Translations under genes and position numbers: made by a program
Notes under the pieces: model-generated
What the model saw: only the letters and a program-made list of their open reading frames with translations
Databases searched by the model: none
Told to the model about the DNA's origin: nothing
Origin: Halorutilales archaeon Cl-col2-1
GTDB taxonomy: Archaea > Halobacteriota > Halobacteria > Halobacteriales > Afararchaeaceae
DNA length: 64,000 nt
Direction: 5' to 3'
Assembly (NCBI GenBank): GCA_041891055.1
Contig: CP169074.1
Location: 224,001 to 288,000 of the forward strand
Part shown: positions 1 through 64,000 of the stretch, piece after piece
How the letters are laid out: each line of letters starts with the position of its first letter
Numbering within the stretch: the stretch's first letter is position 1

Positions 1-655
1 GATAGTTTCGGACATCTCGGCGGCTATACGTGAGCTACTAAAGATGGAACTCGGCGAGTTCGACACCCACTGGTACACCGACCTGCGCGACCATCTCCTC
101 TCGGACGTCATGAAACAGCCTGCCGAGAGACACGACTTGACGGTCAGAGGCGTCTTACCCGTACTCAGAGAGGTAATGGACGACGACGATGTTCTGATCT
201 CCGATGTCGGGAGCCATAAGATGGAGATAGCCCAGAACTACCCGACCTACGAGCCCAACACGTGTATAATCTCGAACGGCCTTGCGAGCATGGGTATAGC
301 AGTCCCGGGAGGAATCGCCGCCGACTTGGCTGTTGACTCGAACGTCGTCGCCGCGACGGGGGACGGAGGCTTCCTCATGAACTCGTCGGAGCTAGAGACC
401 GCACAGCGTCTCGGCTGCTCGTACACGGTTCTCCTCTTCAACGACAACGACTACGGTCTGATCTCCGAGAAACAGAACCGCCACAGGGGGGAGGACTTCG
501 GGACACGTATCGGAAATCCTGACTTCGTCGAGTACGCCGAGAGCTTCGGGATAGAAGCCTACCGACCCGAGAGATGGGACGACGTCGAGCCGATGCTTCA
601 GGAAGCCGTCGAGTCGGACGAGATGTCTCTCGTCGAGATAAGACTCGAAGACTAA
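1..655 (+). CDS. ilvB: Acetolactate synthase large subunit / TPP-binding protein, C-terminal part (5' end outside window)
   Basis: TPP-binding motif GDGGFLMN..ELETA..NDNDYG and SNGLASMG; frame open to the window start. Confidence 0.8.
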   Translation, partial: IVSDISAAIRELLKMELGEFDTHWYTDLRDHLLSDVMKQPAERHDLTVRGVLPVLREVMDDDDVLISDVGSHKMEIAQNYPTYEPNTCIISNGLASMGIAVPGGIAADLAVDSNVVAATGDGGFLMNSSELETAQRLGCSYTVLLFNDNDYGLISEKQNRHRGEDFGTRIGNPDFVEYAESFGIEAYRPERWDDVEPMLQEAVESDEMSLVEIRLED

Positions 656-657
656 AG

Positions 658-2322
658 ATGGAGTTCGGAGAGCTCGCTGAGAGAGCCGAGAAGGTCGAGG
701 AGCTGTCGGGTGACTACGACAAGACAGACGAGGTCGCGCGTCTCTTCGGCGAATCTGAGACCGACGAAGACCTCGAAATATCGGCGCGTTTCATACAGGG
801 TCGTCTGTTTCCGTCTTGGGACGACACCAAGCTCGACGTCGGCAGGTCGCTCCTCTACGACGGTCTGAGCCTCGCCACAGGCGTCACCGCCGACGAGGTC
901 GAGGAGAAGGTTAAGGATATGGGAGACGTGGGTCTCGCAGCCGAGAGCTTTGACTACGGCGGACAGATGACACTCGGCTCCACGGATCTGACGCTTGAGT
1001 ACGTCCACCGACGTCTCAGAGACCTCGCCGAAGCCTCGGGTGGAGGGAGCCAGAAGAAGAAGGTACGTACACTCTCCGACCTCTTCAACGACGCGAAACC
1101 GAAGGAGGCGAAGTACATAGCCCGCCTCGTGGCGGGAGAGATGAGAGTCGGCGTCTCAGAAGGTACCGTGAGGGACGCCGTAGCCGAGGCTTTCGGCGTG
1201 GACGTCGACGAGGTCGAGAGAGGGCTGATGGTCACTAATGACGCCGGTGAGGTCGCAGTACGCGCGAGGGACGGCGACCTCTCAAACCTGAGTATGGAGG
1301 TCGGTAGACCCGTCAAGCCGATGCTCGCACAGGCGGGGAGCGTCGAAGAGATAGTTGACGAAGCGGGAGAAGTCGCAGTCGAGACGAAGTACGACGGCGC
1401 AAGACTCCAGATACACAGGGAGATGAACTGCGGCGGTGACGGGGATGGGGACGGTTCCGAGTACAGACTCTTCTCACGTAAACTGGAGGACGTTACCGAG
1501 TCACTCCCCGACGTCGTGGGGATACTCGAAGACGACATCGACGTCGACGAGAGTCTAATACTCGACTCGGAAGTCGTCGCAGTCGAGGAAGGCGAGCCGC
1601 TCGCATTTCAGGAAGTTCTGAGGAGATTCAGGAGGAAGTACGACGTAGAGAGGATGACCGACGAGGTCGAGCTACAGGTCAACGTCTTCGACGTTCTTTA
1701 CAGATCAACTGAAGGCGAGCTAATAGATCTTCCTCTGAGGAAGAGATACGACCATCTCTCCGAAGTCGTCCCGGATGTCTCCGCCGACCACAGTCTGTCA
1801 AAAGACATCGCCGAGGTCAGACGTGTCGAGAAGAAAGCACTCGACGAAGGACACGAGGGGGTCATGGTGAAGAAGCCCGGCAGTACCTACTCGCCTGGGA
1901 AGAGAGGCAAGGACTGGATAAAGGTGAAGCCTGAGCCCGAGACACTCGATCTCGTAGTAGTCGGGGGCGAGTGGGGTGAGGGGAGACGCGCCGATATGAT
2001 AGGCAGTTACCTCCTCGCAGCGACCGATGGAGACGGATCGGATCTCAAAACCGTTGGAAAGGTCGCTACGGGACTCACCGACGAAGACCTAGAACGTCTC
2101 ACACAGAGGTTCGAGTCCCTCATAACCCACGAGGACGGAAAGGAGATAGAGTTCAGACCCGAGGTCGTCTTCGAGGTCGGATACGAGGAGATACAGACGT
2201 CTCCGAAGTACACGAGCGGCTACGCTCTGAGGTTCCCGAGGTTCTTGGGTGTCAGAGAGGACAAATCCGTCGACGACGCCGACACGGTTGAGAGGATCGA
2301 ACGTCTCGTCTCTAGCCGTTAG
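658..2322 (+). CDS. lig: ATP-dependent DNA ligase
   Basis: KYDG adenylation motif, EGVMVK, WIKVK, ALRFPRF; start set at ATG 658 just after the upstream stop. Confidence 0.95.
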   Translation: MEFGELAERAEKVEELSGDYDKTDEVARLFGESETDEDLEISARFIQGRLFPSWDDTKLDVGRSLLYDGLSLATGVTADEVEEKVKDMGDVGLAAESFDYGGQMTLGSTDLTLEYVHRRLRDLAEASGGGSQKKKVRTLSDLFNDAKPKEAKYIARLVAGEMRVGVSEGTVRDAVAEAFGVDVDEVERGLMVTNDAGEVAVRARDGDLSNLSMEVGRPVKPMLAQAGSVEEIVDEAGEVAVETKYDGARLQIHREMNCGGDGDGDGSEYRLFSRKLEDVTESLPDVVGILEDDIDVDESLILDSEVVAVEEGEPLAFQEVLRRFRRKYDVERMTDEVELQVNVFDVLYRSTEGELIDLPLRKRYDHLSEVVPDVSADHSLSKDIAEVRRVEKKALDEGHEGVMVKKPGSTYSPGKRGKDWIKVKPEPETLDLVVVGGEWGEGRRADMIGSYLLAATDGDGSDLKTVGKVATGLTDEDLERLTQRFESLITHEDGKEIEFRPEVVFEVGYEEIQTSPKYTSGYALRFPRFLGVREDKSVDDADTVERIERLVSSR

Positions 2323-2644
2323 TGTTAGTAATGTCAGACTTGTCCGTCTCCGATCCGAGTTCGTCGGTGTTAGCATTGGCGTTCGCATCGACGTACGCCG
2401 CTACGAAGACTGAGACGACTGCGGCGAATCCAAGGTACAGCGTCAGGGTTCCTCCCACAGAACCCCATATTAGGAAGAAGACTGCGGCGGGGAGTGACTT
2501 CAGGAATGACGAAAGTACGAGACACGAGTTCCCTCTGACACAGTTCAGACCCGCGGTTCCGACTCCCGCGACTATCGGAAGGAGAGTCCCCGTGAGTCCT
2601 ACGGCTAAGGATACCATTCTGTTCTGTCTACGGGGAGGAGACAT
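2312..2644 (-). CDS. Hypothetical small membrane protein
   Basis: 110-aa ORF with 2-3 hydrophobic segments filling the gap between lig and the presenilin gene. Confidence 0.5.
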   Translation of the reverse strand: MSPPRRQNRMVSLAVGLTGTLLPIVAGVGTAGLNCVRGNSCLVLSSFLKSLPAAVFFLIWGSVGGTLTLYLGFAAVVSVFVAAYVDANANANTDELGSETDKSDITNTNG

Positions 2645-2682
2645 ATAAGTTCGGAGATATCAACCCGGCTCAAAACGCTAGT

Positions 2683-3618
2683 TTACGCCAGCGACAGTAT
2701 CTCAGTCACGGGAACCCCGAGAGCCAAGACTCCGACGACGAATCCCGCAATTGTCCCTCCGTTGAGCAAAGGGAGTCCCGCGTGAGGCTTCCCCTTCGAG
2801 ACGAGGTACATCAGCGCGGCAAAGCCGACGAAAGATCCCACGATTCCTCCGAGTGCGGGGTAGTTGAGAGCTATCGGAAGACCGAGGTCGCCGCCGAGGA
2901 AATGGGCACTACTCGCTATCAGAACCGAGGGAATGACGGCGTCTCCGAGACCCATGAAGAAGGCGTCCCTGTCGTCTCGGCTCGTCTCGTCGTCTCCGTC
3001 TCCGCCGGTTCCTGTTGGGTCTCCCTGCTTTGACGCCTCTATGAAAGAGTAGCCGGGCTTAGTTGGAACTATGAAGAGTATCGGAAGACGCATCTCGCTG
3101 ACACCCTCGGCGAGCGCGAGCATGTGTCTCGTCCTGTAGACTGCTATCGCGTCGTAGACTGCAAGGAGGACGAGAAGAACTAGGGACGGGAGTACTCCGA
3201 AGCTGATTCCGAAGAGCCCTCCTCCCGCACCACCCATCAGAACCGCGGCGGAGTCTATGACGTACCACTCGGGGTAGAGATAGAGGAGAACTGCGACCCC
3301 CGCGCCTCCGAGTAGGGCAAACGGAAGGGGGAGTAAGACGCTGAGGGCGTAGTAAGACAGACTTCCCGCGCTGAGTAGGATGACTCCTCTCAGAATCCAG
3401 TCCATGCCGTACTTCATGACAGCCAGCATGACTGCGGTGAAGACGAGTATGAATGCGATGTAGACTACCGAGTTGATGGGATTACTCGGGTTCTGAGTAG
3501 CCTGCATTCCGGCTGCGTCGAAACGTGGCACGAGGGCGAGAGACAGTACTTCGACGCCGAGCATTAGGGCACCCATCGAGACGTAAGGAAGGACTCCTCG
3601 TAGATGTCGGCGTGGCAT
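2683..3618 (-). CDS. Presenilin-family intramembrane aspartyl protease (PSH)
   Basis: Multi-TM; catalytic YD (AVYDAIAV) and GLGD motifs; HAGLPLLN at the PAL position. Confidence 0.9.
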   Translation of the reverse strand: MPRRHLRGVLPYVSMGALMLGVEVLSLALVPRFDAAGMQATQNPSNPINSVVYIAFILVFTAVMLAVMKYGMDWILRGVILLSAGSLSYYALSVLLPLPFALLGGAGVAVLLYLYPEWYVIDSAAVLMGGAGGGLFGISFGVLPSLVLLVLLAVYDAIAVYRTRHMLALAEGVSEMRLPILFIVPTKPGYSFIEASKQGDPTGTGGDGDDETSRDDRDAFFMGLGDAVIPSVLIASSAHFLGGDLGLPIALNYPALGGIVGSFVGFAALMYLVSKGKPHAGLPLLNGGTIAGFVVGVLALGVPVTEILSLA

Positions 3619-3707
3619 TAGAGGAAGATACCGTCTCGGACATATGGTTCTTCTCCTTTCCCCTTTCTCACCGCAACTCTTTTGCTCGGAATCCACGTCT
3701 CGCCCGT

Positions 3708-4694
3708 ATGGGTGCTGACATAGGCAGTCTCGTCTCTAAACGTGAGATACAGGTCGAGGAAGCGAGCGGAAAGGTCGGAATGGACGCCTTCAACACCTTA
3801 TACAGCTTCCTCGCCAACATAAGACAGCGCGACGGAACCCCCCTGAAGGACTCGAAGGGACGCGTGACCTCACATCTCAGCGGTCTTCTCTACAGGAACG
3901 CCAACCTATTCGAGGCGGGTATAAAGCCGTGTTACGTCTTCGACGGTGCACCGCCTCAGTTAAAGTCAGAGACCGTAGAGAAGAGGCAAGAGAGACGCGA
4001 GGAGGCAGAGGAGGCATACGAGGAGGCGAAGCAAGAGGGGGACACAGAGGAGATGTTCCGGAGGGCACAGCAGGCGACGAGTATACGTGAGGAAGAAGTC
4101 GAGACTAGCATAAAGCTCCTCGATGCCCTCAATATTCCCTGGGTAGAGGCTCCGAGCGAGGGCGAGGCACAGGCGGCGGCGATGGTCGTAGACGGCGACC
4201 TCGACTACGTCGGATCTCAGGACTACGACGCTGTGCTCTTCGGTGCTCCCGAACTCGTGAGGAACCTCGCTGTGAGGGGAAAGGGAGACAGAGACCTGAC
4301 TCCTGAGTTAGTGAGTCTCGAAGACACACTCGACTCGCTCGGGATGACACGTTCCGAGCTCATAGAGGTCGCCATACTCGTCGGAACCGACTACAACGAC
4401 GGCGTACACGGAGTCGGACCTAAGACAGCCGTCGATCTGATACGTGACGAGGGAATGAGCATCGACGAGGCTCTCGACGAGTACGACGCCGAGATAGACT
4501 GGAAGCCGATAAAAGATCTCTACCTCGACCCCGAGGTCGAACGCGGCTACGACCTCGACTGGGGCGCTCCCGACGAGGAAGAGGTCGTCGACCTCCTGTG
4601 TGGCGAACACGACTTCTCGGAGGACAGGGTGAGATCCGCAGTCGGCAGAATCTCCTCGTCGGTCGAACAGAGCTCTCTCGACAGATGGACGTAA
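3708..4694 (+). CDS. fen: Flap endonuclease 1
   Basis: MGADIG start, IRQRDGTPL, EAPSEGEAQAA, SQDYD, GTDYN..GVGPKTA, C-terminal PIP box QSSLDRW. Confidence 0.95.
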   Translation: MGADIGSLVSKREIQVEEASGKVGMDAFNTLYSFLANIRQRDGTPLKDSKGRVTSHLSGLLYRNANLFEAGIKPCYVFDGAPPQLKSETVEKRQERREEAEEAYEEAKQEGDTEEMFRRAQQATSIREEEVETSIKLLDALNIPWVEAPSEGEAQAAAMVVDGDLDYVGSQDYDAVLFGAPELVRNLAVRGKGDRDLTPELVSLEDTLDSLGMTRSELIEVAILVGTDYNDGVHGVGPKTAVDLIRDEGMSIDEALDEYDAEIDWKPIKDLYLDPEVERGYDLDWGAPDEEEVVDLLCGEHDFSEDRVRSAVGRISSSVEQSSLDRWT

Positions 4695-4736
4695 CGATGG
4701 AGTTAACTTCGAGCCCTATCTATCTTTTAAATAACT

Positions 4737-6533
4737 ATGTCGGGTCAGGATCAGACGGAAGCCGAGGGACGTACGGATCTCAGGACTCCTATAGTGAGTG
4801 TCCTGGGTCACGTCGACCACGGCAAGACTACTCTTCTCGATAAGGTACGAGGGACTGCTGTCGCTGAGGGTGAGGCGGGTGCTATAACCCAGCACATAGG
4901 GGCTACTGCGGTTCCGATAGACGTCATAGAGGGAATCTGTTCGTCGCTCATCTCGGAGGAGTTCGAGGTTCCGGGTCTCCTCTTCATAGACACGCCCGGG
5001 CACCACGCATTCACGACACTGCGTTCGAGGGGTGGTGCTCTCTCGGACATCGCTATCGTAGTCGTCGACATAAACGACGGCTTCCAGCCTCAGACACTCG
5101 AAGCACTACGGATTCTTTCACAGTACGAGACCCCGTTCGTCCTCGCAGCCAACAAGATAGACATGCTCCCGGGATGGGAGTCGGAGGAGGACGTGCCGTT
5201 CCAGAAGACCTACCAGAACCAGTCGGAGAAGGTACAGCAGAGACTCGACAACGCTCTCTACGAGATCATAGGCGACCTCCACGAGGAGGGATTCCACGCC
5301 GACAGATACGACAGGATAGACAACTTCAGGAGCAACATAGGAATCGTACCCATAAGCGCGCTCACGGGAGAGGGTATCGGCGACCTCTTTATGGTTCTCG
5401 TCGGACTAGCACAGACCTACCTCAAGGAGAACCTCGAACTCCACGCCGAGGGTCCCGGAGTCGGAACTGTCGTCGAGATAAAGGAGGAGAGAGGCTTCGG
5501 GACGACCGTCGACATAATACTCTATGACGGCGTCGTGAACGTCGGAGACGAGATAGTCGTCGGCGGCAAACGTGACCCGATCACGACGGAGATACGTGCT
5601 CTACTACGTCCGAAGCCACTCGCCGAGATGAGGGAGGACGCGGGGTTCGAACAGGTCGATCAGGTAACAGCCGCAGACGGAATAAAGGTCGCAGCACCCG
5701 ACCTCGACGACGCGATGGCAGGAGCCCCCATACGTGTCGTGGGAGACGACGAGACCGCCGAGGAGGTCGCCGAGGAGGTGCGTGAGGAGATGGAGTCCGC
5801 CGAGATCGAGACGGGTAAGGAAGGCGTGACTATCAAAGCCGACACGCTCGGCTCTGTCGAGGCTCTCGGAAAGGCACTCTCGGAGGAGGAGATCAAGATA
5901 CACAAGGCAGACGAGGGCTCTGTCACTAAGAGAGACGTCATAGACGCTGAGACCGCAGACGAGAGGAAGCACAGAGCTATACTCGCGTTCAACACCGAAG
6001 TTCTCGACGACGCGCGCGAGTACGCCCAGAACTCGCTCGTCAAGATATTCGAGGGTAAGGTCATCTACCGTCTCATGGAGGAGTACGAGGACTGGGTCGA
6101 GGGAATCGAGTCTGAACGTACCGAGAAGATGCTCGAATCCGTCGTACGTCCCTCGAAGTTCCGTATACTCCCAGACCACGTCTTCAGACAGTCAGACCCC
6201 GCCGTCGTGGGTGTTGAGATACTCGGTGGGCATCTCGAGAAAAATATCCCGGTGGCGAAAGACGGCGACAGGGTCGGAAACGTCAAGGGGATACAGAGAC
6301 AGGGTGACGACGTCGACTCCGCCGACGAGGGCGAGAGGGTCTCGGTGGCTATCGACGGTCCAACCGTTGGAAGACAGATAGACGAGGAGGACGTCCTCTA
6401 CGCCGAGATTCCCGAGAAACACGCGAAGGCACTCGAACAGGAGATGTACGACGCCCTCGAAGACTCCGAACAGGCGATACTCGATGAGTACCTCGAAGAG
6501 AAGAGACAGATCGATCCTTTCTGGGGGAAGTAG
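4737..6533 (+). CDS. infB: Translation initiation factor IF-2 (aIF5B)
   Basis: [27 protein letters not shown]; C-terminal DPFWGK. Confidence 0.97.
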
Positions 6534-6536
6534 GCT
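6519..6536 (+). repeat. 18-bp direct repeat, copy 1 (TTCTGGGGGAAGTAGGCT, infB 3' end; attL-like)
   Basis: Identical to 7887-7904. Confidence 0.85.
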
Positions 6537-6810
6537 CTTTGTGTAGCCAATTGTGTAGACAATTTGCGGGCCTATCGGAGCGAACGCGCCAGACTACTCT
6601 ATTAATTTGATATGTGTTCTACGCGCCACTTCTCTCCCCACGCACATAATCACCCGAAGGCGGTACGACTCCTCCGTCGTAATTACTGAGCGGATAGGTC
6701 CCCTACTCTCCACGGTAGGGGGTCGGTGTTCGAGGGCGGTGTGTCGGAACAATCCGCGCATATATGAGCGGCCCCGCCACCCGTGTCTGAGCCTCAAAAT
6801 TAGTTATTTG

Positions 6811-7086
6811 TCAGATATTGAATACTGGGGAAGGGGTCTTCTCCCACGCTTCTTTCTCCCCCCAAACCTTGAATCGGCTATTCTCCTCTACTTGATCTGA
6901 ATCCAGAGAATCAACAAGATTCCCACCCAAAGCGACAAATTCGTAGTTACTTCGGTCAGGTTGGTATAGCATATATGTTCCCGTACTCTTTTCCTTCGCT
7001 ACGGTCAGGAAGGTTTCGCCGTCATCAACAGAAACGTCGGGGTCATTTGCGAACTCGGGCACCAGATTGACTTTAACTTGCGTCAT
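6811..7086 (-). CDS. Hypothetical protein in the island
   Basis: Acidic 91-aa ORF (MTQVKV...) preceded by an AT-rich TTTAAA promoter-like sequence. Confidence 0.55.
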   Translation of the reverse strand: MTQVKVNLVPEFANDPDVSVDDGETFLTVAKEKSTGTYMLYQPDRSNYEFVALGGNLVDSLDSDQVEENSRFKVWGEKEAWEKTPSPVFNI

Positions 7087-7308
7087 ATCTGTTATAATCA
7101 AATGTAGCAATTTAAATGTGGTGCGCCGACCGCCACCGCCCCGCGTGTCGGGAGCGGTCGGGCGTGCGCCTCCCTCGCCAACGCGGCCCGCCTAAGCGTC
7201 TGAATCGTCCCACAAGCGTCTTACATCACCGATAAATCATTGCTGTTGAATCTGTATAAACAGAATTTTCGGTGCCCATATAGATATGAGTGAACGCTTC
7301 AAGCAGAA

Positions 7309-7737
7309 TCAATCACCAGCATATACAAGTACTTCATTTTTTAGGCTCTCGGGAGACCGTGGGTACTCATTCGCCGCAGAATACAACTCTGAAATCGCTT
7401 TATCCTGTATATTTTCTGCCTCGGAAACATTCTCCTCAAATTTAGCATCATTATCCAAATAGGATTTACACTCTTCCTCAAACAGAGAGGCTGCTGACTT
7501 CAGATGCTTTGTCGCTGCTAATCCTCTGTTAACTGGTTTCACGAATACATCCTCGTTTTTGACCTCGCACTGGCTGATAAACTGATTACATTCGTTCCAC
7601 GGGGCATCAAAGTGTTCAGTTCCATTGATTCGATTGTCTAAGTATTCTTGTATTTCCCGTAATCTCTCAATAGCATCGTAAAACCTAAGCCGTCTTTTTG
7701 AGTTTTTAGTTAGATCACCAGCTAATATACGCTGGTT
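7309..7737 (-). pseudogene. Fragment of a hypothetical protein (5' end disrupted)
   Basis: Frame open for ~142 codons (NQRILAGD...EVLVYAGD) with no ATG at its 5' end. Confidence 0.45.
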
Positions 7738-7886
7738 TCAGAATGGTTTAGCTCAGGAGTTTGTACATATTCATCCCCAAAATATCGACTCCTCCTAGTG
7801 ATTCACCAGAGCCCCTTAGTTATATATCACCATTAGGATCGGAGATATAAATCTCTTACGTAGAAGTTACGTAATAAACTCCCTAC

Positions 7887-7904
7887 TTCTGGGGGAAGTA
7901 GGCT
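7887..7904 (+). repeat. 18-bp direct repeat, copy 2 (attR-like), overlapping palindrome CCTACTTC-TGGGG-GAAGTAGG
   Basis: Identical to 6519-6536. Confidence 0.85.
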
Positions 7905-7965
7905 TTTCGTTTTCGACGGTCACACCAGACGCCTTTTATCCGTGTAGTGCTACTCTCGAACAAGA

Positions 7966-8622
7966 ATGTGCGACGACAGCGACCATGACCACAGCCGTGT
8001 CCACGGTCACAGGAGGACTTCCGACCTCGCCTCGCCAAATCAGAGTCGACGCCGTTTTCTCCTGAGCGTAGGAGCCACGGCGACCGCGGCGACGGCGGGC
8101 TGTCTCGGCTTAGGCGGTACCGCAGAAGCTCCCGATCCGATATCACTCGAAAGCAGAGACCATATCTGCGAGCTCTGTGGCATGGTGATACCGATGCATC
8201 CCGGTCCTGTTGCCCAGATATTCTACAAGGATCACAAGCCCGACGGCCCACCGCCGAAGGACAACCCCGCTCGTTTCTGTTCGAACTGGGAGGCGTTCAA
8301 GTACGAGTTCAACCACGAGAACAGGGGATGGAACTCGACGGCTTTCTACACGACGGATTACTCGTCGGTCGACTACGAACTCTACGACGAGGGCGACGAC
8401 ACGTATATTACCGCACATTTCGAGCCCGAGACCTTCGCCGACGCGACCGAGCTAACCTACCTCGTCGGCTCCGACATCAAGGGAGCGATGGCGCGCGACC
8501 TCATAGGCTTCTCCGAAAAATCTGAGGTGGAGGAGCTTCAGACCGAGTACGGCGGCGACATAATGGAGTACGGCGACGTCAGTATAGAGACAGTCGGTGT
8601 TCTGGAGAACTCGTATCGGTGA
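7966..8622 (+). CDS. nosL: NosL-family copper-binding Tat lipoprotein
   Basis: RRRFL Tat motif, TAGC lipobox, CELCGM, HPGP, FCS, GAM motifs. Confidence 0.85.
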   Translation: MCDDSDHDHSRVHGHRRTSDLASPNQSRRRFLLSVGATATAATAGCLGLGGTAEAPDPISLESRDHICELCGMVIPMHPGPVAQIFYKDHKPDGPPPKDNPARFCSNWEAFKYEFNHENRGWNSTAFYTTDYSSVDYELYDEGDDTYITAHFEPETFADATELTYLVGSDIKGAMARDLIGFSEKSEVEELQTEYGGDIMEYGDVSIETVGVLENSYR

Positions 8623-8643
8623 TTTGTCAAAATAGGAACCGTG

Positions 8644-8703
8644 GGTTCGCTCACTTGGTTCGCTCACGCGCCGAGTATGGTCGAGCAAAGCTCGACTGAC
8701 TCG
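8644..8703. repeat. tRNA-downstream repeat: GGTTCGCTCAC x2 plus hairpin GTCGAGC-AAA-GCTCGAC
   Basis: Direct repeats 8644-8654 and 8657-8667; perfect hairpin 8680-8696. Confidence 0.6.
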
Positions 8704-8729
8704 CCGCTCCTTTCCTTTACACTCCAATA

Positions 8730-8805
8730 CGCGCCGAGCAGGATTTGAACCCGCGAACCTGCTGGTCCGAAGCCAGCCGCTCTGTCCAAACTGAGCTATC
8801 GGCGC
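8730..8805 (-). tRNA. tRNA-Arg(TCG)
   Basis: Cloverleaf GCGCCGA...TCGGCGC, anticodon arm GCTGG-CTTCGGA-CCAGC, T arm GGTTCAAATCC. Confidence 0.95.
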
Positions 8806-8846
8806 ATCACAACTCTATACGTAAAATCCCCCGATAAGGGTTCTGG

Positions 8847-9290
8847 TTACGACCTAACCAGAACAGCGACGCCGCTGTCGAAGTCACGCATCTCGACCGC
8901 CGAGAGCTCGGCGCGTCCCGTGGTCACGAGTTCGTCGTCGGGTCCTGTGACCAGGACTTCATCGCGCGCCCTTATCTCGTCGTCGACGTCGGTCACGAAC
9001 TTCGCGAATCCGTTTCTGCCGTCTTCGAGGTACGGAATGCTCTCGTCTCCGAATCTGACACGTAGCTTCGGCGGTTCGAAAGCCTCGTGGAGTCTCTGGG
9101 CACCCTCGAAGCTGAGTGTGAACTTTCCGTCGTTCTTGAGAGTCGCTATCCTCTCGCCGTCTTCCTTGACCTGGCGTATACGTCCGCTCTTCGACGTCGT
9201 GAACTCGGAGTCCTCGGAGAAGAGGACGTCTCCCGCTTTCCTGCCGAACTGGTAGTCGGCTATCGTCTTCGCTGTCTCGAGGTTAGCCAT
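8847..9290 (-). CDS. PUA-domain protein (resembles the archaeal Tgt C-terminal region)
   Basis: IADYQFG..G, SGRIRQV, FAKFV..D..IR..DEVLV motifs. Confidence 0.85.
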   Translation of the reverse strand: MANLETAKTIADYQFGRKAGDVLFSEDSEFTTSKSGRIRQVKEDGERIATLKNDGKFTLSFEGAQRLHEAFEPPKLRVRFGDESIPYLEDGRNGFAKFVTDVDDEIRARDEVLVTGPDDELVTTGRAELSAVEMRDFDSGVAVLVRS

Positions 9291-9391
9291 AGGTACAAGA
9301 GGTCGACGGTGTGTAATCGCTTTTTGGTTTGTCGATGGAAAGGAAAAGGAACAGGAACAGGTTTTTCGTCGTCAAGACGGTTGGATTGGAC

Positions 9392-10828
9392 ATGATAACC
9401 TCGGAAAGGATGTCAGTCGTCGACGCTAACGCCGCGTACCTCGGCGTCTCAGCGGATAAGCTGATGGAGAACGCCGGAGCGGGGGTCGCACGCGCTGTCG
9501 AGAGGGTCACGATGGGGAACCCCGAGAAGGAGATCACCGTCTTCGCAGGAAAAGGAAACAACGGAGGCGACGCATTCGTCGCGGCTCGTTTCCTACAGGG
9601 ATACGACCCGAAGGTCTACCTTCTGGGTAGGTCGTCGGGTATACACACCGAGACTGCGCGCGACAACTACGAGGCACTCGTCGGGAGCGGCGTGGATGTC
9701 GAGGAGGTCAGAGACTCGTCTCAGGTTCCCGATGTAGACGCCGACGTGGTTCTCGACGGGGTTCTCGGAACAGGTGTCTCAGGCGGTCTGCGTGAACCCG
9801 TGTCTACTGCGGTCGAGGCTATCAACTCCTCAGACTCCGAGGTTGTGAGTGTCGATATCCCGACAGGTGTCGACCCGGACACGGGAGAGGGGAGCGAGAG
9901 GGTCGAAGCCGACACCGTAGTTACCTTCCACGACTTCAAGCCCGCACATACTCGGATCGACGCCAACGTCGACGTAGTCGACATAGGCATACCCGACGCC
10001 GCCGAGGAGTTCGTCGGAGAAGGAGACCTCCAGTTACTCGGACGTGACCTAGACAGCCATAAGGGTGACAACGGAAAGGTACTCGTCGTCGGGGGAGGTC
10101 CCTACACCGGCGCGCCTACTCTCACAGCGACCGCGGCTCTGAGAGCGGGCTGCGACTGGGTGACTGTCGCGGCTCCCGAGTCAGTCGCCGAGACTGTACA
10201 GTCGTACTCGCCCAACCTCATAGTACGTGAGTTAGACGGCGAGAGGCTGAGTCCCGAAAACGTCGAGTACGTCTCCCAACTCGCAGACGGACACGATACC
10301 GTCGTAATCGGACCAGGTATAGGAGATGCCGACGAGACCGTCGAAGCGGCCGCCGAGATACTCCGAGAGGTAGAGTCAGCGGTCGTCGACGCCGACGCCA
10401 TAGCTTCGCTGAGTCAAGTAGACACGTCCGGGAAAGAGGTCATAGCCACCCCCCACGCCGGAGAGCTGTCGTCACTCGGGGTCGATGTACCGGATTCGTG
10501 GGAGGAGAGAAGGGACGTCGTCGAGAGCTTCGCCGACAAGGAGGGTATTACGGTTCTCCTCAAGGGGCGTTACGACGTCGTCTCCGACGGTGAGACCACA
10601 CGTGTCTCACGTACGGGAAACCCGGGGATGACAGTCGGAGGTACCGGAGATGTCCTCGCGGGTATATGTGGCTTCCTTCTTTCTCAGTTAGACAGCCTCG
10701 ACGCCGCGGGAATAGGAGGCTTCGTCAACGGCAGGGCGGGAGACCTCGCGTACGAAGACGAGGGAAACGGTCTCGTGGCGACCGACGTCGTCGAGTGCCT
10801 AACAGACGCGATGCGACAGTATAATTAA
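9392..10828 (+). CDS. nnr: Bifunctional NAD(P)H-hydrate epimerase/dehydratase
   Basis: LMENAG, GKGNNGGD, DIPTG, SHKGDNG, TPHAGE, GGTGDVLAG. Confidence 0.93.
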   Translation: MITSERMSVVDANAAYLGVSADKLMENAGAGVARAVERVTMGNPEKEITVFAGKGNNGGDAFVAARFLQGYDPKVYLLGRSSGIHTETARDNYEALVGSGVDVEEVRDSSQVPDVDADVVLDGVLGTGVSGGLREPVSTAVEAINSSDSEVVSVDIPTGVDPDTGEGSERVEADTVVTFHDFKPAHTRIDANVDVVDIGIPDAAEEFVGEGDLQLLGRDLDSHKGDNGKVLVVGGGPYTGAPTLTATAALRAGCDWVTVAAPESVAETVQSYSPNLIVRELDGERLSPENVEYVSQLADGHDTVVIGPGIGDADETVEAAAEILREVESAVVDADAIASLSQVDTSGKEVIATPHAGELSSLGVDVPDSWEERRDVVESFADKEGITVLLKGRYDVVSDGETTRVSRTGNPGMTVGGTGDVLAGICGFLLSQLDSLDAAGIGGFVNGRAGDLAYEDEGNGLVATDVVECLTDAMRQYN

Positions 10829-10849
10829 GCTTCTGTCGCAACAGCCAAC

Positions 10850-12418
10850 ATGACAGTTATAGCCGGTCTTACGTCAGGCGAAGGCGACGCCCTCTTCGAC
10901 CTACTTGACCGTATAGAGTCAGGGACTCTCGACGCGGAGCTCGCGGGGGTCGTCGGTGACGGCGATGTCGAGGCTCTCGAAACAGCACGTGAGAGAGGAA
11001 TAGAGGCAGAGGCGGTTCCTAAAAACGGCGACTCGAAGGAGGAACACGAGAGACGTATAGCCGATGTGATCGACGGCTGGGACGCCGACGTAATCGCGCT
11101 TGACGGCTACATGCCGATACTCTCACCCTACTTCACCGAGAGGTACGAGGGACAGATACTCAGCTCACATCCTTCTCTCCTACCCGCCTTCAACACTACA
11201 CAGCCGTGGAAGGACGCCCTCGAAGCGGGAGTCGAGGTCACCGGTGTCACGGTTCATTTCGTGACCGACGAGATCGGCGAGGGTCAGATACTGACACAGG
11301 AGCCTGTACGCGTACGTCCCGCCGACGACCCCGAGAGTCTCAGGAGACGTCTCGAAGACGCTGAGAGACGTGCTTATCCGAGGGCGATACGCCTCTTCGA
11401 CGACGTAGAGTTCGAGGACGGAAAGGTCGTGCGTCCCAACGAGTCGGATTCGGAGTCAGGCTTCGGAGACACGATGCTCAAGTCGTGGGAGAAGGAGTCA
11501 GACCTGAGGTACGGAGAGAATCCCCATCAGGATGCCGCCTTCTACCGTGATACCGCCTTCGAGGGCGCGAGCGTCGGAAACGCAAGACAGCTCGGGGGCA
11601 AGGAGATGTCGTACAACAACATGAACGACACTGACGCCGCGCTATCGCTCGTACGTGAGTTCGACAGACCCGCGGCGGTCGTCGTCAAACACACCAATCC
11701 TTGTGGAACCGCAGTCGCTGACACGGTCTCGGAGGCGTACGACAGGGCTCTCGCGACCGACGAGATGAGTGCCTTCGGCGGAATAGTTGCACTCAACAGA
11801 GAGTGTGACGCCGACACAGCCGAGGCGATAACCGAGTCCTTCAAGGAGGTCGTAGTAGCGCCGTCTTACACTGACGATGCCCTCGAAGAGCTACGCACGA
11901 AGGAGAGTCTACGTATACTCGAAGCCGGCGAGTTAGGGAGGAAGCGCGATGATCTCGACGTGAAGAAGGTCGAGGGAGGCGTCCTAGTCCAGGACAGGGA
12001 CGACCGCACAGCTACGAGGAATGACCTCGATATACCGACCGAGAGGGAGCCGACCGACGACGAGATAGAAGCGATGCTCTTCGGATACACGGTAGTCAAA
12101 CACGTCAAGTCGAACGCAATAGTCCTAGCCGACAACAATGACAGCGTCAGTGAGACAGTCGGAGTAGGCGCGGGTCAGATGTCACGTGTCGATGCCGTGA
12201 GGATAGCACGCGACAAGGCGGAGAAGCCCGTCGAGGGTTCGATCCTCGCGAGCGACGCCTTCTTCCCGTTCCGTGACAACATAGACGAAGCCGCCGAGGC
12301 AGGCGTCGAAGCCATAATTCAGCCCGGCGGATCGGTCAATGACGACGAGGTCATAGAGGCTTGTGACGAACACGGCATAGCGATGGCTCTCACCGGATTC
12401 AGGTGTTTCCGCCACTGA
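10850..12418 (+). CDS. purH: PurN-PurH fusion (GAR formyltransferase-like domain + AICAR formyltransferase)
   Basis: N-terminal HPSLLPAF/GVTVHFV; LRYGENPHQ, KHTNPCG, GAGQMSRVD, ASDAFFPF, FRH end. Confidence 0.92.
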   Translation: MTVIAGLTSGEGDALFDLLDRIESGTLDAELAGVVGDGDVEALETARERGIEAEAVPKNGDSKEEHERRIADVIDGWDADVIALDGYMPILSPYFTERYEGQILSSHPSLLPAFNTTQPWKDALEAGVEVTGVTVHFVTDEIGEGQILTQEPVRVRPADDPESLRRRLEDAERRAYPRAIRLFDDVEFEDGKVVRPNESDSESGFGDTMLKSWEKESDLRYGENPHQDAAFYRDTAFEGASVGNARQLGGKEMSYNNMNDTDAALSLVREFDRPAAVVVKHTNPCGTAVADTVSEAYDRALATDEMSAFGGIVALNRECDADTAEAITESFKEVVVAPSYTDDALEELRTKESLRILEAGELGRKRDDLDVKKVEGGVLVQDRDDRTATRNDLDIPTEREPTDDEIEAMLFGYTVVKHVKSNAIVLADNNDSVSETVGVGAGQMSRVDAVRIARDKAEKPVEGSILASDAFFPFRDNIDEAAEAGVEAIIQPGGSVNDDEVIEACDEHGIAMALTGFRCFRH

Positions 12419-12443
12419 CGGAGACCATTTTCGACCACCACTC

Positions 12444-12487
12444 TACAGATGTAGTAACTCTTATATCTGTGTAGTACTACATCTGTA
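12444..12487. promoter_or_regulatory. 13-bp perfect inverted repeat bracketing a TATA box (operator candidate)
   Basis: TACAGATGTAGTA-N18-TACTACATCTGTA ending 2 nt before ATG 12490. Confidence 0.5.
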
Positions 12488-12489
12488 AT

Positions 12490-12852
12490 ATGAAACGTGT
12501 CGAGGACACTGAGGGAGCCAGACAGAGACAGGAAACAATCGCCCAGGCTTCGCCTGATGAGGCTAAGAACCTCGTTAAGTCCGACGACTACTTCGTGCTC
12601 GACGTCAGGAACCCCGACGAACACGAGGAAAAGAGGATTCCTGAGACCGACCGTCTCGTTCCCGTCAAGATCATCGACGGTATGGTCGACAAGATAGAAG
12701 CTGACAAGCTACTCGTCTACTGCAGGAGTGGATCGAGGAGTATGAGAGCGTGCAGACACCTAGTTGACGGAGACTTCGACGAGGTCGTCAATCTAGACGG
12801 CGGAATCAACGGATGGATCGACGAGGGCTTCGAGGTCGCGCGCGGAAGCTAA
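12490..12852 (+). CDS. Rhodanese-domain protein
   Basis: LDVRNPDE, YCRSGSRS, NLDGGINGW. Confidence 0.9.
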   Translation: MKRVEDTEGARQRQETIAQASPDEAKNLVKSDDYFVLDVRNPDEHEEKRIPETDRLVPVKIIDGMVDKIEADKLLVYCRSGSRSMRACRHLVDGDFDEVVNLDGGINGWIDEGFEVARGS

Positions 12853-12999
12853 ACCTCTGAGCCTTATCTTCTGGTACTCAAGATTTCTCTCCTTAAGTTT
12901 AAAATCTCACATAACTTCGGCTTAATACGCGTCTGAATACCAACGATGTAAATATTAATATATACGCACCCCTATATTACGGAGACAGGGTGTCTAGTA

Positions 13000-13518
13000 T
13001 TGTCAGATTCGGACATTACATTCGACGAGTCGTTCAACAGAATGAGAGGTTTGACGGGCGAGATCGAACAGTTTCTGTCTCTTATAAATACGAACCCGAG
13101 TCTCGAAAGGGTGAATCCCACGGAAGCTCTCGAAGACGTGCTCTCTGAGGTTGCGGCGGACTCGGAGAGACGTGGCGTCTCAGCCGACGGGGGACGTGTT
13201 GCCGCGACTACCGACATACTTGCCGACAGGAATCTACTTGAGAACCTCTTCGTCTCCATATTCCGGTTCGCGGACAGGGAAGACAGGGAAGATATCTCTG
13301 TTGAGATATCCGACGGATCTCTCGTGATCCGGGACGAGGGGCTCCCCTCCTCTATACCCTCAAAAGCCTGGGAGCCGGGTTATAGCTCGGGCTCGGGAGG
13401 TTCGGGTCTCGCAGTCGTGAGACAGGTCTGTGAGACACACGGCTGGGAGGTATCCAGCCCCGACGAAGGAGTCCTTAAGATAGACAATCTTCTCATACCG
13501 AGGATCGACCCCGAGTAG
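13000..13518 (+). CDS. Degenerate HATPase_c (histidine-kinase-like) domain protein
   Basis: LLENLF, IRDEG, GSGLAVVRQVCETHGW; no His box; TTG start. Confidence 0.55.
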   Translation: MSDSDITFDESFNRMRGLTGEIEQFLSLINTNPSLERVNPTEALEDVLSEVAADSERRGVSADGGRVAATTDILADRNLLENLFVSIFRFADREDREDISVEISDGSLVIRDEGLPSSIPSKAWEPGYSSGSGGSGLAVVRQVCETHGWEVSSPDEGVLKIDNLLIPRIDPE

Positions 13519-13556
13519 TTTCAAAAAATCTTTATACACGTACTACTATGTATGTA

Positions 13557-13650
13557 GTAGCACCGCTCAGTTCCTCCCTAATCCCCCACCATACCTAAGC
13601 TGAGCCGGTGTCACCCCCCTATCCATACGTTTTCCCCCACCTATTCCATA
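13557..13650 (+). ncRNA. Candidate small RNA with C-rich loop
   Basis: A-run plus TTTATA at ~13523-13536; 12-bp bulged stem 13561-13610; repeated TCCCCCACC. Confidence 0.35.
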
Positions 13651-14403
13651 TCAGTCCTTCCAGCCTTCAGCATTACTATCATTCTCACGTATTCTGCCCT
13701 TCGCACGTCGCGGCATGGGCCAGAGGGCGACTCCGACGGCTACTGAGTAGATGATCACGACCCCGAGGACTACAACTGTTCCGGGAACCCGAGACACCGA
13801 AGCGGATTCTAAAGCCGAGACGTTCTCTGGTGTGAAGGCGGTGATCCTGAGAGCCCACGATCCGACTAAGAGTGTTATGATAGGTAGGTAGACACGTCTG
13901 AGACGCCGTGAGAGAGCCTCGACGAAGGGTATCTTCGCCGCGGGCTCCCTCAGGTCGTCGCTCAGGAGGGCGCGCCATCTCTCGTTCTCGACACCTTCGG
14001 GGTCTATCGCATTTGCGAAGACGTTCTCCTCAAGTATCCTGACACGTGACCTCCAGACATCGTAGGTTCTGTAACGGCGTGCCTCGACTACGAGGAAGAC
14101 CAAGACCGCAACTATTCCGCCGAGGAGGACGTAATGCGGATTATCGGGACTCGAAAACCCCCAAGTCAGTAGTGTCGCAGTCACGACGACAGCCCAGTTA
14201 GTTGTCCTGTCGAGACGCGTTCTCCACGCCGTTGCCCTCCCGAGTTCGCCTCTGTATAGATGCCCCATCAGACCGAAGAAATCAGAGGGCTCCTCGGCTG
14301 CCTCTGCTCCTATTTCGCGCTCCCCGGGTGACAAGGGATCGAAGTCACCGGACTCCGTCTCGGCTTCGGGGTTGACATCGTCGTCGGAACCAGTGTCTTG
14401 CAT
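13651..14403 (-). CDS. DUF2270-family membrane protein
   Basis: HLYRGE..R...WR.RLDRTTNWA, EARRYR.YDVWRSRVR. Confidence 0.85.
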   Translation of the reverse strand: MQDTGSDDDVNPEAETESGDFDPLSPGEREIGAEAAEEPSDFFGLMGHLYRGELGRATAWRTRLDRTTNWAVVVTATLLTWGFSSPDNPHYVLLGGIVAVLVFLVVEARRYRTYDVWRSRVRILEENVFANAIDPEGVENERWRALLSDDLREPAAKIPFVEALSRRLRRVYLPIITLLVGSWALRITAFTPENVSALESASVSRVPGTVVVLGVVIIYSVAVGVALWPMPRRAKGRIRENDSNAEGWKD

Positions 14404-14489
14404 CCAGGCTCTATTACTCCTTCTCCCTCTTATCTGTGCCGCCGAAGCCGAAGAGGGAGTTTTATACTCGGTTAAGTTAACACACAATC

Positions 14490-15674
14490 ATGAGCTTCTA
14501 CTACAGACATCCGAAGGTCAAGGTGTCATTCGGAAGAGGAGAAAGGTCTTGGGCGGGAAAGCTAGCGTCGAAACACGGCGAGAGGGCTCTCGTCGTCACG
14601 GGGAAGTCGGCGATGGAACGTCTCGGCTTCCTCGAGGAGCTTTACGACAGCCTTGAGGAGAACGGCGTAGAGGTCGTCCAAACTTTCAACGACATACGTC
14701 CCAACCCCGAGGTTCGCGACGCCGAGAACTGCGCGAGGTCGGTCTGGGACGACGACATTGACGTCATAGTCGCGCTCGGAGGCGGAAGCGTGATGGACAC
14801 CGCGAAGGGAGTCAACGTCGCCCTGTCTAACTGGGATTCCCCCGACGAGGGTCTCTGGGAGTACGTCTCTGGGGAGACGAGGATAGAAGAGTATAACCTG
14901 CCTCTCGTAGCTATAACTACGACTAGTGGAACCGGAAGCCACGTCAACACGGGCGCAGTCCTTGCCAACGACGAGATAAACGCGAAGCCCGCCTTCGGAC
15001 ACACCGACATGGCTCCCGACAACGCGATAGTCGACCCCGAGATAATGGATCACCTACCTCCCGAGGTCACAGCCGCGAGTGGCTTCGATGTCTTCGCACA
15101 CGCGAGCGAGGGATACGTGGCGGGAGGCGAGCATCCGATCTCCGACCTATACAGCATAGAGGCGATGGAGAAGGTCGCTAACTCACTCGTAGCCGCGGTA
15201 AATAACCCGACAGAGGAGGCGAGGGACGAGATGGCACTCGCTGACACGCTCGCCGGGGAGGCTCTCGCGTCGAACGGCACTGTTCTCAACCACGCACTCG
15301 CCCACTCGATAAGCGGACACGATCCCGACGTCGCCCACGGTCAGGCACTTGCCACGATCACTCCCGCGGTGATAAGGTACAACGTCGAGAACGGCGACGA
15401 GAGGACGAGACAAAGATACTCTGACATAGCACGTATACTCGGAAAGGACATCGACGGCGGCGGAAGGAAGGATGCCCTCAAGGCAGCCGAAGCGGTCGAG
15501 GAGCTAAGGGCTGAGATAGGTCTCGACAGGAGGATAGACGACTTCGACGTCTCGAAGGATGAGATAGACGATATGGTCTCGGAGGCGAAGACTTGGCTCA
15601 AGGGCGCGTGGAACCACAACCCCGTCGAAGTCACCGAGGACGACGCGAAGGCGATATACGACGAGGCGTGGTAG
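14490..15674 (+). CDS. Iron-containing alcohol dehydrogenase
   Basis: GGGSVMDTAK, TTSGTGS, D..AH, HALAH, HG motifs. Confidence 0.9.
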   Translation: MSFYYRHPKVKVSFGRGERSWAGKLASKHGERALVVTGKSAMERLGFLEELYDSLEENGVEVVQTFNDIRPNPEVRDAENCARSVWDDDIDVIVALGGGSVMDTAKGVNVALSNWDSPDEGLWEYVSGETRIEEYNLPLVAITTTSGTGSHVNTGAVLANDEINAKPAFGHTDMAPDNAIVDPEIMDHLPPEVTAASGFDVFAHASEGYVAGGEHPISDLYSIEAMEKVANSLVAAVNNPTEEARDEMALADTLAGEALASNGTVLNHALAHSISGHDPDVAHGQALATITPAVIRYNVENGDERTRQRYSDIARILGKDIDGGGRKDALKAAEAVEELRAEIGLDRRIDDFDVSKDEIDDMVSEAKTWLKGAWNHNPVEVTEDDAKAIYDEAW

Positions 15675-15760
15675 TCTGGGCTAGGAAACTTTATTTGCTT
15701 CGAGAACCTAAACCGAGTGCCTCCCAAACCGAAAAACAATCAGGAGGTCTGGAGAAAACC

Positions 15761-16702
15761 ATGGAAGTCAGACAGATAGCAGAGGAACTACACGGCAGAT
15801 TTTCGGAAGACGTGTCGGTTGACGAGATAGAGGAGAGTCTCGACAGTCTCATAAACGAGTACCAAGTCCCCGAGGACGAGGCGCGCCGGAGCGTCATAAG
15901 CAGATACTCCGACGGGGACGCCGATGCTAACGCTAACTCCGAAGCCGGCTCGCCCGACGAGGTCACCAAGGTGTCGGAGATAGATTCGCCCGAGGAATGG
16001 ATCACGGTTGAGGTCGAGGTCGTCGATCTCTGGGAACCCACGAGCGACGCTATAGGACAGGTGGGTCTCGTGGGCGACGAAACTGATACCGTAAAGTTCA
16101 CAGCGTGGGCGAAGAGCGACCTTCCCGAGTTAGACGAGGGCGGGACATACAGGCTCGAAAACGTTGTGACAGACGAGTACGAGGGACGTATGAGCATTAA
16201 GCTCAACTCGTCGACCGAGATAGAAGAGATCGACGACGAGATTGAGGTCGGCACAGCCGAGACTGAGATAGAAGGCGCGCTCGTCGACATACAGTCAGGG
16301 AGCGGTCTCATAAAGAGATGTCCCGTTGAGGGATGTACGCGCGTCCTCCAGAACGGACGGTGTGCAGAACACGGCGACGTCGACGGCGAGTTCGATCTAC
16401 GTGTCAAGGGAGTCATAGACGACGGAAAAGAGGTTCACGACGTCATATTCGACCGCGAGATGACCGAGGATCTGACCGGGATCACGATGGAAGAGGCGAA
16501 ACAGAAGGCGATGGACAAACTCGACACGAGCGTAGTGACCGACGATATACACGAGAAACTCGTCGGACGGTACTTCAGTGTCTCGGGAACCGAGATAGGA
16601 AGATACCTTCTCGCTAACGACGCCGAGAAGCTCTCAGCAGATACTGATACTGACGCACTCCTTATAAGAGCGCGGTCGGTAGGAGGTGGTTCGGATGAGT
16701 GA
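15761..16702 (+). CDS. rpa3: Replication protein A (OB folds + Zn finger), Rpa3-type
   Basis: QVGLVGDET OB fold; GSGLIKRCPVEGC.R...GRC.EHG. Confidence 0.85.
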   Translation: MEVRQIAEELHGRFSEDVSVDEIEESLDSLINEYQVPEDEARRSVISRYSDGDADANANSEAGSPDEVTKVSEIDSPEEWITVEVEVVDLWEPTSDAIGQVGLVGDETDTVKFTAWAKSDLPELDEGGTYRLENVVTDEYEGRMSIKLNSSTEIEEIDDEIEVGTAETEIEGALVDIQSGSGLIKRCPVEGCTRVLQNGRCAEHGDVDGEFDLRVKGVIDDGKEVHDVIFDREMTEDLTGITMEEAKQKAMDKLDTSVVTDDIHEKLVGRYFSVSGTEIGRYLLANDAEKLSADTDTDALLIRARSVGGGSDE

Positions 16703-17315
16703 GTCCGATATAAGACGTGAGGTCGCGCGGCGTGTCTTCGCACGTGAGTTCGGCGACTCTTCCCACACGTTCAAGGAAAGCGACGACGACCGCGCACCGA
16801 CCTACCTCCTTCTTCCGACAGGCGAGAAGGCGAACCGTGTCTTCGTGGTCGGGACTCTCACAGAGAAGGAGGACATAGGTGAGGACTCGGAGTACTGGAG
16901 GGCAAGAGTCGTCGATCCTACGGGAACCTTCCTCGTCTACGCTGGACAGTACCAGCCCGAGGCAGTCGATGCTCTCCGTGACATAGAGCCTCCCGAGTAC
17001 GTCGCCGTCGTGGGCAAGCCCAACACCTACGAGCCCGAAGACGAAGACGGCGAGACAGACGTTGGCGAATCTGAAGATTCGCCTGCAGACGAGAACGAGA
17101 GTTCTCGGGACGTTATAACCTCGATACGCCCCGAGTCGATCAACATCGTCGACGCAGAGACGCGTGATAGATGGATAGGCGAGACCGCCGAGAGAACTCT
17201 TGACAGGATTGAGGGAGAGGCCGACGAGAAGGAGATGTCTCACGAGATCTACGGTGACGGAATAAGCCCGAGATACAAAGACGTAGTCGTGGACGCACTC
17301 GAAAGCCTCGAATAG
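16695..17315 (+). CDS. RPA-associated protein
   Basis: REVARRVFA.E, RAP...LLPTGE.ANRV, YAGQYQPEA; overlaps the rpa stop. Confidence 0.85.
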   Translation: MSESDIRREVARRVFAREFGDSSHTFKESDDDRAPTYLLLPTGEKANRVFVVGTLTEKEDIGEDSEYWRARVVDPTGTFLVYAGQYQPEAVDALRDIEPPEYVAVVGKPNTYEPEDEDGETDVGESEDSPADENESSRDVITSIRPESINIVDAETRDRWIGETAERTLDRIEGEADEKEMSHEIYGDGISPRYKDVVVDALESLE

Positions 17316-17415
17316 GGAACATATCTTTTTCGACCTGAATTTGGGTCTAACTTAGGGTCGAGTTGGTACGTATCTCGGAAAAGAGTATTTTATACCCGAG
17401 ACGTCGTACCGTACG

Positions 17416-17922
17416 ATGACCTCGACACGTTCGACTATACAGAGTCACATAGCCGAGAACCCCGGAGTCTACTTCAGCCAGATTGTCAGGTCTCTTGACC
17501 TCGCGCCCGGTCAGGTTCAGCACCATCTCCGGAGTCTGAGAGAGGACGACGACGTGATCGAGGACTCGATAAGGGGCTACACGCATTACTACCCCGAGAC
17601 GTACGACGGCTGGGAGAGGGAGACGCTCGCCTTCCTCAGACGTGAGACGGTGCGTGACATACTCTTCGTAATAATCGAGGAGGAGCCCAACGCGAATCCG
17701 GTCGACATAACAGATGAACTCGGTATAGCGAGGAGCACGCTTGAGTGGCATCTCGATAGTCTCGTCGATAGGGACATAGTCGAGAAGAACAGGGAGATGG
17801 GGGGCGGCGTCGGTCTGAGTCTGTCACATCCCGAGAGAACCCACGAGCTTCTAGAGGAGGTCTCGCCGTCTCTGAGCGACAGACTCACTGACAGGTTCAT
17901 ACGTGCTTTCGACCAGATCTGA
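17416..17922 (+). CDS. Double winged-HTH transcriptional regulator
   Basis: NPGVYFSQI..LDLAPGQVQHHL; ELGIARSTLEWHL. Confidence 0.85.
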   Translation: MTSTRSTIQSHIAENPGVYFSQIVRSLDLAPGQVQHHLRSLREDDDVIEDSIRGYTHYYPETYDGWERETLAFLRRETVRDILFVIIEEEPNANPVDITDELGIARSTLEWHLDSLVDRDIVEKNREMGGGVGLSLSHPERTHELLEEVSPSLSDRLTDRFIRAFDQI

Positions 17923-17983
17923 TTTCTGTGTAACTATGAATGACCGGAATTTATATGGTCTCTTCCGACACGAGTAGTAAAGG

Positions 17984-18298
17984 ATGCGCCAGCTGTTGTG
18001 GTGGCTTATCGGCGGCTCACGTGGTGGTCGGAACCGTCTGCGCATCATACGTGTATTACAGGATCAGCCGATGAACACCAACCAGCTGTCGAACGAGCTC
18101 GACCTCGACTACAAGACGGTACAGCACCATCTTGAGATGCTAGAGGAGAACGATATACTCACTACTCAGGGGGGTAACTACGGCACGATGTACTTTCTGA
18201 CCGACAGGATGAGACAGAACCTAGACATACTCAACGAGGTGGCTCAGAGGGCTGACCTCGAAAACGTAGACGTAGATTTAGGTGATCAGGATGACTGA
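17984..18298 (+). CDS. ArsR-family HTH regulator
   Basis: LWWLIGGSRGG.NR, LDYKTVQHHL..LEEN. Confidence 0.85.
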   Translation: MRQLLWWLIGGSRGGRNRLRIIRVLQDQPMNTNQLSNELDLDYKTVQHHLEMLEENDILTTQGGNYGTMYFLTDRMRQNLDILNEVAQRADLENVDVDLGDQDD

Positions 18299-18785
18299 CG
18301 ACGAAGCTACGGACGCCGAGAACCACGACGACAAGACTCCGGAGGAGACGGGCGACCCCGGAGGAGGCAGGACATTTACCCCCCTTACCAAGACTGTTGG
18401 GGTAGTAATAGTCTCGGTCACCGTGGCTCTCGTGATCGGCTTCGGTGTACCTGGGATACTAGCACCCGACGAGAAAATGGGGTACATTCCCGACTTCATA
18501 ATCCTCCTCGTCCAGATTAAGATATTCATAACTACGTTCAATCTTCTCCTCCTCCTCGTTCTCGCGAGGTCGTACGTCAGAATCTACCGCGACCTCCCCA
18601 ACAAGTACACGAGGAGCCTCATAATACTTAGCGTCTCGCTCCTCCTCTATGCATTCACCTCTAACCCTCTCGTCCAGATACTCCTCGGACTCTACCCCGA
18701 GCCCAGCATAGGAGCATTCGCGTTCCTCTCCGACTTCTTCATAGGAGTTGCAATAGTCGTTCTCTTCTACCAGAGCGAGGCTTGA
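18291..18785 (+). CDS. Hypothetical membrane protein
   Basis: Four hydrophobic segments; overlaps the ArsR stop. Confidence 0.7.
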   Translation: MTDDEATDAENHDDKTPEETGDPGGGRTFTPLTKTVGVVIVSVTVALVIGFGVPGILAPDEKMGYIPDFIILLVQIKIFITTFNLLLLLVLARSYVRIYRDLPNKYTRSLIILSVSLLLYAFTSNPLVQILLGLYPEPSIGAFAFLSDFFIGVAIVVLFYQSEA

Positions 18786-18803
18786 TCCCTATATCCGAGT
18801 GTA

Positions 18804-18907
18804 AGTCATTCTGCACGCTCGTTCCCGAGTTCAAATCAGTAATAGGGGGGGGGGGGTAGATTTGAACCTCAGTCATTCCGCAGACGCTCCATCCCTTGGT
18901 ACAAATC
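18804..18907. repeat. Degenerate tandem repeat downstream of tRNA-iMet containing T-arm-like copies
   Basis: AGTCATT(C)..GC..ACGCTC..TCCC..GT(T/A)CAAATC at 18804-18837 and 18871-18907; G12-TAGATTTGAAC between them. Confidence 0.55.
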
Positions 18908-18943
18908 CTTGCTCGGCTATTTTCTTCGCTCCACTTAGAAAAG

Positions 18944-19018
18944 TAGCGGGAGGTAGATTTGAACTACCGATCTGCGGGTTATGAGCCCGCCGGAATCTCC
19001 TGGCTATCCCATCCCGCT
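18944..19018 (-). tRNA. Initiator tRNA-Met(CAT)
   Basis: AGCGGGA...TCCCGCT acceptor with A1:U72; GCGGG-CTCATAA-CCCGC anticodon arm. Confidence 0.95.
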
Positions 19019-19157
19019 ACATATCCGTATGTCGATTAGCTGTTTAAGGATTGCGGTATGGCTGGCGTGTGGGAGTCTGTGACCCTCGAACACGCCTCGG
19101 AACACGGCGGAGCACGGTTAAGAGTTATATGCCTCGGCTTCTTCTTACGAAACCAGA

Positions 19158-19634
19158 ATGTACGACCGGATTCTGATACCTACCGACGCGAGTCGAGGCA
19201 CGAACAGGGCAGTTGAGAACGGTCTCGACATAGCCGAGAAGTACGGCGCGACAGTACACGCCCTCTATGTCGTCGACACGAGCGCTTACTCGACACTTCC
19301 CGCCGACTACAACTGGGAGGCAGTACACTCTGCCTTCGAGAGGGAAGGAGAGGAAGCGACGTCCGACATAGAGAAAGCGGCTGAGGAGAGAGGTGTTGAG
19401 ATAGTGACTGAGGTCGAGGAGGGCGTCCCGCCGAGGACTATACTCGACTACGCCGACGACAACGGCATAGATCTCATCGTGATGGGGACACACGGAAAGA
19501 GTGGCTTCGACAGACTCCTCCTCGGAAGCGTCACGGAGAAGGTCGTGCGGAAGTCTGAGATTCCCGTCCTCACTGTAAGGATGGTCGAGGATGAGGAAGA
19601 AGACGAGAGTCTCAACGAGAACCAAGATGACTGA
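19158..19634 (+). CDS. Universal stress protein
   Basis: MYDRILIPTD, DLIVMGTHG.SG..RLLLGSVTEKV. Confidence 0.93.
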   Translation: MYDRILIPTDASRGTNRAVENGLDIAEKYGATVHALYVVDTSAYSTLPADYNWEAVHSAFEREGEEATSDIEKAAEERGVEIVTEVEEGVPPRTILDYADDNGIDLIVMGTHGKSGFDRLLLGSVTEKVVRKSEIPVLTVRMVEDEEEDESLNENQDD

Positions 19635-20460
19635 GACTCAGGTAGCCGACATAATGTCTTCGGAGGTCGTGACCGCAAGCCTCCCGGGGACACGTGAGGA
19701 TGTCTTCGACGACCTCATGAGAGGCGAGATAAGCTCTGTCCCCGTCACCAAAGACGGCAAGTACAGAGGACTCGTCTCGCGCCGCGACATGCTCGATAGC
19801 CCAGACCAGGAACAGCTCTCTCTTCTAATGCGGGAGGTCGAGACAGTAACTCCGGAGACAACTGTCGAAGACACAGCGCGGACGATTCTCGACGAGGGAG
19901 AGAGGCGGCTCCCCGTAGTCGAGGACTCCGAGGTAGTGGGAATAGTCACAGTAACAGACATCGTGAGACATATCTCGGAGACCGAAAACACCGAGAACAT
20001 AGACGAGTACGCCGAGGAAGAAGTACTAACTGTATGGGAAGGAACTCCTCTCAGTACCGTGGTCAACAGCCTGAGGTTCGGGGGCGAGACAGCGGCGTGT
20101 GTCATAGAAGGCTCCGACCTCGTCGGCTTAGTCTCCGAGGTCGACTGCATACGCGCTTCGGACACTGAGGACGTCTCGGATACCGTCGGGGTTGGGCTCG
20201 CCGACGAAGACGACGACTGGATGTGGAGCGGAATAAAGTCGAGTAGCAGTAACCTCGTTCCGATAAGCCGTCTGAGGTTCCCCGACGACCCCGTCTCCGA
20301 ACATATGTCGGGCGACGTTGTCAAGGCTATGAGAAGCACCGACGTCAGCGTCGCCGCCGAACGTATGATAGAAAACGACCACGAACAGCTTCCCGTCGTG
20401 AGGGGCGACAGCCTTGTCGGAATCTTGAAGGACGTAAATCTCCTCAGAGCCGTACAGTAA
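19627..20460 (+). CDS. CBS-domain protein
   Basis: Repeated CBS motifs (RRLPVVE..VGIVT, EQLPVV); directly upstream of glyS. Confidence 0.88.
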   Translation: MTETQVADIMSSEVVTASLPGTREDVFDDLMRGEISSVPVTKDGKYRGLVSRRDMLDSPDQEQLSLLMREVETVTPETTVEDTARTILDEGERRLPVVEDSEVVGIVTVTDIVRHISETENTENIDEYAEEEVLTVWEGTPLSTVVNSLRFGGETAACVIEGSDLVGLVSEVDCIRASDTEDVSDTVGVGLADEDDDWMWSGIKSSSSNLVPISRLRFPDDPVSEHMSGDVVKAMRSTDVSVAAERMIENDHEQLPVVRGDSLVGILKDVNLLRAVQ

Positions 20461-20461
20461 T

Positions 20462-22201
20462 ATGTACGAGGAGATAATCGAGCTTGCGAAGAGGAGGGGG
20501 TATCTCTACCCGAGCTTCGAGATATACGGTGGGGCGTCGGGATTCTGGGACTACGGCCCCCTCGGAACCGAACTCAAGAACAACCTGCTTGCCGAGTGGC
20601 GCGAGAGCTTCGTGACACGTGAGGGCTTCGACGAGATAGAGACAACGACGGTCGGAAAGGAGGACGTCTTCGAGGCGAGCGGGCACGCCTCGGGATTCGC
20701 CGACGTGCTCGTCCAGTGCCCCGACTGTGACGCCTTCTTCCGTGCCGACCATCTCGTAGAGGACAACACCGGGATAGAGAACGCAGACGGTATGTCTCCC
20801 GAAGAGCTCGGCGAGATAATAGCGGGCGAGGAGATCGTCTGTCCCGGGTGTGGCAACGACTTAAGCGGCGCGGAGCCACGCGAGTTCAACCTGATGTTCG
20901 AGACCAACATAGGACCCCAGTCGGGGAGGAAAGCCTACTTAAGACCCGAGACAGCACAGGGTATATTCGTCGACTACCCCCGTCTGAGACGGTTCAACCG
21001 TGACAGCCTGCCGTTCGGTGTCGCACAGACGGGGAGGGCGTACAGGAACGAAATAAACCCACGTAAGGGGATCGTGCGTCTCAGGGAGTTCGTACAGGCT
21101 GAGCTTGAGTACTTCAAACATCCCGACAGGGAGGTCGACGACGTCAAGTTCGACGGTGTCGCTGACACTGAGGTACGTCTGTATCCGGTCGAGGAGCAGG
21201 AAGACGAAGACGGCAAGGCGATAGAGACTACGGTGCGTGACGCGGTCGAGTCGGGGATCATAGAGAGCCGTACCATCGCTTACTTCGTCGGGAAGGCCCA
21301 GGAGTGGTACGAGTCGGTCGGTATCGACCCCGAACGTCTGAGGTTCAGACAGCATCTCCCCGACGAGCGCGCCCATTACGCCAGCGACTGTTGGGACGGG
21401 GAGACCTACACCGACCGTTTCGGATGGATAGAGGTCAACGGAGTCGCTGACAGAGGAAGCTACGACCTGTCTAAACACGCTGAGGCGTCGGGTGAGGAGA
21501 TGGGTGTATTCGAGGAGTACGACGAGCCCGTGACTAAGGAGAAAGCCGTCGTCGACCCCGACATGAGCGTCTTAGGACCCGAGTACGGCTCTAAAGCGGG
21601 AGACGTTGCCGACGCACTCGAAGAGTTAGCCGAAGAAGAGCCCGAGAGATTCGAGAACCATACTGTCGAGGTAGAGGTCGACGGAGAGACCTACGAGGTC
21701 GAGACCGATGTCGCGGGATTCGAGATCCGCGAGATAGAGGAGAACGGAAGGAACGTCCTTCCTCAGGTCATAGAACCCTCGTTCGGGGTCGACAGGATAA
21801 TCTACTCGGTGATAGAGCACTCGTACGCTGAGGACGAGGTCGACGACGAGGAGAGGACAGTCCTGCGTCTCCCGTCAAACGTCGCGCCCTTCATAGCCGG
21901 AGTCTTCCCTCTGATGACGAAAGACGGTCTCGGTGAGAAGGCGAAGGAGATACGTGAGAGTCTGAGGCGAGCGGGTCTCCGTGTGAGGTACGACGAGTCG
22001 GGAGCGATAGGAAGACGGTACAGGAGACACGACGAGATCGGAACGCCCTACACCGTCACCGTCGACTACGACACATTAGAAGACGGAACAGTGACTGTCA
22101 GAGACCGAGACACGACCCAACAGGTACGTGTCGCCGCCGACGACCTCCCCGGGATACTCGAAGACCTGCGTGACGGCAGGACAGAGTTCGGCGACCTGTA
22201 A
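20462..22201 (+). CDS. glyS: Glycine--tRNA ligase
   Basis: ELAKRRG, YLRPETAQG, RNEI.PR, IEPSFGVDR, GRRYRRHDEIGTP. Confidence 0.96.
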   Translation: MYEEIIELAKRRGYLYPSFEIYGGASGFWDYGPLGTELKNNLLAEWRESFVTREGFDEIETTTVGKEDVFEASGHASGFADVLVQCPDCDAFFRADHLVEDNTGIENADGMSPEELGEIIAGEEIVCPGCGNDLSGAEPREFNLMFETNIGPQSGRKAYLRPETAQGIFVDYPRLRRFNRDSLPFGVAQTGRAYRNEINPRKGIVRLREFVQAELEYFKHPDREVDDVKFDGVADTEVRLYPVEEQEDEDGKAIETTVRDAVESGIIESRTIAYFVGKAQEWYESVGIDPERLRFRQHLPDERAHYASDCWDGETYTDRFGWIEVNGVADRGSYDLSKHAEASGEEMGVFEEYDEPVTKEKAVVDPDMSVLGPEYGSKAGDVADALEELAEEEPERFENHTVEVEVDGETYEVETDVAGFEIREIEENGRNVLPQVIEPSFGVDRIIYSVIEHSYAEDEVDDEERTVLRLPSNVAPFIAGVFPLMTKDGLGEKAKEIRESLRRAGLRVRYDESGAIGRRYRRHDEIGTPYTVTVDYDTLEDGTVTVRDRDTTQQVRVAADDLPGILEDLRDGRTEFGDL

Positions 22202-22228
22202 CTAAACGTGTCCCGAGACCCGCCGACG

Positions 22229-22333
22229 AGACGTTCGGAAATCTCTGATTTCCGAGCCAACAAGATCGGAGATCTTGTGACGGTCATCAATCTCCGATTG
22301 ATAAAGCCTGTAAATCAAAGATGTACAGACGTT
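22229..22333 (+). mobile_element. Two tandem twin-hairpin units (98 bp) flanked by AGACGTT direct repeat
   Basis: Hairpins GGAAATC/GATTTCC, ACAAGATC/GATCTTGT, ATCAATC/GATTGAT, TGTAAATC/GATGTACA. Confidence 0.75.
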
Positions 22334-22887
22334 TCTTCCATCTCTCAGGATCTCTGTATCCCCTTCTCCACGTATCGGGTCTTCTGACGTGGGATCAGAT
22401 GAGGCTTCTGTCGTGGATAGGGATCACCGTCGCCGCCGTCCTCGAATACCTGCGTCTCGGTAGGGGAGTCGTCTTCTTCGAGTCTCTCTACCGCGACTAC
22501 GAGAAGGAAAGTATAGCGGGATACGTCTTAGCGGGGGTCGGACTCTTTCTCTCGGTCAACCTCTTTCCCCCGAGTATCGGAACCGCCTCAATGTTTATGC
22601 TCACCGTCGCAGACCCCATCGCGGGAGCCGTCGGAACGGGTGAGCTAAGAAGGGTCAAGAAGCCGCGCGTCCTCGTCACGGCATTCTGTGTGAGTCTCGT
22701 CGTGAGCCTGCGGTTCGTCTCTCCCTTAGTCGGAGCCGCAGGCGCTCTCGGGGCAGCTCTCGGCGACGGCGTCAAGCTACGTCTGAGAGGATACGTAATA
22801 GACGACAACCTCACGATACCCGTCTACTCGGGGTCTGTGATGACCGTAGTCTCTCAGTACTTCGGCTCCGCTCCCGTGATCTCGTAG
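22321..22887 (+). CDS. Dolichol/phytol-kinase-like membrane protein
   Basis: RRFFHLSG, LYRDYE..SIAGY, ADPIAG, DDNLTIP. Confidence 0.8.
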   Translation: MYRRFFHLSGSLYPLLHVSGLLTWDQMRLLSWIGITVAAVLEYLRLGRGVVFFESLYRDYEKESIAGYVLAGVGLFLSVNLFPPSIGTASMFMLTVADPIAGAVGTGELRRVKKPRVLVTAFCVSLVVSLRFVSPLVGAAGALGAALGDGVKLRLRGYVIDDNLTIPVYSGSVMTVVSQYFGSAPVIS

Positions 22888-24227
22888 ACTTCGTCGAGTA
22901 CCCCGTCACGTCTCTCCTGCCAGTCACCGAGTGCCTCGGGCGATTCGGGGTAGTCGTCGTAGAGGTCACGTATCTCGGACGCCTTCTTGCTGACCTTGTA
23001 GACTTCGAGGAGGGTTCTCCAGTGACCGAATGTGTCGACCGCAGTCTTGAGCTTGAGACCGAGAGACATCGACGTCGTACCTTTCTCGCCTAATGCGTCC
23101 ATAAGCTGCTGTCCCGGCATCGCAGAAACGACGTCGGTTAGCTCGTCGACCTCGTGGGCGGTTCCGAATATGTTGTAGAGATCCATCGCGGCGAAGTTCT
23201 TTCCGAAGTCGGTCATCACCCTCCGGTTGTACTCCCAGAGCGCGTCCTCCGAGACGTCTCCTTCGTCTATAGCCTCGAGACCTATCTCGGCTCCCCAGTG
23301 CCCCGACTTCGCCGCGCCGGGTATTCCGCCGCCCGTAGTGGGATTTACGTGTCCTGCGGCGTCACCTACGGCGATGAAGCCGTCTGCGACTGCTGAGTCG
23401 TAGGGACGTCTCGTCGGGAGAGCCGCGCCTAACTTGTCCTTGACAGTGGGGTTGACGAACTCGTCTTTGTCCTGAATGTCGTCTCTCAGAGCCTCGACGA
23501 GTTCCATCGGAGGCTTGTCCATCTGGAAGCCGAGTCCGACGTTGATCTCTGTCGGCGTCCTCGGGAAGTACCAGAGGTAGCCGAGCTCCTCAGTCGGCTT
23601 GAATACTATGCTGTTGTCCCAGTCGACGGGCTCGTCGACCTCGATCACCTCGCGGTAGGCGGAACAGAACTGACTGTACGAGACGTCGGTGTCGAATGTC
23701 GAGTTTGAGGCGTCGAGGTCGTCCTGTAAGACGGAGAGCGCGCCGGCGGCGTCTATAGTTAGATCGGCGTGGTACTCTATCTCCTCGCCGTCGTGTTTGG
23801 CTCTGACGCCCTCGACCTTTCCGTCGTCGTCCTGTATCACTCCGTTGACGACGGTCTCGTACTCCATCTCCGCACCCGCCTTCTCCGCCTCGTCCAATAG
23901 TACTCGTCCGTACTTCCAACGGTCGACTATCACACCCGGCTCGGGGAAAGGTATGTCGAGAACGTCCCCCTTCTCGGGATTCTTGAACCTAGCGTACTCT
24001 ATCCTCCGGTTAGTGAAAGACTCCTCTCTGAGACGTTCGACGTCTATCACGTCGGGGAAGGTGCTCACGCCCTTTATGGCGTCGCCGCATGCTATATGTC
24101 CCGCCTCCTCCTCCGTCTTCCTCTCGATCACGACGACGTCGGCTCCCTTGGATGCCGCTGTCGCGGCGGCGAAACAGCCCGCGGTTCCACCTCCGACTAC
24201 GGCTATGTCGTACTCTCGGACTCGCAT
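22854..24227 (-). CDS. Geranylgeranyl reductase family protein
   Basis: GGGTAG FAD motif, ACGDA, GYLWYFP, GDAAGHVNPTTGGGI. Confidence 0.9.
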   Translation of the reverse strand: MRVREYDIAVVGGGTAGCFAAATAASKGADVVVIERKTEEEAGHIACGDAIKGVSTFPDVIDVERLREESFTNRRIEYARFKNPEKGDVLDIPFPEPGVIVDRWKYGRVLLDEAEKAGAEMEYETVVNGVIQDDDGKVEGVRAKHDGEEIEYHADLTIDAAGALSVLQDDLDASNSTFDTDVSYSQFCSAYREVIEVDEPVDWDNSIVFKPTEELGYLWYFPRTPTEINVGLGFQMDKPPMELVEALRDDIQDKDEFVNPTVKDKLGAALPTRRPYDSAVADGFIAVGDAAGHVNPTTGGGIPGAAKSGHWGAEIGLEAIDEGDVSEDALWEYNRRVMTDFGKNFAAMDLYNIFGTAHEVDELTDVVSAMPGQQLMDALGEKGTTSMSLGLKLKTAVDTFGHWRTLLEVYKVSKKASEIRDLYDDYPESPEALGDWQERRDGVLDEVYEITGAEPKY

Positions 24228-24323
24228 CTAAGGACTCTATCCGTTCGTGCTTATTGTCTGTTGCGTCTTGGGTCGCTTACTCATTAGGAAGTCCTATTAG
24301 GCTTCGTGACCTACGTCGAAGGG

Positions 24324-25262
24324 ATGAGCGAAACCGAAGGATGTGTTCTACCTGATGTTCAGGCGACAGAGCCCGAGGTCGAGATAGGACTCCAGAGGGT
24401 GGGGGTAACCGACGTCGAGAAGCTCGTCAAGATCGACAGGGGCGACGAACGTCCCATAGTCCTGATGGGTGAGTTCGATGTCTACGTCGACCTACCCGCC
24501 GAGAGGAAGGGTGCCGACATGAGCCGTAACATGGAGGTCATAGACGAGGTACTCGAAGACCTCACACGTGACCCCGTCTACAAGGTCGAGGATCTGTGTG
24601 GCGAGATCGCCGAGCGTCTCCTAGGACGTCACTCGTACACGACACGTACCGAAGTCGAGATGGAGGCGGAGTACATGTACCGTGACACTACACCCGCGAG
24701 CGAGAGGGACACACAGGGCGTCGCGACCATACACGCCTCGGCGGAGGCGACTGACGAGGGTGTCAGGAAGTCGATAGGTGCCGAGGTCACAGGGACGACT
24801 GCGTGTCCGTGTTCTCAGGGGATGATGGAGTCCGAAGCCGCCGAGAAGCTACGTCAACTCGGACTCTCGCCCGAAGAGATAGACGAGTACTTTGACGAGA
24901 TTCCACAGGCGGCACACAACCAGAGGTCGCGCGCCCTCCTCTCGATAGAGACGACCGACGGCACCCACGTCGGACTCGAAAAGATCATAGAGGTCGCGCG
25001 TGACTCGATGAGCTCACGTATCTACAACCTGGCTAAGAGACCCGACGAACACCACATGACAAAGGAGATGCACGAGAACGCGAGGTTCGTTGAGGACGTA
25101 GTGAGGGTGATGGCGAGAAAGGTCGTCGAGAGCTTCGACCTCCCCGACGACGCCGTCGTGAGCATAAGACAGGAGAACGAGGAGAGCATACATCAGCACA
25201 ACGCCTACGCCGAGACACAGGTCGAGTTCGGCGAACTCAGGAGTAGAATTGCGGAAGAATAA
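24324..25262 (+). CDS. mptA: GTP cyclohydrolase MptA (FolE2 family)
   Basis: LPDVQA, KGADMSR, TACPCSQ, HNQR, FVED, ESIHQHNA. Confidence 0.92.
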   Translation: MSETEGCVLPDVQATEPEVEIGLQRVGVTDVEKLVKIDRGDERPIVLMGEFDVYVDLPAERKGADMSRNMEVIDEVLEDLTRDPVYKVEDLCGEIAERLLGRHSYTTRTEVEMEAEYMYRDTTPASERDTQGVATIHASAEATDEGVRKSIGAEVTGTTACPCSQGMMESEAAEKLRQLGLSPEEIDEYFDEIPQAAHNQRSRALLSIETTDGTHVGLEKIIEVARDSMSSRIYNLAKRPDEHHMTKEMHENARFVEDVVRVMARKVVESFDLPDDAVVSIRQENEESIHQHNAYAETQVEFGELRSRIAEE

Positions 25263-25289
25263 ATAGAGTCGTAGACCACGTTTCCACCG

Positions 25290-27122
25290 ATGGCTTCTGT
25301 CACGCTTCTACTCATACCGTCTCTGATAATAGCCCTCGGTGCTCTGTCAGTCATAGTCGCAGACAAGTACGAGGTTCCGAGTGTTGTCTTTCTCCTCGGC
25401 TTCGGAATACTCTTCGGACCCCAGGTCTTGGGTATAATCAATCCCGAGATATTCGGAGACGCATTACCGTCGATAGTCTCGCTTTCGGTCGCCATAATCG
25501 TCTTCGAGGGTGCGTTCCATCTCAGCATACCGAGGGTACGTAAAGCACCCAAGTCGGCTATCAAGGTCATCGTCTTCGGAGCCGTCGTAACCCTTGTAGG
25601 CATGGGTGTCATAAACCATTATCTCCTGGGTCTCCAGTGGAGTCTCTCGTTTCTCATAGCCTCGCTTCTCGTCGCCACGGGACCCACTGTGATCACACCG
25701 ATAATGTCACAGGTCAGGGTACGTGAGGGTGTCAGAGGTGTTCTCGAAACCGAGGGTATAGTCAACGACGTGGTTGCGGCTATACTCGCAGTCGTCATAT
25801 TCGAGGTCGCACTTCTCGGGGAGGCAAGTGGTGGGGTTCTCGACGTCTTCATACAGCGTATAGGGGTCGGCGTTATCTTCGGAATACTTGCGACTGCGGT
25901 CGACTGGTACATACTCAGGAAGACCGACATATCGCCCCAGCAGTCACGTCTCCTAGTCCTTGCGACGGCTCTCCTCTTCTTCTCGTTCTCGGAGTGGGTC
26001 AACACGGAGGCGGGGATAGCCACAGTCGCTATATTCGGTGTTCTCCTCGGTAACGTCGACATACCTTACAAGGAGGAAATCTCGGAGTTCAAGGGAGACC
26101 TGACCGTGATCGTCCTGAGTATTATATTCATACTTCTCGCGTCTCTGCTTGAGTTCGACGACCTATTCAGCCTCGGATGGCGCGGTGTAGTAGCCGTGGC
26201 TCTCTTAGTTCTCGTGATACGTCCTATCGGAGTCCATCTCTCGACGCTCGGATCGAATCTCACACTACGTGAGCGTCACTTCATATCTTTCGTGGGTCCA
26301 CGTGGTATAGTGCCGGCTTCGGTCGCCACACTCTTCTCGATACGTCTCGCCGAGGAAGGTGTTCCGAACGCCGGGAAGGTCGTAAGCGTCGTCTTCCTCG
26401 TGATACTCGTCACAGTCGTTATACAGGCGGGAGGCGCGCCGTTTATTGCGGATAAGCTCGACATTATACCCATGAACATACTCGTCGTCGGAGGCGGACG
26501 TGTAGGACGTGACATAGCCGAGAGCCTCGACGAGAGGGGCGAGAACGTCGTAGTGATAGAGAAGGAAGATGAGAGGGTTGAGAAGATACGTTCGATGGGT
26601 ATCAACGTCGTCACGGGAAGCGGAACTAATAGAGAGGTTCTGGAGGAGGCGGGAGCTGACCGCACGAAGGTATTCGTCGCAGCCACAGCCGACGATGACC
26701 AGAACATACTTGCGTGCCAGACGGCGAGGGCGAACTTCGGCATAACTAACCTAATCTCACGTGTCAACGATACTGAGAACCTCGACGCTTTCGAGGATCT
26801 CGATGTCAGAACAGTCTCTCCGTCGCGCGCTACGTCGTTCATGATGGACAACATGATAGAACGCCCGGGCCTATTCTCTTGGCTCACAGAGCTCGGTGAG
26901 GGAGGCGATGTCGTCGAGGTCGATGTAGTCTCGGACGAGGTCGTGGGGAAGACAGTCGACGAGTTAGATCTCCCCGAGGGCTGTATAATCGCACTCATAC
27001 AGAGAGAGGACGACCAGTTCACTCCGAGTCCCGATGTCGAGATACTCGAAGGTGACCACGTCACTCTACTCGGACGTACCGAAGCGGTTGAGGACGCCGT
27101 CAGGATGCTGAGACATGGCTGA
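25290..27122 (+). CDS. Cation:proton antiporter with TrkA-N/TrkA-C domains
   Basis: TGPTVI, EGIVND, GPRGIV; C-terminal GGGRVG Rossmann fold. Confidence 0.9.
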   Translation: MASVTLLLIPSLIIALGALSVIVADKYEVPSVVFLLGFGILFGPQVLGIINPEIFGDALPSIVSLSVAIIVFEGAFHLSIPRVRKAPKSAIKVIVFGAVVTLVGMGVINHYLLGLQWSLSFLIASLLVATGPTVITPIMSQVRVREGVRGVLETEGIVNDVVAAILAVVIFEVALLGEASGGVLDVFIQRIGVGVIFGILATAVDWYILRKTDISPQQSRLLVLATALLFFSFSEWVNTEAGIATVAIFGVLLGNVDIPYKEEISEFKGDLTVIVLSIIFILLASLLEFDDLFSLGWRGVVAVALLVLVIRPIGVHLSTLGSNLTLRERHFISFVGPRGIVPASVATLFSIRLAEEGVPNAGKVVSVVFLVILVTVVIQAGGAPFIADKLDIIPMNILVVGGGRVGRDIAESLDERGENVVVIEKEDERVEKIRSMGINVVTGSGTNREVLEEAGADRTKVFVAATADDDQNILACQTARANFGITNLISRVNDTENLDAFEDLDVRTVSPSRATSFMMDNMIERPGLFSWLTELGEGGDVVEVDVVSDEVVGKTVDELDLPEGCIIALIQREDDQFTPSPDVEILEGDHVTLLGRTEAVEDAVRMLRHG

Positions 27123-27185
27123 AGGCCAAGCGATGTTGTAGCCTCTCAGCAATACTATTATATGTCCTGACGTGGATGGTCTTTC

Positions 27186-28544
27186 ATGGAGGACACAGAG
27201 CCTTTCGTCGTAATCGGGGGCGACGCCGCAGGGATGAGTGCGGCATCGAAGTCGAAACGTGAGGAGCCCGAGAGGGAAGTAATAGTCTTCGAGAAGGGCG
27301 ACTGGGTCTCTTATGCTGCGTGTGGGATGCCCTACTACATAAAGGGGGAGGTCGAGTCGCTCGACGATCTAGTCTCCATAACCGCCGAGGAGTTCAGAGA
27401 GGAGCGTGACATAGACCTGCGCACGAGACACGAGGTCATCGAGATACGTCCTGAAGAGAACCAGGTAGTCGTAGAGGACAGAGACGCGGGAGATACCTTC
27501 GAACAGACCTACGGCGACTTGCTTATAGCTACGGGGGCGACTGCTGTGGAGCCGCCGATAGACGGCATTGGGCTCAACGGCGTCTTCACGTTACACTCAA
27601 TGGACGACGCCGACGAGATAGACGACTATGTGTCGAGGGACGGCGTCGAGAGTTTCGGAATCGTGGGCGGCGGATACGTCGGCATGGAGATGTCGGAGGC
27701 TCTCAGAAGTAGGGGACTCGACGTAGACGTCTTTGAGGCTCTTCCTCACGTCCTCCAGCCCTTCGGTGAGGACGCCGCTGAGGTAGTCGAGGATCACGTG
27801 CGCGAGAAAGGTGTCGACCTTCATCTCGAAACCTCCGTTGAAAGAATGACCGGCGACGGAAGTGTCACGGGCATAGAAGCCGACAGCGAGGAGTACGAAC
27901 TCGACGGAGTCCTCGTCGGCGTCGGTGTGAAACCGAACGTTGGAATCGCGGATGAAGCGGGAATCGAAATCGGGGAGACGGGCGCGATAGCCACTGATGA
28001 GTACGGACGCACCAACTATGAGAACGTATACGCCGCTGGAGACTGTGCCGAGGCGACTAACTCAGTGACACGAGACACCGACCACGTCCCACTCGCACTC
28101 ACCGCGAACAGACACGGGCGCGCAGTCGGACAGACAGTCGCGGGATCACCCACGGAGGTCGGAGAGATAGTCGGGACGGCAGTCGTCAAGGTCTTCGACC
28201 TCGAAGTCGCGAGGACGGGTATAGTCGACCACGAGACGGCAGAGGACGCGGGCTTCGACCCGGTTTCGAGAACCATAACCGCTGAGTCGAGGGCAGGATA
28301 CTACCCCGGAGCGGAGCCTATACGTGTGCGTCTGACCGCCGACTCGGAGACTGAGCGTCTCTTAGGTGCAACTATGGTCAGCGAGGACACAGCCGCGAAG
28401 AGGATAGATACAGTAGCGACGGCACTCCACGCGGGTATGACTGTCTCGGAGGTTGAGAGCCTCGACCTGTCGTACGCGCCGCCTTTCAGCCCTGTCTGGG
28501 ACGCGACTCTGACGGCGGCGAAGGTACTCAGCTCGACTCTATAA
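27186..28544 (+). CDS. CoA-disulfide reductase / NADH oxidase family
   Basis: GGDAAGMSAA, SYAACGMPY, GGGYVGME, YAAGDC, LDLSYAPPFS. Confidence 0.9.
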   Translation: MEDTEPFVVIGGDAAGMSAASKSKREEPEREVIVFEKGDWVSYAACGMPYYIKGEVESLDDLVSITAEEFREERDIDLRTRHEVIEIRPEENQVVVEDRDAGDTFEQTYGDLLIATGATAVEPPIDGIGLNGVFTLHSMDDADEIDDYVSRDGVESFGIVGGGYVGMEMSEALRSRGLDVDVFEALPHVLQPFGEDAAEVVEDHVREKGVDLHLETSVERMTGDGSVTGIEADSEEYELDGVLVGVGVKPNVGIADEAGIEIGETGAIATDEYGRTNYENVYAAGDCAEATNSVTRDTDHVPLALTANRHGRAVGQTVAGSPTEVGEIVGTAVVKVFDLEVARTGIVDHETAEDAGFDPVSRTITAESRAGYYPGAEPIRVRLTADSETERLLGATMVSEDTAAKRIDTVATALHAGMTVSEVESLDLSYAPPFSPVWDATLTAAKVLSSTL

Positions 28545-28706
28545 ACGTCTGGTACCTCTCCTACTTCTCGTGTAGAGGCTCCAGACGAAGTAGATGATAA
28601 AGAGGAGTACGAGTACGACGAAGAATAGGTAGGCGATAGTCATCGCTGATCCGACCTCGTCGACCACGGCGCGGAGTACGTCGAGGGAGCCGTCTGCGCG
28701 TCCCAT
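28539..28706 (-). CDS. Small single-TM membrane protein (55 aa, absent from the ORF track)
   Basis: MGRADGSLDVLRAVVDEVGSAMTIAYLFFVVLVLLFIIYFVWSLYTRSRRGTRRL; hydrophobic helix followed by a basic tail. Confidence 0.55.
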   Translation of the reverse strand: MGRADGSLDVLRAVVDEVGSAMTIAYLFFVVLVLLFIIYFVWSLYTRSRRGTRRL

Positions 28707-28758
28707 CTACGTCAACTCCATACCGAGACCTTATAGAGGTTTGGCATCTACTGGGGCT

Positions 28759-28995
28759 ATGGAGCCGCGCGAGAAGATACGTAAGATAGACGACTACCTC
28801 GACCGCGACAGGCTCGTATGTCTCGAAGGACGTAACACGAGAAAGGGTGACAAACTGATAGTCGAGGGTATCGACCGTGACGCGGCGGAGATAGTCGCCC
28901 ACGAGGAGGAGTCAGGGTGGAAGAAGAGGGTGAGTCTCAGGAGAATCGAGGGGATCGGAAGCGAAGATGCGTGGTACGAGGTCAAGTTCTACTGA
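28759..28995 (+). CDS. Hypothetical protein (78 aa)
   Basis: ATG 28759 after CTTATA; host-like codon usage. Confidence 0.6.
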   Translation: MEPREKIRKIDDYLDRDRLVCLEGRNTRKGDKLIVEGIDRDAAEIVAHEEESGWKKRVSLRRIEGIGSEDAWYEVKFY

Positions 28996-29033
28996 ATACT
29001 GAGTACTGAGTAATATCTGTCCGGCGGTTAACG

Positions 29034-29669
29034 TTAACGGGGAGCCACGTCTTCTTCTTCCATCCTGATGAAGGCGTCCTGTTCGTTTATCCTCCACGAG
29101 TCGACGGCTGAGATAGTCTTAGTCTTGTCGGGAACGTACTTGAACTCGGTCTTCTTAGTGTCAGGGCTCACCGAGATAAGACCGACTTCGAGGTTCTCGA
29201 ATATGTCCGACTCTTCGATGACTGAGTTGAACTCCGACTCGGGTATGGCGGCGAACCTGTACTCGGCGAACTTGTGGCACCTGTATGCGCGTCTGAAGGT
29301 CTCCTTCCAGTCGTCGGAGTAGACCTGTACAGCAGCCGAGGTCACGTGTCTTTCGAGGGATGACTTGACCTGGACGTAGCCGTTCTTCTCGAAGATAAAG
29401 CCCTTGTCTTCGAGCCATTCGAGACCCTCGACAGCCTTGTCCTTGTCGTCGAAGTCGGCGATGAAGTTACGTCTCTTGGCTCCACCCTTCTTGAGAAGCT
29501 CGAGGAATACCTCAAGACGGTGCATGCTGAGAATAGCAGTGTCTATGCCGAGCTTGACCCTCCTCTTGTCCCACGCGTCCTCGTCTATAGTGATGAAGAC
29601 TAAGTCGGCTGTCGAAGTCCCGAATGGAAATTCCTCTATGGTCTGAGATATGTCGAGTGTAGAGACCAT
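29034..29669 (-). CDS. Degenerate PD-(D/E)xK-like protein with internal HTH-like segment
   Basis: EFPFGTSTADLV, DW....RRAYR...FAEY, VGLISV; the expected E-x-K reads Q-V-Y. Confidence 0.55.
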   Translation of the reverse strand: MVSTLDISQTIEEFPFGTSTADLVFITIDEDAWDKRRVKLGIDTAILSMHRLEVFLELLKKGGAKRRNFIADFDDKDKAVEGLEWLEDKGFIFEKNGYVQVKSSLERHVTSAAVQVYSDDWKETFRRAYRCHKFAEYRFAAIPESEFNSVIEESDIFENLEVGLISVSPDTKKTEFKYVPDKTKTISAVDSWRINEQDAFIRMEEEDVAPR

Positions 29670-29759
29670 CTTCTCCTCGACAGCCTTCTTGATCTCGGAC
29701 TTACTCTCGAAACATACCGACTACTTTAGTTCGGGATGTATTGGTCTTTTCGCTACTCG

Positions 29760-31982
29760 TTACTGGACTCCTCTCTGAACCTTGTCGTCGTCGGTCTGTA
29801 TGCTTGATACTCCCTCAGCCATCTCGTCGTACTTCCTTCTCGCCTCCTCGTCGAGCGACGGCTGTACCTCCTCGAGTGCCTCCTCGAAGTCGTCCATCGT
29901 GATCTTGACGTTACCGACCGACTTGTCTATCTCCTCGGGCGAGATTCCGCTTCCAATGAAGCTCCTCATCGCGCTCATGCTCGCCTCTTTCGCGACCGCC
30001 TCTATGTCACTACCCGTGTATCCCTCTGTCCTCGAAGCGATCTCCTCGAAGTCGACGTCGTCTGAGAGGGGCATGCCCTCAGTGTGTATCTCAAATATCT
30101 CCGCCCTAGCGTCGGTGTCGGGGACGGGAACGTGTATCTTCTTGTCGAGCCTGCCGGGACGCAGGAGCGCCTGGTCGATACGGTCGGGTCGGTTCGTCGC
30201 CGCGATAACGACTACGTTCTTGAGCTCCTCGACGCCGTCGAGCTCCGTCAGAAGCTGTGAGACGACGCGCTCCGTAACCTGGGTGTCACGCGAGCCTCCT
30301 CTCTCAGGGGCGAGCGAGTCGATCTCGTCGAAGAAGATTACCGTCGGCGCGTTCTGTCTCGCCTTCTTGAAGACCTCACGTATTCCCTTCTCCGACTCGC
30401 CGACGTACTTGTTGAGAAGCTCAGGTCCCTTGACAGAGATGAAGTTCGAGTCGCTCGCGTTCGCGACCGCCTTCGCGAGGAGTGTCTTTCCCGTACCAGG
30501 CGGTCCGTACATCAGTATGCCCTTCGGACTCTCGGCGTGTAGCTCCTCGAAGACCTCGGGGTAGTTGAGAGGCCATTCGACAGCCTCTATGAGATCCTGC
30601 TTTGCGTCTTCGAGACCTCCGACGTTGTCGTACGTGACGTCGGGAACCTCTGTGAAGACCTCCCTCATCGCGCTCGGCTCTACGTCTCTGAGAGCGTCCT
30701 CGAAGTCGTCCTCCTCGATCTCAAGCTCCTCTAAGACCTCAGGGGGTATCTCCTCGGCTTCGATGTCTATCTCCGACCTCACCTTTCTGAGAGCCGACAT
30801 AGCCGCTTCCTTCGAGAGTGCATGTATGTCCGCCCCCACGAAGCCGTGTGTCCTGTCGGCGTACTCGTCTAAGTCGACTTCCTCGGCGAGAGGCATTCCC
30901 CGGGTATGTATCTGGAGTATCTCTTTCCTTCCGTCTCTGTCGGGGACTCCGACCTCTATCTCCCTGTCGAAACGTCCTCCCCTACGGAGCGCGGGATCGA
31001 CTGCGTCGACACGGTTGGTCGCGCCGATTACTATGACGTCACCCCGGCTTTCGAGACCGTCCATCAGAGACAGAAGCTGTGCGACGACACGTCTCTCGAC
31101 CTCTCCCGAGTCCTCCCTCTTCGGTGCGAGAGAGTCGAGTTCGTCGAAGAAGATTACTGTCGGCGCGTTCTCCTCAGCCTCCTCGAATATCTCTCTGAGC
31201 TGCTCCTCCGACTCACCGTAGTACTTCGACATTATCTCAGGTCCCGATACGGTCTCGAAATGTGCATCGACCTCGTTGGCGACCGCCTTCGCTATGAGTG
31301 TCTTACCCGTTCCGGGAGGTCCGTGTAGGAGAACGCCCTTCGGGGGCTCTATACCGAGCTCCTCGAAGAGCTCGGGGTGGCGGAGGGGAAGCTCTATCAT
31401 CTCACGTACCTGCTCTAGCTCGTCCTCAAGACCGCCTATGTCCTCGTAGGTCGTGTCAGTAACGGAGCCCCTCTGTCCCTCGACCTCCTCTTCAGAGACG
31501 GGCTCCTCCGAGATCTCGATCTGTGTCTTGTCGCCGACTACGACAGCACCCGAGGGCTGTGTGTCGGTGATAGCGAACTTGATACGGTTGCCTATCATCT
31601 CGACGCGTATGTTGTCGCCCTTCGTGACGGGTCTGCCGTAGAGAACCCTCTTCATGTAGCCGGTTCCGCCACGTATCTTGATCTTCTGTGAGACTGGCGC
31701 GATACTCACCGAGTCGGCTTTCTCTGCCTCTGTCTTCTTGACGTCGACGTGATCGTCTATTCCGACTCCAGCATTCTTACGTACGCTTCCGTCGATACGT
31801 ACTATGCCTTTTCCGGTGTCCTCGGAGTATCCGGGCCAAGCCTTCGCGACTGTTGTCCTCTCGCCCTCTATCTCGACTATGTCACCTGAGACTATCCCGA
31901 GCTCCTTCATCGCTCTCTGGTCGACGTAAGCCTTTCCTTGACCTGCGTCGCTCGAACGTACTTCTCCTACAGTTAGCTTCAT
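29760..31982 (-). CDS. cdc48: CDC48/VAT AAA ATPase
   Basis: Two AAA modules ([20 protein letters not shown]) after an N domain. Confidence 0.96.
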
Positions 31983-32089
31983 CGTTACGAGAAGTAAGCG
32001 TCCATAGTATATAAATTTTTGGTGGAAACTGTCGGCGGTGTTCAGATAAGGATTGAATGAAGAAGAGGCGTGGCGTTTTTTGAGTGTCT

Positions 32090-32775
32090 ATGCCAGAAAA
32101 CGCACGCCTCAGCAAGGATATAGACGTTCGTTAATCGTAGATTAACGAGCCTGTAAATCTCCGATTTACAGACACTATCGAGTTAGGGTTTGTGGAACGA
32201 GAAGCGACACCCCAATTCGCTATGAAGCTCGGTATTCAGATGCACTTGGCTGGGTTATCGCTCTCGAATACCGTGTCTGTCCTCGAAAGTTTGGGTGTCG
32301 AGCGCGTACGTTCGACCGTCCACAACTGGGTTCACAAGGCAGACTTACAGCCCGACGACAATAACAATCCGAATCAAGTTGCCGTTGACGAAACCATGAT
32401 TCGGTTCAACGGAAGGTGGCACTGGCTGTACATCGCCGTCGATCCAGACACTAACAATATCCTCCACACGAAGCTTCAACCAACAAGAAACCACTATACA
32501 GCGAAGGAATTCATGCTGGAACTAATTGAGAAACACGACTTGGACGAGAGCTTGTTTCTCGTTGATGGACTCCCGTCTCTTCATGATGCCTGTCGGTACC
32601 ACTCACTCCGATTTCGGGTCACTAAACAGGGAAATCATCGGAACTCCGTAGAACGTGTCTTCAGAAATTAAAACGCCGTACAAAAGCTTTCTCTAACTCG
32701 TTTAGCAACGCTCACCATCAGACAACCGACGACTGGCTCAAATCGTTCGCCTTCGCTTGGAATCATCTTATCTGA
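32090..32775 (+). pseudogene. IS6-family transposase pseudogene
   Basis: MPENARL..., RSTVHNWVHKADLQP, VAVDET, FLVDG, RNSVERVF; stop inside the 48-bp insert and a frameshift near 32667; C-terminal WLKSFAFAWNHLI. Confidence 0.9.
32126..32173 (+). mobile_element. Single 48-bp twin-hairpin unit inserted in the transposase
   Basis: GTTC-GTTAATC-GTA-GATTAAC-GAGCC-TGTAAATC-TCC-GATTTACA-GAC; removing it restores the frame. Confidence 0.85.
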
Positions 32776-32888
32776 ACACTACCTTAGACTCAGTCGTTTC
32801 GGCATATTCTTCTCTAGCCTCCGACAGTGTTAACTCAGACGAGTCGGATACAAGACCCGGAGGGTCTACGACGAAAAGAGAAAGACTC

Positions 32889-34010
32889 GTGGTCGTGCTC
32901 ACCGCAGCGGTCGGCTGTCTCTCGCTCGTCACGGGTGTGGTCAACCTCGCCTCAGCATTACGTTTCGTTCCTGTGGCACGGTACGTCCCCGAGTTCGTGA
33001 GAAGAGGGGTGAGTCTCACGGGATCTTTCACGGGATTCGCTCTCCTCGTGAGCGCGTGGGGTCTCGGAAGACGTCTCCGGGTTGCATGGTATATGACTCT
33101 AGTTCTCCTGCCGATAGTTGCTCTCCAAGGTGTCGTCCAGTCGAGCCTTCTTTCGGTTCCTCTGATACTTCTTTCGCTCGCCGCGGTACCGTCAGTCTTC
33201 TTGAGTAGATCGAGTTTCGACAGAAGACACCCGCTCTCCGACACCCAGACAGCTGCCGTCGTTATACTCTCCGTCGTAGTACTCTACGGAACCGTGGGAT
33301 CGTACGTTCTACGTGACGGGTACAGCCAGATAGAGACTCCCCTCGACGCATTCTACTACACCGTTGTAACCATCAGTACCGTAGGATACGGCGACGGAGT
33401 TCCGACTACACAGCTCACACGAACATTTACGTTGTCTCTGATCGTAGTTGGGACAGCGGGCTTCGCGGTCGGCGTGGGTGCGGTACTCACGCCGGCAATA
33501 GAAAAGCGTCTCACGACTGCACTCGGAAGGATGACCACATCAGAACTCGAACTCCTTGAGAACCACGTGATAGTTCTGGGATACGGAGACCTTACCGAGC
33601 CGATACTACGTGAGTTAGACGGAAGGGTTGAGTTCGTAGTTGTTACCGAGGGCTCTGCCGGCGAACTCGGTGAGAGAGGATACAACGTCCTCAAGGCGGA
33701 TCCGAGTAGCGAAGAGGCTATCACGACGGCGAGGATAGACACAGCGTCTGCTGTCGTGGCAGCCACCAACAACGACGCGGAGGACGCCCTCTCAGTCCTA
33801 ACGGCTCGCCAGCTTAACCCTGACGTGAGACTCGTCTCCGCAGCCACCGAACAGGAGAACGTCGAGAAGCTTAGGCGAGCCGGCGCAGACACCGTTATAA
33901 GCCCGGCGAGTATCGTAGGACATCTTCTCGTTGAGTCGGCTCTGAGTGGAAGTGACACCGAGGAGATCGCCGAGAGCATCCTCAAAGACAAGACGCGCTC
34001 CGAGAACTGA
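32889..34010 (+). CDS. Potassium channel protein with TrkA-N (RCK) domain; start uncertain
   Basis: TISTVGYGD selectivity filter; HVIVLGYG; KLRRAGAD.VISP. Confidence 0.9.
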   Translation: MVVLTAAVGCLSLVTGVVNLASALRFVPVARYVPEFVRRGVSLTGSFTGFALLVSAWGLGRRLRVAWYMTLVLLPIVALQGVVQSSLLSVPLILLSLAAVPSVFLSRSSFDRRHPLSDTQTAAVVILSVVVLYGTVGSYVLRDGYSQIETPLDAFYYTVVTISTVGYGDGVPTTQLTRTFTLSLIVVGTAGFAVGVGAVLTPAIEKRLTTALGRMTTSELELLENHVIVLGYGDLTEPILRELDGRVEFVVVTEGSAGELGERGYNVLKADPSSEEAITTARIDTASAVVAATNNDAEDALSVLTARQLNPDVRLVSAATEQENVEKLRRAGADTVISPASIVGHLLVESALSGSDTEEIAESILKDKTRSEN

Positions 34011-34052
34011 GACAGGCCTAAACTTTTTATAATGGGGATTCGTGAGAGAGTC

Positions 34053-34808
34053 ATGGTCTTTGACCTACACAGGCGGAAGTTCGTGATGGGATCAGTGGCG
34101 GTCGTAGTCGGGAGCATAGCGGGATGTACCGGCGGGGGCAATGGGGGCGAAGAAGACGGTGGGGATGAAGCTGGAGATGGCGATGGCACTGATAATGGAA
34201 ACGGCGAAACCGATGGTAACGGAGACGACGGAACCGCCGACGAGGAGGGGGATGAAGGGGAAGGCGAGGAGGTAATCTTCAGGGACGCCGTACAGATGGG
34301 TGAGTCATTTGCCTTTGAGTCGGAGTTCGAGACAGAAGAAGCTCAGGGAACCGCGACAGGCCGGTACTACGAGGACGACATCTACTACCACGTTGAGACA
34401 CAGGAACAGACGGTCGAGGTCTACGAGATCGACGACGAGACCTACGTCGTCTTTGTCGACGAGGATATGTGTGTCAAGAACCCGGGTGAGGAGATGAAGC
34501 CGGATTCGGGCGGCGAGGGAAAGGCAAATCCCGACGAATACGAGGCAGACGTCAACGACTACCCCGAGATAACACCCAAGGGAACGACGACAATAGACGG
34601 AGAGACTGTCTACATCTTCGAGATAACCGACGAGGACACAGAGATGACTGTGACTTACTACGTGAGCGTCGAGACAGGTTATATACGTAGAGTTGAGACA
34701 CAAGACGGCGTGGTGGATCTACATTCGTGGGACGACGTCGATCCCGTACAGCCTCCTGACATGGACTGCAGGGACATCTCAGATATGCCCTCACCAGGGG
34801 ACTTCTGA
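34053..34808 (+). CDS. Tat lipoprotein, hypothetical
   Basis: RRKF, IAGC lipobox, acidic G/D linker. Confidence 0.8.
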   Translation: MVFDLHRRKFVMGSVAVVVGSIAGCTGGGNGGEEDGGDEAGDGDGTDNGNGETDGNGDDGTADEEGDEGEGEEVIFRDAVQMGESFAFESEFETEEAQGTATGRYYEDDIYYHVETQEQTVEVYEIDDETYVVFVDEDMCVKNPGEEMKPDSGGEGKANPDEYEADVNDYPEITPKGTTTIDGETVYIFEITDEDTEMTVTYYVSVETGYIRRVETQDGVVDLHSWDDVDPVQPPDMDCRDISDMPSPGDF

Positions 34809-34833
34809 TTCTCGAAGAGGTCGAATTTTATTT

Positions 34834-35712
34834 TTATCCGAGGTACGACGACTGGCAGTCTGGACAGATATCGCCTTCCCTTAGAGACTCCGACGACTCG
34901 AAGGTAGAACCACACGAGGAGCACGACAGCGACGTTTCGGAGACCTCGTCGGACGAACCACCGAAGGATGTCTCGTACGGTGTCTCAGTCTCATCCGTAG
35001 GGGTCTTTACGTCCTTCCCTGCCTGTGTTTCTGTCGTTGAGCCATCTGCATCACCGGAGATGTAGTCGGAAATTGAGCCGTTATCCTCCGAACCGGAGCC
35101 AATTCCCGGTATGTCCTGTTCCACGGAGTCGGACTCCCCATCCGTATCCGATTCGGACGTTGAGGAGCCGGACGAGGACGAGCCGGTCAGTATCTCGACT
35201 CCTTCGTCCTGATCCGCATCAGTCGACTCCTCGGCTGTCTCCTCATCTGTCTGGGTCTGGGAGTCGAGGTCAGAGCTATCCGACTCGAAGACATCTCCTC
35301 CGTCGCTCGTTACTGTATTGGATTCGGTGTGGTCAGTGGCGGTCTCAGAAACTGTTCTGACTCCAGAGGTTGACGAATCCGAGACCGAGGATTCGGTGCT
35401 GTCCTGAGACGGAGACTGTGTCGGTGTCGGAGATCCGGCTGTCTTCTCCTTCTGCTTCTCAGCCGTCTGTTCCCGATCCGGGCTTCGAGGGATTCCCCGG
35501 GAACTACCCCCGGTCTCGTCATCCGTGTCAGCCTCCGTCTCTCCACTCTCGACGACCTCACGTCTCTTCTTCTTGACCTCTCTCTCGCCACATCTCCTGC
35601 ACGTACGGAAGGTCGTAAACAGTATCTCCGTACAGCCGTCGTGCTCCTCCTGTGAGTCCTCCATCTGGTAGGGCTCCCAGTCGTGTCCTGTGAGTCGGCA
35701 GAGAGGTTTCAC
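34834..35712 (-). CDS. Hypothetical protein with terminal Zn-binding motifs and a long S/T/D/E-rich linker
   Basis: C.LTGH.W...CRRCG at the N-terminus; CSSCG...SLREGDICPDC at the C-terminus; GTG start assumed. Confidence 0.75.
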   Translation of the reverse strand: MKPLCRLTGHDWEPYQMEDSQEEHDGCTEILFTTFRTCRRCGEREVKKKRREVVESGETEADTDDETGGSSRGIPRSPDREQTAEKQKEKTAGSPTPTQSPSQDSTESSVSDSSTSGVRTVSETATDHTESNTVTSDGGDVFESDSSDLDSQTQTDEETAEESTDADQDEGVEILTGSSSSGSSTSESDTDGESDSVEQDIPGIGSGSEDNGSISDYISGDADGSTTETQAGKDVKTPTDETETPYETSFGGSSDEVSETSLSCSSCGSTFESSESLREGDICPDCQSSYLG

Positions 35713-35766
35713 TCTTGTTAGAGTCTCCGTGCCACCGAGACATAAAACCTCGTCAGACGGACGTGT

Positions 35767-35959
35767 GACGCATTCGGAAATCTCTGATTTCCGAGCCTTC
35801 AAAGCTCTGCTTTGAGACGTTCGTGAATCTCTGATTCACGTGCCATCGAAGCTTCCGCTTCGAGACGTTCGCGAATCTTCGATTCGCGTGCCCACAAGAT
35901 CGGAGATCTTGTGACGTTCGAAAATCTCCGATTTCTGAGCCATCAAATCTCCGATTTGA
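35767..35959 (+). repeat. Tandem array of four twin-hairpin units (49/48/49/47 bp)
   Basis: Units start at GAC 35767, 35816, 35864, 35913; eight hairpins. Confidence 0.9.
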
Positions 35960-36007
35960 GAAGCCCGACTCGGAACTCCTAAGGAAGACACGTACGGATA
36001 CGTCTGT

Positions 36008-37129
36008 ATGTACGAGATTCCCGTGATAAAGGGCGACGGAATAGGACCCGAGATCGTCGAGGAGGGACAGCGTGTTCTTGAAGCAGCGAGCGACGTCTGC
36101 AATTTCGGATTAGACTGGAAGGAGTACCCGTACGGAGCCGACCACTACCTTGATACGGGAGAGATACTTCCCGACTCCGCCTTAGACGAGCTATCTAAGT
36201 ACGACGCCATCTACTTCGGGAGCATAGGAGACCCGAGAGTAGAGCCCGGCGTCTTAGAGAAGGGAATAATTCTGAAGCTCCGTTTCGAGTTCGACCAGTA
36301 CGTCAACCTGCGTCCCGTGAAGCTTCTCGAAGGCGTGGAGACACCTCTCAAGGACAAGACACCCGACGACATAGACTTCACGGTAGTGAGGGAGAACACC
36401 GAGGACTTTTACATAGGTCTCGGGGGACGCGCGAAAGGAAAGACTGAGGCTGAGCTTGAGGTTGAGAGGAATCTTTACAAGACGAAGTTCGGTCTTGACA
36501 TAGAGACAGACGCCGAGGAGATCGCCTACCAGATCGGTAGCATCTCGCGCGAAGGGTCGGAGAGGGTCGTCGAGTACGCCTTCGACCACGCTGAGTCGGA
36601 GGGCCACGACCGCGTGACGGGTATCGACAAGGCGAACGTCCTGAGTGACATATACGGCATGTGGAGGGAGGTCATAGAGGAGGTTAGCGAGGACTACTCG
36701 GGTATAGAACACGAGTTCAACTACGTCGACGCCGCGACGATGTGGTTCGTGAAGAACCCCGACCATTACGAGACAGTCGTCACTCCCAACATGTTCGGCG
36801 ACATAGTCACCGACCTAGGCGCTATGATACAGGGAGGTCTCGGTCTCTCGCCCGGAGGTAACATAAATCCCGAGGGGACAAGCATGTTCGAGCCATTACA
36901 CGGAAGTGCGCCGAAGTACGCTGGTGAGAACAGGGCGAACCCCACGGCTACTATCTGGGCGGGTGCTATGCTCCTCGACACTCTCGGAGAGGAAGAGGCG
37001 TCGGAACGCGTAATGGAAGCCTTAGGCGACGTTCTCGCCGAGGGAGAGGTCAGGACGCCCGACATAGGCGGTGACGCCGGAACTGACGACTTTGGAAAAG
37101 CGGTCGCAGAACGCGTCAGACAGGGCTAG
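36008..37129 (+). CDS. leuB: 3-isopropylmalate/isocitrate dehydrogenase family protein
   Basis: [37 protein letters not shown]. Confidence 0.8.
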
Positions 37130-38151
37130 AAGGAGTTCGTCTTACTCTTTCCGGTGTAACTTCTACGTAACGCTACCGAGAGACCGCCGAGTCCGACGAC
37201 GGTTATCACGGCTCCGGCGAGCCCTCCAATGATCGGAACCATGCCGAGTATCGACGAGACGAGTAGACCGATGACGAGAGACAGCCATCTGTTCCTGAAG
37301 CCTTCGAGAGAGAGTATCCATGTCCCGAGAGAGAAACTACCGTAGACTGACGACATCCAGAGTGCGACCGCGAATAGTAATCCGAGGACGAGAGCTATTG
37401 GAATTCCTATTACTGTTATACTCACCAAGATTAATCCTATCGGAACACCGACTGCGACGAGGAGTCCCACGCCTCCAGACTCGACGGGTTCGGAGACCAC
37501 CTCGTCGGCTACGGCGTCTGAGAGCCCAGGGAAAACGTATATAAGTATCAGACCTACGACGAGGTTGACGAGGAAGCCGTAGACAGAGAAGACCCACGAC
37601 GGTAGCAAGGAGTCGCTCGACCCCGGCTTAGTCTCTATCTTCTCGGTCTTACCGCCTATCTGTGCTCCCGAGCCACGTGTGTAGTCCTCAGCTGTGTAAC
37701 GCAGGTCGCCTCCTATGACGGCGTTCTCACCGAGACTGAGACTACTCGTCCTGAGTGTCGAAGTTCCGTTTATATGACCTTGAATAAGTGCACTCCCGGC
37801 ACTCGCGTTGAGGCTGCCCGAGATCCTCGCCGACTCGCCCACCAGGACGTTCCCCGTGTTAGCCTCGACGTCGCCCGTGACGTTTCCGTTGATAGCAACG
37901 GTTCCCGAGTACGCCTTGACGTCTCCGTTGACATTCCCGTCGATGGTAACGGTACCCGCGTAGGCTTTGAGGTTGCCGTCGACTGTTCCCCGAACCAGGA
38001 CGGTTCCGCCGTAGGCGTTTATGCTCTCAGTTGTTTCCCCGTCCTCTACTATTACGTTGCCTCCCGTACGTGTCTCCTGTGCCGAGACGGGAGACGTCGC
38101 AAAGACGAGCAGAAGAAAGCCCGCCAGAGCCAAGAGGTACTTCGTCTTCAT
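37126..38151 (-). CDS. Secreted polymer-forming (bactofilin-like) repeat protein with C-terminal TM segments
   Basis: Signal peptide; repeated G.V.I.G.V.GDV units; 4-5 TMs. Confidence 0.8.
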
Positions 38152-38271
38152 GTCGTTAATGCTTCGTTCAAGGGGTTAATAAATACTGGTAAGCTGTCCG
38201 ACGGAAGTCTGACGCCGACGCCGACATGAGATACGAAAGGACTTTTGTAGAGGAGTACCTATCCCCGACGA

Positions 38272-39213
38272 ATGAGCGTAAGGAAGAAGACAGAGGAGCT
38301 TATAAGCGAAGACCCGAGTCTCTCCTCGTCCCTTGAGAGACTCCTTGAGATAGAGGAGTCGGAAGGTGAGATACTCTGGAGTGACGTTAACTCGGAGATT
38401 ACGAGCGGTCAGTGGGGTCGTCTCATAGAGAGAGGGGTACTGACTGAGGCGGACGACGGCGAAGGCTTCGTAATATCCGATACCGAGGCTGTCGAAGATG
38501 TCGTACATGGAGGCTCATCGACCTCTACATCTCTGACGGGATCAGGAGACAGTGGCGGTGACGGTGTAGACACATCGTGGAGCACCGTCGACAAGGCTGT
38601 CGCCGCAGTCGGTGCTTTCTTTATCTTCTTCGGATACTCGAACGCGACAGTACAGGACGCGATAGGAAGTACACTCAACGGAGTATTCGCGCCCCTACAC
38701 ACGTCTCTTGGACTACCGTACTACATCATAATACTCATACTCGCTACTCTGACAGGACTCTACTCAAGCTTCCTCCAGATGTACCTCATGGACTGGGACT
38801 GGGTAAATAAGAAACAGGAGGAGCTGAAGGAGATACAGTCGGAGATGAAGGAGGCTCAGATGGGTGGCGACGACGCCCAGCAGGCACAGCTCCAGGAGGA
38901 GCAGAAGGAGATGTTCTCGGAGCAGATGGACATCATGAAGATGCAGTTCCGTCCCTCGATATGGATAATGGTGATCACGATACCCATCTTCATCTGGCTC
39001 TACTGGAACTTCACGAGCCGGACGGGACAGCCGATGATACTCGAAACCGCGGGCGAGATGCCGACGATAAACACGCCGTTCACCGACGGTGCGATAGAGT
39101 TCAACTCGACACTTATAGGTCCCGTACAGGCGTGGCTCGGATGGTATATACTCTGTTCGTTCGGTCTCGGACAGATAATGAGGAAGGTACTCGGGGTCAA
39201 TCCCTCGACATGA
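38272..39213 (+). CDS. DUF106 (EMC3/Oxa1 superfamily) membrane protein
   Basis: SGQWGRLIE, coiled coil, QFRP..W...IPIF.W, WYILCSF...RK. Confidence 0.85.
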   Translation: MSVRKKTEELISEDPSLSSSLERLLEIEESEGEILWSDVNSEITSGQWGRLIERGVLTEADDGEGFVISDTEAVEDVVHGGSSTSTSLTGSGDSGGDGVDTSWSTVDKAVAAVGAFFIFFGYSNATVQDAIGSTLNGVFAPLHTSLGLPYYIIILILATLTGLYSSFLQMYLMDWDWVNKKQEELKEIQSEMKEAQMGGDDAQQAQLQEEQKEMFSEQMDIMKMQFRPSIWIMVITIPIFIWLYWNFTSRTGQPMILETAGEMPTINTPFTDGAIEFNSTLIGPVQAWLGWYILCSFGLGQIMRKVLGVNPST

Positions 39214-39218
39214 CATAG

Positions 39219-40055
39219 ATGACCGAGTTCACGAAGGCACACGGAAACGGCAACGACTTTCTGATAGTCAATGAGTGGGACTCCGAAGCCGTCGGGGACA
39301 AGGAGGGCTTCGCGTCTGAGTACTGCGAGAGACGTTTCGGGGTAGGCGGCGACGGCGTCCTCTTCTTACAGAAGCCCGAAAGCCGAGACGCCGAGATACG
39401 TATGTCTCTCTACCAGCCCGACGGCGATGAGGTCGAGATGTGTGGGAACGGAGTGAGATGTCTCGTGGCTTACGCCGTGGAAGAGGGCTTCGTCGATGAG
39501 TCGGATTCGGATGTGACCGTCACGGTGGATGTCGAGACACTCGACGGAGTCAAGGAGACAGTCTACACACGTGAGGACGGCGACCACATGGTAACCGTAG
39601 ATATGGGAGAGCCGTCTTTCGACCCCGAAGACGTCCCCGCCGAGAGACGTATAGTCGAGGAGGAGATCGGCGGCTACCGTCTGACATCGTCTAACACCGG
39701 AGTGCCTCACTCAGTGGTCTTCGTCGATGAGGTTGATGAAATAGATGTCGAGGAAGAGTCTCCCGATATACGCCACGCCGACGTCTTTCCTGAGGGGTCG
39801 AACGTCAACTTCGCGTCTCCGACTCAAGACGGCTACAAGATAAGAACCTTCGAGAGGGGCGTCGAGGGCGAGACGCTTTCGTGTGGCACGGGAAGTGTCG
39901 CAGTCGCGGCGGTAGCGCGCGAACTCGGAAAGACTGACGATGACGACGGAGAACTGCGGATACAGACCCGCGGCGGCGACCTCTGGATAAGCTTCGAGGA
40001 CGGATCGGCGATGATGAAGGGACCCGCCGAGATAGTCTACGAAGGAGAAGTCTGA
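39219..40055 (+). CDS. dapF: Diaminopimelate epimerase
   Basis: HGNGNDF, EMCGNG, GVPH, ERGVEGETLSCGTG. Confidence 0.95.
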   Translation: MTEFTKAHGNGNDFLIVNEWDSEAVGDKEGFASEYCERRFGVGGDGVLFLQKPESRDAEIRMSLYQPDGDEVEMCGNGVRCLVAYAVEEGFVDESDSDVTVTVDVETLDGVKETVYTREDGDHMVTVDMGEPSFDPEDVPAERRIVEEEIGGYRLTSSNTGVPHSVVFVDEVDEIDVEEESPDIRHADVFPEGSNVNFASPTQDGYKIRTFERGVEGETLSCGTGSVAVAAVARELGKTDDDDGELRIQTRGGDLWISFEDGSAMMKGPAEIVYEGEV

Positions 40056-40086
40056 TTACGTCTGCTTTCCTCGGTCAGTATATTAG

Positions 40087-40878
40087 TTACAGGTCGAGCA
40101 CGTCGTCCATTCCGTAGAGACCCGGCTCCTGTCCGGCTAAGAAGACCGCGGCGTCGACCGCACCCGCTGCGAAGGCACGTCTCTCTCCGGCTCTGTGCTT
40201 TATTATGACCGACTCGCCCTCACCGGATATCAGAACCTCGTGTTCGCCGACTATCTCTCCAGCCCTGCGCGCGTGTACTCCTATCTCGTCGCTCCTCGGA
40301 GCCTCGCCCTCTCTTCCGTGGACGTGTTCGCGGTCTCCTATGCCGTTTTCTATCCTCTCTACCGTCGTGAGCGCGGTACCAGAGGGCGCGTCGACTTTGT
40401 GTCTGTGGTGGGTCTCTGTCACCTCGTAGTCGTACCCCGGGAGAAGCGACGCGGCTTCCTCGACTATCTCCCAGAAGGCATTCACCCCCGTCGCGAAGTT
40501 ACTCGACTGGAGCACGGGTATCTCGTCGGCGGCGTCTTCTATTTTCGACTCGGTCTCGTCGGTGAGACCCGTCGTACCCGTCACGAGAGGCGTACGTGTC
40601 GATAAGGCGGCTTCGACGAACCTCTGTGTCCCCTCGGGTGAGGTAAACTCTATAGCTACGTCGGCTTCGTCGAAAGCCTCCTCGGCTTCGTCGGGCGACA
40701 TTATCTCGACGCCGTGTTCACGTATCTCGTCCCCGACGCCGTTCCTGTCGACCGCGCCGATGAGTTCGACTGTGTTCCTCGTCTTTATGACGTCGAGTAT
40801 GAGCCGTCCCATACGTCCACGGACGCCCGCGACTGCGACCTTCGTCTCCGCCTCAGTCCCCGTCTCATCGTCAGTCAT
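40087..40878 (-). CDS. dapB: 4-hydroxy-tetrahydrodipicolinate reductase
   Basis: GRMG, GTTG, ETHHRHKVDAPSGTA. Confidence 0.95.
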   Translation of the reverse strand: MTDDETGTEAETKVAVAGVRGRMGRLILDVIKTRNTVELIGAVDRNGVGDEIREHGVEIMSPDEAEEAFDEADVAIEFTSPEGTQRFVEAALSTRTPLVTGTTGLTDETESKIEDAADEIPVLQSSNFATGVNAFWEIVEEAASLLPGYDYEVTETHHRHKVDAPSGTALTTVERIENGIGDREHVHGREGEAPRSDEIGVHARRAGEIVGEHEVLISGEGESVIIKHRAGERRAFAAGAVDAAVFLAGQEPGLYGMDDVLDL

Positions 40879-41749
40879 TCTCGAACTCCTCCACGGCGTC
40901 TCTGACGACTTCGGCGTTTTCGTCGCTTATGTCGTCGAGAGGGAGACGTAGACCCGACCCCGAGTAGCCGAGGACTTCCATCGCCTTCTTGACGGGTATC
41001 GGATTTGTCTCGACGAACATCGCGTCGAATACGGGAAGAAGCTCGTGGTGTAGGTCGCGCGCCTCGTCGTAGTTGCCCTCGTCACACGCCGAGACGAGGT
41101 CACACATAGCCTCGGGGAAGATATTGGCGACTACACTTATGACGCCTGAGCCACCGACGCTCATGAGAGGTAGGGTCATGGCGTCGTCTCCCGAGACTAC
41201 CTCGAACTCCTCGTCGCGCGTCCTTCTACACAGCTCGCTGATCTGGTTTATGTCTCCGCTCGCCTCCTTGATCCCGACTATGCTGGGATGGTGGGCGAGC
41301 TCTGCGACGACGTCGGTGGAGATGTTCTGACCCGTCCTACTCGGGACGTTGTAGAGTATCAGAGGTATATCCGTCTCGTCGGCAACCGTCTCGTAATGCT
41401 TCGTCAGACCCGAGTCGTTGGGCTTGTTGTAGTAAGGTGAGATGAGGAGGGCGGCGTCGGCACCCGCTTCCTCGGCGTGTTTGGTGAGTTCGAGTGCCTC
41501 GTGGGTCGAGTTCGACCCTGTGCCCGCTATGACGGGCTTGTCGGCGACCTTGACTGCGGTCTCTACGACCTTCTTGTGTTCTTCGTGGGTGAGTGTCGCA
41601 CTCTCTCCCGTCGATCCACACGGAACTATCCCGTCAACCCCCGCGTCCTCAAGTCTCTTTATATGTGACTCGTAGGCGTCGTAGTCGACGTTCCCCTCGT
41701 CGTCGAAGGGTGTAACTATCGCGGGGAAGACTCCTCGTGTGACATCCAT
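40871..41749 (-). CDS. dapA: 4-hydroxy-tetrahydrodipicolinate synthase
   Basis: GSTGES, PYYNKP, YNVPSRTG, GIKEASG, ETNPIPVK. Confidence 0.95.
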   Translation of the reverse strand: MDVTRGVFPAIVTPFDDEGNVDYDAYESHIKRLEDAGVDGIVPCGSTGESATLTHEEHKKVVETAVKVADKPVIAGTGSNSTHEALELTKHAEEAGADAALLISPYYNKPNDSGLTKHYETVADETDIPLILYNVPSRTGQNISTDVVAELAHHPSIVGIKEASGDINQISELCRRTRDEEFEVVSGDDAMTLPLMSVGGSGVISVVANIFPEAMCDLVSACDEGNYDEARDLHHELLPVFDAMFVETNPIPVKKAMEVLGYSGSGLRLPLDDISDENAEVVRDAVEEFEND

Positions 41750-41791
41750 GTCTGGTCTAAGGGCACGAGAGGTATAAGTTGGTTGTGGTGC

Positions 41792-42430
41792 TTACTTCTT
41801 CCTCAGGTACCACCACGCGAAGACGCCGAGTAGAACGACTACTCCCCCAGCGAAGAAGAGGACTCCCGGAGGAACCGTCTGTGACGCCTGCTGTGCTGTC
41901 TCAGCCCCCGCTTCTGTGGACTGTATTCCGAGCCCATCTCCTCCGGTGTCCTCCGTCCGTGGCGCAGGAGCCGAAGTCTGAGACTCGACTACCCACTGGA
42001 CACCGAGACTTACAGCGCCGAGTCCGAGTATGGCGGCGAATATACTTTTTAAGGCGTCCTTGATTCCCGATGTCGATGAGTCCTCCTCGCGCCCCACGAA
42101 GACTAAGAGTGGCTCCTCCGAGGGCGCGTATATACTCATCTCTCTGCCTTTCTCGGAGTACTTGGTGTCGGCGACACGGATCAGGTCGGCGTCCTCTAGC
42201 TTTCCGAGGTGGTAACGTGCGTTCTGCACCGTCGTGTCGGTCTCGGCGGCGATCTCCGACGGCGTAGATGGAGAGTCGTGTATCTCGGCGAGTATCTCAC
42301 GCGAGGTCTCCGACGAGAGTGCGTTTATGAGGGTGTCGGCGTCGTCACTGTCGACGCCCATGACACGCGGCTCTCCGTCCTGTTCTGACGACAGTTCGGT
42401 CTCAGACTCTGACCCGAATATGCTCGACAT
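41792..42430 (-). CDS. ArsR-family regulator with C-terminal TM segments
   Basis: ALSSETSREIL, QNARYHL.KL, YSEKGREM. Confidence 0.85.
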   Translation of the reverse strand: MSSIFGSESETELSSEQDGEPRVMGVDSDDADTLINALSSETSREILAEIHDSPSTPSEIAAETDTTVQNARYHLGKLEDADLIRVADTKYSEKGREMSIYAPSEEPLLVFVGREEDSSTSGIKDALKSIFAAILGLGAVSLGVQWVVESQTSAPAPRTEDTGGDGLGIQSTEAGAETAQQASQTVPPGVLFFAGGVVVLLGVFAWWYLRKK

Positions 42431-42571
42431 AGGACTTGAATCTCTTCGAATATTACGGAGTCAATCTTAAGAGTTTTACCGTAGGCAGAACGAAATTCTA
42501 CTGGGAATGACTGTCATACATACTTCTACGGATCGGGTACGTGTGCCCGCGAGGATTACACACGCACACGG

Positions 42572-45500
42572 ATGCAAGAACCAGACGGAGGCGGAGGTGG
42601 TTTCAACATGTCGTTGAACTCGGAGTTCGAGTCGTGTGGGCTCTACGACTCGTCACACGAACACGACAACTGCGGAGTTGGTGTCCTGATGAACCTCTCT
42701 GGCGAGAAGAGCCACGAGATAGTCGAGGACGCTCTCGAGATGCTCGAAAGCCTCGACCACAGAGGCGCGAGAGGCGCTGAGGAGAACACAGGGGACGGAT
42801 CGGGAATCCTGATACAGAAGCCCCACGGATTCTTCGAGTCGGAGGTCGAAGAGATCGAGGATCTTGGCTTCGACTCGTACGGCGTCGGACAGGTCTTCTT
42901 CCCCGACGACGAGGAGAAACAGCCCGAGCTACGTGATCTAATAGAAAACGCCGCCGAGGACGAGGGATTCGAGGTCTTCGCGTGGAGAAACGTACCGACC
43001 GACAACTCCGACCTCGGAGAGACTGCTTTAGAGTCGGAACCCGACGTCAAACAGTTCTTCGTACGTCCTCAGGAAGACGTCGACACGGACGAGATCGACT
43101 CGGGTCTCTACGTACTGAGACGTGTCATAGAGAACAGGGTCGAGGAGGAGAAACCTGCGGGCGAGGAACGTTTCTACATCTGCTCTCTCGACAGGAGAAA
43201 GGTCGTCTACAAGGGTCTTCTCACGAACGCCCAGGTCAGAAGCTACTACCGCGACCTATCCGACGGAGACGTGGTTTCAAGCCTCGCACTCGTCCACTCG
43301 CGTTTCTCGACCAACACGCTCGGAGCGTGGGAGCTCGCACACCCCTACCGTTCTATCGTACACAACGGCGAAATAAACACACTCAGGGGCAACTTCAACT
43401 GGATGAAGGCGCGCGAAGCCGACCTCGAGAGTCCGGCATTCGGCGACGACATAGACAAGCTCAAGCCCGTCACAGAGGAAGGACAGAGCGACACCGCGGT
43501 ACTCGACAATGTCCTCGAACTCCTCGTAGAGAGCGGGAGGTCGCTCCCCGAGAGCCTCAGGATGCTGATACCCGAGGCGTGGGACAAGGACGAGAGCATC
43601 GACGATGACAGAAAAGACTGGTATGACTACCACTCAAGCATAGTCGAGCCGTGGGACGGTCCCGCACTCGTCGCCTTCACCGACGGATACAGCGTGGGTG
43701 CGGTTCTCGACAGAAACGGTCTGAGACCGTGCAGGTACTACGTCACAGAGGACGACCGTCTCGTGATGGCGAGCGAAGCAGGTGTCCTCGACACTCCTCC
43801 CGAGGACGTAGAGGAGAAAGGCAGGCTCCAGCCCGGACAGATGTTCCTTGCGGATGCCGATGAGGGACGTATAATACCCGACGAAGAGGTCTTCGATGAC
43901 CTAACCGACGAGAAGTACTCCGACTGGCTCGATGAGAACCGCGTCAGCCTCGAGGGTCTTGTCGACGAGAAAGATCCCGTTCCAGAGTACGGTCTCGGAG
44001 AGTACGGCGACTACGACATATCGCGTTACCAGAGGACTTTCGGTTACAGCCTCGAACACGTTGAACGTCTGATACAGCCGATGGCTGAGGAAGGCAAAGA
44101 CCCCATAGGAGCTATGGGTAACGACACTCCGCCCTCAGTCCTCTCGGAGAGGAACAAGACGTTGTTCACCTACTTCAAACAGCTCTTCGCTCAGGTCACT
44201 AACCCGCCCCTCGATTACATACGTGAGGAGACTGTCACATCGCTGCGTAGTAACATAGGTCGGCAGAACAACATCTTAGGAGAGACTCCCGAACACTGCC
44301 GTCAGCTCACACTCGACTCTCCGGTTCTGAGGAACGAGGAGCTTGAGGCTGTAAAGCGAATAAACCAGAACGGAATCAAGTCGTACGAGATAGATGTCAC
44401 CTACGAGAAGGGCAAAGACCTCAGGAAGGCTGTCGAGGAGGTCAGACACGAGGCTGTGAGAGCGATTACCGACGGATACGAGCTACTCGTCCTCTCTGAC
44501 AGGAAGACGAGCGAGGACAGGGTTCCGATACCGAGCCTCCTCGTCACAGGTGCGGTACACCACCATCTGATACGTGAGGGTCTCAGAACACGTGTCGGTC
44601 TCGTGCTTGAGACGGGACAGCCGTGTGGAGTCCAGCATTTCTGTACTCTGATAGGCTACGGTGCCGACGCAGTCAACCCCTACCTCGCCTACGACACGAT
44701 ACATGACCTGATACTCGACGGCGACATAGAGTTCGACCCCGACGAGGCGATAGACAAGTACGTTCACGCCGTTGAGGACGGTCTCCTCAAGGTGATGTCT
44801 AAGATGGGTATCTCGACCCTCGAAAGCTACAAGGGAGCCCAGATATTCGAGGCTATAGGTCTCGACTCGGAGTTCGTCGACGAGTACTTCGAGGGCACGA
44901 CAGCGAGAACAGAGGGAATCGGAATCGAGGATCTCGAAGAAGACCTACTCGAACGCCACGAACTCGGCTTCGGCGAGACGGTCGAGGGCAACTTAGAGCT
45001 CGAACAGGGAGGCGAGTTCTACTGGAGACGTGACGGCGAGTTCCACCAGTGGAACCCACAGACGATAGGAAAGCTCCAACACGCCGCACAGTCGGACGAC
45101 TACGAGACCTACAAGGAGTTCTCGTCGATAATCAACCAACAGGAGGAGAACCTCCAGACCCTACGCGGTCTCTTAGAGTTCGACACCGAGAACTCCGACT
45201 CGATACCCATAGAGGAGGTCGAGCCCGTCGAGGAGATCTGTAAGAGGTTCTTCTCGTCGTCGATGTCGTTCGGATCTCTGTCGAAGGAGGTTCACGAGAC
45301 GCTCGCGATAGCGATGAACCGGATAGGCGGAAAAGCAGGATCGGGTGAGGGAGGAGAGCCCGTCGAGAGGTTCAACACCGAGAAGGAGTGTAAGCTCAAG
45401 CAGGTTGCGAGCGGACGGTTCGGCGTGACATCGAACTACCTCAAGAACGCCGAGGGGATCGAGATTAAGATGGCTCAGGGATCGAAGCCCGGAGAGGGCG

Positions 45501-47161
45501 GACATCTCCCCGGCGGTAAGGTCAACGAGACGATAGCTGAGACGAGGTACACGACTCCGGGAGTCGACCTAATATCGCCGCCGCCCCACCACGACATCTA
45601 CTCGATAGAGGATCTCGCACAGCTCATACACGACCTCAAGTGCTCGAACACCGACGCCGATGTCCACGTCAAGCTCGTCTCCGAAGCGGGGATAGGAACC
45701 ATCGCCGCGGGAGTCTCGAAGGCGAAGGCTGATGCCCTCCTCATAAGCGGAGAGTCGGGAGGCACAGGAGCCTCGCCGAAGACGAGTATAAAGAGCGCGG
45801 GACTACCCTGGGAGCTCGGCTTAGCTGAGGCGAACCAGGTTCTCCTCGCAAATGACCTGAGATCACGTATAAAGCTACGTGTCGACGGAGGAATGAAGAC
45901 GGGACGTGACATAGCCGTCGCCGCGCTCTTAGGCGCGGAGGAGTACGGCTTCGGAACCGCTCCCCTCATCACGTGTGGCTGTGTGATGCTCAGGAAGTGC
46001 CACGCCAACACGTGTTCGGTCGGAGTTGCGACACAGGATCCTGACCTGCGTGACAGATTCCCCGGAAGACCCGAGTTCGTCGTCAACTACATGAGGTTCA
46101 TGGCTCAGGAGGTACGTGAGATAATGGCGGATCTCGGCTTCAAGACGATGGAGGAGATGATCGGAAGCGTCGACAAGCTCAAACACAACAACGACGTCGA
46201 GCATCCCAAGGCTCAGAAGGTCGACCTCTCACAGGTTCTCGAACTCCCTGAGTCGGAAGACGAGAAGACAAAGACGGTCGAACAGAACCACAAGATCGAC
46301 GAGAAGCTCGACAACGAGCTCATAGAGGAAGCAAAGCCCGCACTCGAAGACGGAGAGAGTGTCGAGATAGAGAGGAAGATCGAAAACAGGAACAGGACTC
46401 TCGGCACTATGCTGAGTGCCGAAGTCGCCGAGAGGTACGGAGACGACGGACTCCCCGACGACACCATAAAGCTAGACCTCGAAGGCTCGGCGGGACAGAG
46501 CCTCGGTGCGTTCCTCTCACACGGAATGACCATAGACCTCGATGGCGACGCCAACGACTACCTTGGAAAAGGTCTCTCAGGCGGAAAGATAATCGTACGT
46601 ACGCCCGACGAGGCAGAGTACGAGGCTGACGACAACATACTCATAGGAAACGTCGCACTCTACGGCGCGACGAGAGGAGAAGCCTACTTCAACGGAGTCG
46701 CGGGAGAGAGATTCGCCGTCAGAAACTCGGGAGTCAAGACAGTCGTCGAAGGAGTCGGAGACCACGGCTGTGAGTACATGACCGGCGGTATTGCGGTCAT
46801 ACTCGGCGAGACGGGCAAGAACTTCGGCGCAGGAATGAGCGGCGGAGAAGCCTACGTCCTCGACGAGTCGGGCGACTTCGAGTCGAAGGTCAACAAGGGA
46901 ATGGTACATATAGACGAGTTCGACGACAGAGACGAGCACATGGTCAAGCGCATGGTCGAGAACCACCACAGGTACACGGGGAGCGAGAAGGCACGCGAGA
47001 TACTCGACAACTGGGACGAGTACGTCGACTCCTTCGTCAAGGTGATGCCCGACCCCTATGCCGACGCGATAGAGGAGCGTCTCGAGGAGGGCGAAGACAT
47101 ACGTGTCTCGCCACCTCCGAAGCCTCCTCAGACAGCCGAGAGAGGACGAGGTGATGACTGA
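42572..47161 (+). CDS. gltB: Glutamate synthase large subunit (start may be 42608)
   Basis: CGVG, HSRFSTNT, EPWDGP, QGSKPGEGG, C-x5-C-x4-C, GCEYMTGG. Confidence 0.97.
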   Translation: MQEPDGGGGGFNMSLNSEFESCGLYDSSHEHDNCGVGVLMNLSGEKSHEIVEDALEMLESLDHRGARGAEENTGDGSGILIQKPHGFFESEVEEIEDLGFDSYGVGQVFFPDDEEKQPELRDLIENAAEDEGFEVFAWRNVPTDNSDLGETALESEPDVKQFFVRPQEDVDTDEIDSGLYVLRRVIENRVEEEKPAGEERFYICSLDRRKVVYKGLLTNAQVRSYYRDLSDGDVVSSLALVHSRFSTNTLGAWELAHPYRSIVHNGEINTLRGNFNWMKAREADLESPAFGDDIDKLKPVTEEGQSDTAVLDNVLELLVESGRSLPESLRMLIPEAWDKDESIDDDRKDWYDYHSSIVEPWDGPALVAFTDGYSVGAVLDRNGLRPCRYYVTEDDRLVMASEAGVLDTPPEDVEEKGRLQPGQMFLADADEGRIIPDEEVFDDLTDEKYSDWLDENRVSLEGLVDEKDPVPEYGLGEYGDYDISRYQRTFGYSLEHVERLIQPMAEEGKDPIGAMGNDTPPSVLSERNKTLFTYFKQLFAQVTNPPLDYIREETVTSLRSNIGRQNNILGETPEHCRQLTLDSPVLRNEELEAVKRINQNGIKSYEIDVTYEKGKDLRKAVEEVRHEAVRAITDGYELLVLSDRKTSEDRVPIPSLLVTGAVHHHLIREGLRTRVGLVLETGQPCGVQHFCTLIGYGADAVNPYLAYDTIHDLILDGDIEFDPDEAIDKYVHAVEDGLLKVMSKMGISTLESYKGAQIFEAIGLDSEFVDEYFEGTTARTEGIGIEDLEEDLLERHELGFGETVEGNLELEQGGEFYWRRDGEFHQWNPQTIGKLQHAAQSDDYETYKEFSSIINQQEENLQTLRGLLEFDTENSDSIPIEEVEPVEEICKRFFSSSMSFGSLSKEVHETLAIAMNRIGGKAGSGEGGEPVERFNTEKECKLKQVASGRFGVTSNYLKNAEGIEIKMAQGSKPGEGGHLPGGKVNETIAETRYTTPGVDLISPPPHHDIYSIEDLAQLIHDLKCSNTDADVHVKLVSEAGIGTIAAGVSKAKADALLISGESGGTGASPKTSIKSAGLPWELGLAEANQVLLANDLRSRIKLRVDGGMKTGRDIAVAALLGAEEYGFGTAPLITCGCVMLRKCHANTCSVGVATQDPDLRDRFPGRPEFVVNYMRFMAQEVREIMADLGFKTMEEMIGSVDKLKHNNDVEHPKAQKVDLSQVLELPESEDEKTKTVEQNHKIDEKLDNELIEEAKPALEDGESVEIERKIENRNRTLGTMLSAEVAERYGDDGLPDDTIKLDLEGSAGQSLGAFLSHGMTIDLDGDANDYLGKGLSGGKIIVRTPDEAEYEADDNILIGNVALYGATRGEAYFNGVAGERFAVRNSGVKTVVEGVGDHGCEYMTGGIAVILGETGKNFGAGMSGGEAYVLDESGDFESKVNKGMVHIDEFDDRDEHMVKRMVENHHRYTGSEKAREILDNWDEYVDSFVKVMPDPYADAIEERLEEGEDIRVSPPPKPPQTAERGRGDD

Positions 47162-48642
47162 TGACTGAAAGACATCCGGATGGATACCAGAGACACAGCC
47201 GGAAGCCGATAGGCAAACGCGACTCCGAAGAGAGAAAAGACGACTACGACGAGGTCTGGGACACCGACTGGGACGAGGACGAGTTGGACGACCAGGGTGA
47301 GAGATGTATGGACTGTGGAGTCCCGACGTGTATGGGAGGCTGTCCCCTCGGGAACATAATCCCCGACTGGAACGACCTCGTGTACAGAGACGACTGGGAG
47401 GAGGCTCTCGAAAGGCTCCACGCCACCAACAACTTCCCCGAGTTCACGGGATACGTCTGTCCCGCGCCGTGTGAGGACGCGTGTACGCTCGCTTACAACG
47501 ACGACGCTGTCACGATAAAGAGCATAGAGCGTGCGATCTCCGACAAGGGCTGGGAGGAAGGCTGGATAGAGCCGAAGCCACCCGAGAAACGCACCGACTA
47601 CGAGGTTGCGGTAGTCGGAAGCGGACCCGCGGGACTCGCCGCCGCACAGCAGTTAAACAGGGCGGGACACAACGTCACCGTCTTTGAGAGAGACGACGAG
47701 ATAGGCGGTCTGATGACCTACGGAATTCCCGACTTTAAGTTCGACAAGGACAGGGTCGCGAGACGTGTCGACCAGCTAAGAGAGGAGGGCATAGAGCTCA
47801 AGACGAACGCTGGTGTCGGAGAAGACGTCGAACCCGAGGAACTAGTCGAGGGATACGACGCATCGTGTATAGCCGTCGGAGCCCAGAAACACCGTGACAT
47901 AACACTACCCGGACGTGCCCTCGACGGCATCCATTTCGCTATGGATTTCCTCACCGACGAGAACAGGAGACAGGCGGGCAAGGAAGCCAAAAACGGCATA
48001 GACGCCGAGGGCAAAAACGTCGTCGTGATGGGTGGCGGAGACACGGGTGCCGACTGTGTAGCTACCGCCCACAGACAGGGAGCCGAACAGGTAGTCCAGA
48101 TAGGCATAAACAAGAAGCCGCCGAAGGAGAGACCCAAGGACAACCCCTGGCCCGAACAGAAGCTCACCTACAAGAAGACCTACGCACAGGAGGAAGACGG
48201 AGTCGAGGAGTTCAGCGTCAACACGACTGGATTCGTCGACGACGACGGAGACGGCGAGGTCGACTACCTCGAAGCCGAGAGGGTCGAGTGGGAGTACGAC
48301 GACGACGGAAACCGCGTCGACAAGGAGGTCATAGACCCCGACCTCGAAATTCCCGCCGACATCGTCCTGATAGCCATAGGATTCACGGGTCCCGACAGTA
48401 ACCCGTTCGACGAGATCGGCGTTGAGATAGGCGATGATGGAACCTTCAAGACGGACGACTCGATGATGACGACCGCCGACGGCGTCTTCGCCGCCGGAGA
48501 CGCCAACATGGGAGCCTCGCTCGTCGTCTGGGCGATAGCCGACGGCAGGGACGCCGCGAGGGAGATAGACGAGTACCTCACCGGAGACACGAATCTGCCC
48601 GAGAGCCTCAGGACGCAGAACGAGCCTCTCAACCGGATGTAG
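47161..48642 (+). CDS. gltD: Glutamate synthase small subunit
   Basis: RCMDCGVPTC...CP, NNFPEFTG, GSGPAG, GGGDTGADC, SLVVWAI. Confidence 0.95.
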   Translation: MTERHPDGYQRHSRKPIGKRDSEERKDDYDEVWDTDWDEDELDDQGERCMDCGVPTCMGGCPLGNIIPDWNDLVYRDDWEEALERLHATNNFPEFTGYVCPAPCEDACTLAYNDDAVTIKSIERAISDKGWEEGWIEPKPPEKRTDYEVAVVGSGPAGLAAAQQLNRAGHNVTVFERDDEIGGLMTYGIPDFKFDKDRVARRVDQLREEGIELKTNAGVGEDVEPEELVEGYDASCIAVGAQKHRDITLPGRALDGIHFAMDFLTDENRRQAGKEAKNGIDAEGKNVVVMGGGDTGADCVATAHRQGAEQVVQIGINKKPPKERPKDNPWPEQKLTYKKTYAQEEDGVEEFSVNTTGFVDDDGDGEVDYLEAERVEWEYDDDGNRVDKEVIDPDLEIPADIVLIAIGFTGPDSNPFDEIGVEIGDDGTFKTDDSMMTTADGVFAAGDANMGASLVVWAIADGRDAAREIDEYLTGDTNLPESLRTQNEPLNRM

Positions 48643-48658
48643 CTAACTAAGTCTGTTC

Positions 48659-49141
48659 TTATTCGTCTTCGCCACTTGTTGCGTCTTTTTCAAGTCTAAC
48701 TACCCTTATGCCGTCTTTCTGCTTGTCTCTCACCTTCTCGAAGCCCTTCGACTCGAAGAACCCGACCGAGTTGAGAGGTGCTTCGGCTGTGATGGAGCCG
48801 TCGTCGTCAGCTATCTCCTCGAACCTCTCAAGTACACGGCTCGCACAGCCGCAGTTCGAGTGGTTGGGCGAGGTGTAGAGACCCTCAACTCGAGTTTGGG
48901 TCTCCGAAGATTCGGCAAGCACGCCGAAACAGACGGGCGTGAGGTCGGTCTCGGCGACTAAGACTACCGAAGACTCTGACTCTATCCTGTCACGAAGCGA
49001 GTCGGAGTCGTGTTCGATCAGGCGTGAGAAGACCGACCTGTCGTACTCGTCGACACGGCTGAATCCTCTTTCGAGAGACTGCTGTCGTATTATCTCAAGA
49101 CTGGGGACGTCAGAAAGTTCGGCTTCACGTAGCTCTAGCAT
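48659..49141 (-). CDS. GNAT acetyltransferase
   Basis: LREA, LYTSP...G, FFE..GF. Confidence 0.75.
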   Translation of the reverse strand: MLELREAELSDVPSLEIIRQQSLERGFSRVDEYDRSVFSRLIEHDSDSLRDRIESESSVVLVAETDLTPVCFGVLAESSETQTRVEGLYTSPNHSNCGCASRVLERFEEIADDDGSITAEAPLNSVGFFESKGFEKVRDKQKDGIRVVRLEKDATSGEDE

Positions 49142-49316
49142 TGCCGTATATTCGAGACGCCGAGAATTATGCGTAACGGAGACAACCGGAGACCGGTGAC
49201 GTTCATCTCACACCTAAGTGGACTTTCGCCTGTGTCGTATAAGAAGACACATCACCGTTATTACCACTCGGTAACATCCGACAGTCTTAAGCCATCCCGG
49301 AGACATCTAAGACTGT

Positions 49317-50336
49317 ATGTCAAGTCTTCTCACAGACGACTTCGGTCGTGAGGTCACCGACATACGTATATCACTCACCGACCGATGTAACTTCGACTGT
49401 TTCTACTGCCACAACGAGGGGTTGGGGGACACGAGGGGTCCTAGAGAGCCACAGGAGAACGAGATGTCGACCGCCGAGGTTCTACGTATAGCACGTGTCG
49501 CACACGAGTTCGGGATACGCAACTTCAAGATAACGGGTGGGGAGCCGATGCTCAGAGACGACTTGGAGGAGATCGTCGGCGGTATAGCCGACCTCGAAGG
49601 AACCGAGGTCAGTATGACGACGAACGGTACGTTTCTCGCGGGTCGCGCTGAGGGACTCGCCGAGAGAGGTCTCGAACGCATAAACGTCTCTATGGACACC
49701 AACGACCCCGAGGAGTTCAGAGACGTCACCAAGGGAGGAATAGAGAGGGTCTACGACGGAATAGACGCCGCTCTTGACGCGGGTCTCGCACCCGTGAAGC
49801 TCAACATGGTGATGGCGAAGCCGATGCGTCCGTACCTCGACGACATGATAGAGTACGTCACCGACAACGACGGTCTGCGTCTCCAGATAATCGAGTACAT
49901 GCCCGAGATAGCCGGAATGCCCGAATTCCACGTCGAGATAGACGAGATCAAGTCCCTCCTCGCACGGAGAGCCGACGGAGTCACGACGCGCGAGATACAC
50001 AACAGATCACGGTACGAGATAGACGGAACAGTCGTCGAGGTCGTCGATCCCGTCGAGAACCCCGAGTTCTGCGCCAACTGCCACCGTATACGTGTCACAC
50101 ACTCGGGCGGTCTCAAGGGCTGTCTCAACAGGAACGACGATGTTGTCTCGACCCTTGGAGCTACCGACGACGAGCTCAGAGATAAGTTCAGAAAGGTCGT
50201 CGCCGACCGTGTCCCCTACTACGGCGAGTACATGGTAAAAGACGACGACGGAAACTGGGTCAAGAACCCCGAGTACGAGGATGATGACGCCGAGGCTGAC
50301 ACCGACGACATACTTAAGCTTCCGGTCATAAACTAA
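49317..50336 (+). CDS. moaA: GTP 3',8-cyclase
   Basis: RISLTDRCNFDCFYCHNEG, TGGEP, FCANCHRIR..LKGCL. Confidence 0.95.
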   Translation: MSSLLTDDFGREVTDIRISLTDRCNFDCFYCHNEGLGDTRGPREPQENEMSTAEVLRIARVAHEFGIRNFKITGGEPMLRDDLEEIVGGIADLEGTEVSMTTNGTFLAGRAEGLAERGLERINVSMDTNDPEEFRDVTKGGIERVYDGIDAALDAGLAPVKLNMVMAKPMRPYLDDMIEYVTDNDGLRLQIIEYMPEIAGMPEFHVEIDEIKSLLARRADGVTTREIHNRSRYEIDGTVVEVVDPVENPEFCANCHRIRVTHSGGLKGCLNRNDDVVSTLGATDDELRDKFRKVVADRVPYYGEYMVKDDDGNWVKNPEYEDDDAEADTDDILKLPVIN

Positions 50337-50340
50337 CTCT

Positions 50341-50901
50341 ATGCGACTCTTCGTGTCAGTCGACCTTCCCGAGAAGCTTGAGGATGCCCTCAGAGATCTT
50401 CAGTCTGATCTCAGAGAGACGGGAGCCGACCTCAGCTTCGTCGATCCAGAGAAGGCACATATCACGATGAAGTTTCTTGGAGACACTGACCCAGACAGGC
50501 TCGACGAAATCAGGCAAATACTCGACGACGCGACCGAGGGATTCTCGTCCTTCGAGGCGACTGTCGAGGGTACCGGCGTCTTCCCGAGCCGTGACTTCAT
50601 AAAGGTAGTCTGGGCTGGTGTCTCGGAGGGGTCGGGGACTCTCACCCGTATACAAGACGAGATCGAGACGGGCTTTGTCTCGGCTGGCTTCGAGGAGGAA
50701 GACCATGATTTCACGCCACATATAACCCTCGCCAGGGTGCAGTCGGGGAAGTCGAAGAGCCAGATACAGTCCTTCGTCGACTCGACACAGGGACGTTCAC
50801 TCGGAAGATTCACAGTCGACTCGGTCAGCCTCACAAAGAGCGAGCTACGTCCTGAGGGTCCAGTCTACGAGACTCTCTACGAGGCGAGACTGGAGTCGTA
50901 G
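50341..50901 (+). CDS. thpR: RNA 2',3'-cyclic phosphodiesterase (2H family)
   Basis: MRLFV, HITMKF and PHITLAR 2H motifs, GPVY. Confidence 0.92.
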   Translation: MRLFVSVDLPEKLEDALRDLQSDLRETGADLSFVDPEKAHITMKFLGDTDPDRLDEIRQILDDATEGFSSFEATVEGTGVFPSRDFIKVVWAGVSEGSGTLTRIQDEIETGFVSAGFEEEDHDFTPHITLARVQSGKSKSQIQSFVDSTQGRSLGRFTVDSVSLTKSELRPEGPVYETLYEARLES

Positions 50902-50971
50902 ACGGAGTAGCTTTTTTCGGCATCTGAAAAGAGTAGCAGACTTTATATGATTCTAGAGACACTCAACTCAT

Positions 50972-51517
50972 ATGAGCAGTGAAACCAAAGCCCGTCAGGG
51001 GATACTCCCTGGCTGGCTCAGAGCGAGAGTCCCGTTCCGTTACTTCATGGGTGTAACCCTCGTAGGAACCTATATACTCATGGTTCTGGGTTCGTACGTC
51101 AAGGCGATAGGCGCGGGGCTCTCGTGCCCCGACTGGCCCACGTGTTACGGGACGTGGATTCCGTTCCTCGACCCGACTATAATAAGTAACTCGCCCTACT
51201 CCGCCTTACAGATATTCGCAGAGTGGGCACACAGAGGGCTCGCCATGGTAATGGGGTTCATGATAATAGGTGCGGCTATCGGGGCGTGGAGGCTCGGATA
51301 CGGACGCACAGCCGTACGGGCTTCGGCAGTCGCGGTACTTCTACTGCCTTTCCAGATAATACTTGGGGGACTCACAGTCACCGAGGATCTCGAACCGTTA
51401 ATAGTCACGGCACATCTCGGTACAGCTACTATAATACTCCTCGGTCTGACTGTGGCTACGGTACTGGTGTGGAAAAATGAGACTCAAGCCAACAACACAG
51501 AAAGACGGACGGCTTAG
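50972..51517 (+). CDS. ctaA: Half-size COX15/CtaA heme A synthase
   Basis: GAGLSCPDWPTC, EWAHR, Q..LGG, HL. Confidence 0.85.
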   Translation: MSSETKARQGILPGWLRARVPFRYFMGVTLVGTYILMVLGSYVKAIGAGLSCPDWPTCYGTWIPFLDPTIISNSPYSALQIFAEWAHRGLAMVMGFMIIGAAIGAWRLGYGRTAVRASAVAVLLLPFQIILGGLTVTEDLEPLIVTAHLGTATIILLGLTVATVLVWKNETQANNTERRTA

Positions 51518-52922
51518 TACAGCACTCCCGGTGGGTGGGAACCGGAGTCTGACCGATCTTCTGGCTCTCACGACCGTGGCGACATATGTCGTGATAGTCC
51601 TCGGAGCCACGCTTGCTATTACAGATATCGCCTCGGTCTGTCAGACTTGGCCCACGTGTAACGGGAGATGGATAGTGCTTCCGTGGGAGGGGAACCTCTT
51701 TGTGGTCTGGGGCTACAGACTCACCGTCTTAGTCACGGGAACTCTCGTAGCCGCGTCGGCGGCGGCGTCTTGGCTCGTTGAGACACGTCTCCGTGTACGT
51801 GCGGCGCTCGTAATCGCACTTTTCGCTTACCCGGTTCAGTCGGCGATAGGTGGTGCTCTTGCGACTTCGAGCGTGCCCAACCTTCCCGCGGTACATCTCG
51901 GTGTCGCGATGTCGATCTTCACGGCTCTACTACTGAGCCTGACGTGGAGACTCGACGCTAACGTTGACCCCGATGAGATAGACAGCTCCGAGCTGTCGAA
52001 GAGCGACGACGAAGAGGGCTGGGGACATCCCTCAAGCCCCACCGAGAAGATAACGATGACAGCGAAGGCGTACTACAAGCTCACGAAGCCACGTCTGATG
52101 TGGCTTCTGTGCCTCGTCGCGCTCGCGGGTATCGGCTTAGCTGTAGGAGGTTCGGGCGAGTCGGTCAGCACCGTCACGGTCGCCGCAACGCTCTTAGGCG
52201 GAGTCCTGTCGATAGGCTCGAGTGGTACCTTCAACCACGTACTCGAACGAGAGGTCGACCAGAAGATGGACAGGACGTCGGGAAGACCATTGGTTGACGG
52301 CGTCGTCCCCGTACGTAACGCCGTTGCCTTCGGTCTCGTCTTAGGCGTAGCCTCTCTGGGAGTCTTCGTCGTCTATGTCAACATACTCGCTGCAGTCCTC
52401 GACTTCATAGCCATACTCTTCTACACATTCGTCTACACGGTGGTTCTCAAGCCAAACACGACACAGAACATAGTCATAGGCGGTGCAGTCGGAGCGCTTC
52501 CCGCACTCATCGGCTGGTCGGCAGTCACCAACTCCATAGGCGTCCCCGCAGTCGTACTCGGTGCGGTCATATTCCTATGGACGCCCGCTCACTTCTACAA
52601 CCTCGCGCTCGCTTACAAGAAGGACTACGAGAGAGGCGACTTCCCGATGCTTCCCGTCGTCAGGGGAGAGAGAGTCACACTCAGACATATACTCCTCTAC
52701 CTCGGCGCGACCTTACTCTCAGCTGGAGTCTTAGGAGCTGTGGCTCCCGTTGGACTCCTCTATGGAGCTACGACAGTCGTACTCGGCTCCGTCTTCGTCT
52801 GGACAGTACTCCGTCTCTACAGGGAGCAGACGAAGAAAGCCGCCTTCCGATCTTTCCACGCGTCTAACATATACCTCGGAACACTCCTAATATCTATAGT
52901 CGTCGAGACACTGGTGATATAA
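51477..52922 (+). CDS. ctaB: Heme O synthase with N-terminal CtaA-like domain
   Basis: LTKPR, D.KM.RT..RP, WTPAHFYNLAL, PMLPVV; N-terminal CQTWPTC. Confidence 0.9.
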   Translation: MRLKPTTQKDGRLSTALPVGGNRSLTDLLALTTVATYVVIVLGATLAITDIASVCQTWPTCNGRWIVLPWEGNLFVVWGYRLTVLVTGTLVAASAAASWLVETRLRVRAALVIALFAYPVQSAIGGALATSSVPNLPAVHLGVAMSIFTALLLSLTWRLDANVDPDEIDSSELSKSDDEEGWGHPSSPTEKITMTAKAYYKLTKPRLMWLLCLVALAGIGLAVGGSGESVSTVTVAATLLGGVLSIGSSGTFNHVLEREVDQKMDRTSGRPLVDGVVPVRNAVAFGLVLGVASLGVFVVYVNILAAVLDFIAILFYTFVYTVVLKPNTTQNIVIGGAVGALPALIGWSAVTNSIGVPAVVLGAVIFLWTPAHFYNLALAYKKDYERGDFPMLPVVRGERVTLRHILLYLGATLLSAGVLGAVAPVGLLYGATTVVLGSVFVWTVLRLYREQTKKAAFRSFHASNIYLGTLLISIVVETLVI

Positions 52923-52927
52923 TAAAT

Positions 52928-53602
52928 ATGAGCCCTCCAGACTCAAGGAGTGCCACGGGAACTCGGATAGACCTTTCGAGTATGAAGCCTCGGAGGTCGA
53001 CGCTGTCATGGGGTGCTCTGATAGTAGCAGTCGAGATACTCCTCCTTGTGGCATATTACAGCTTACCCGGAAACCGCCTCACGACGGTACGCCACAGCCT
53101 GTATCCTTTCATATGGATAAACGTCGGCGCGTGGGCAGTAATACGGACACAGCCACGTGCGACTGACTCGCGTTTGAGGTACTTCTCTGCGGGAGTCTCA
53201 GTCGTCTACTTCGTCCTCCTCATCTACTTCGGAGGTCTCATGGGCTTCAACGCAGTCGACGACGGATTCAGCATCAAGTGGCTCTCTCCCGGATGGGGTC
53301 CCGCTCTCTACTACTCGGGCGAGACCTTCTGGATAAACCTCATACCCTTCAAGACCTTCGGCTACGCCGCGCTGTCGTACCTCGTATACTCCACTGTACT
53401 CGACGCATCGAAGTCGGTCTTCTCGGGCGTGGTGGGTCTCTTTTCGTGTGTTAGCTGTACTTGGCCCATCTTCACCGCCGCAGTCACGTCGGCTCTTGGA
53501 AGCGGCTCGGCACTCACGACAACTATCTACTCGTGGTCGTACGGTCTGTCGACTCTCGTCTTTCTGACAGCCGTGGCTCTTCTCTACTGGAAACCCTACT
53601 AA
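52928..53602 (+). CDS. Conserved hypothetical membrane protein
   Basis: YPFIWIN, PGWGP, GLFSCVSCTWP. Confidence 0.8.
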   Translation: MSPPDSRSATGTRIDLSSMKPRRSTLSWGALIVAVEILLLVAYYSLPGNRLTTVRHSLYPFIWINVGAWAVIRTQPRATDSRLRYFSAGVSVVYFVLLIYFGGLMGFNAVDDGFSIKWLSPGWGPALYYSGETFWINLIPFKTFGYAALSYLVYSTVLDASKSVFSGVVGLFSCVSCTWPIFTAAVTSALGSGSALTTTIYSWSYGLSTLVFLTAVALLYWKPY

Positions 53603-53611
53603 ACAACAAGA

Positions 53612-54586
53612 ATGTCGAACTCTAAATCCAAAGCCATAGAAGTCAACGGTCTGTGTAAGTCGTACGGAGAGACGGTCGCCCTTGACGGAGTCTCGTTCTC
53701 GGTCACCGAAGGCGAGATATTCACGCTGATAGGTCCCAATGGCGCGGGAAAGACCACACTCGTGAGATGTCTCACCGGAAGCCTGAGACAGTCGGAGGGA
53801 GAAGCCACCGTACTTGGGGAGTCACCGACTGACGCCGACAAGACACGTATAGGTCTCTTACCCCAGGACTTCAACCCCTCCGACCTACTCACGCCGCGCG
53901 AGATAGTCGAGTACTACTCGGGTCTCTATCCCGAGTCCGAGACGTTAGACACCGACGAGATCCTCGGACAGGTCGGGGTTCTAGACGTAGCGGGTTCGAG
54001 GTACTCGAACCTCTCGGGTGGACAGAAGAGACGAACGTGTGTTGCCTCAGCTCTTGTGAACGACCCCGACCTTCTCTTCCTCGACGAGCCCACGACGGGA
54101 ATCGACCCCGACGGAAGGCGGTCGATGTGGGAGCTAATACGGAGACTCTCCGAAAGAGGTACGACAGTCTTCCTCACGACCCATTACATGGAAGAAGCCG
54201 AGTATCTCGCCGACACAGTTGCTCTGATCGACGACGGGGGGATAGTCGAGATAGACGACCCCGACTCACTCGTGCGTGACTACGGCGGAGAGAGTAGGCT
54301 CGAAGTCAGCCTAGGGACTCAGAGTCGAGACATCTCGGAACTAGAGTCAGACGGTTTTTCCGTCAAGGTCGATCCCAACTCGCAGACGATTCGGTTTGAC
54401 GACATAGACCCGACGAGGATAGGAGACGCCGTCGATATACTTGAGTCGTCGGGAATCGAGTACGACGAACTCGTCTGGAAACAGCCCGATTTGGAGGACG
54501 TCTACCTCAATCTCACGGGTTCGAGATTCGGAACTCAGAGGAGTGATGATGTTGACGTAGACTACGAGAGAGGTGTCGAAGCGTGA
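53612..54586 (+). CDS. ABC transporter ATP-binding protein
   Basis: GPNGAGKT, LSGGQ, LDEPT, THY. Confidence 0.95.
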   Translation: MSNSKSKAIEVNGLCKSYGETVALDGVSFSVTEGEIFTLIGPNGAGKTTLVRCLTGSLRQSEGEATVLGESPTDADKTRIGLLPQDFNPSDLLTPREIVEYYSGLYPESETLDTDEILGQVGVLDVAGSRYSNLSGGQKRRTCVASALVNDPDLLFLDEPTTGIDPDGRRSMWELIRRLSERGTTVFLTTHYMEEAEYLADTVALIDDGGIVEIDDPDSLVRDYGGESRLEVSLGTQSRDISELESDGFSVKVDPNSQTIRFDDIDPTRIGDAVDILESSGIEYDELVWKQPDLEDVYLNLTGSRFGTQRSDDVDVDYERGVEA

Positions 54587-55338
54587 TATCCGTACGCCGT
54601 GTCGCCTCGGAGGCTAAGGCATCGTGGAGAACCTTCGTCCGGAAACGTGCTGCTGTCTTCTTTACCTTCATCTTCCCTATAATGCTCGTCGGAGTACTCG
54701 CCGCAGTTGTGAGTACACAGGTCGCCTCGGGGGCAGGGGGTCTTTTCTCACAGCCCGTTGGGTACTACATACCCGGATATCTCGCGATAGTCGTCCTTTT
54801 CACACCGATGGAGAGGATGGCGAGCACCGTCGCGACCTACGACGAGGAGAGGCAGTTCGAGAAGCTGTCGAGCACACCTCTCTCGGCGTTCGAGTGGCTC
54901 TTAGCACATAGCCTTGTAGTCACGGCTCTGGTATCGGGAGCGAGTCTCCTCATACTTGTTGTGATTCTTGTCCTCACTCCGGCGGAGATAGCTGTCTCTC
55001 CCTCTCTCGCGGTCTTCGTACCCGCGGGGGTCTTCGTCTTCTCGGGTATCGGAGCTGTGATAGGACGGCTAGCCGACTCACAGGACGGTGCCATCGCCGC
55101 CGGAAACGCTCTCTCGTTCCCGATGATAGTCCTCTCCGAGACCTTCGTGACTCCCGACCTCGTTCCCGATTCCGTCGAGCCTCTGATAGGTCTCCTGCCG
55201 CTCACCTACTTCTCGCGCGGCGTGAGAGCCGCGACGTACGAGGGCTCGTCTTACTCCGTCAGTCTGGGTGTCCTTCTCGTCCTTGCTGCCGTCGCCTTCG
55301 GAGCGGGAGTCTACTTCCTCCCGTGGCGGGAGGACTGA
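54583..55338 (+). CDS. ABC-2 permease
   Basis: FFTFIFP, six TMs, PLTYFSRG; GTGA overlap with the ATPase. Confidence 0.9.
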   Translation: MISVRRVASEAKASWRTFVRKRAAVFFTFIFPIMLVGVLAAVVSTQVASGAGGLFSQPVGYYIPGYLAIVVLFTPMERMASTVATYDEERQFEKLSSTPLSAFEWLLAHSLVVTALVSGASLLILVVILVLTPAEIAVSPSLAVFVPAGVFVFSGIGAVIGRLADSQDGAIAAGNALSFPMIVLSETFVTPDLVPDSVEPLIGLLPLTYFSRGVRAATYEGSSYSVSLGVLLVLAAVAFGAGVYFLPWRED

Positions 55339-55446
55339 GACCAAAGGGAATTTTTATACTTCGGCTTCTGTTATCACAGCCTGTGATGGAAAGATCGGAT
55401 AGCGCAAAAAAGGCGGTATCTGTAACCGGGGGCGGGTGTTGAGCGG

Positions 55447-56811
55447 ATGAGCCAGCCCTCCCGTATCCGAACCCTCGTAGTCGACGACAGCTCTTTTTTC
55501 GCGAACATGCTCTCGGAGGAGCTTGAGGACAAGTACGGAATGGAGACATTCTGCGTGACGAGCGCGAGCGACGCCCTCGACATGATCGAAGAAAAGGACG
55601 TCGACTGTGTCGTGAGTGACTACGACATGCCGGGTATGGACGGGCTCGGACTCCTCCGACGTCTCCGTGAGAAGGGGATAGAGATACCGTTCCTACTTCT
55701 TACAGGACGAGGAGACGAGGAGGTCGCGAGTGAGGCGTTCAGCGGCGGCGCGACCGACTACCTCCTCAAACTCGAAATTATGGAGGACAACGAGTACAGA
55801 CGTCTCGCCAACACGATCGAGAACGCCGTCTCACAGCACCAGACACAGAAGAAGTACGAGCTTCTCGTCAACAACACCCCTGACTACATAGCACAGATAA
55901 GCTACGACGGTGAGCTTCTCGCCGTGAACCCTGCGATGGAGGAAGCCTTCGGTGAAACTGAATCAAGTCTCGTAGGTAAGTCGGTCTGTGATCTGATGCC
56001 CGACGAGGTTGGAGAGAGGAGGCTTGAGAGGGGACGTGAGGTCATAGACGAGAACGAGACGAAGACCGACGAGGACAGCTACGAGGGAAGGTACTTCCAC
56101 AACATATTCGTCCCCGTCGACCTCCACGGGGAGGAAGAGAGCTTTCAGATGATCTCGCGCGACATAACACGTAGGAAGGAGCGCGAGAAAGAGCTAGAGC
56201 TCCAGAACGAGAGGCTCGACGAGTTCGCAAGCGTAGTATCACACGACCTCAGGAACCCTCTCAACGTCGCACAGGGACGTCTAGAGATGGCACGCGAGAC
56301 AGGAGACGAGGACGAGTTCGACGAGGCTGAGGAGGCTCTAGAGAGGGTCGAGAGTATAGTCAACGACGTCCTCGACCTCGCACGTCAGGGTCAGACAGTC
56401 GGAGAGACCGACGAAGTGAGTCTCAAGGAGACCGTCAGGGATGCGTGGAGAAACGTACATACGAAGGACGCCTCTGTCGAGATAGACGACAGGCTCGGAA
56501 CCGTTTCAGCCGATGAGAGCCGTCTGCGTGAGGCTCTCGAAAACCTATTCAGGAACTCCGTTGAGCACGGAGGCGACGACGTCAGCATACACGTTGGAAG
56601 CCTAGAGGACGGATTCTACGTCGAGGACGACGGCGAGGGAATATCGGAGGACGAGAGTGAGAAAATCTTCGACCACGGCTACACGACCACCGACGAGGGT
56701 ACGGGATTCGGTCTGTCGATAGTCGAGAGCATAGTAGAGGCTCATGGATGGGAGATCGATCTCGAAAGCTCGAGTTTCGGCGGCGCGCGTTTCGAGATAC
56801 AAACGCGCTAA
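55447..56811 (+). CDS. Hybrid sensor kinase (REC-PAS-HisKA-HATPase)
   Basis: VVDD, SDYDMP, SHDLRNPL, ENLFRN, GTGFGL. Confidence 0.93.
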   Translation: MSQPSRIRTLVVDDSSFFANMLSEELEDKYGMETFCVTSASDALDMIEEKDVDCVVSDYDMPGMDGLGLLRRLREKGIEIPFLLLTGRGDEEVASEAFSGGATDYLLKLEIMEDNEYRRLANTIENAVSQHQTQKKYELLVNNTPDYIAQISYDGELLAVNPAMEEAFGETESSLVGKSVCDLMPDEVGERRLERGREVIDENETKTDEDSYEGRYFHNIFVPVDLHGEEESFQMISRDITRRKEREKELELQNERLDEFASVVSHDLRNPLNVAQGRLEMARETGDEDEFDEAEEALERVESIVNDVLDLARQGQTVGETDEVSLKETVRDAWRNVHTKDASVEIDDRLGTVSADESRLREALENLFRNSVEHGGDDVSIHVGSLEDGFYVEDDGEGISEDESEKIFDHGYTTTDEGTGFGLSIVESIVEAHGWEIDLESSSFGGARFEIQTR

Positions 56812-57047
56812 TCCCACACCACCACTCGTGTGTTGTGTGTTTTCTAACTCTTGCGAGTATACGTAGTTATATACTGGGAAAAGTGCTTAAATAATTCATA
56901 TTTACAATTCTTAGACAGATTTGCTACTAAAGTCCCAAACCAAACATCAAATTTGTAAATATTGCGGAGTTTCCACTTTTCTGACTATTTAAAATACCTC
57001 TATTAGAAGGCATTTCTTATTCTTCCTATCACTGTGTTGTAGTAGAC

Positions 57048-58232
57048 ATGGTAGAGACGATAACAGCAGAAGAGCTGAGAGACCTACAGGACAGCGACCA
57101 AGACTACGTCCTCGTCGACACGAGGAACCAGGAGGACTTCGAGAACTGGCACGTCGGCGGAGCCGTAAACGTCGAGTACTCGTACTCTGACAGTGAGCTT
57201 AGGGGAGACTGGGACTCTGTCAAGGAAGAGTACGGCATAGACGAGGACACTCAGATAATCACTATCTGTGCGAAGGGGAAGGCGTCGGAAGCTTTCGCCG
57301 AGTATCTTGAGGACAGAGGCTATGATGACGTGATGAGTGTTGACGGTGGCATGGAAGCGTGGGGAGCCGTCTACGACAAGACGAAGATAGCCACCGACAG
57401 GGACGAGCTGGAGATCATACAGGTACAGAGGAGGTCGAAGGGCTGCCTCGGATACATAGTCGGCTGTAAGGAGACGGGAGAGGCGGCGGCGATAGATGTC
57501 ACGCGTCACAAGAACGAGTATCTCGACGCCGCCTCCGAACACGGCTACAAGATATCGGCGATATTCGAGACCCACATACACGCCGATCATCTCATGAAGG
57601 GCGCGCGCGAGCTACGTGACGAACTCGACGTACCTTACTACCTCGGAAGCGAGGCGGAGACACGCAACCCACAGTTCGAGTACGACCCCGTCGAGCCCAA
57701 CGGAACTGTCGAGGTCGGCAACGTCAGTATAAAGGCGGTACACACCCCGGGTCACACCACGGGATCGACTTCGTGGCTCGTCGAGGACGTCGCACTCATG
57801 ACGGGAGACACACTCTTCGTCGAGTCGGTCGGACGTACCGAGCTCCAGTTTGAGGGTGCCGACGCCGAGGACGCCTCGGGCGTTCTTTACGACACCCTCC
57901 AGAAGATGATGTCACAGCCCGACACGGTCAAGGTACTTCCCGCCCATTTCTCGGTCACAGACGACGGAGAGTTCATAGACGTTACTCCGGGACAGCCGAT
58001 GACGGCGACCATCGGCTACATACGTCAGAACAACGAGATGATAAAGATGGACAAGGACGAGTACGTCGATGCTGCTTTCGAGAACATGCCGTCGAAGCCT
58101 CCCAACTACGAGAACGTCATCGCTACGAACGAGGGTAAGCGAGAGCTTGAGAGCGAGGAGGAGGCAGAGGAGCTAGAGCTCGGACCCAACCGGTGTGCGG
58201 CAACCGAAGAGAGCGTAGTCGCAGACGACTAA
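57048..58232 (+). CDS. Rhodanese + metallo-beta-lactamase (persulfide-dioxygenase-like) protein
   Basis: CAKG rhodanese loop; THIHADH, TPGHT, GDTLF, GPNRCA. Confidence 0.9.
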   Translation: MVETITAEELRDLQDSDQDYVLVDTRNQEDFENWHVGGAVNVEYSYSDSELRGDWDSVKEEYGIDEDTQIITICAKGKASEAFAEYLEDRGYDDVMSVDGGMEAWGAVYDKTKIATDRDELEIIQVQRRSKGCLGYIVGCKETGEAAAIDVTRHKNEYLDAASEHGYKISAIFETHIHADHLMKGARELRDELDVPYYLGSEAETRNPQFEYDPVEPNGTVEVGNVSIKAVHTPGHTTGSTSWLVEDVALMTGDTLFVESVGRTELQFEGADAEDASGVLYDTLQKMMSQPDTVKVLPAHFSVTDDGEFIDVTPGQPMTATIGYIRQNNEMIKMDKDEYVDAAFENMPSKPPNYENVIATNEGKRELESEEEAEELELGPNRCAATEESVVADD

Positions 58233-58236
58233 CTAA

Positions 58237-59130
58237 CTAATCCTCTGATCGCGGCTCTTTCTGGTTTATTTCGAGGGTTCCCGAGACCTTCTGAGGCGAG
58301 GGAGGCTGTATCTGTATCCCCACGTCCTCGAACCTCTCCTTGACACGCTGTGAGTACTCCGAGCGCACCTCAACCACGTTCGAACGCTCGGGGCTTTCGA
58401 GCCAGATACGTGACTCCAGAGCGACGTAAGAACCCGCGAACTCCTTCAGGTAGACTCCGGGCTCGGGGCTTTCGAGTATCTCGTCGTGTGCAAACGCCTC
58501 CTGTATGAGTATCTCCCTCGCTGTATCGATGTCGTCGTCGTAGTCTATCCCGAACTCGATTTCGAGACGCAGGTTCTGGTTCACCGAGACATTGGTGACC
58601 TGGTTAGCCACGAGCTGTGAGTTCGGAACCGTGACCTTCTCGTTGTTGAACTTACGTATGCGTGTCGCCCTGTAGCCTATGTCGGTTATCGTCCCTTCAA
58701 CCTCACCGAACTTTATCCAGTCGCCGTAGTTGAGTTCGGTGTCGGCGATTATCACGATGCCGCTTATGAAGTTGGAGGTGACCTCGCGTGCGGCGACACC
58801 TACTGCGACCGTCGTGGCGGCGAGAACCACAGCCGACGCTGCGAGTATCTGACCGAAGTCGGATGCGAGAGTCGACAGAACCAGAGCGACCACGAAGACT
58901 ATGAAGCTACCGAACCTTCTTACTGCGTACTTGAACCGCGTGTCTGCGTCTATGTAGTCGAGGAGCTTCAGAAAAGCCGGCTTTCCGACGTGGACTCCCA
59001 GTGTATAGAGAACTACGAGTGTGGAGATGAGAACCCCTATCTGTTGAGCCAGACCCGTGTACTCCGAGGCTATACTCACGGTGTCTACGGGGAGTATCTG
59101 GCTCGGTGTGGTGAACGCGGACTCTAACAC
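58237..59130 (-). CDS. mscS: MscS mechanosensitive channel
   Basis: NFISG, GDWI, G.I.DI..R.T, VPNS.L, GIDYDDD. Confidence 0.9.
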   Translation of the reverse strand: MLESAFTTPSQILPVDTVSIASEYTGLAQQIGVLISTLVVLYTLGVHVGKPAFLKLLDYIDADTRFKYAVRRFGSFIVFVVALVLSTLASDFGQILAASAVVLAATTVAVGVAAREVTSNFISGIVIIADTELNYGDWIKFGEVEGTITDIGYRATRIRKFNNEKVTVPNSQLVANQVTNVSVNQNLRLEIEFGIDYDDDIDTAREILIQEAFAHDEILESPEPGVYLKEFAGSYVALESRIWLESPERSNVVEVRSEYSQRVKERFEDVGIQIQPPSPQKVSGTLEINQKEPRSED

Positions 59131-59178
59131 ACCGTCCTCCTACCGTCTCAAGGACGAAGAATCCATCGGCTGTAACTC

Positions 59179-60906
59179 TTAAGGTATCTCGACATCGTCG
59201 TCACACGACGGGACTTCGAGGAGCCCGCCGTTCGCGGCACTCGTTGCCATCGCTGCGTAACGTTCTAAGACGCCCGACGCGTCCTTCTCGACGGGAGACC
59301 AGTCCTCGGCGCGTTCTTCGAGGGTCTCGTCGTCGACTTCGAGCGAGAGGACACCCTCGTCGACGTCTATCCTTATCTCGTCGCCCTCCTCGACGAGTCC
59401 TATCAGACCGCCCTCCGCTGCCTCGGGGCTGACGTGTCCTATCGCCGCGCCTCTCGTGCCTCCCGAGAAACGTCCGTCGGTGATCAGAGCGACCTCACCC
59501 GAGAGAGTCGGCGAGCCGGATATCTTCGAGGTGGGCTCGAGCATCTCAGGCATTCCGGGACCTCCCTTCGGACCCTCGTACCGTATGACTATGGCGTCGC
59601 CCTTCTCTATCTCTCCGCCGTCTATGGCGTCGAGTGCTTCCTGCTGTGAGTCGTAGACACGCGCTCGTCCGGTGAACTGTCTCATCGAGTCGTCCATCGC
59701 CGCTGCCTTGACGACAGCACCCTCGGGAGCGAGGTTGCCCTTCAGGACGGCTAAGCCGCCACCGTCGTGTACGGGATCGTCGGCGGACTGGATCACCTTT
59801 CCGACCCTCTCCGCCTCGTCTATCCTCTCTCCTACCGTCTTTCCGTCTACTGTCGGACGGTCAAGATGTAGCTGATCCTGAAGCTGGGTCATCACTCCGG
59901 GGACACCGCCGTCGTCCCTGAGATGCTCCATCCTCCACGTACCTGCGGGGCTCATGTGTGCGAGATGTGGTGTCTTCTGGGCTATCTCGTCGAAGTCTGC
60001 GAGACTTATGTCGACTCCCGCCTCCTGGGCTATAGCGGGGAGATGTAACATAGTGTTGGTACTTCCTCCTAACGCGAGGTCGACAGCGAGTGCGTTCTCG
60101 AACGACTCGTGTGTGAGGAACTCTGAGGGACGTATGTCCTCACGTACCAGACGGAGTATCTCCCTTCCGCTCTTCGTAGCTATGTCGTACTTACGTGTGT
60201 CGGTCGCTCCGTAGGTCGCACATCCCGTCCATGACAGTCCGAGAGTCTCGGTGACACACGCCATCGTGTTCGCCGTGAACATGCCCGCACACGAGCCCTC
60301 GCCGGGACAAGCGTTACACTCTAGTTCGTAGAGTTCGTCCTCCGACATCTCGCCCTCGTTGTACTTACTGACCCCCTCGAAGACGGAGACGAGGTCGGCG
60401 GGCTCTCCCTCGAACTCTCCCGCCTCCATCTGACCCCCGGTAACCATTATCGCGGGTATGTCGAGACGTGCTATCGCCATCAGCATTCCCGGGACAATCT
60501 TGTCACACGACGCAAGTGCCACGATTCCGTCGAACTTGTGAGCGTTAGCCATCAGCTCGACCGAGTCGGCAATTATCTCACGCGACGGAAGGCTCGCCCT
60601 CATGCCGTCGTGTCCCATTGCTATGCCGTCGTCGACGGCTATCGTGTTGAACTCCAAGGGCGTTCCTCCTGCCTCCTCGACACCTTTCTTGACCTCCTGT
60701 GCGAGCTTGTCGAGATGGACGTGTCCCGGGACTATCTCGTTCCACGAGTTGGCGATCCCTATCAGAGGCTTGTGTATGTCCTCGTCATCGAGACCCGCGG
60801 CTCGGAAGAGAGAACGGTGGGGGGCGCGGTCGGCTCCCTCAGTCACCTCCGCGCTACGTAGCTGTGAGTCCTTTTCCGTGTTAGATTCACTGTCAGAGGC
60901 TTCCAT
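59179..60906 (-). CDS. ilvD: Dihydroxy-acid dehydratase
   Basis: DDGIAMGH, CDKIVPG, CAGMFTANTM, GGSTN, GPKGGPGMPEM, TDGRFSG. Confidence 0.96.
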   Translation of the reverse strand: MEASDSESNTEKDSQLRSAEVTEGADRAPHRSLFRAAGLDDEDIHKPLIGIANSWNEIVPGHVHLDKLAQEVKKGVEEAGGTPLEFNTIAVDDGIAMGHDGMRASLPSREIIADSVELMANAHKFDGIVALASCDKIVPGMLMAIARLDIPAIMVTGGQMEAGEFEGEPADLVSVFEGVSKYNEGEMSEDELYELECNACPGEGSCAGMFTANTMACVTETLGLSWTGCATYGATDTRKYDIATKSGREILRLVREDIRPSEFLTHESFENALAVDLALGGSTNTMLHLPAIAQEAGVDISLADFDEIAQKTPHLAHMSPAGTWRMEHLRDDGGVPGVMTQLQDQLHLDRPTVDGKTVGERIDEAERVGKVIQSADDPVHDGGGLAVLKGNLAPEGAVVKAAAMDDSMRQFTGRARVYDSQQEALDAIDGGEIEKGDAIVIRYEGPKGGPGMPEMLEPTSKISGSPTLSGEVALITDGRFSGGTRGAAIGHVSPEAAEGGLIGLVEEGDEIRIDVDEGVLSLEVDDETLEERAEDWSPVEKDASGVLERYAAMATSAANGGLLEVPSCDDDVEIP

Positions 60907-61079
60907 ACGTGGATTTCGTCTGCTTTTCTTATAAGTCCGACCATGTCGGTCTGTAGTGTCTTCACAAACCCAGTCTCAAGTAGAAGGTTTTTACGCGGAA
61001 AGTATCAAGCCACGAACGCATGACACGTAGCAGATCAGACAGTCGTACAGTCGAGGTATACGTATTTAGCTGATCAGAC

Positions 61080-62177
61080 ATGGAGACTCCGTCATACTCT
61101 TACTCCGGCATACAGAAGGCGTTTCTGAGACACCAGCATTTCTTTGTCTTCGCAGCACCCGTGATCTTCGTTGCTGCTGTCTATCTCTTCGCGCCGACTT
61201 CGGCGCAGGCACAGGCGACTCAGGGTAGCTACTGGTTACGTTACTGGTGGCTCTTCCCTTTCTTTGTCCTCGGAGCCACGACGGTCAACACGGTTGGAAT
61301 AAGCGGATCGGCCCTCTTCGTGCCTTTCTTCATATTCATCTTCCCGATCCTGTCGCACCAACTAGAGCCCGAGACACTCGTCAAGGTCGGTCTGATAAGC
61401 GAGGCATTCGGTCTGTCGAGTTCGTCGATTGCCTTCATACGTTACGGACTCGTCGACAGACGTGTCGCACTCGCTCTCGTCGGAGGATCGCTCCCCTTCG
61501 TCGTTGGGGGCGCGCTCCTCTCATTCGTGATACCCGAGGTAGTCTTCCACTCGCTTCTCGGGGTAGCCCTACTCGCTTCGGCTTACCTCCTGTCACGAAC
61601 CGACCTGAGCCACGGACACGGTGACTCCTCCGAGACTTCGTCTGCGACGACCGACGGCGGCACGGCTTCGAGCCTCCCCAACGACCCCGGAATGGTTGGT
61701 GAAGCAGGAGTCGAAACCGACGAGGACGGTACCGTGACACGTGTCGACTGTGAGGGAGACGACTACACCTACGACCGTTCGGGTTATCTCAGACGGTTCG
61801 CCAACTACGGCATAGGTGGCTCGTTCCAGGGACTCGCCGGATTCGGCATAGGTGAACTCGGTATCATATCAATGCTTGGAACACGTGTCCCAATACGTGT
61901 CGCGATAGGCACGAACCACATAGTCGTGGCTCTTACCGCGATACTCGCCTCAGCGGTTCATATATTCGGCGGCGGCTTGGTCGGAGGACACTCGATGAAC
62001 ATCGCTTCGACGCCGTGGAACATGGTAGTCTTCACCGTCCCGGCGACCGTCTTAGGCGGACAGGTAGCCCCCTATGTCTCGAACGCCTTAGAGACCCAGA
62101 CGATAAAGAAGTTCGTCTGCGGACTCTTCTCGGTGATCGCAGTTGCCCTCTTCCTCATGGCGTCTGGCGGGATATAG
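61080..62177 (+). CDS. TauE/SafE sulfite exporter family protein
   Basis: GISGSALFVP, GLAGFGIGE, VAIGTNH, GGQVAP. Confidence 0.85.
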   Translation: METPSYSYSGIQKAFLRHQHFFVFAAPVIFVAAVYLFAPTSAQAQATQGSYWLRYWWLFPFFVLGATTVNTVGISGSALFVPFFIFIFPILSHQLEPETLVKVGLISEAFGLSSSSIAFIRYGLVDRRVALALVGGSLPFVVGGALLSFVIPEVVFHSLLGVALLASAYLLSRTDLSHGHGDSSETSSATTDGGTASSLPNDPGMVGEAGVETDEDGTVTRVDCEGDDYTYDRSGYLRRFANYGIGGSFQGLAGFGIGELGIISMLGTRVPIRVAIGTNHIVVALTAILASAVHIFGGGLVGGHSMNIASTPWNMVVFTVPATVLGGQVAPYVSNALETQTIKKFVCGLFSVIAVALFLMASGGI

Positions 62178-62216
62178 AGAAGAGACACGAGACACGGACA
62201 CGAGCTTTTTTACTCT

Positions 62217-64000
62217 TCAGTCCGGCTTCGGTAGTATGACCCGGACGGTGCTTCCACGGGGCTGTCTCTCGGCTATCTCTATCTTACCTCCTTCCATCTT
62301 CACTAGCCAGTAGACTAGCCAGAGTCCGAGACCACTTCCGTGTTTGAGGTGTGTCTCCTCTCCGTTTCTGAGAACCTCCTTCTCTTCGTCGGGTATTCCG
62401 GGACCGTTATCGGAGACATCAACCTCTATCTCGTCGTCACATTCGACGACATCTATCTCGACTCTCGGATCACGTGTGTCGTTGTGTTCTACTGCGTTGT
62501 CGACTATCTCCTTTATAGCAGTCTTCGTCCTCATCGAGACGGTGTACTCCTCCGAGAGCTCGGAGTCCCATTCTACCTCGGCGTCTTCGTATCGCAGCGA
62601 CATCTTCTGGGCGATATCCGTGAGAACCTCGTCGAGTCCCGCCTTACTGTCCGAGTCATCAGAGACCTCAAGCAGGCTGTTTACTCTCTCGGCTTTCTCG
62701 CTCAGACTCTCTAGCTCGGAGGCTTTCTTCCTTATCATCTCTCCTATGCCTCGGCTCTGGCTCTCGTCGTCTATCATCTCAGAGTATCCGATTATGACGC
62801 TCAAGCCGTTCCTGAGGTTGTGGCGCAGAACCCTGTGCATCACCTGTAACCTCTGCTGCCGGAGCATACGTGAGCTTATGTCTGTCTGTATAGCCACGAA
62901 CTTGGTGGGATCGCCGCCCGAGTCGGTAATGGGTGCTATCGTCTGGTGTGCGGTATAGAGTCTGCCGTCCTTACGTCTGTCGACGACTTCTTCCTCCCAG
63001 ACGTCGCCAGCGAGAATGGTCTCCCATAGCTTCTCGTAGTACTCTTCGTCCTGTTCGCCCGACTTGAGCTTTCTGGGGGTCTCTCCGATCATCTCCTCCG
63101 CCGAGTATCCCGTGATTTCCTCGAACTCCGAGTTGACGTACTCTATCACGCCGTCGGTGTCGGTGATGTATATCGCATGTCCCGCGTGTTCGACAGCCTT
63201 CCTGAACATCTCAAGACGTCTCTGACGCTTCTTCCTCGCGGATATGTCTCTGAAGGTGGCGTAGGCGAACTTCCTGCCGTCGACTTCGATGTTGGTCGAC
63301 CTTATGCTCACGGGCTTCGACTCGCCGCTCTTCGTCTCTATACAGATAGGCGAGCCGTCTTCCCTCTCGGTGATTGTAACAGGACTCCTCTCGACTCTGT
63401 CACGTACCGACTCGAACGCCTCGGCGTACTCCTCCCTCTTATCCTCGGGATGTAAATCGGGCTGTCTCATCTTTCTGAGTTCGTCCTCGGAGTAGCCGAA
63501 TATATCCGACGCCTGGCGGTTGACCTCAAGTATCTCCCCCGTCTCAACGTCGGCTAGAACGACGGCGTCGGGAGAGCCTTCGAATATAGACTCGTACCTC
63601 GTGCGGGCGTTCTCTGCTTCCTCCTTCGCCTCCTCGGCTTCGTCGAGTGCTCTCAGGAGTCTCTGTTTCATCTCACATGCCGACTCCGACATCAGACGCA
63701 TCTCGGAGGTCGGATACGATACCTTTATGCTGTGATCAAGGTCGCCGTCTGCTATCCTCTTGGCGTCCTCGGCAAACTCACGTATCGGCTCCGTCATACG
63801 TCTCGATATGTACAGACCTGCGACGATGACTACAGCCGCTGAGACGACGGCTATCATCTCGACGGCATCCCTTATTCTTATCGCAGGGGCGAATATCTCC
63901 GAGGTCGGAACCGTGGCTACGGCGTAGTAGTCGCCTCCGCTCGGAAGATCGACCTGCTGGTACTCCGCGAACCACTCCTCAGAGCCGCGTGAGTAAGTGA
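62217..64000 (-). CDS. Membrane sensor histidine kinase (HAMP-PAS-PAS-HisKA-HATPase); 5' end outside window
   Basis: TM+HAMP, PAS motifs, RHNLRN, DNGPGI, HGSGLGL; frame open to the window end. Confidence 0.9.
   Translation of the reverse strand, partial: TYSRGSEEWFAEYQQVDLPSGGDYYAVATVPTSEIFAPAIRIRDAVEMIAVVSAAVVIVAGLYISRRMTEPIREFAEDAKRIADGDLDHSIKVSYPTSEMRLMSESACEMKQRLLRALDEAEEAKEEAENARTRYESIFEGSPDAVVLADVETGEILEVNRQASDIFGYSEDELRKMRQPDLHPEDKREEYAEAFESVRDRVERSPVTITEREDGSPICIETKSGESKPVSIRSTNIEVDGRKFAYATFRDISARKKRQRRLEMFRKAVEHAGHAIYITDTDGVIEYVNSEFEEITGYSAEEMIGETPRKLKSGEQDEEYYEKLWETILAGDVWEEEVVDRRKDGRLYTAHQTIAPITDSGGDPTKFVAIQTDISSRMLRQQRLQVMHRVLRHNLRNGLSVIIGYSEMIDDESQSRGIGEMIRKKASELESLSEKAERVNSLLEVSDDSDSKAGLDEVLTDIAQKMSLRYEDAEVEWDSELSEEYTVSMRTKTAIKEIVDNAVEHNDTRDPRVEIDVVECDDEIEVDVSDNGPGIPDEEKEVLRNGEETHLKHGSGLGLWLVYWLVKMEGGKIEIAERQPRGSTVRVILPKPD

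Follow-up and report, generated by a model that had tools for sequence, protein, structure and literature searches.

A short unit that folds into two hairpins recurs at several loci within a 64,000-nucleotide stretch of the chromosome of Halorutilales archaeon Cl-col2-1 (the window, whose positions are used below unless otherwise indicated). These loci raise the question of whether the units are mobile, what could move them, and whether such a system has been described before; a previous interpretation of the window (the sequence-only reading) had regarded them as a candidate undescribed mobile system, perhaps served by a Y1 enzyme acting in trans.

Twin-hairpin units in the window

Seven units can be read directly in the window, starting at 22230, 22279, 32123, 35767, 35816, 35864 and 35913, all on the + strand. 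The first hairpin consists of GTTC, four variable bases, ATC, a three-base loop, GAT, the four complementary bases and GWGCC, and each unit carries a second hairpin of 7–8 bp. The two-hairpin pattern proposed for all of them holds across the units, except in the deviants at 22279 (GGTC, AAAGCC) and 35767 (which starts GCATTC). With at most one mismatch, the hairpin-1 pattern is matched six times in the window (unit 22279, which needs more mismatches, is outside the six) against 0.01 matches expected, and none of 100 dinucleotide-preserving shuffles of the window reached six. The folding energies of four units as single-stranded DNA ranged from −11.3 to −14.1 kcal/mol (z-scores −3.6 to −6.1).

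The first locus comprises a 49-nt unit (22230–22278, +; −13.7 kcal/mol, z −4.9), which at 76.8 bits is the top match in the genome to our covariance model, R1, and starts 28 bp past the stop codon of a class II aminoacyl-tRNA synthetase gene (Pfam), followed by a degenerate 49-nt unit recognized from its sequence (22279–22327, +). The solo unit (32123–32170, +, 48 nt, 47.7 bits) lies within a genome-specific segment of ~780 bp (~32043–32821), which carries a fragment of an IS6-type transposase (DDE_Tnp_IS240, Pfam) and has no counterpart in G001, a genome of the same genus. The third locus is an array of four units, all on the + strand, at 35767–35815 (deviant start after GAC, 48.9 bits), 35816–35863 (48 nt, 53.9 bits), 35864–35912 (49 nt, 70.0 bits) and 35913–35961 (deviant end GAA, 47.2 bits). 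Its end is 48 bp upstream of the start codon of a gene for isocitrate/isopropylmalate dehydrogenase (Pfam). The model added an eighth, degenerate unit at 17058–17111 (+, 54 nt including the leading GAC, 38.5 bits), which lies in frame and in sense within an ORF (16683–17312) that is open throughout and has no Pfam match. G001 shares this unit; the orthologous genes of two other genomes, G011 and G027, lack it.

Conservation of the hairpins

The outer stems had been described as differing in sequence while remaining paired, and compensatory changes well above those in shuffled alignments bear this out. Among 23 seed units, selected with a pattern in which the conserved letters were fixed, 96.6% of cells were paired (83.3% when shuffled) and 57 cells had both sides changed, against 17.7 in the shuffles, none of which reached 57 in 500 trials. 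Across 116 distinct model matches, in an alignment fitted to the model and including some opposite-strand matches, 96.2% of cells were paired (72.7% when shuffled) and 500 had both sides changed, against 113.7, with such changes at 17 of 19 pairs. The G-T pair between GTTC and GAGC, which had been taken to mark the + strand, is conserved (U-G in 83/116), but its effect is small, stabilizing the + strand relative to the − strand by only 0–0.5 kcal/mol. Units extend from GTTC to GAC, with hairpins that begin 0–4 nt from the left end and finish 3 nt from the right; they have palindromes near both ends and no terminal inverted repeats.

A dispersed and diverse family

A genome scan with the covariance model, as previously suggested, found many more copies both in Cl-col2-1 and in G001. 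In Cl-col2-1, 120 matches at E ≤ 0.01 correspond to at least 108 non-overlapping units at 81 loci, a lower bound obtained from 150 scored candidates of ~1900. A strict pattern was matched 40 times in this genome and 31 times in G001, where the reversed pattern had no match and ~90 units were counted; other Halobacteriales have few or no units. These results support the units being a dispersed family with conserved structure. The single orientation attributed to all copies is a feature of the window and not of the genome, in which 56 matches are on the + and 52 on the − strand. As for a strand bias relative to replication, local runs of one orientation (14+/1− at 200–400 kb and 4+/13− at 1.8–1.93 Mb) do flank a turning point of the GC skew, but along most of the chromosome the two orientations are intermixed, no simple genome-wide rule emerges, and the only chromosomal orc1/cdc6 gene is at the other turning point (1.52 Mb).

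No identical copy of any window unit was found elsewhere, the nearest neighbours being 4–10 edits away, and the 74 strong units comprise 19 hairpin-1 types and 45 hairpin-2 types in 60 combinations. The family therefore carries no signature of a recent burst.

Empty sites, target and arrays

Alleles without the units, whose existence would be expected of mobile elements, were found in relatives and in metagenome contigs, and the junctions of empty and filled pairs share only an ambiguous GA(C) or C, with no further duplication. Exact 48-bp gaps separate the aminotransferase gene of G001 (803 bp) from that of Cl-col2-1 (851 bp), and likewise the M24 peptidase genes (853 and 901 bp), while in a thioredoxin-like gene that also lacks the unit in G001 adjacent indels blur the length. 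All three of these empty alleles have GAT or GAA where the filled ones have GAC. The MetRS gene is unit-free in G011 and five other genomes, and in two IS families near-identical tnpB 3′ regions differ at one point in having or lacking a 49-nt unit. The whole four-unit array of the window is missing in G001, and also in contigs of 7.2 kb from runs X2 and X3, in which positions 35769 and 35965 are joined through one intervening base and 195 bases are skipped. At 17058, six bases (GACGTT) are common to the junction. Three of six comparable in-gene sites (MetRS, ThiN and the window ORF) are filled in both Cl-col2-1 and G001.

Units are inserted directly 3′ of a C, most commonly that of GAC, without target duplication. 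That every unit starts at WGAC is true of the window, but genome-wide the triplet before GTTC is GAC in just 32 of the 74 strong units and nearly always NNC in the others, with 1–3 bases conserved. The 3′ end is GAC in 53/68 units and, because this is the triplet that most often precedes them, insertion can recreate its own target, as had been argued, and head-to-tail arrays of unlike units can then grow. Adjacent units of the array, which are the least alike, are separated by 14–17 edits, so simple tandem duplication does not account for the array. Arrays also shrink, by recombination between the conserved hairpin cores. At the first locus G001 has one chimeric unit, whose left arm is that of unit 1 and whose right arm is that of unit 2, indicating a 49-bp deletion between these cores, and one contig of metagenome run X1 skips units 2 and 3 of the array (97 bp), leaving a two-unit allele.

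Units inside genes

Units were located in intergenic DNA, in promoters, in the loops of IS200/IS605-type end hairpins, in the tnpB family and in the coding sequence of ordinary genes. Those inside genes have lengths that are only multiples of three, and they are in frame in MetRS, ThiN and others, among them housekeeping and even essential genes. In non-transposon ORFs (six of the eight supported by Pfam) 8/8 copies are in sense, with GAC read as an Asp codon; the other frames and the antisense strand of the in-gene copies are equally free of stops. One loop of MetRS holds different twin hairpins in four genera.

Relation to IS200/IS605 elements

The genome has 33 TnpB matches and a single intact Y1_Tnp (TnpA) gene, outside the window (contig C1, 979038–979397; 133.7 bits), with a 138-aa open frame and HVH and YY motifs. 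It adjoins tnpB, an arrangement like that of IS605 rather than of a RAYT, yet six ATC-type hairpins to one side of it lie within the left-end hairpin of its own element. In G001, a tnpA-tnpB element has units in the loops of both its left- and right-end hairpins, and two elements, one of 1630 bp with tnpB and one of 475 bp without genes, occupy sites that are empty in Cl-col2-1, indicating past activity of the IS605 machinery in the genus. The suggested link to a Y1 enzyme is thus favoured by the intact gene and by units in or beside IS200/IS605-type elements, but co-occurrence across genomes is weak: a Y1 gene was found in 5 of the 8 genomes with at least two model matches, but not in G027, G020 and G026 (91, 78 and 83% complete, respectively).

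The ends of IS608 combine a guide with a cleavage site. With 0–4 and 3 nt outside their hairpins the units have no room for such an arrangement, and their geometry is non-canonical; resident IS copies have ~10 nt after the GC-rich right-end hairpin, against 3 nt in the units. End hairpins of unit-free tnpB and tnpA elements are GC-rich with TTTA, TTCA or CACC loops, and ATC-N3-GAT hairpins appear in IS ends only as extra inserts. Given these differing hairpins and the unit-free IS copies, the units appear to lodge in IS ends and not to constitute them.

Comparison with described repeats

The units belong to a known class of selfish DNA, of which they are an unusually small variant, and are not a new system. 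The suggestion of an undescribed one is not supported, PATEs and SMR-A having been published from Haloquadratum in 2011 (PMC3119063). PATEs are transposase-free, palindrome-bearing relatives of IS605 in Haloquadratum walsbyi and Natronomonas, with 52-bp "terminal-only" forms such as HqIRS46 and ISHwa23 (Dyall-Smith et al. 2011, PMC3119063). PATEs resemble the units in being gene-less and heterogeneous, without terminal inverted repeats or target duplication, in having palindromes near their ends, in coexisting with many tnpB and few tnpA genes, and in repeat-mediated shortening, the smallest being ~50 bp. They insert beside a short conserved targeting oligonucleotide of 4–6 nt; the units follow GAC (32/74) or otherwise NNC, with one to three bases conserved, and the empty sites of G001 have GAT or GAA. 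Unlike PATEs as described there, the units have palindromes of a separate ATC-N3-GAT type, different from those of the resident IS605-type ends, flanks of only 0–4 and 3 nt outside the hairpins, arrays of unlike units, and in-frame copies in housekeeping genes. It is these descriptions, and not a sequence comparison, that set the units apart from the HqIRS families.

SMR-A (HqIRS42, 43 and 55) are small mobile repeats of Haloquadratum that target IS605 palindromes (PMC3119063). Like the units, they are presented as lacking coding capacity and target duplication. They enter palindromes close to the ends of IS605-type transposons and of PATEs, and units do so in several IS copies; complementary arms that form flanking hairpins surround 17/87 unit loci against 49/435 random intervals, a modest enrichment. 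SMR-A are, however, characterized as ~110 bp long, with prominent inverted terminal repeats and copies more than 95% alike, while the units, with their two separate hairpins, are 48–49 nt long, highly diverse and mostly located outside IS elements.

REP and BIME sequences, with their RAYT Y1 transposases and GTAG or CGTC tags, share with the units short palindromes next to a conserved tetranucleotide, strand-marking G-T pairs, clusters, occasional in-gene copies and a Y1 enzyme as the proposed mover (Di Nocera et al. 2013, PMC3733652). As treated in that paper they are bacterial, and REP pairs are usually inverted, whereas the units are tagged by GTTC (paired with GAGC) and consist of two different hairpins in tandem. 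A RAYT gene stands alone with repeats on its flanks; the one Y1 gene here is next to tnpB, yet has the six ATC-type hairpins on one side. Rickettsia palindromic elements (RPE) are, like the units, selfish palindromes in frame within functional protein genes (PMC3733652). Their description concerns bacteria, and the likeness is one of outcome, with no relationship implied. RPE are also longer than the units. A MITE was rejected, the units having neither target duplication nor terminal inverted repeats matching a DDE transposon.

What moves the units

Taken together, the units are probably gene-less, non-autonomous mobile elements of ~48–49 nt, moved single-stranded by a Y1 (HUH) TnpA in trans. 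Each would amount to little beyond two hairpins read on one strand, and would move by peel-and-paste chemistry on single strands, with the transposase supplied in trans, perhaps from the one intact IS200-type TnpA of the genome or a relative of it. The compensatory changes in the stems may be the outcome of selection that keeps the hairpins in a form suited to binding by the enzyme. Several findings weigh against this explanation, namely the non-canonical geometry, the different hairpins of the IS ends, the missing signature of a recent burst, the weak co-occurrence with Y1 genes, the empty alleles of G001 without GAC, the want of a simple replication rule for orientation and the modest enrichment in flanking hairpins.

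We give limited credence to the units being mobile hyperparasitic repeats like SMR-A, not moved by a canonical IS200/IS605 TnpA, in which case another enzyme, or polymerase template switching at extruded hairpins, would place them preferentially in single-stranded loops, including those of IS605-type ends. Units do sit within end-hairpin loops of at least three IS families, each also with unit-free copies; their geometry is unlike IS608-type ends, the near-free assortment of hairpin types fits recombination or copy-choice, and the six junction bases shared at 17058 agree with this explanation. Mobilisation of SMR-A, which share this target preference and likewise cause no target duplication, is itself termed enigmatic (PMC3119063). 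However, the units differ from SMR-A in length and in lacking inverted terminal repeats, 70/87 loci are outside flanking hairpins, the sharp junctions at C and the conserved GAC end look like site-specific cleavage and not slippage, and a non-systematic look found no other candidate enzyme.

It is improbable that the units are host-adopted structural repeats of the REP/BIME kind, such as transcript stabilisers, terminators or protein-binding sites, maintained by selection for a cellular role and spread now and then by a RAYT-like Y1 enzyme. The tetranucleotide beside the palindrome, the one-strand G-T pair, the stems maintained by compensatory change though no two copies are alike, and the first locus only 28 bp past a stop codon would suit them, and bacterial REPs within genes are known (PMC3733652). 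But the tag is neither GTAG nor CGTC, the sole Y1 gene stands beside tnpB, locations in promoters, coding sequence, IS and tnpB fit no single host role, and presence or absence in close relatives together with near-restriction to one genus argue for selfish spread. Decaying relics of one old burst and local tandem duplication, with no recent mobility in the genus, are very improbable, for although identical solo copies are absent and three of six in-gene sites are shared with G001, the presence/absence data (three in-gene units and the whole array differ between the two genomes, and array-length alleles coexist in one metagenome) largely refute them, array neighbours are the least alike, and pairing, which would decay, persists in 96% of cells.

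Beside movement by a Y1 TnpA, which we favour, stands the rather doubtful reading that the units are a distinct, minimal, hairpin-only mobile class and not IS605 stumps, with an enzyme that would read the two hairpins, use little guide, and cut and paste at a C. Behind it are the sense orientation and Asp frame of all eight copies in non-transposon ORFs and the different twin hairpins of the MetRS loop in four genera. If it were true, the units would be hyperparasites of IS200/IS605 end loops and of tnpB guide-RNA regions, would enter genes in a single orientation and frame, and would repeatedly supply haloarchaeal housekeeping proteins with short acidic insertions in surface loops.

Results

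The seven units that the sequence-only reading had described, two at locus 1 (22230 and 22279), a solitary one at locus 2 (32123) and four in an array at 35767-35961 (starting at 35767, 35816, 35864 and 35913), were all found at those places. In each, the first hairpin consists of GTTC, four variable bases, ATC, a three-base loop, GAT, the complement of the variable bases and GWGCC, and the second has a stem of 7-8 bp and a loop of 3-4 bases; within the array, the closing GAC of one unit is the start of the next. With at most one mismatch allowed, the first-hairpin pattern has 6 occurrences in the window where 0.01 would be expected, and 0 of 100 shuffles contain as many. As single-stranded DNA four of the units fold with -11.3 to -14.1 kcal/mol (z-scores -3.6 to -6.1). 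On this anatomy we rejected the readings of the units as CRISPR, as MITEs or as plain tandem repeats; Tandem Repeats Finder reports the array at 35779-35892 with a 48-bp period and only 82% matches. A G-T pairing had also been proposed to mark one strand: the conserved G-T pair is indeed on one strand, but the folding energies of the two strands differ by no more than 0.5 kcal/mol, so that the argument carries little energetic weight. Directly after the second unit of locus 1, at 22328-22345, there is a restart with GACGTTTC and a half-palindrome, resembling a truncated third unit, and ORF 22321-22887 (no Pfam match) as listed would begin within the second unit itself. A 51-bp tandem repeat at 37862-37977 (2.3 copies, 75% matches by Tandem Repeats Finder) is apparently unrelated to the hairpin units.

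The window corresponds to C1:224001-288000 of a 2.06-Mb genome with 55% G+C in four contigs, where a strict pattern detects 40 copies, 19 on each strand of contig C1 and one per strand on contig C2. We built a covariance model (R1, from alignment A3) on 23 units drawn from Cl-col2-1 and a same-genus relative, G001. At E<=0.01 it gave at least 120 matches in the Cl-col2-1 genome, reducing to at least 108 non-overlapping ones at at least 81 loci, counts that are lower bounds since 150 of ~1900 first-look candidates were scored. These 81 loci comprise 61 solo units, 14 pairs, 5 triplets and one quadruplet, the window array. The search revealed an eighth unit in the window (17058-17111) and missed known ones, among them 22279 and the copy in MetRS; with pattern matches added, the total is 114.

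The view that structure is conserved in these stems held, pairing being kept through changes on both sides. Among the 23 seed units, which were picked by a pattern with the conserved letters fixed, 96.6% of cells are paired against 83.3% after shuffling; among 116 distinct matches, in an alignment fitted to the model, the figures are 96.2% and 72.7%, with double changes in 17 of 19 pairs. The diversity is considerable: 74 strong units show 19 first-stem types and 45 second-hairpin types in 60 combinations, the nearest copy of any window unit elsewhere is at least 4 edits away, and adjacent units of the window array are 14-17 edits apart.

Searching 31 genomes with R1 at E<=1e-4, we obtained 86 matches in Cl-col2-1, 90 in G001, and 16 and 5 in the two genomes that represent the closest other genus; the remaining matches were 5, 3, 2 and 2 in four genomes and singles in four more, and 19 of the 31 gave none. 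An exact pattern with 18 bases specified was also scanned against one genome per species, a set from which records of Cl-col2-1 itself may be absent. It returned 15 stretches, of which 8 are singles in unrelated bacteria, about the number expected by chance on a rough estimate, and 7 belong to two uncultured Halobacteriales MAGs of ~70% G+C (5 and 2). In the MAG stretches (L084, L085, L089, L091 and L093; L086 and L087) the AT-rich first hairpin lies within a longer repeated element that has a 30-nt left flank in common and a host of very different base composition.

The units had been proposed to be mobile, and alleles lacking them were found in G001, in metagenome contigs and among unit-free copies of tnpB. 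Across the genes compared, G001 is 87-97% identical to Cl-col2-1. All four units of the window array are missing there, the flanks joining after the same GAC. The array is also empty in 7.2-kb contigs of a single salt-lake study (two runs), which pass from 35769 to 35965 with 195 bases skipped and one base between, and a contig of a hypersaline-lake run, possibly the source sample, skips exactly units 2 and 3 (97 bases). The genes for a class I/II aminotransferase (803 vs 851 bp) and an M24 peptidase (853 vs 901 bp) each show an exact 48-bp gap in G001, where the unit of a thioredoxin-like gene is likewise absent. Further, in two tnpB element families, 3' regions that are otherwise near-identical either contain or lack a 49-nt unit at one point. 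None of the empty/filled pairs compared shows a duplication beyond the common GA(C) or C. At the three in-gene sites, the empty G001 alleles (L003/L070, L004/L072, L005/L075) read GAT, GAA and GAT where the filled alleles show GAC to the left and right of the unit.

At locus 1, G001 carries one chimeric unit that combines the left arm of unit 1 with the right arm of unit 2 and whose stem is unpaired; as its sequence reads, this is the signature of deletion between conserved cores. The locus-2 unit lies inside a segment of ~780 bp (~32043-32821) that contains an IS6-type (DDE_Tnp_IS240) transposase fragment and is absent from G001. The segment has inverted ends starting CAGATAAG. Another ~800 bp of the window, at ~34029-34830 (ORF 34032-34808, no Pfam match), have no equivalent at the corresponding syntenic position of G001.

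Eight units of the Cl-col2-1 genome lie in frame within non-transposon ORFs. Six hosts are confirmed by Pfam matches that run through the 16-residue insert: MetRS, Aminotran_1_2, Peptidase_M24, Thioredoxin, ThiN and Glyco_transf_4. Three of these inserts (aminotransferase, M24 peptidase and thioredoxin-like) are missing in the sister species G001, and the glycosyltransferase site has no orthologue in G001, G011 or G027. The seventh host, window ORF 16683-17312, has no Pfam match and is conserved in the same three genomes, with the unit absent in G011 and G027; the eighth, a 448-residue open frame at C1:44168, is a candidate host. All eight units read in the sense direction, their leading GAC serving as a codon and their lengths being divisible by three. 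A stop-codon filter alone does not explain this single orientation and frame, because other frames are also often stop-free (among 61 strong units, 36, 37 and 22 in the sense frames and 48, 29 and 26 in the antisense ones). At the G001 loci examined, the only further in-gene copies are internal to tnpB, and other spanning ORFs look spurious.

The surface loop of MetRS is filled in Cl-col2-1 and G001, is occupied in G027 by another member of the family (44.2 bits) and is empty in six genomes. In G008 (L013) and G006 (L015) the same loop contains in-frame, perfect GC-rich twin palindromes with stems of 8-10 bp, differing from the unit; the G008 insert has no second copy in its genome, only short partial matches, and no family is demonstrable there.

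Seven tnpB genes contain an antisense in-frame unit (C1:129988, 219446, 1844289 and 1930862 in Cl-col2-1; L033 and L038 in G001; L067 in G011), located immediately before the first RuvC motif and bordered on both sides by an inverted repeat of 8-9 bp. Its conservation in two genera indicates that it is old and tolerated.

The triplet preceding GTTC is GAC in 32 of the 74 strong units; in the others it almost always ends in C. The 3' end is GAC in 53 of 68. Many copies lie 170-410 bp 3' of the tnpB zinc-ribbon motif on the same strand; the 3' regions of tnpB elements are the origin of guide RNA. A tnpA-tnpB element of G001 has units within the loops of both end hairpins, and the only tnpA element of Cl-col2-1 (left end) and a tnpA-less copy on C2 carry six ATC-type hairpins inside one outer GC-rich hairpin. 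Since unit-free IS copies have their own GC-rich end hairpins with four-base loops, the units look like lodgers in the IS ends rather than the ends themselves. Nesting in flanking hairpins was dropped as a general rule, as the enrichment is only modest (complementary arms of at least 6 bp at 17 of 87 loci, against 49 of 435 random intervals).

We also tested strand bias against replication direction. Cumulative GC skew turns at ~0.12 and 1.5 Mb, and the chromosome has a single orc1/cdc6 gene, at 1.52 Mb. A bias in unit orientation is confined to two regions next to the 0.12-Mb turn; elsewhere the orientations are mixed, and no polarity can be assigned.

As for a possible enzyme, the Cl-col2-1 genome contains a single Y1_Tnp gene (C1:979038-979397; 133.7 bits; a 138-residue open frame with HVH and YY motifs), adjoining a tnpB gene, and 33 TnpB matches. 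G001 and G011 have four Y1 matches each, and none was found in G027 (91% complete). Across the 31 genomes, units and Y1 genes co-occur too loosely to be informative. Two elements of G001, one with tnpB (1630 bp) and one gene-less (475 bp), have empty sites in Cl-col2-1, which implies that the genus has seen movement of IS605-type elements. The 475-bp element is hairpin-bearing, PATE-like and 84% like C1:1208215-1208677; its empty site is at ~29758-29762 of the window, at the 3' end of a CDC48-type AAA ATPase gene (29760-31982, minus strand).

Discussion

We consider it reasonably probable that the units move by single-strand transposition, with a Y1 transposase acting in trans. The absence of target duplication and the insertion after a short motif repeated at the element's own end fit such a route, short of proof, as do the G-T-marked hairpins and the regional runs of orientation. 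The very short flanks outside the unit hairpins do not match the IS608 arrangement, which speaks for an SMR-like route instead, a rather unlikely alternative in our judgement.

In behaviour the units resemble described systems. The PATEs of Haloquadratum are gene-less, with palindromes near their ends and no duplication, and their 52-bp terminal-only forms may still move; core deletions mediated by repeats are also reported for elements of this genus, together with SMR-A repeats, whose insertion into IS605 palindromes takes a route described as unknown (Dyall-Smith et al. 2011, PMC3119063). In bacteria, tagged REPs, some of them within genes, have been described (Di Nocera et al. 2013, PMC3733652), as have in-frame Rickettsia elements (cited in PMC3733652). 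None of the titles and abstracts surveyed describes 48-nt twin-hairpin units or in-frame PATE insertions in haloarchaeal genes. Because the twin-hairpin family has behaviour in common with the PATE, SMR-A and REP classes and lacks individual defining features of each, we file it as a variant among the known classes, the HqIRS families having been compared by description only.

At 48-49 nt, the units are among the smallest with demonstrable insertion polymorphism and contain almost nothing but two hairpins. They thus offer a clean substrate for defining the minimal needs of a Y1/HUH transposase, or for revealing another mover. For annotation, such arrays should by default be taken as neither CRISPR-like nor regulatory. 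Their presence in IS605 end hairpins, in tnpB 3' regions and in the tnpB frame before RuvC bears on the tolerance or disabling of TnpB, and the six Pfam-confirmed hosts show selfish DNA reshaping proteins in an archaeon.
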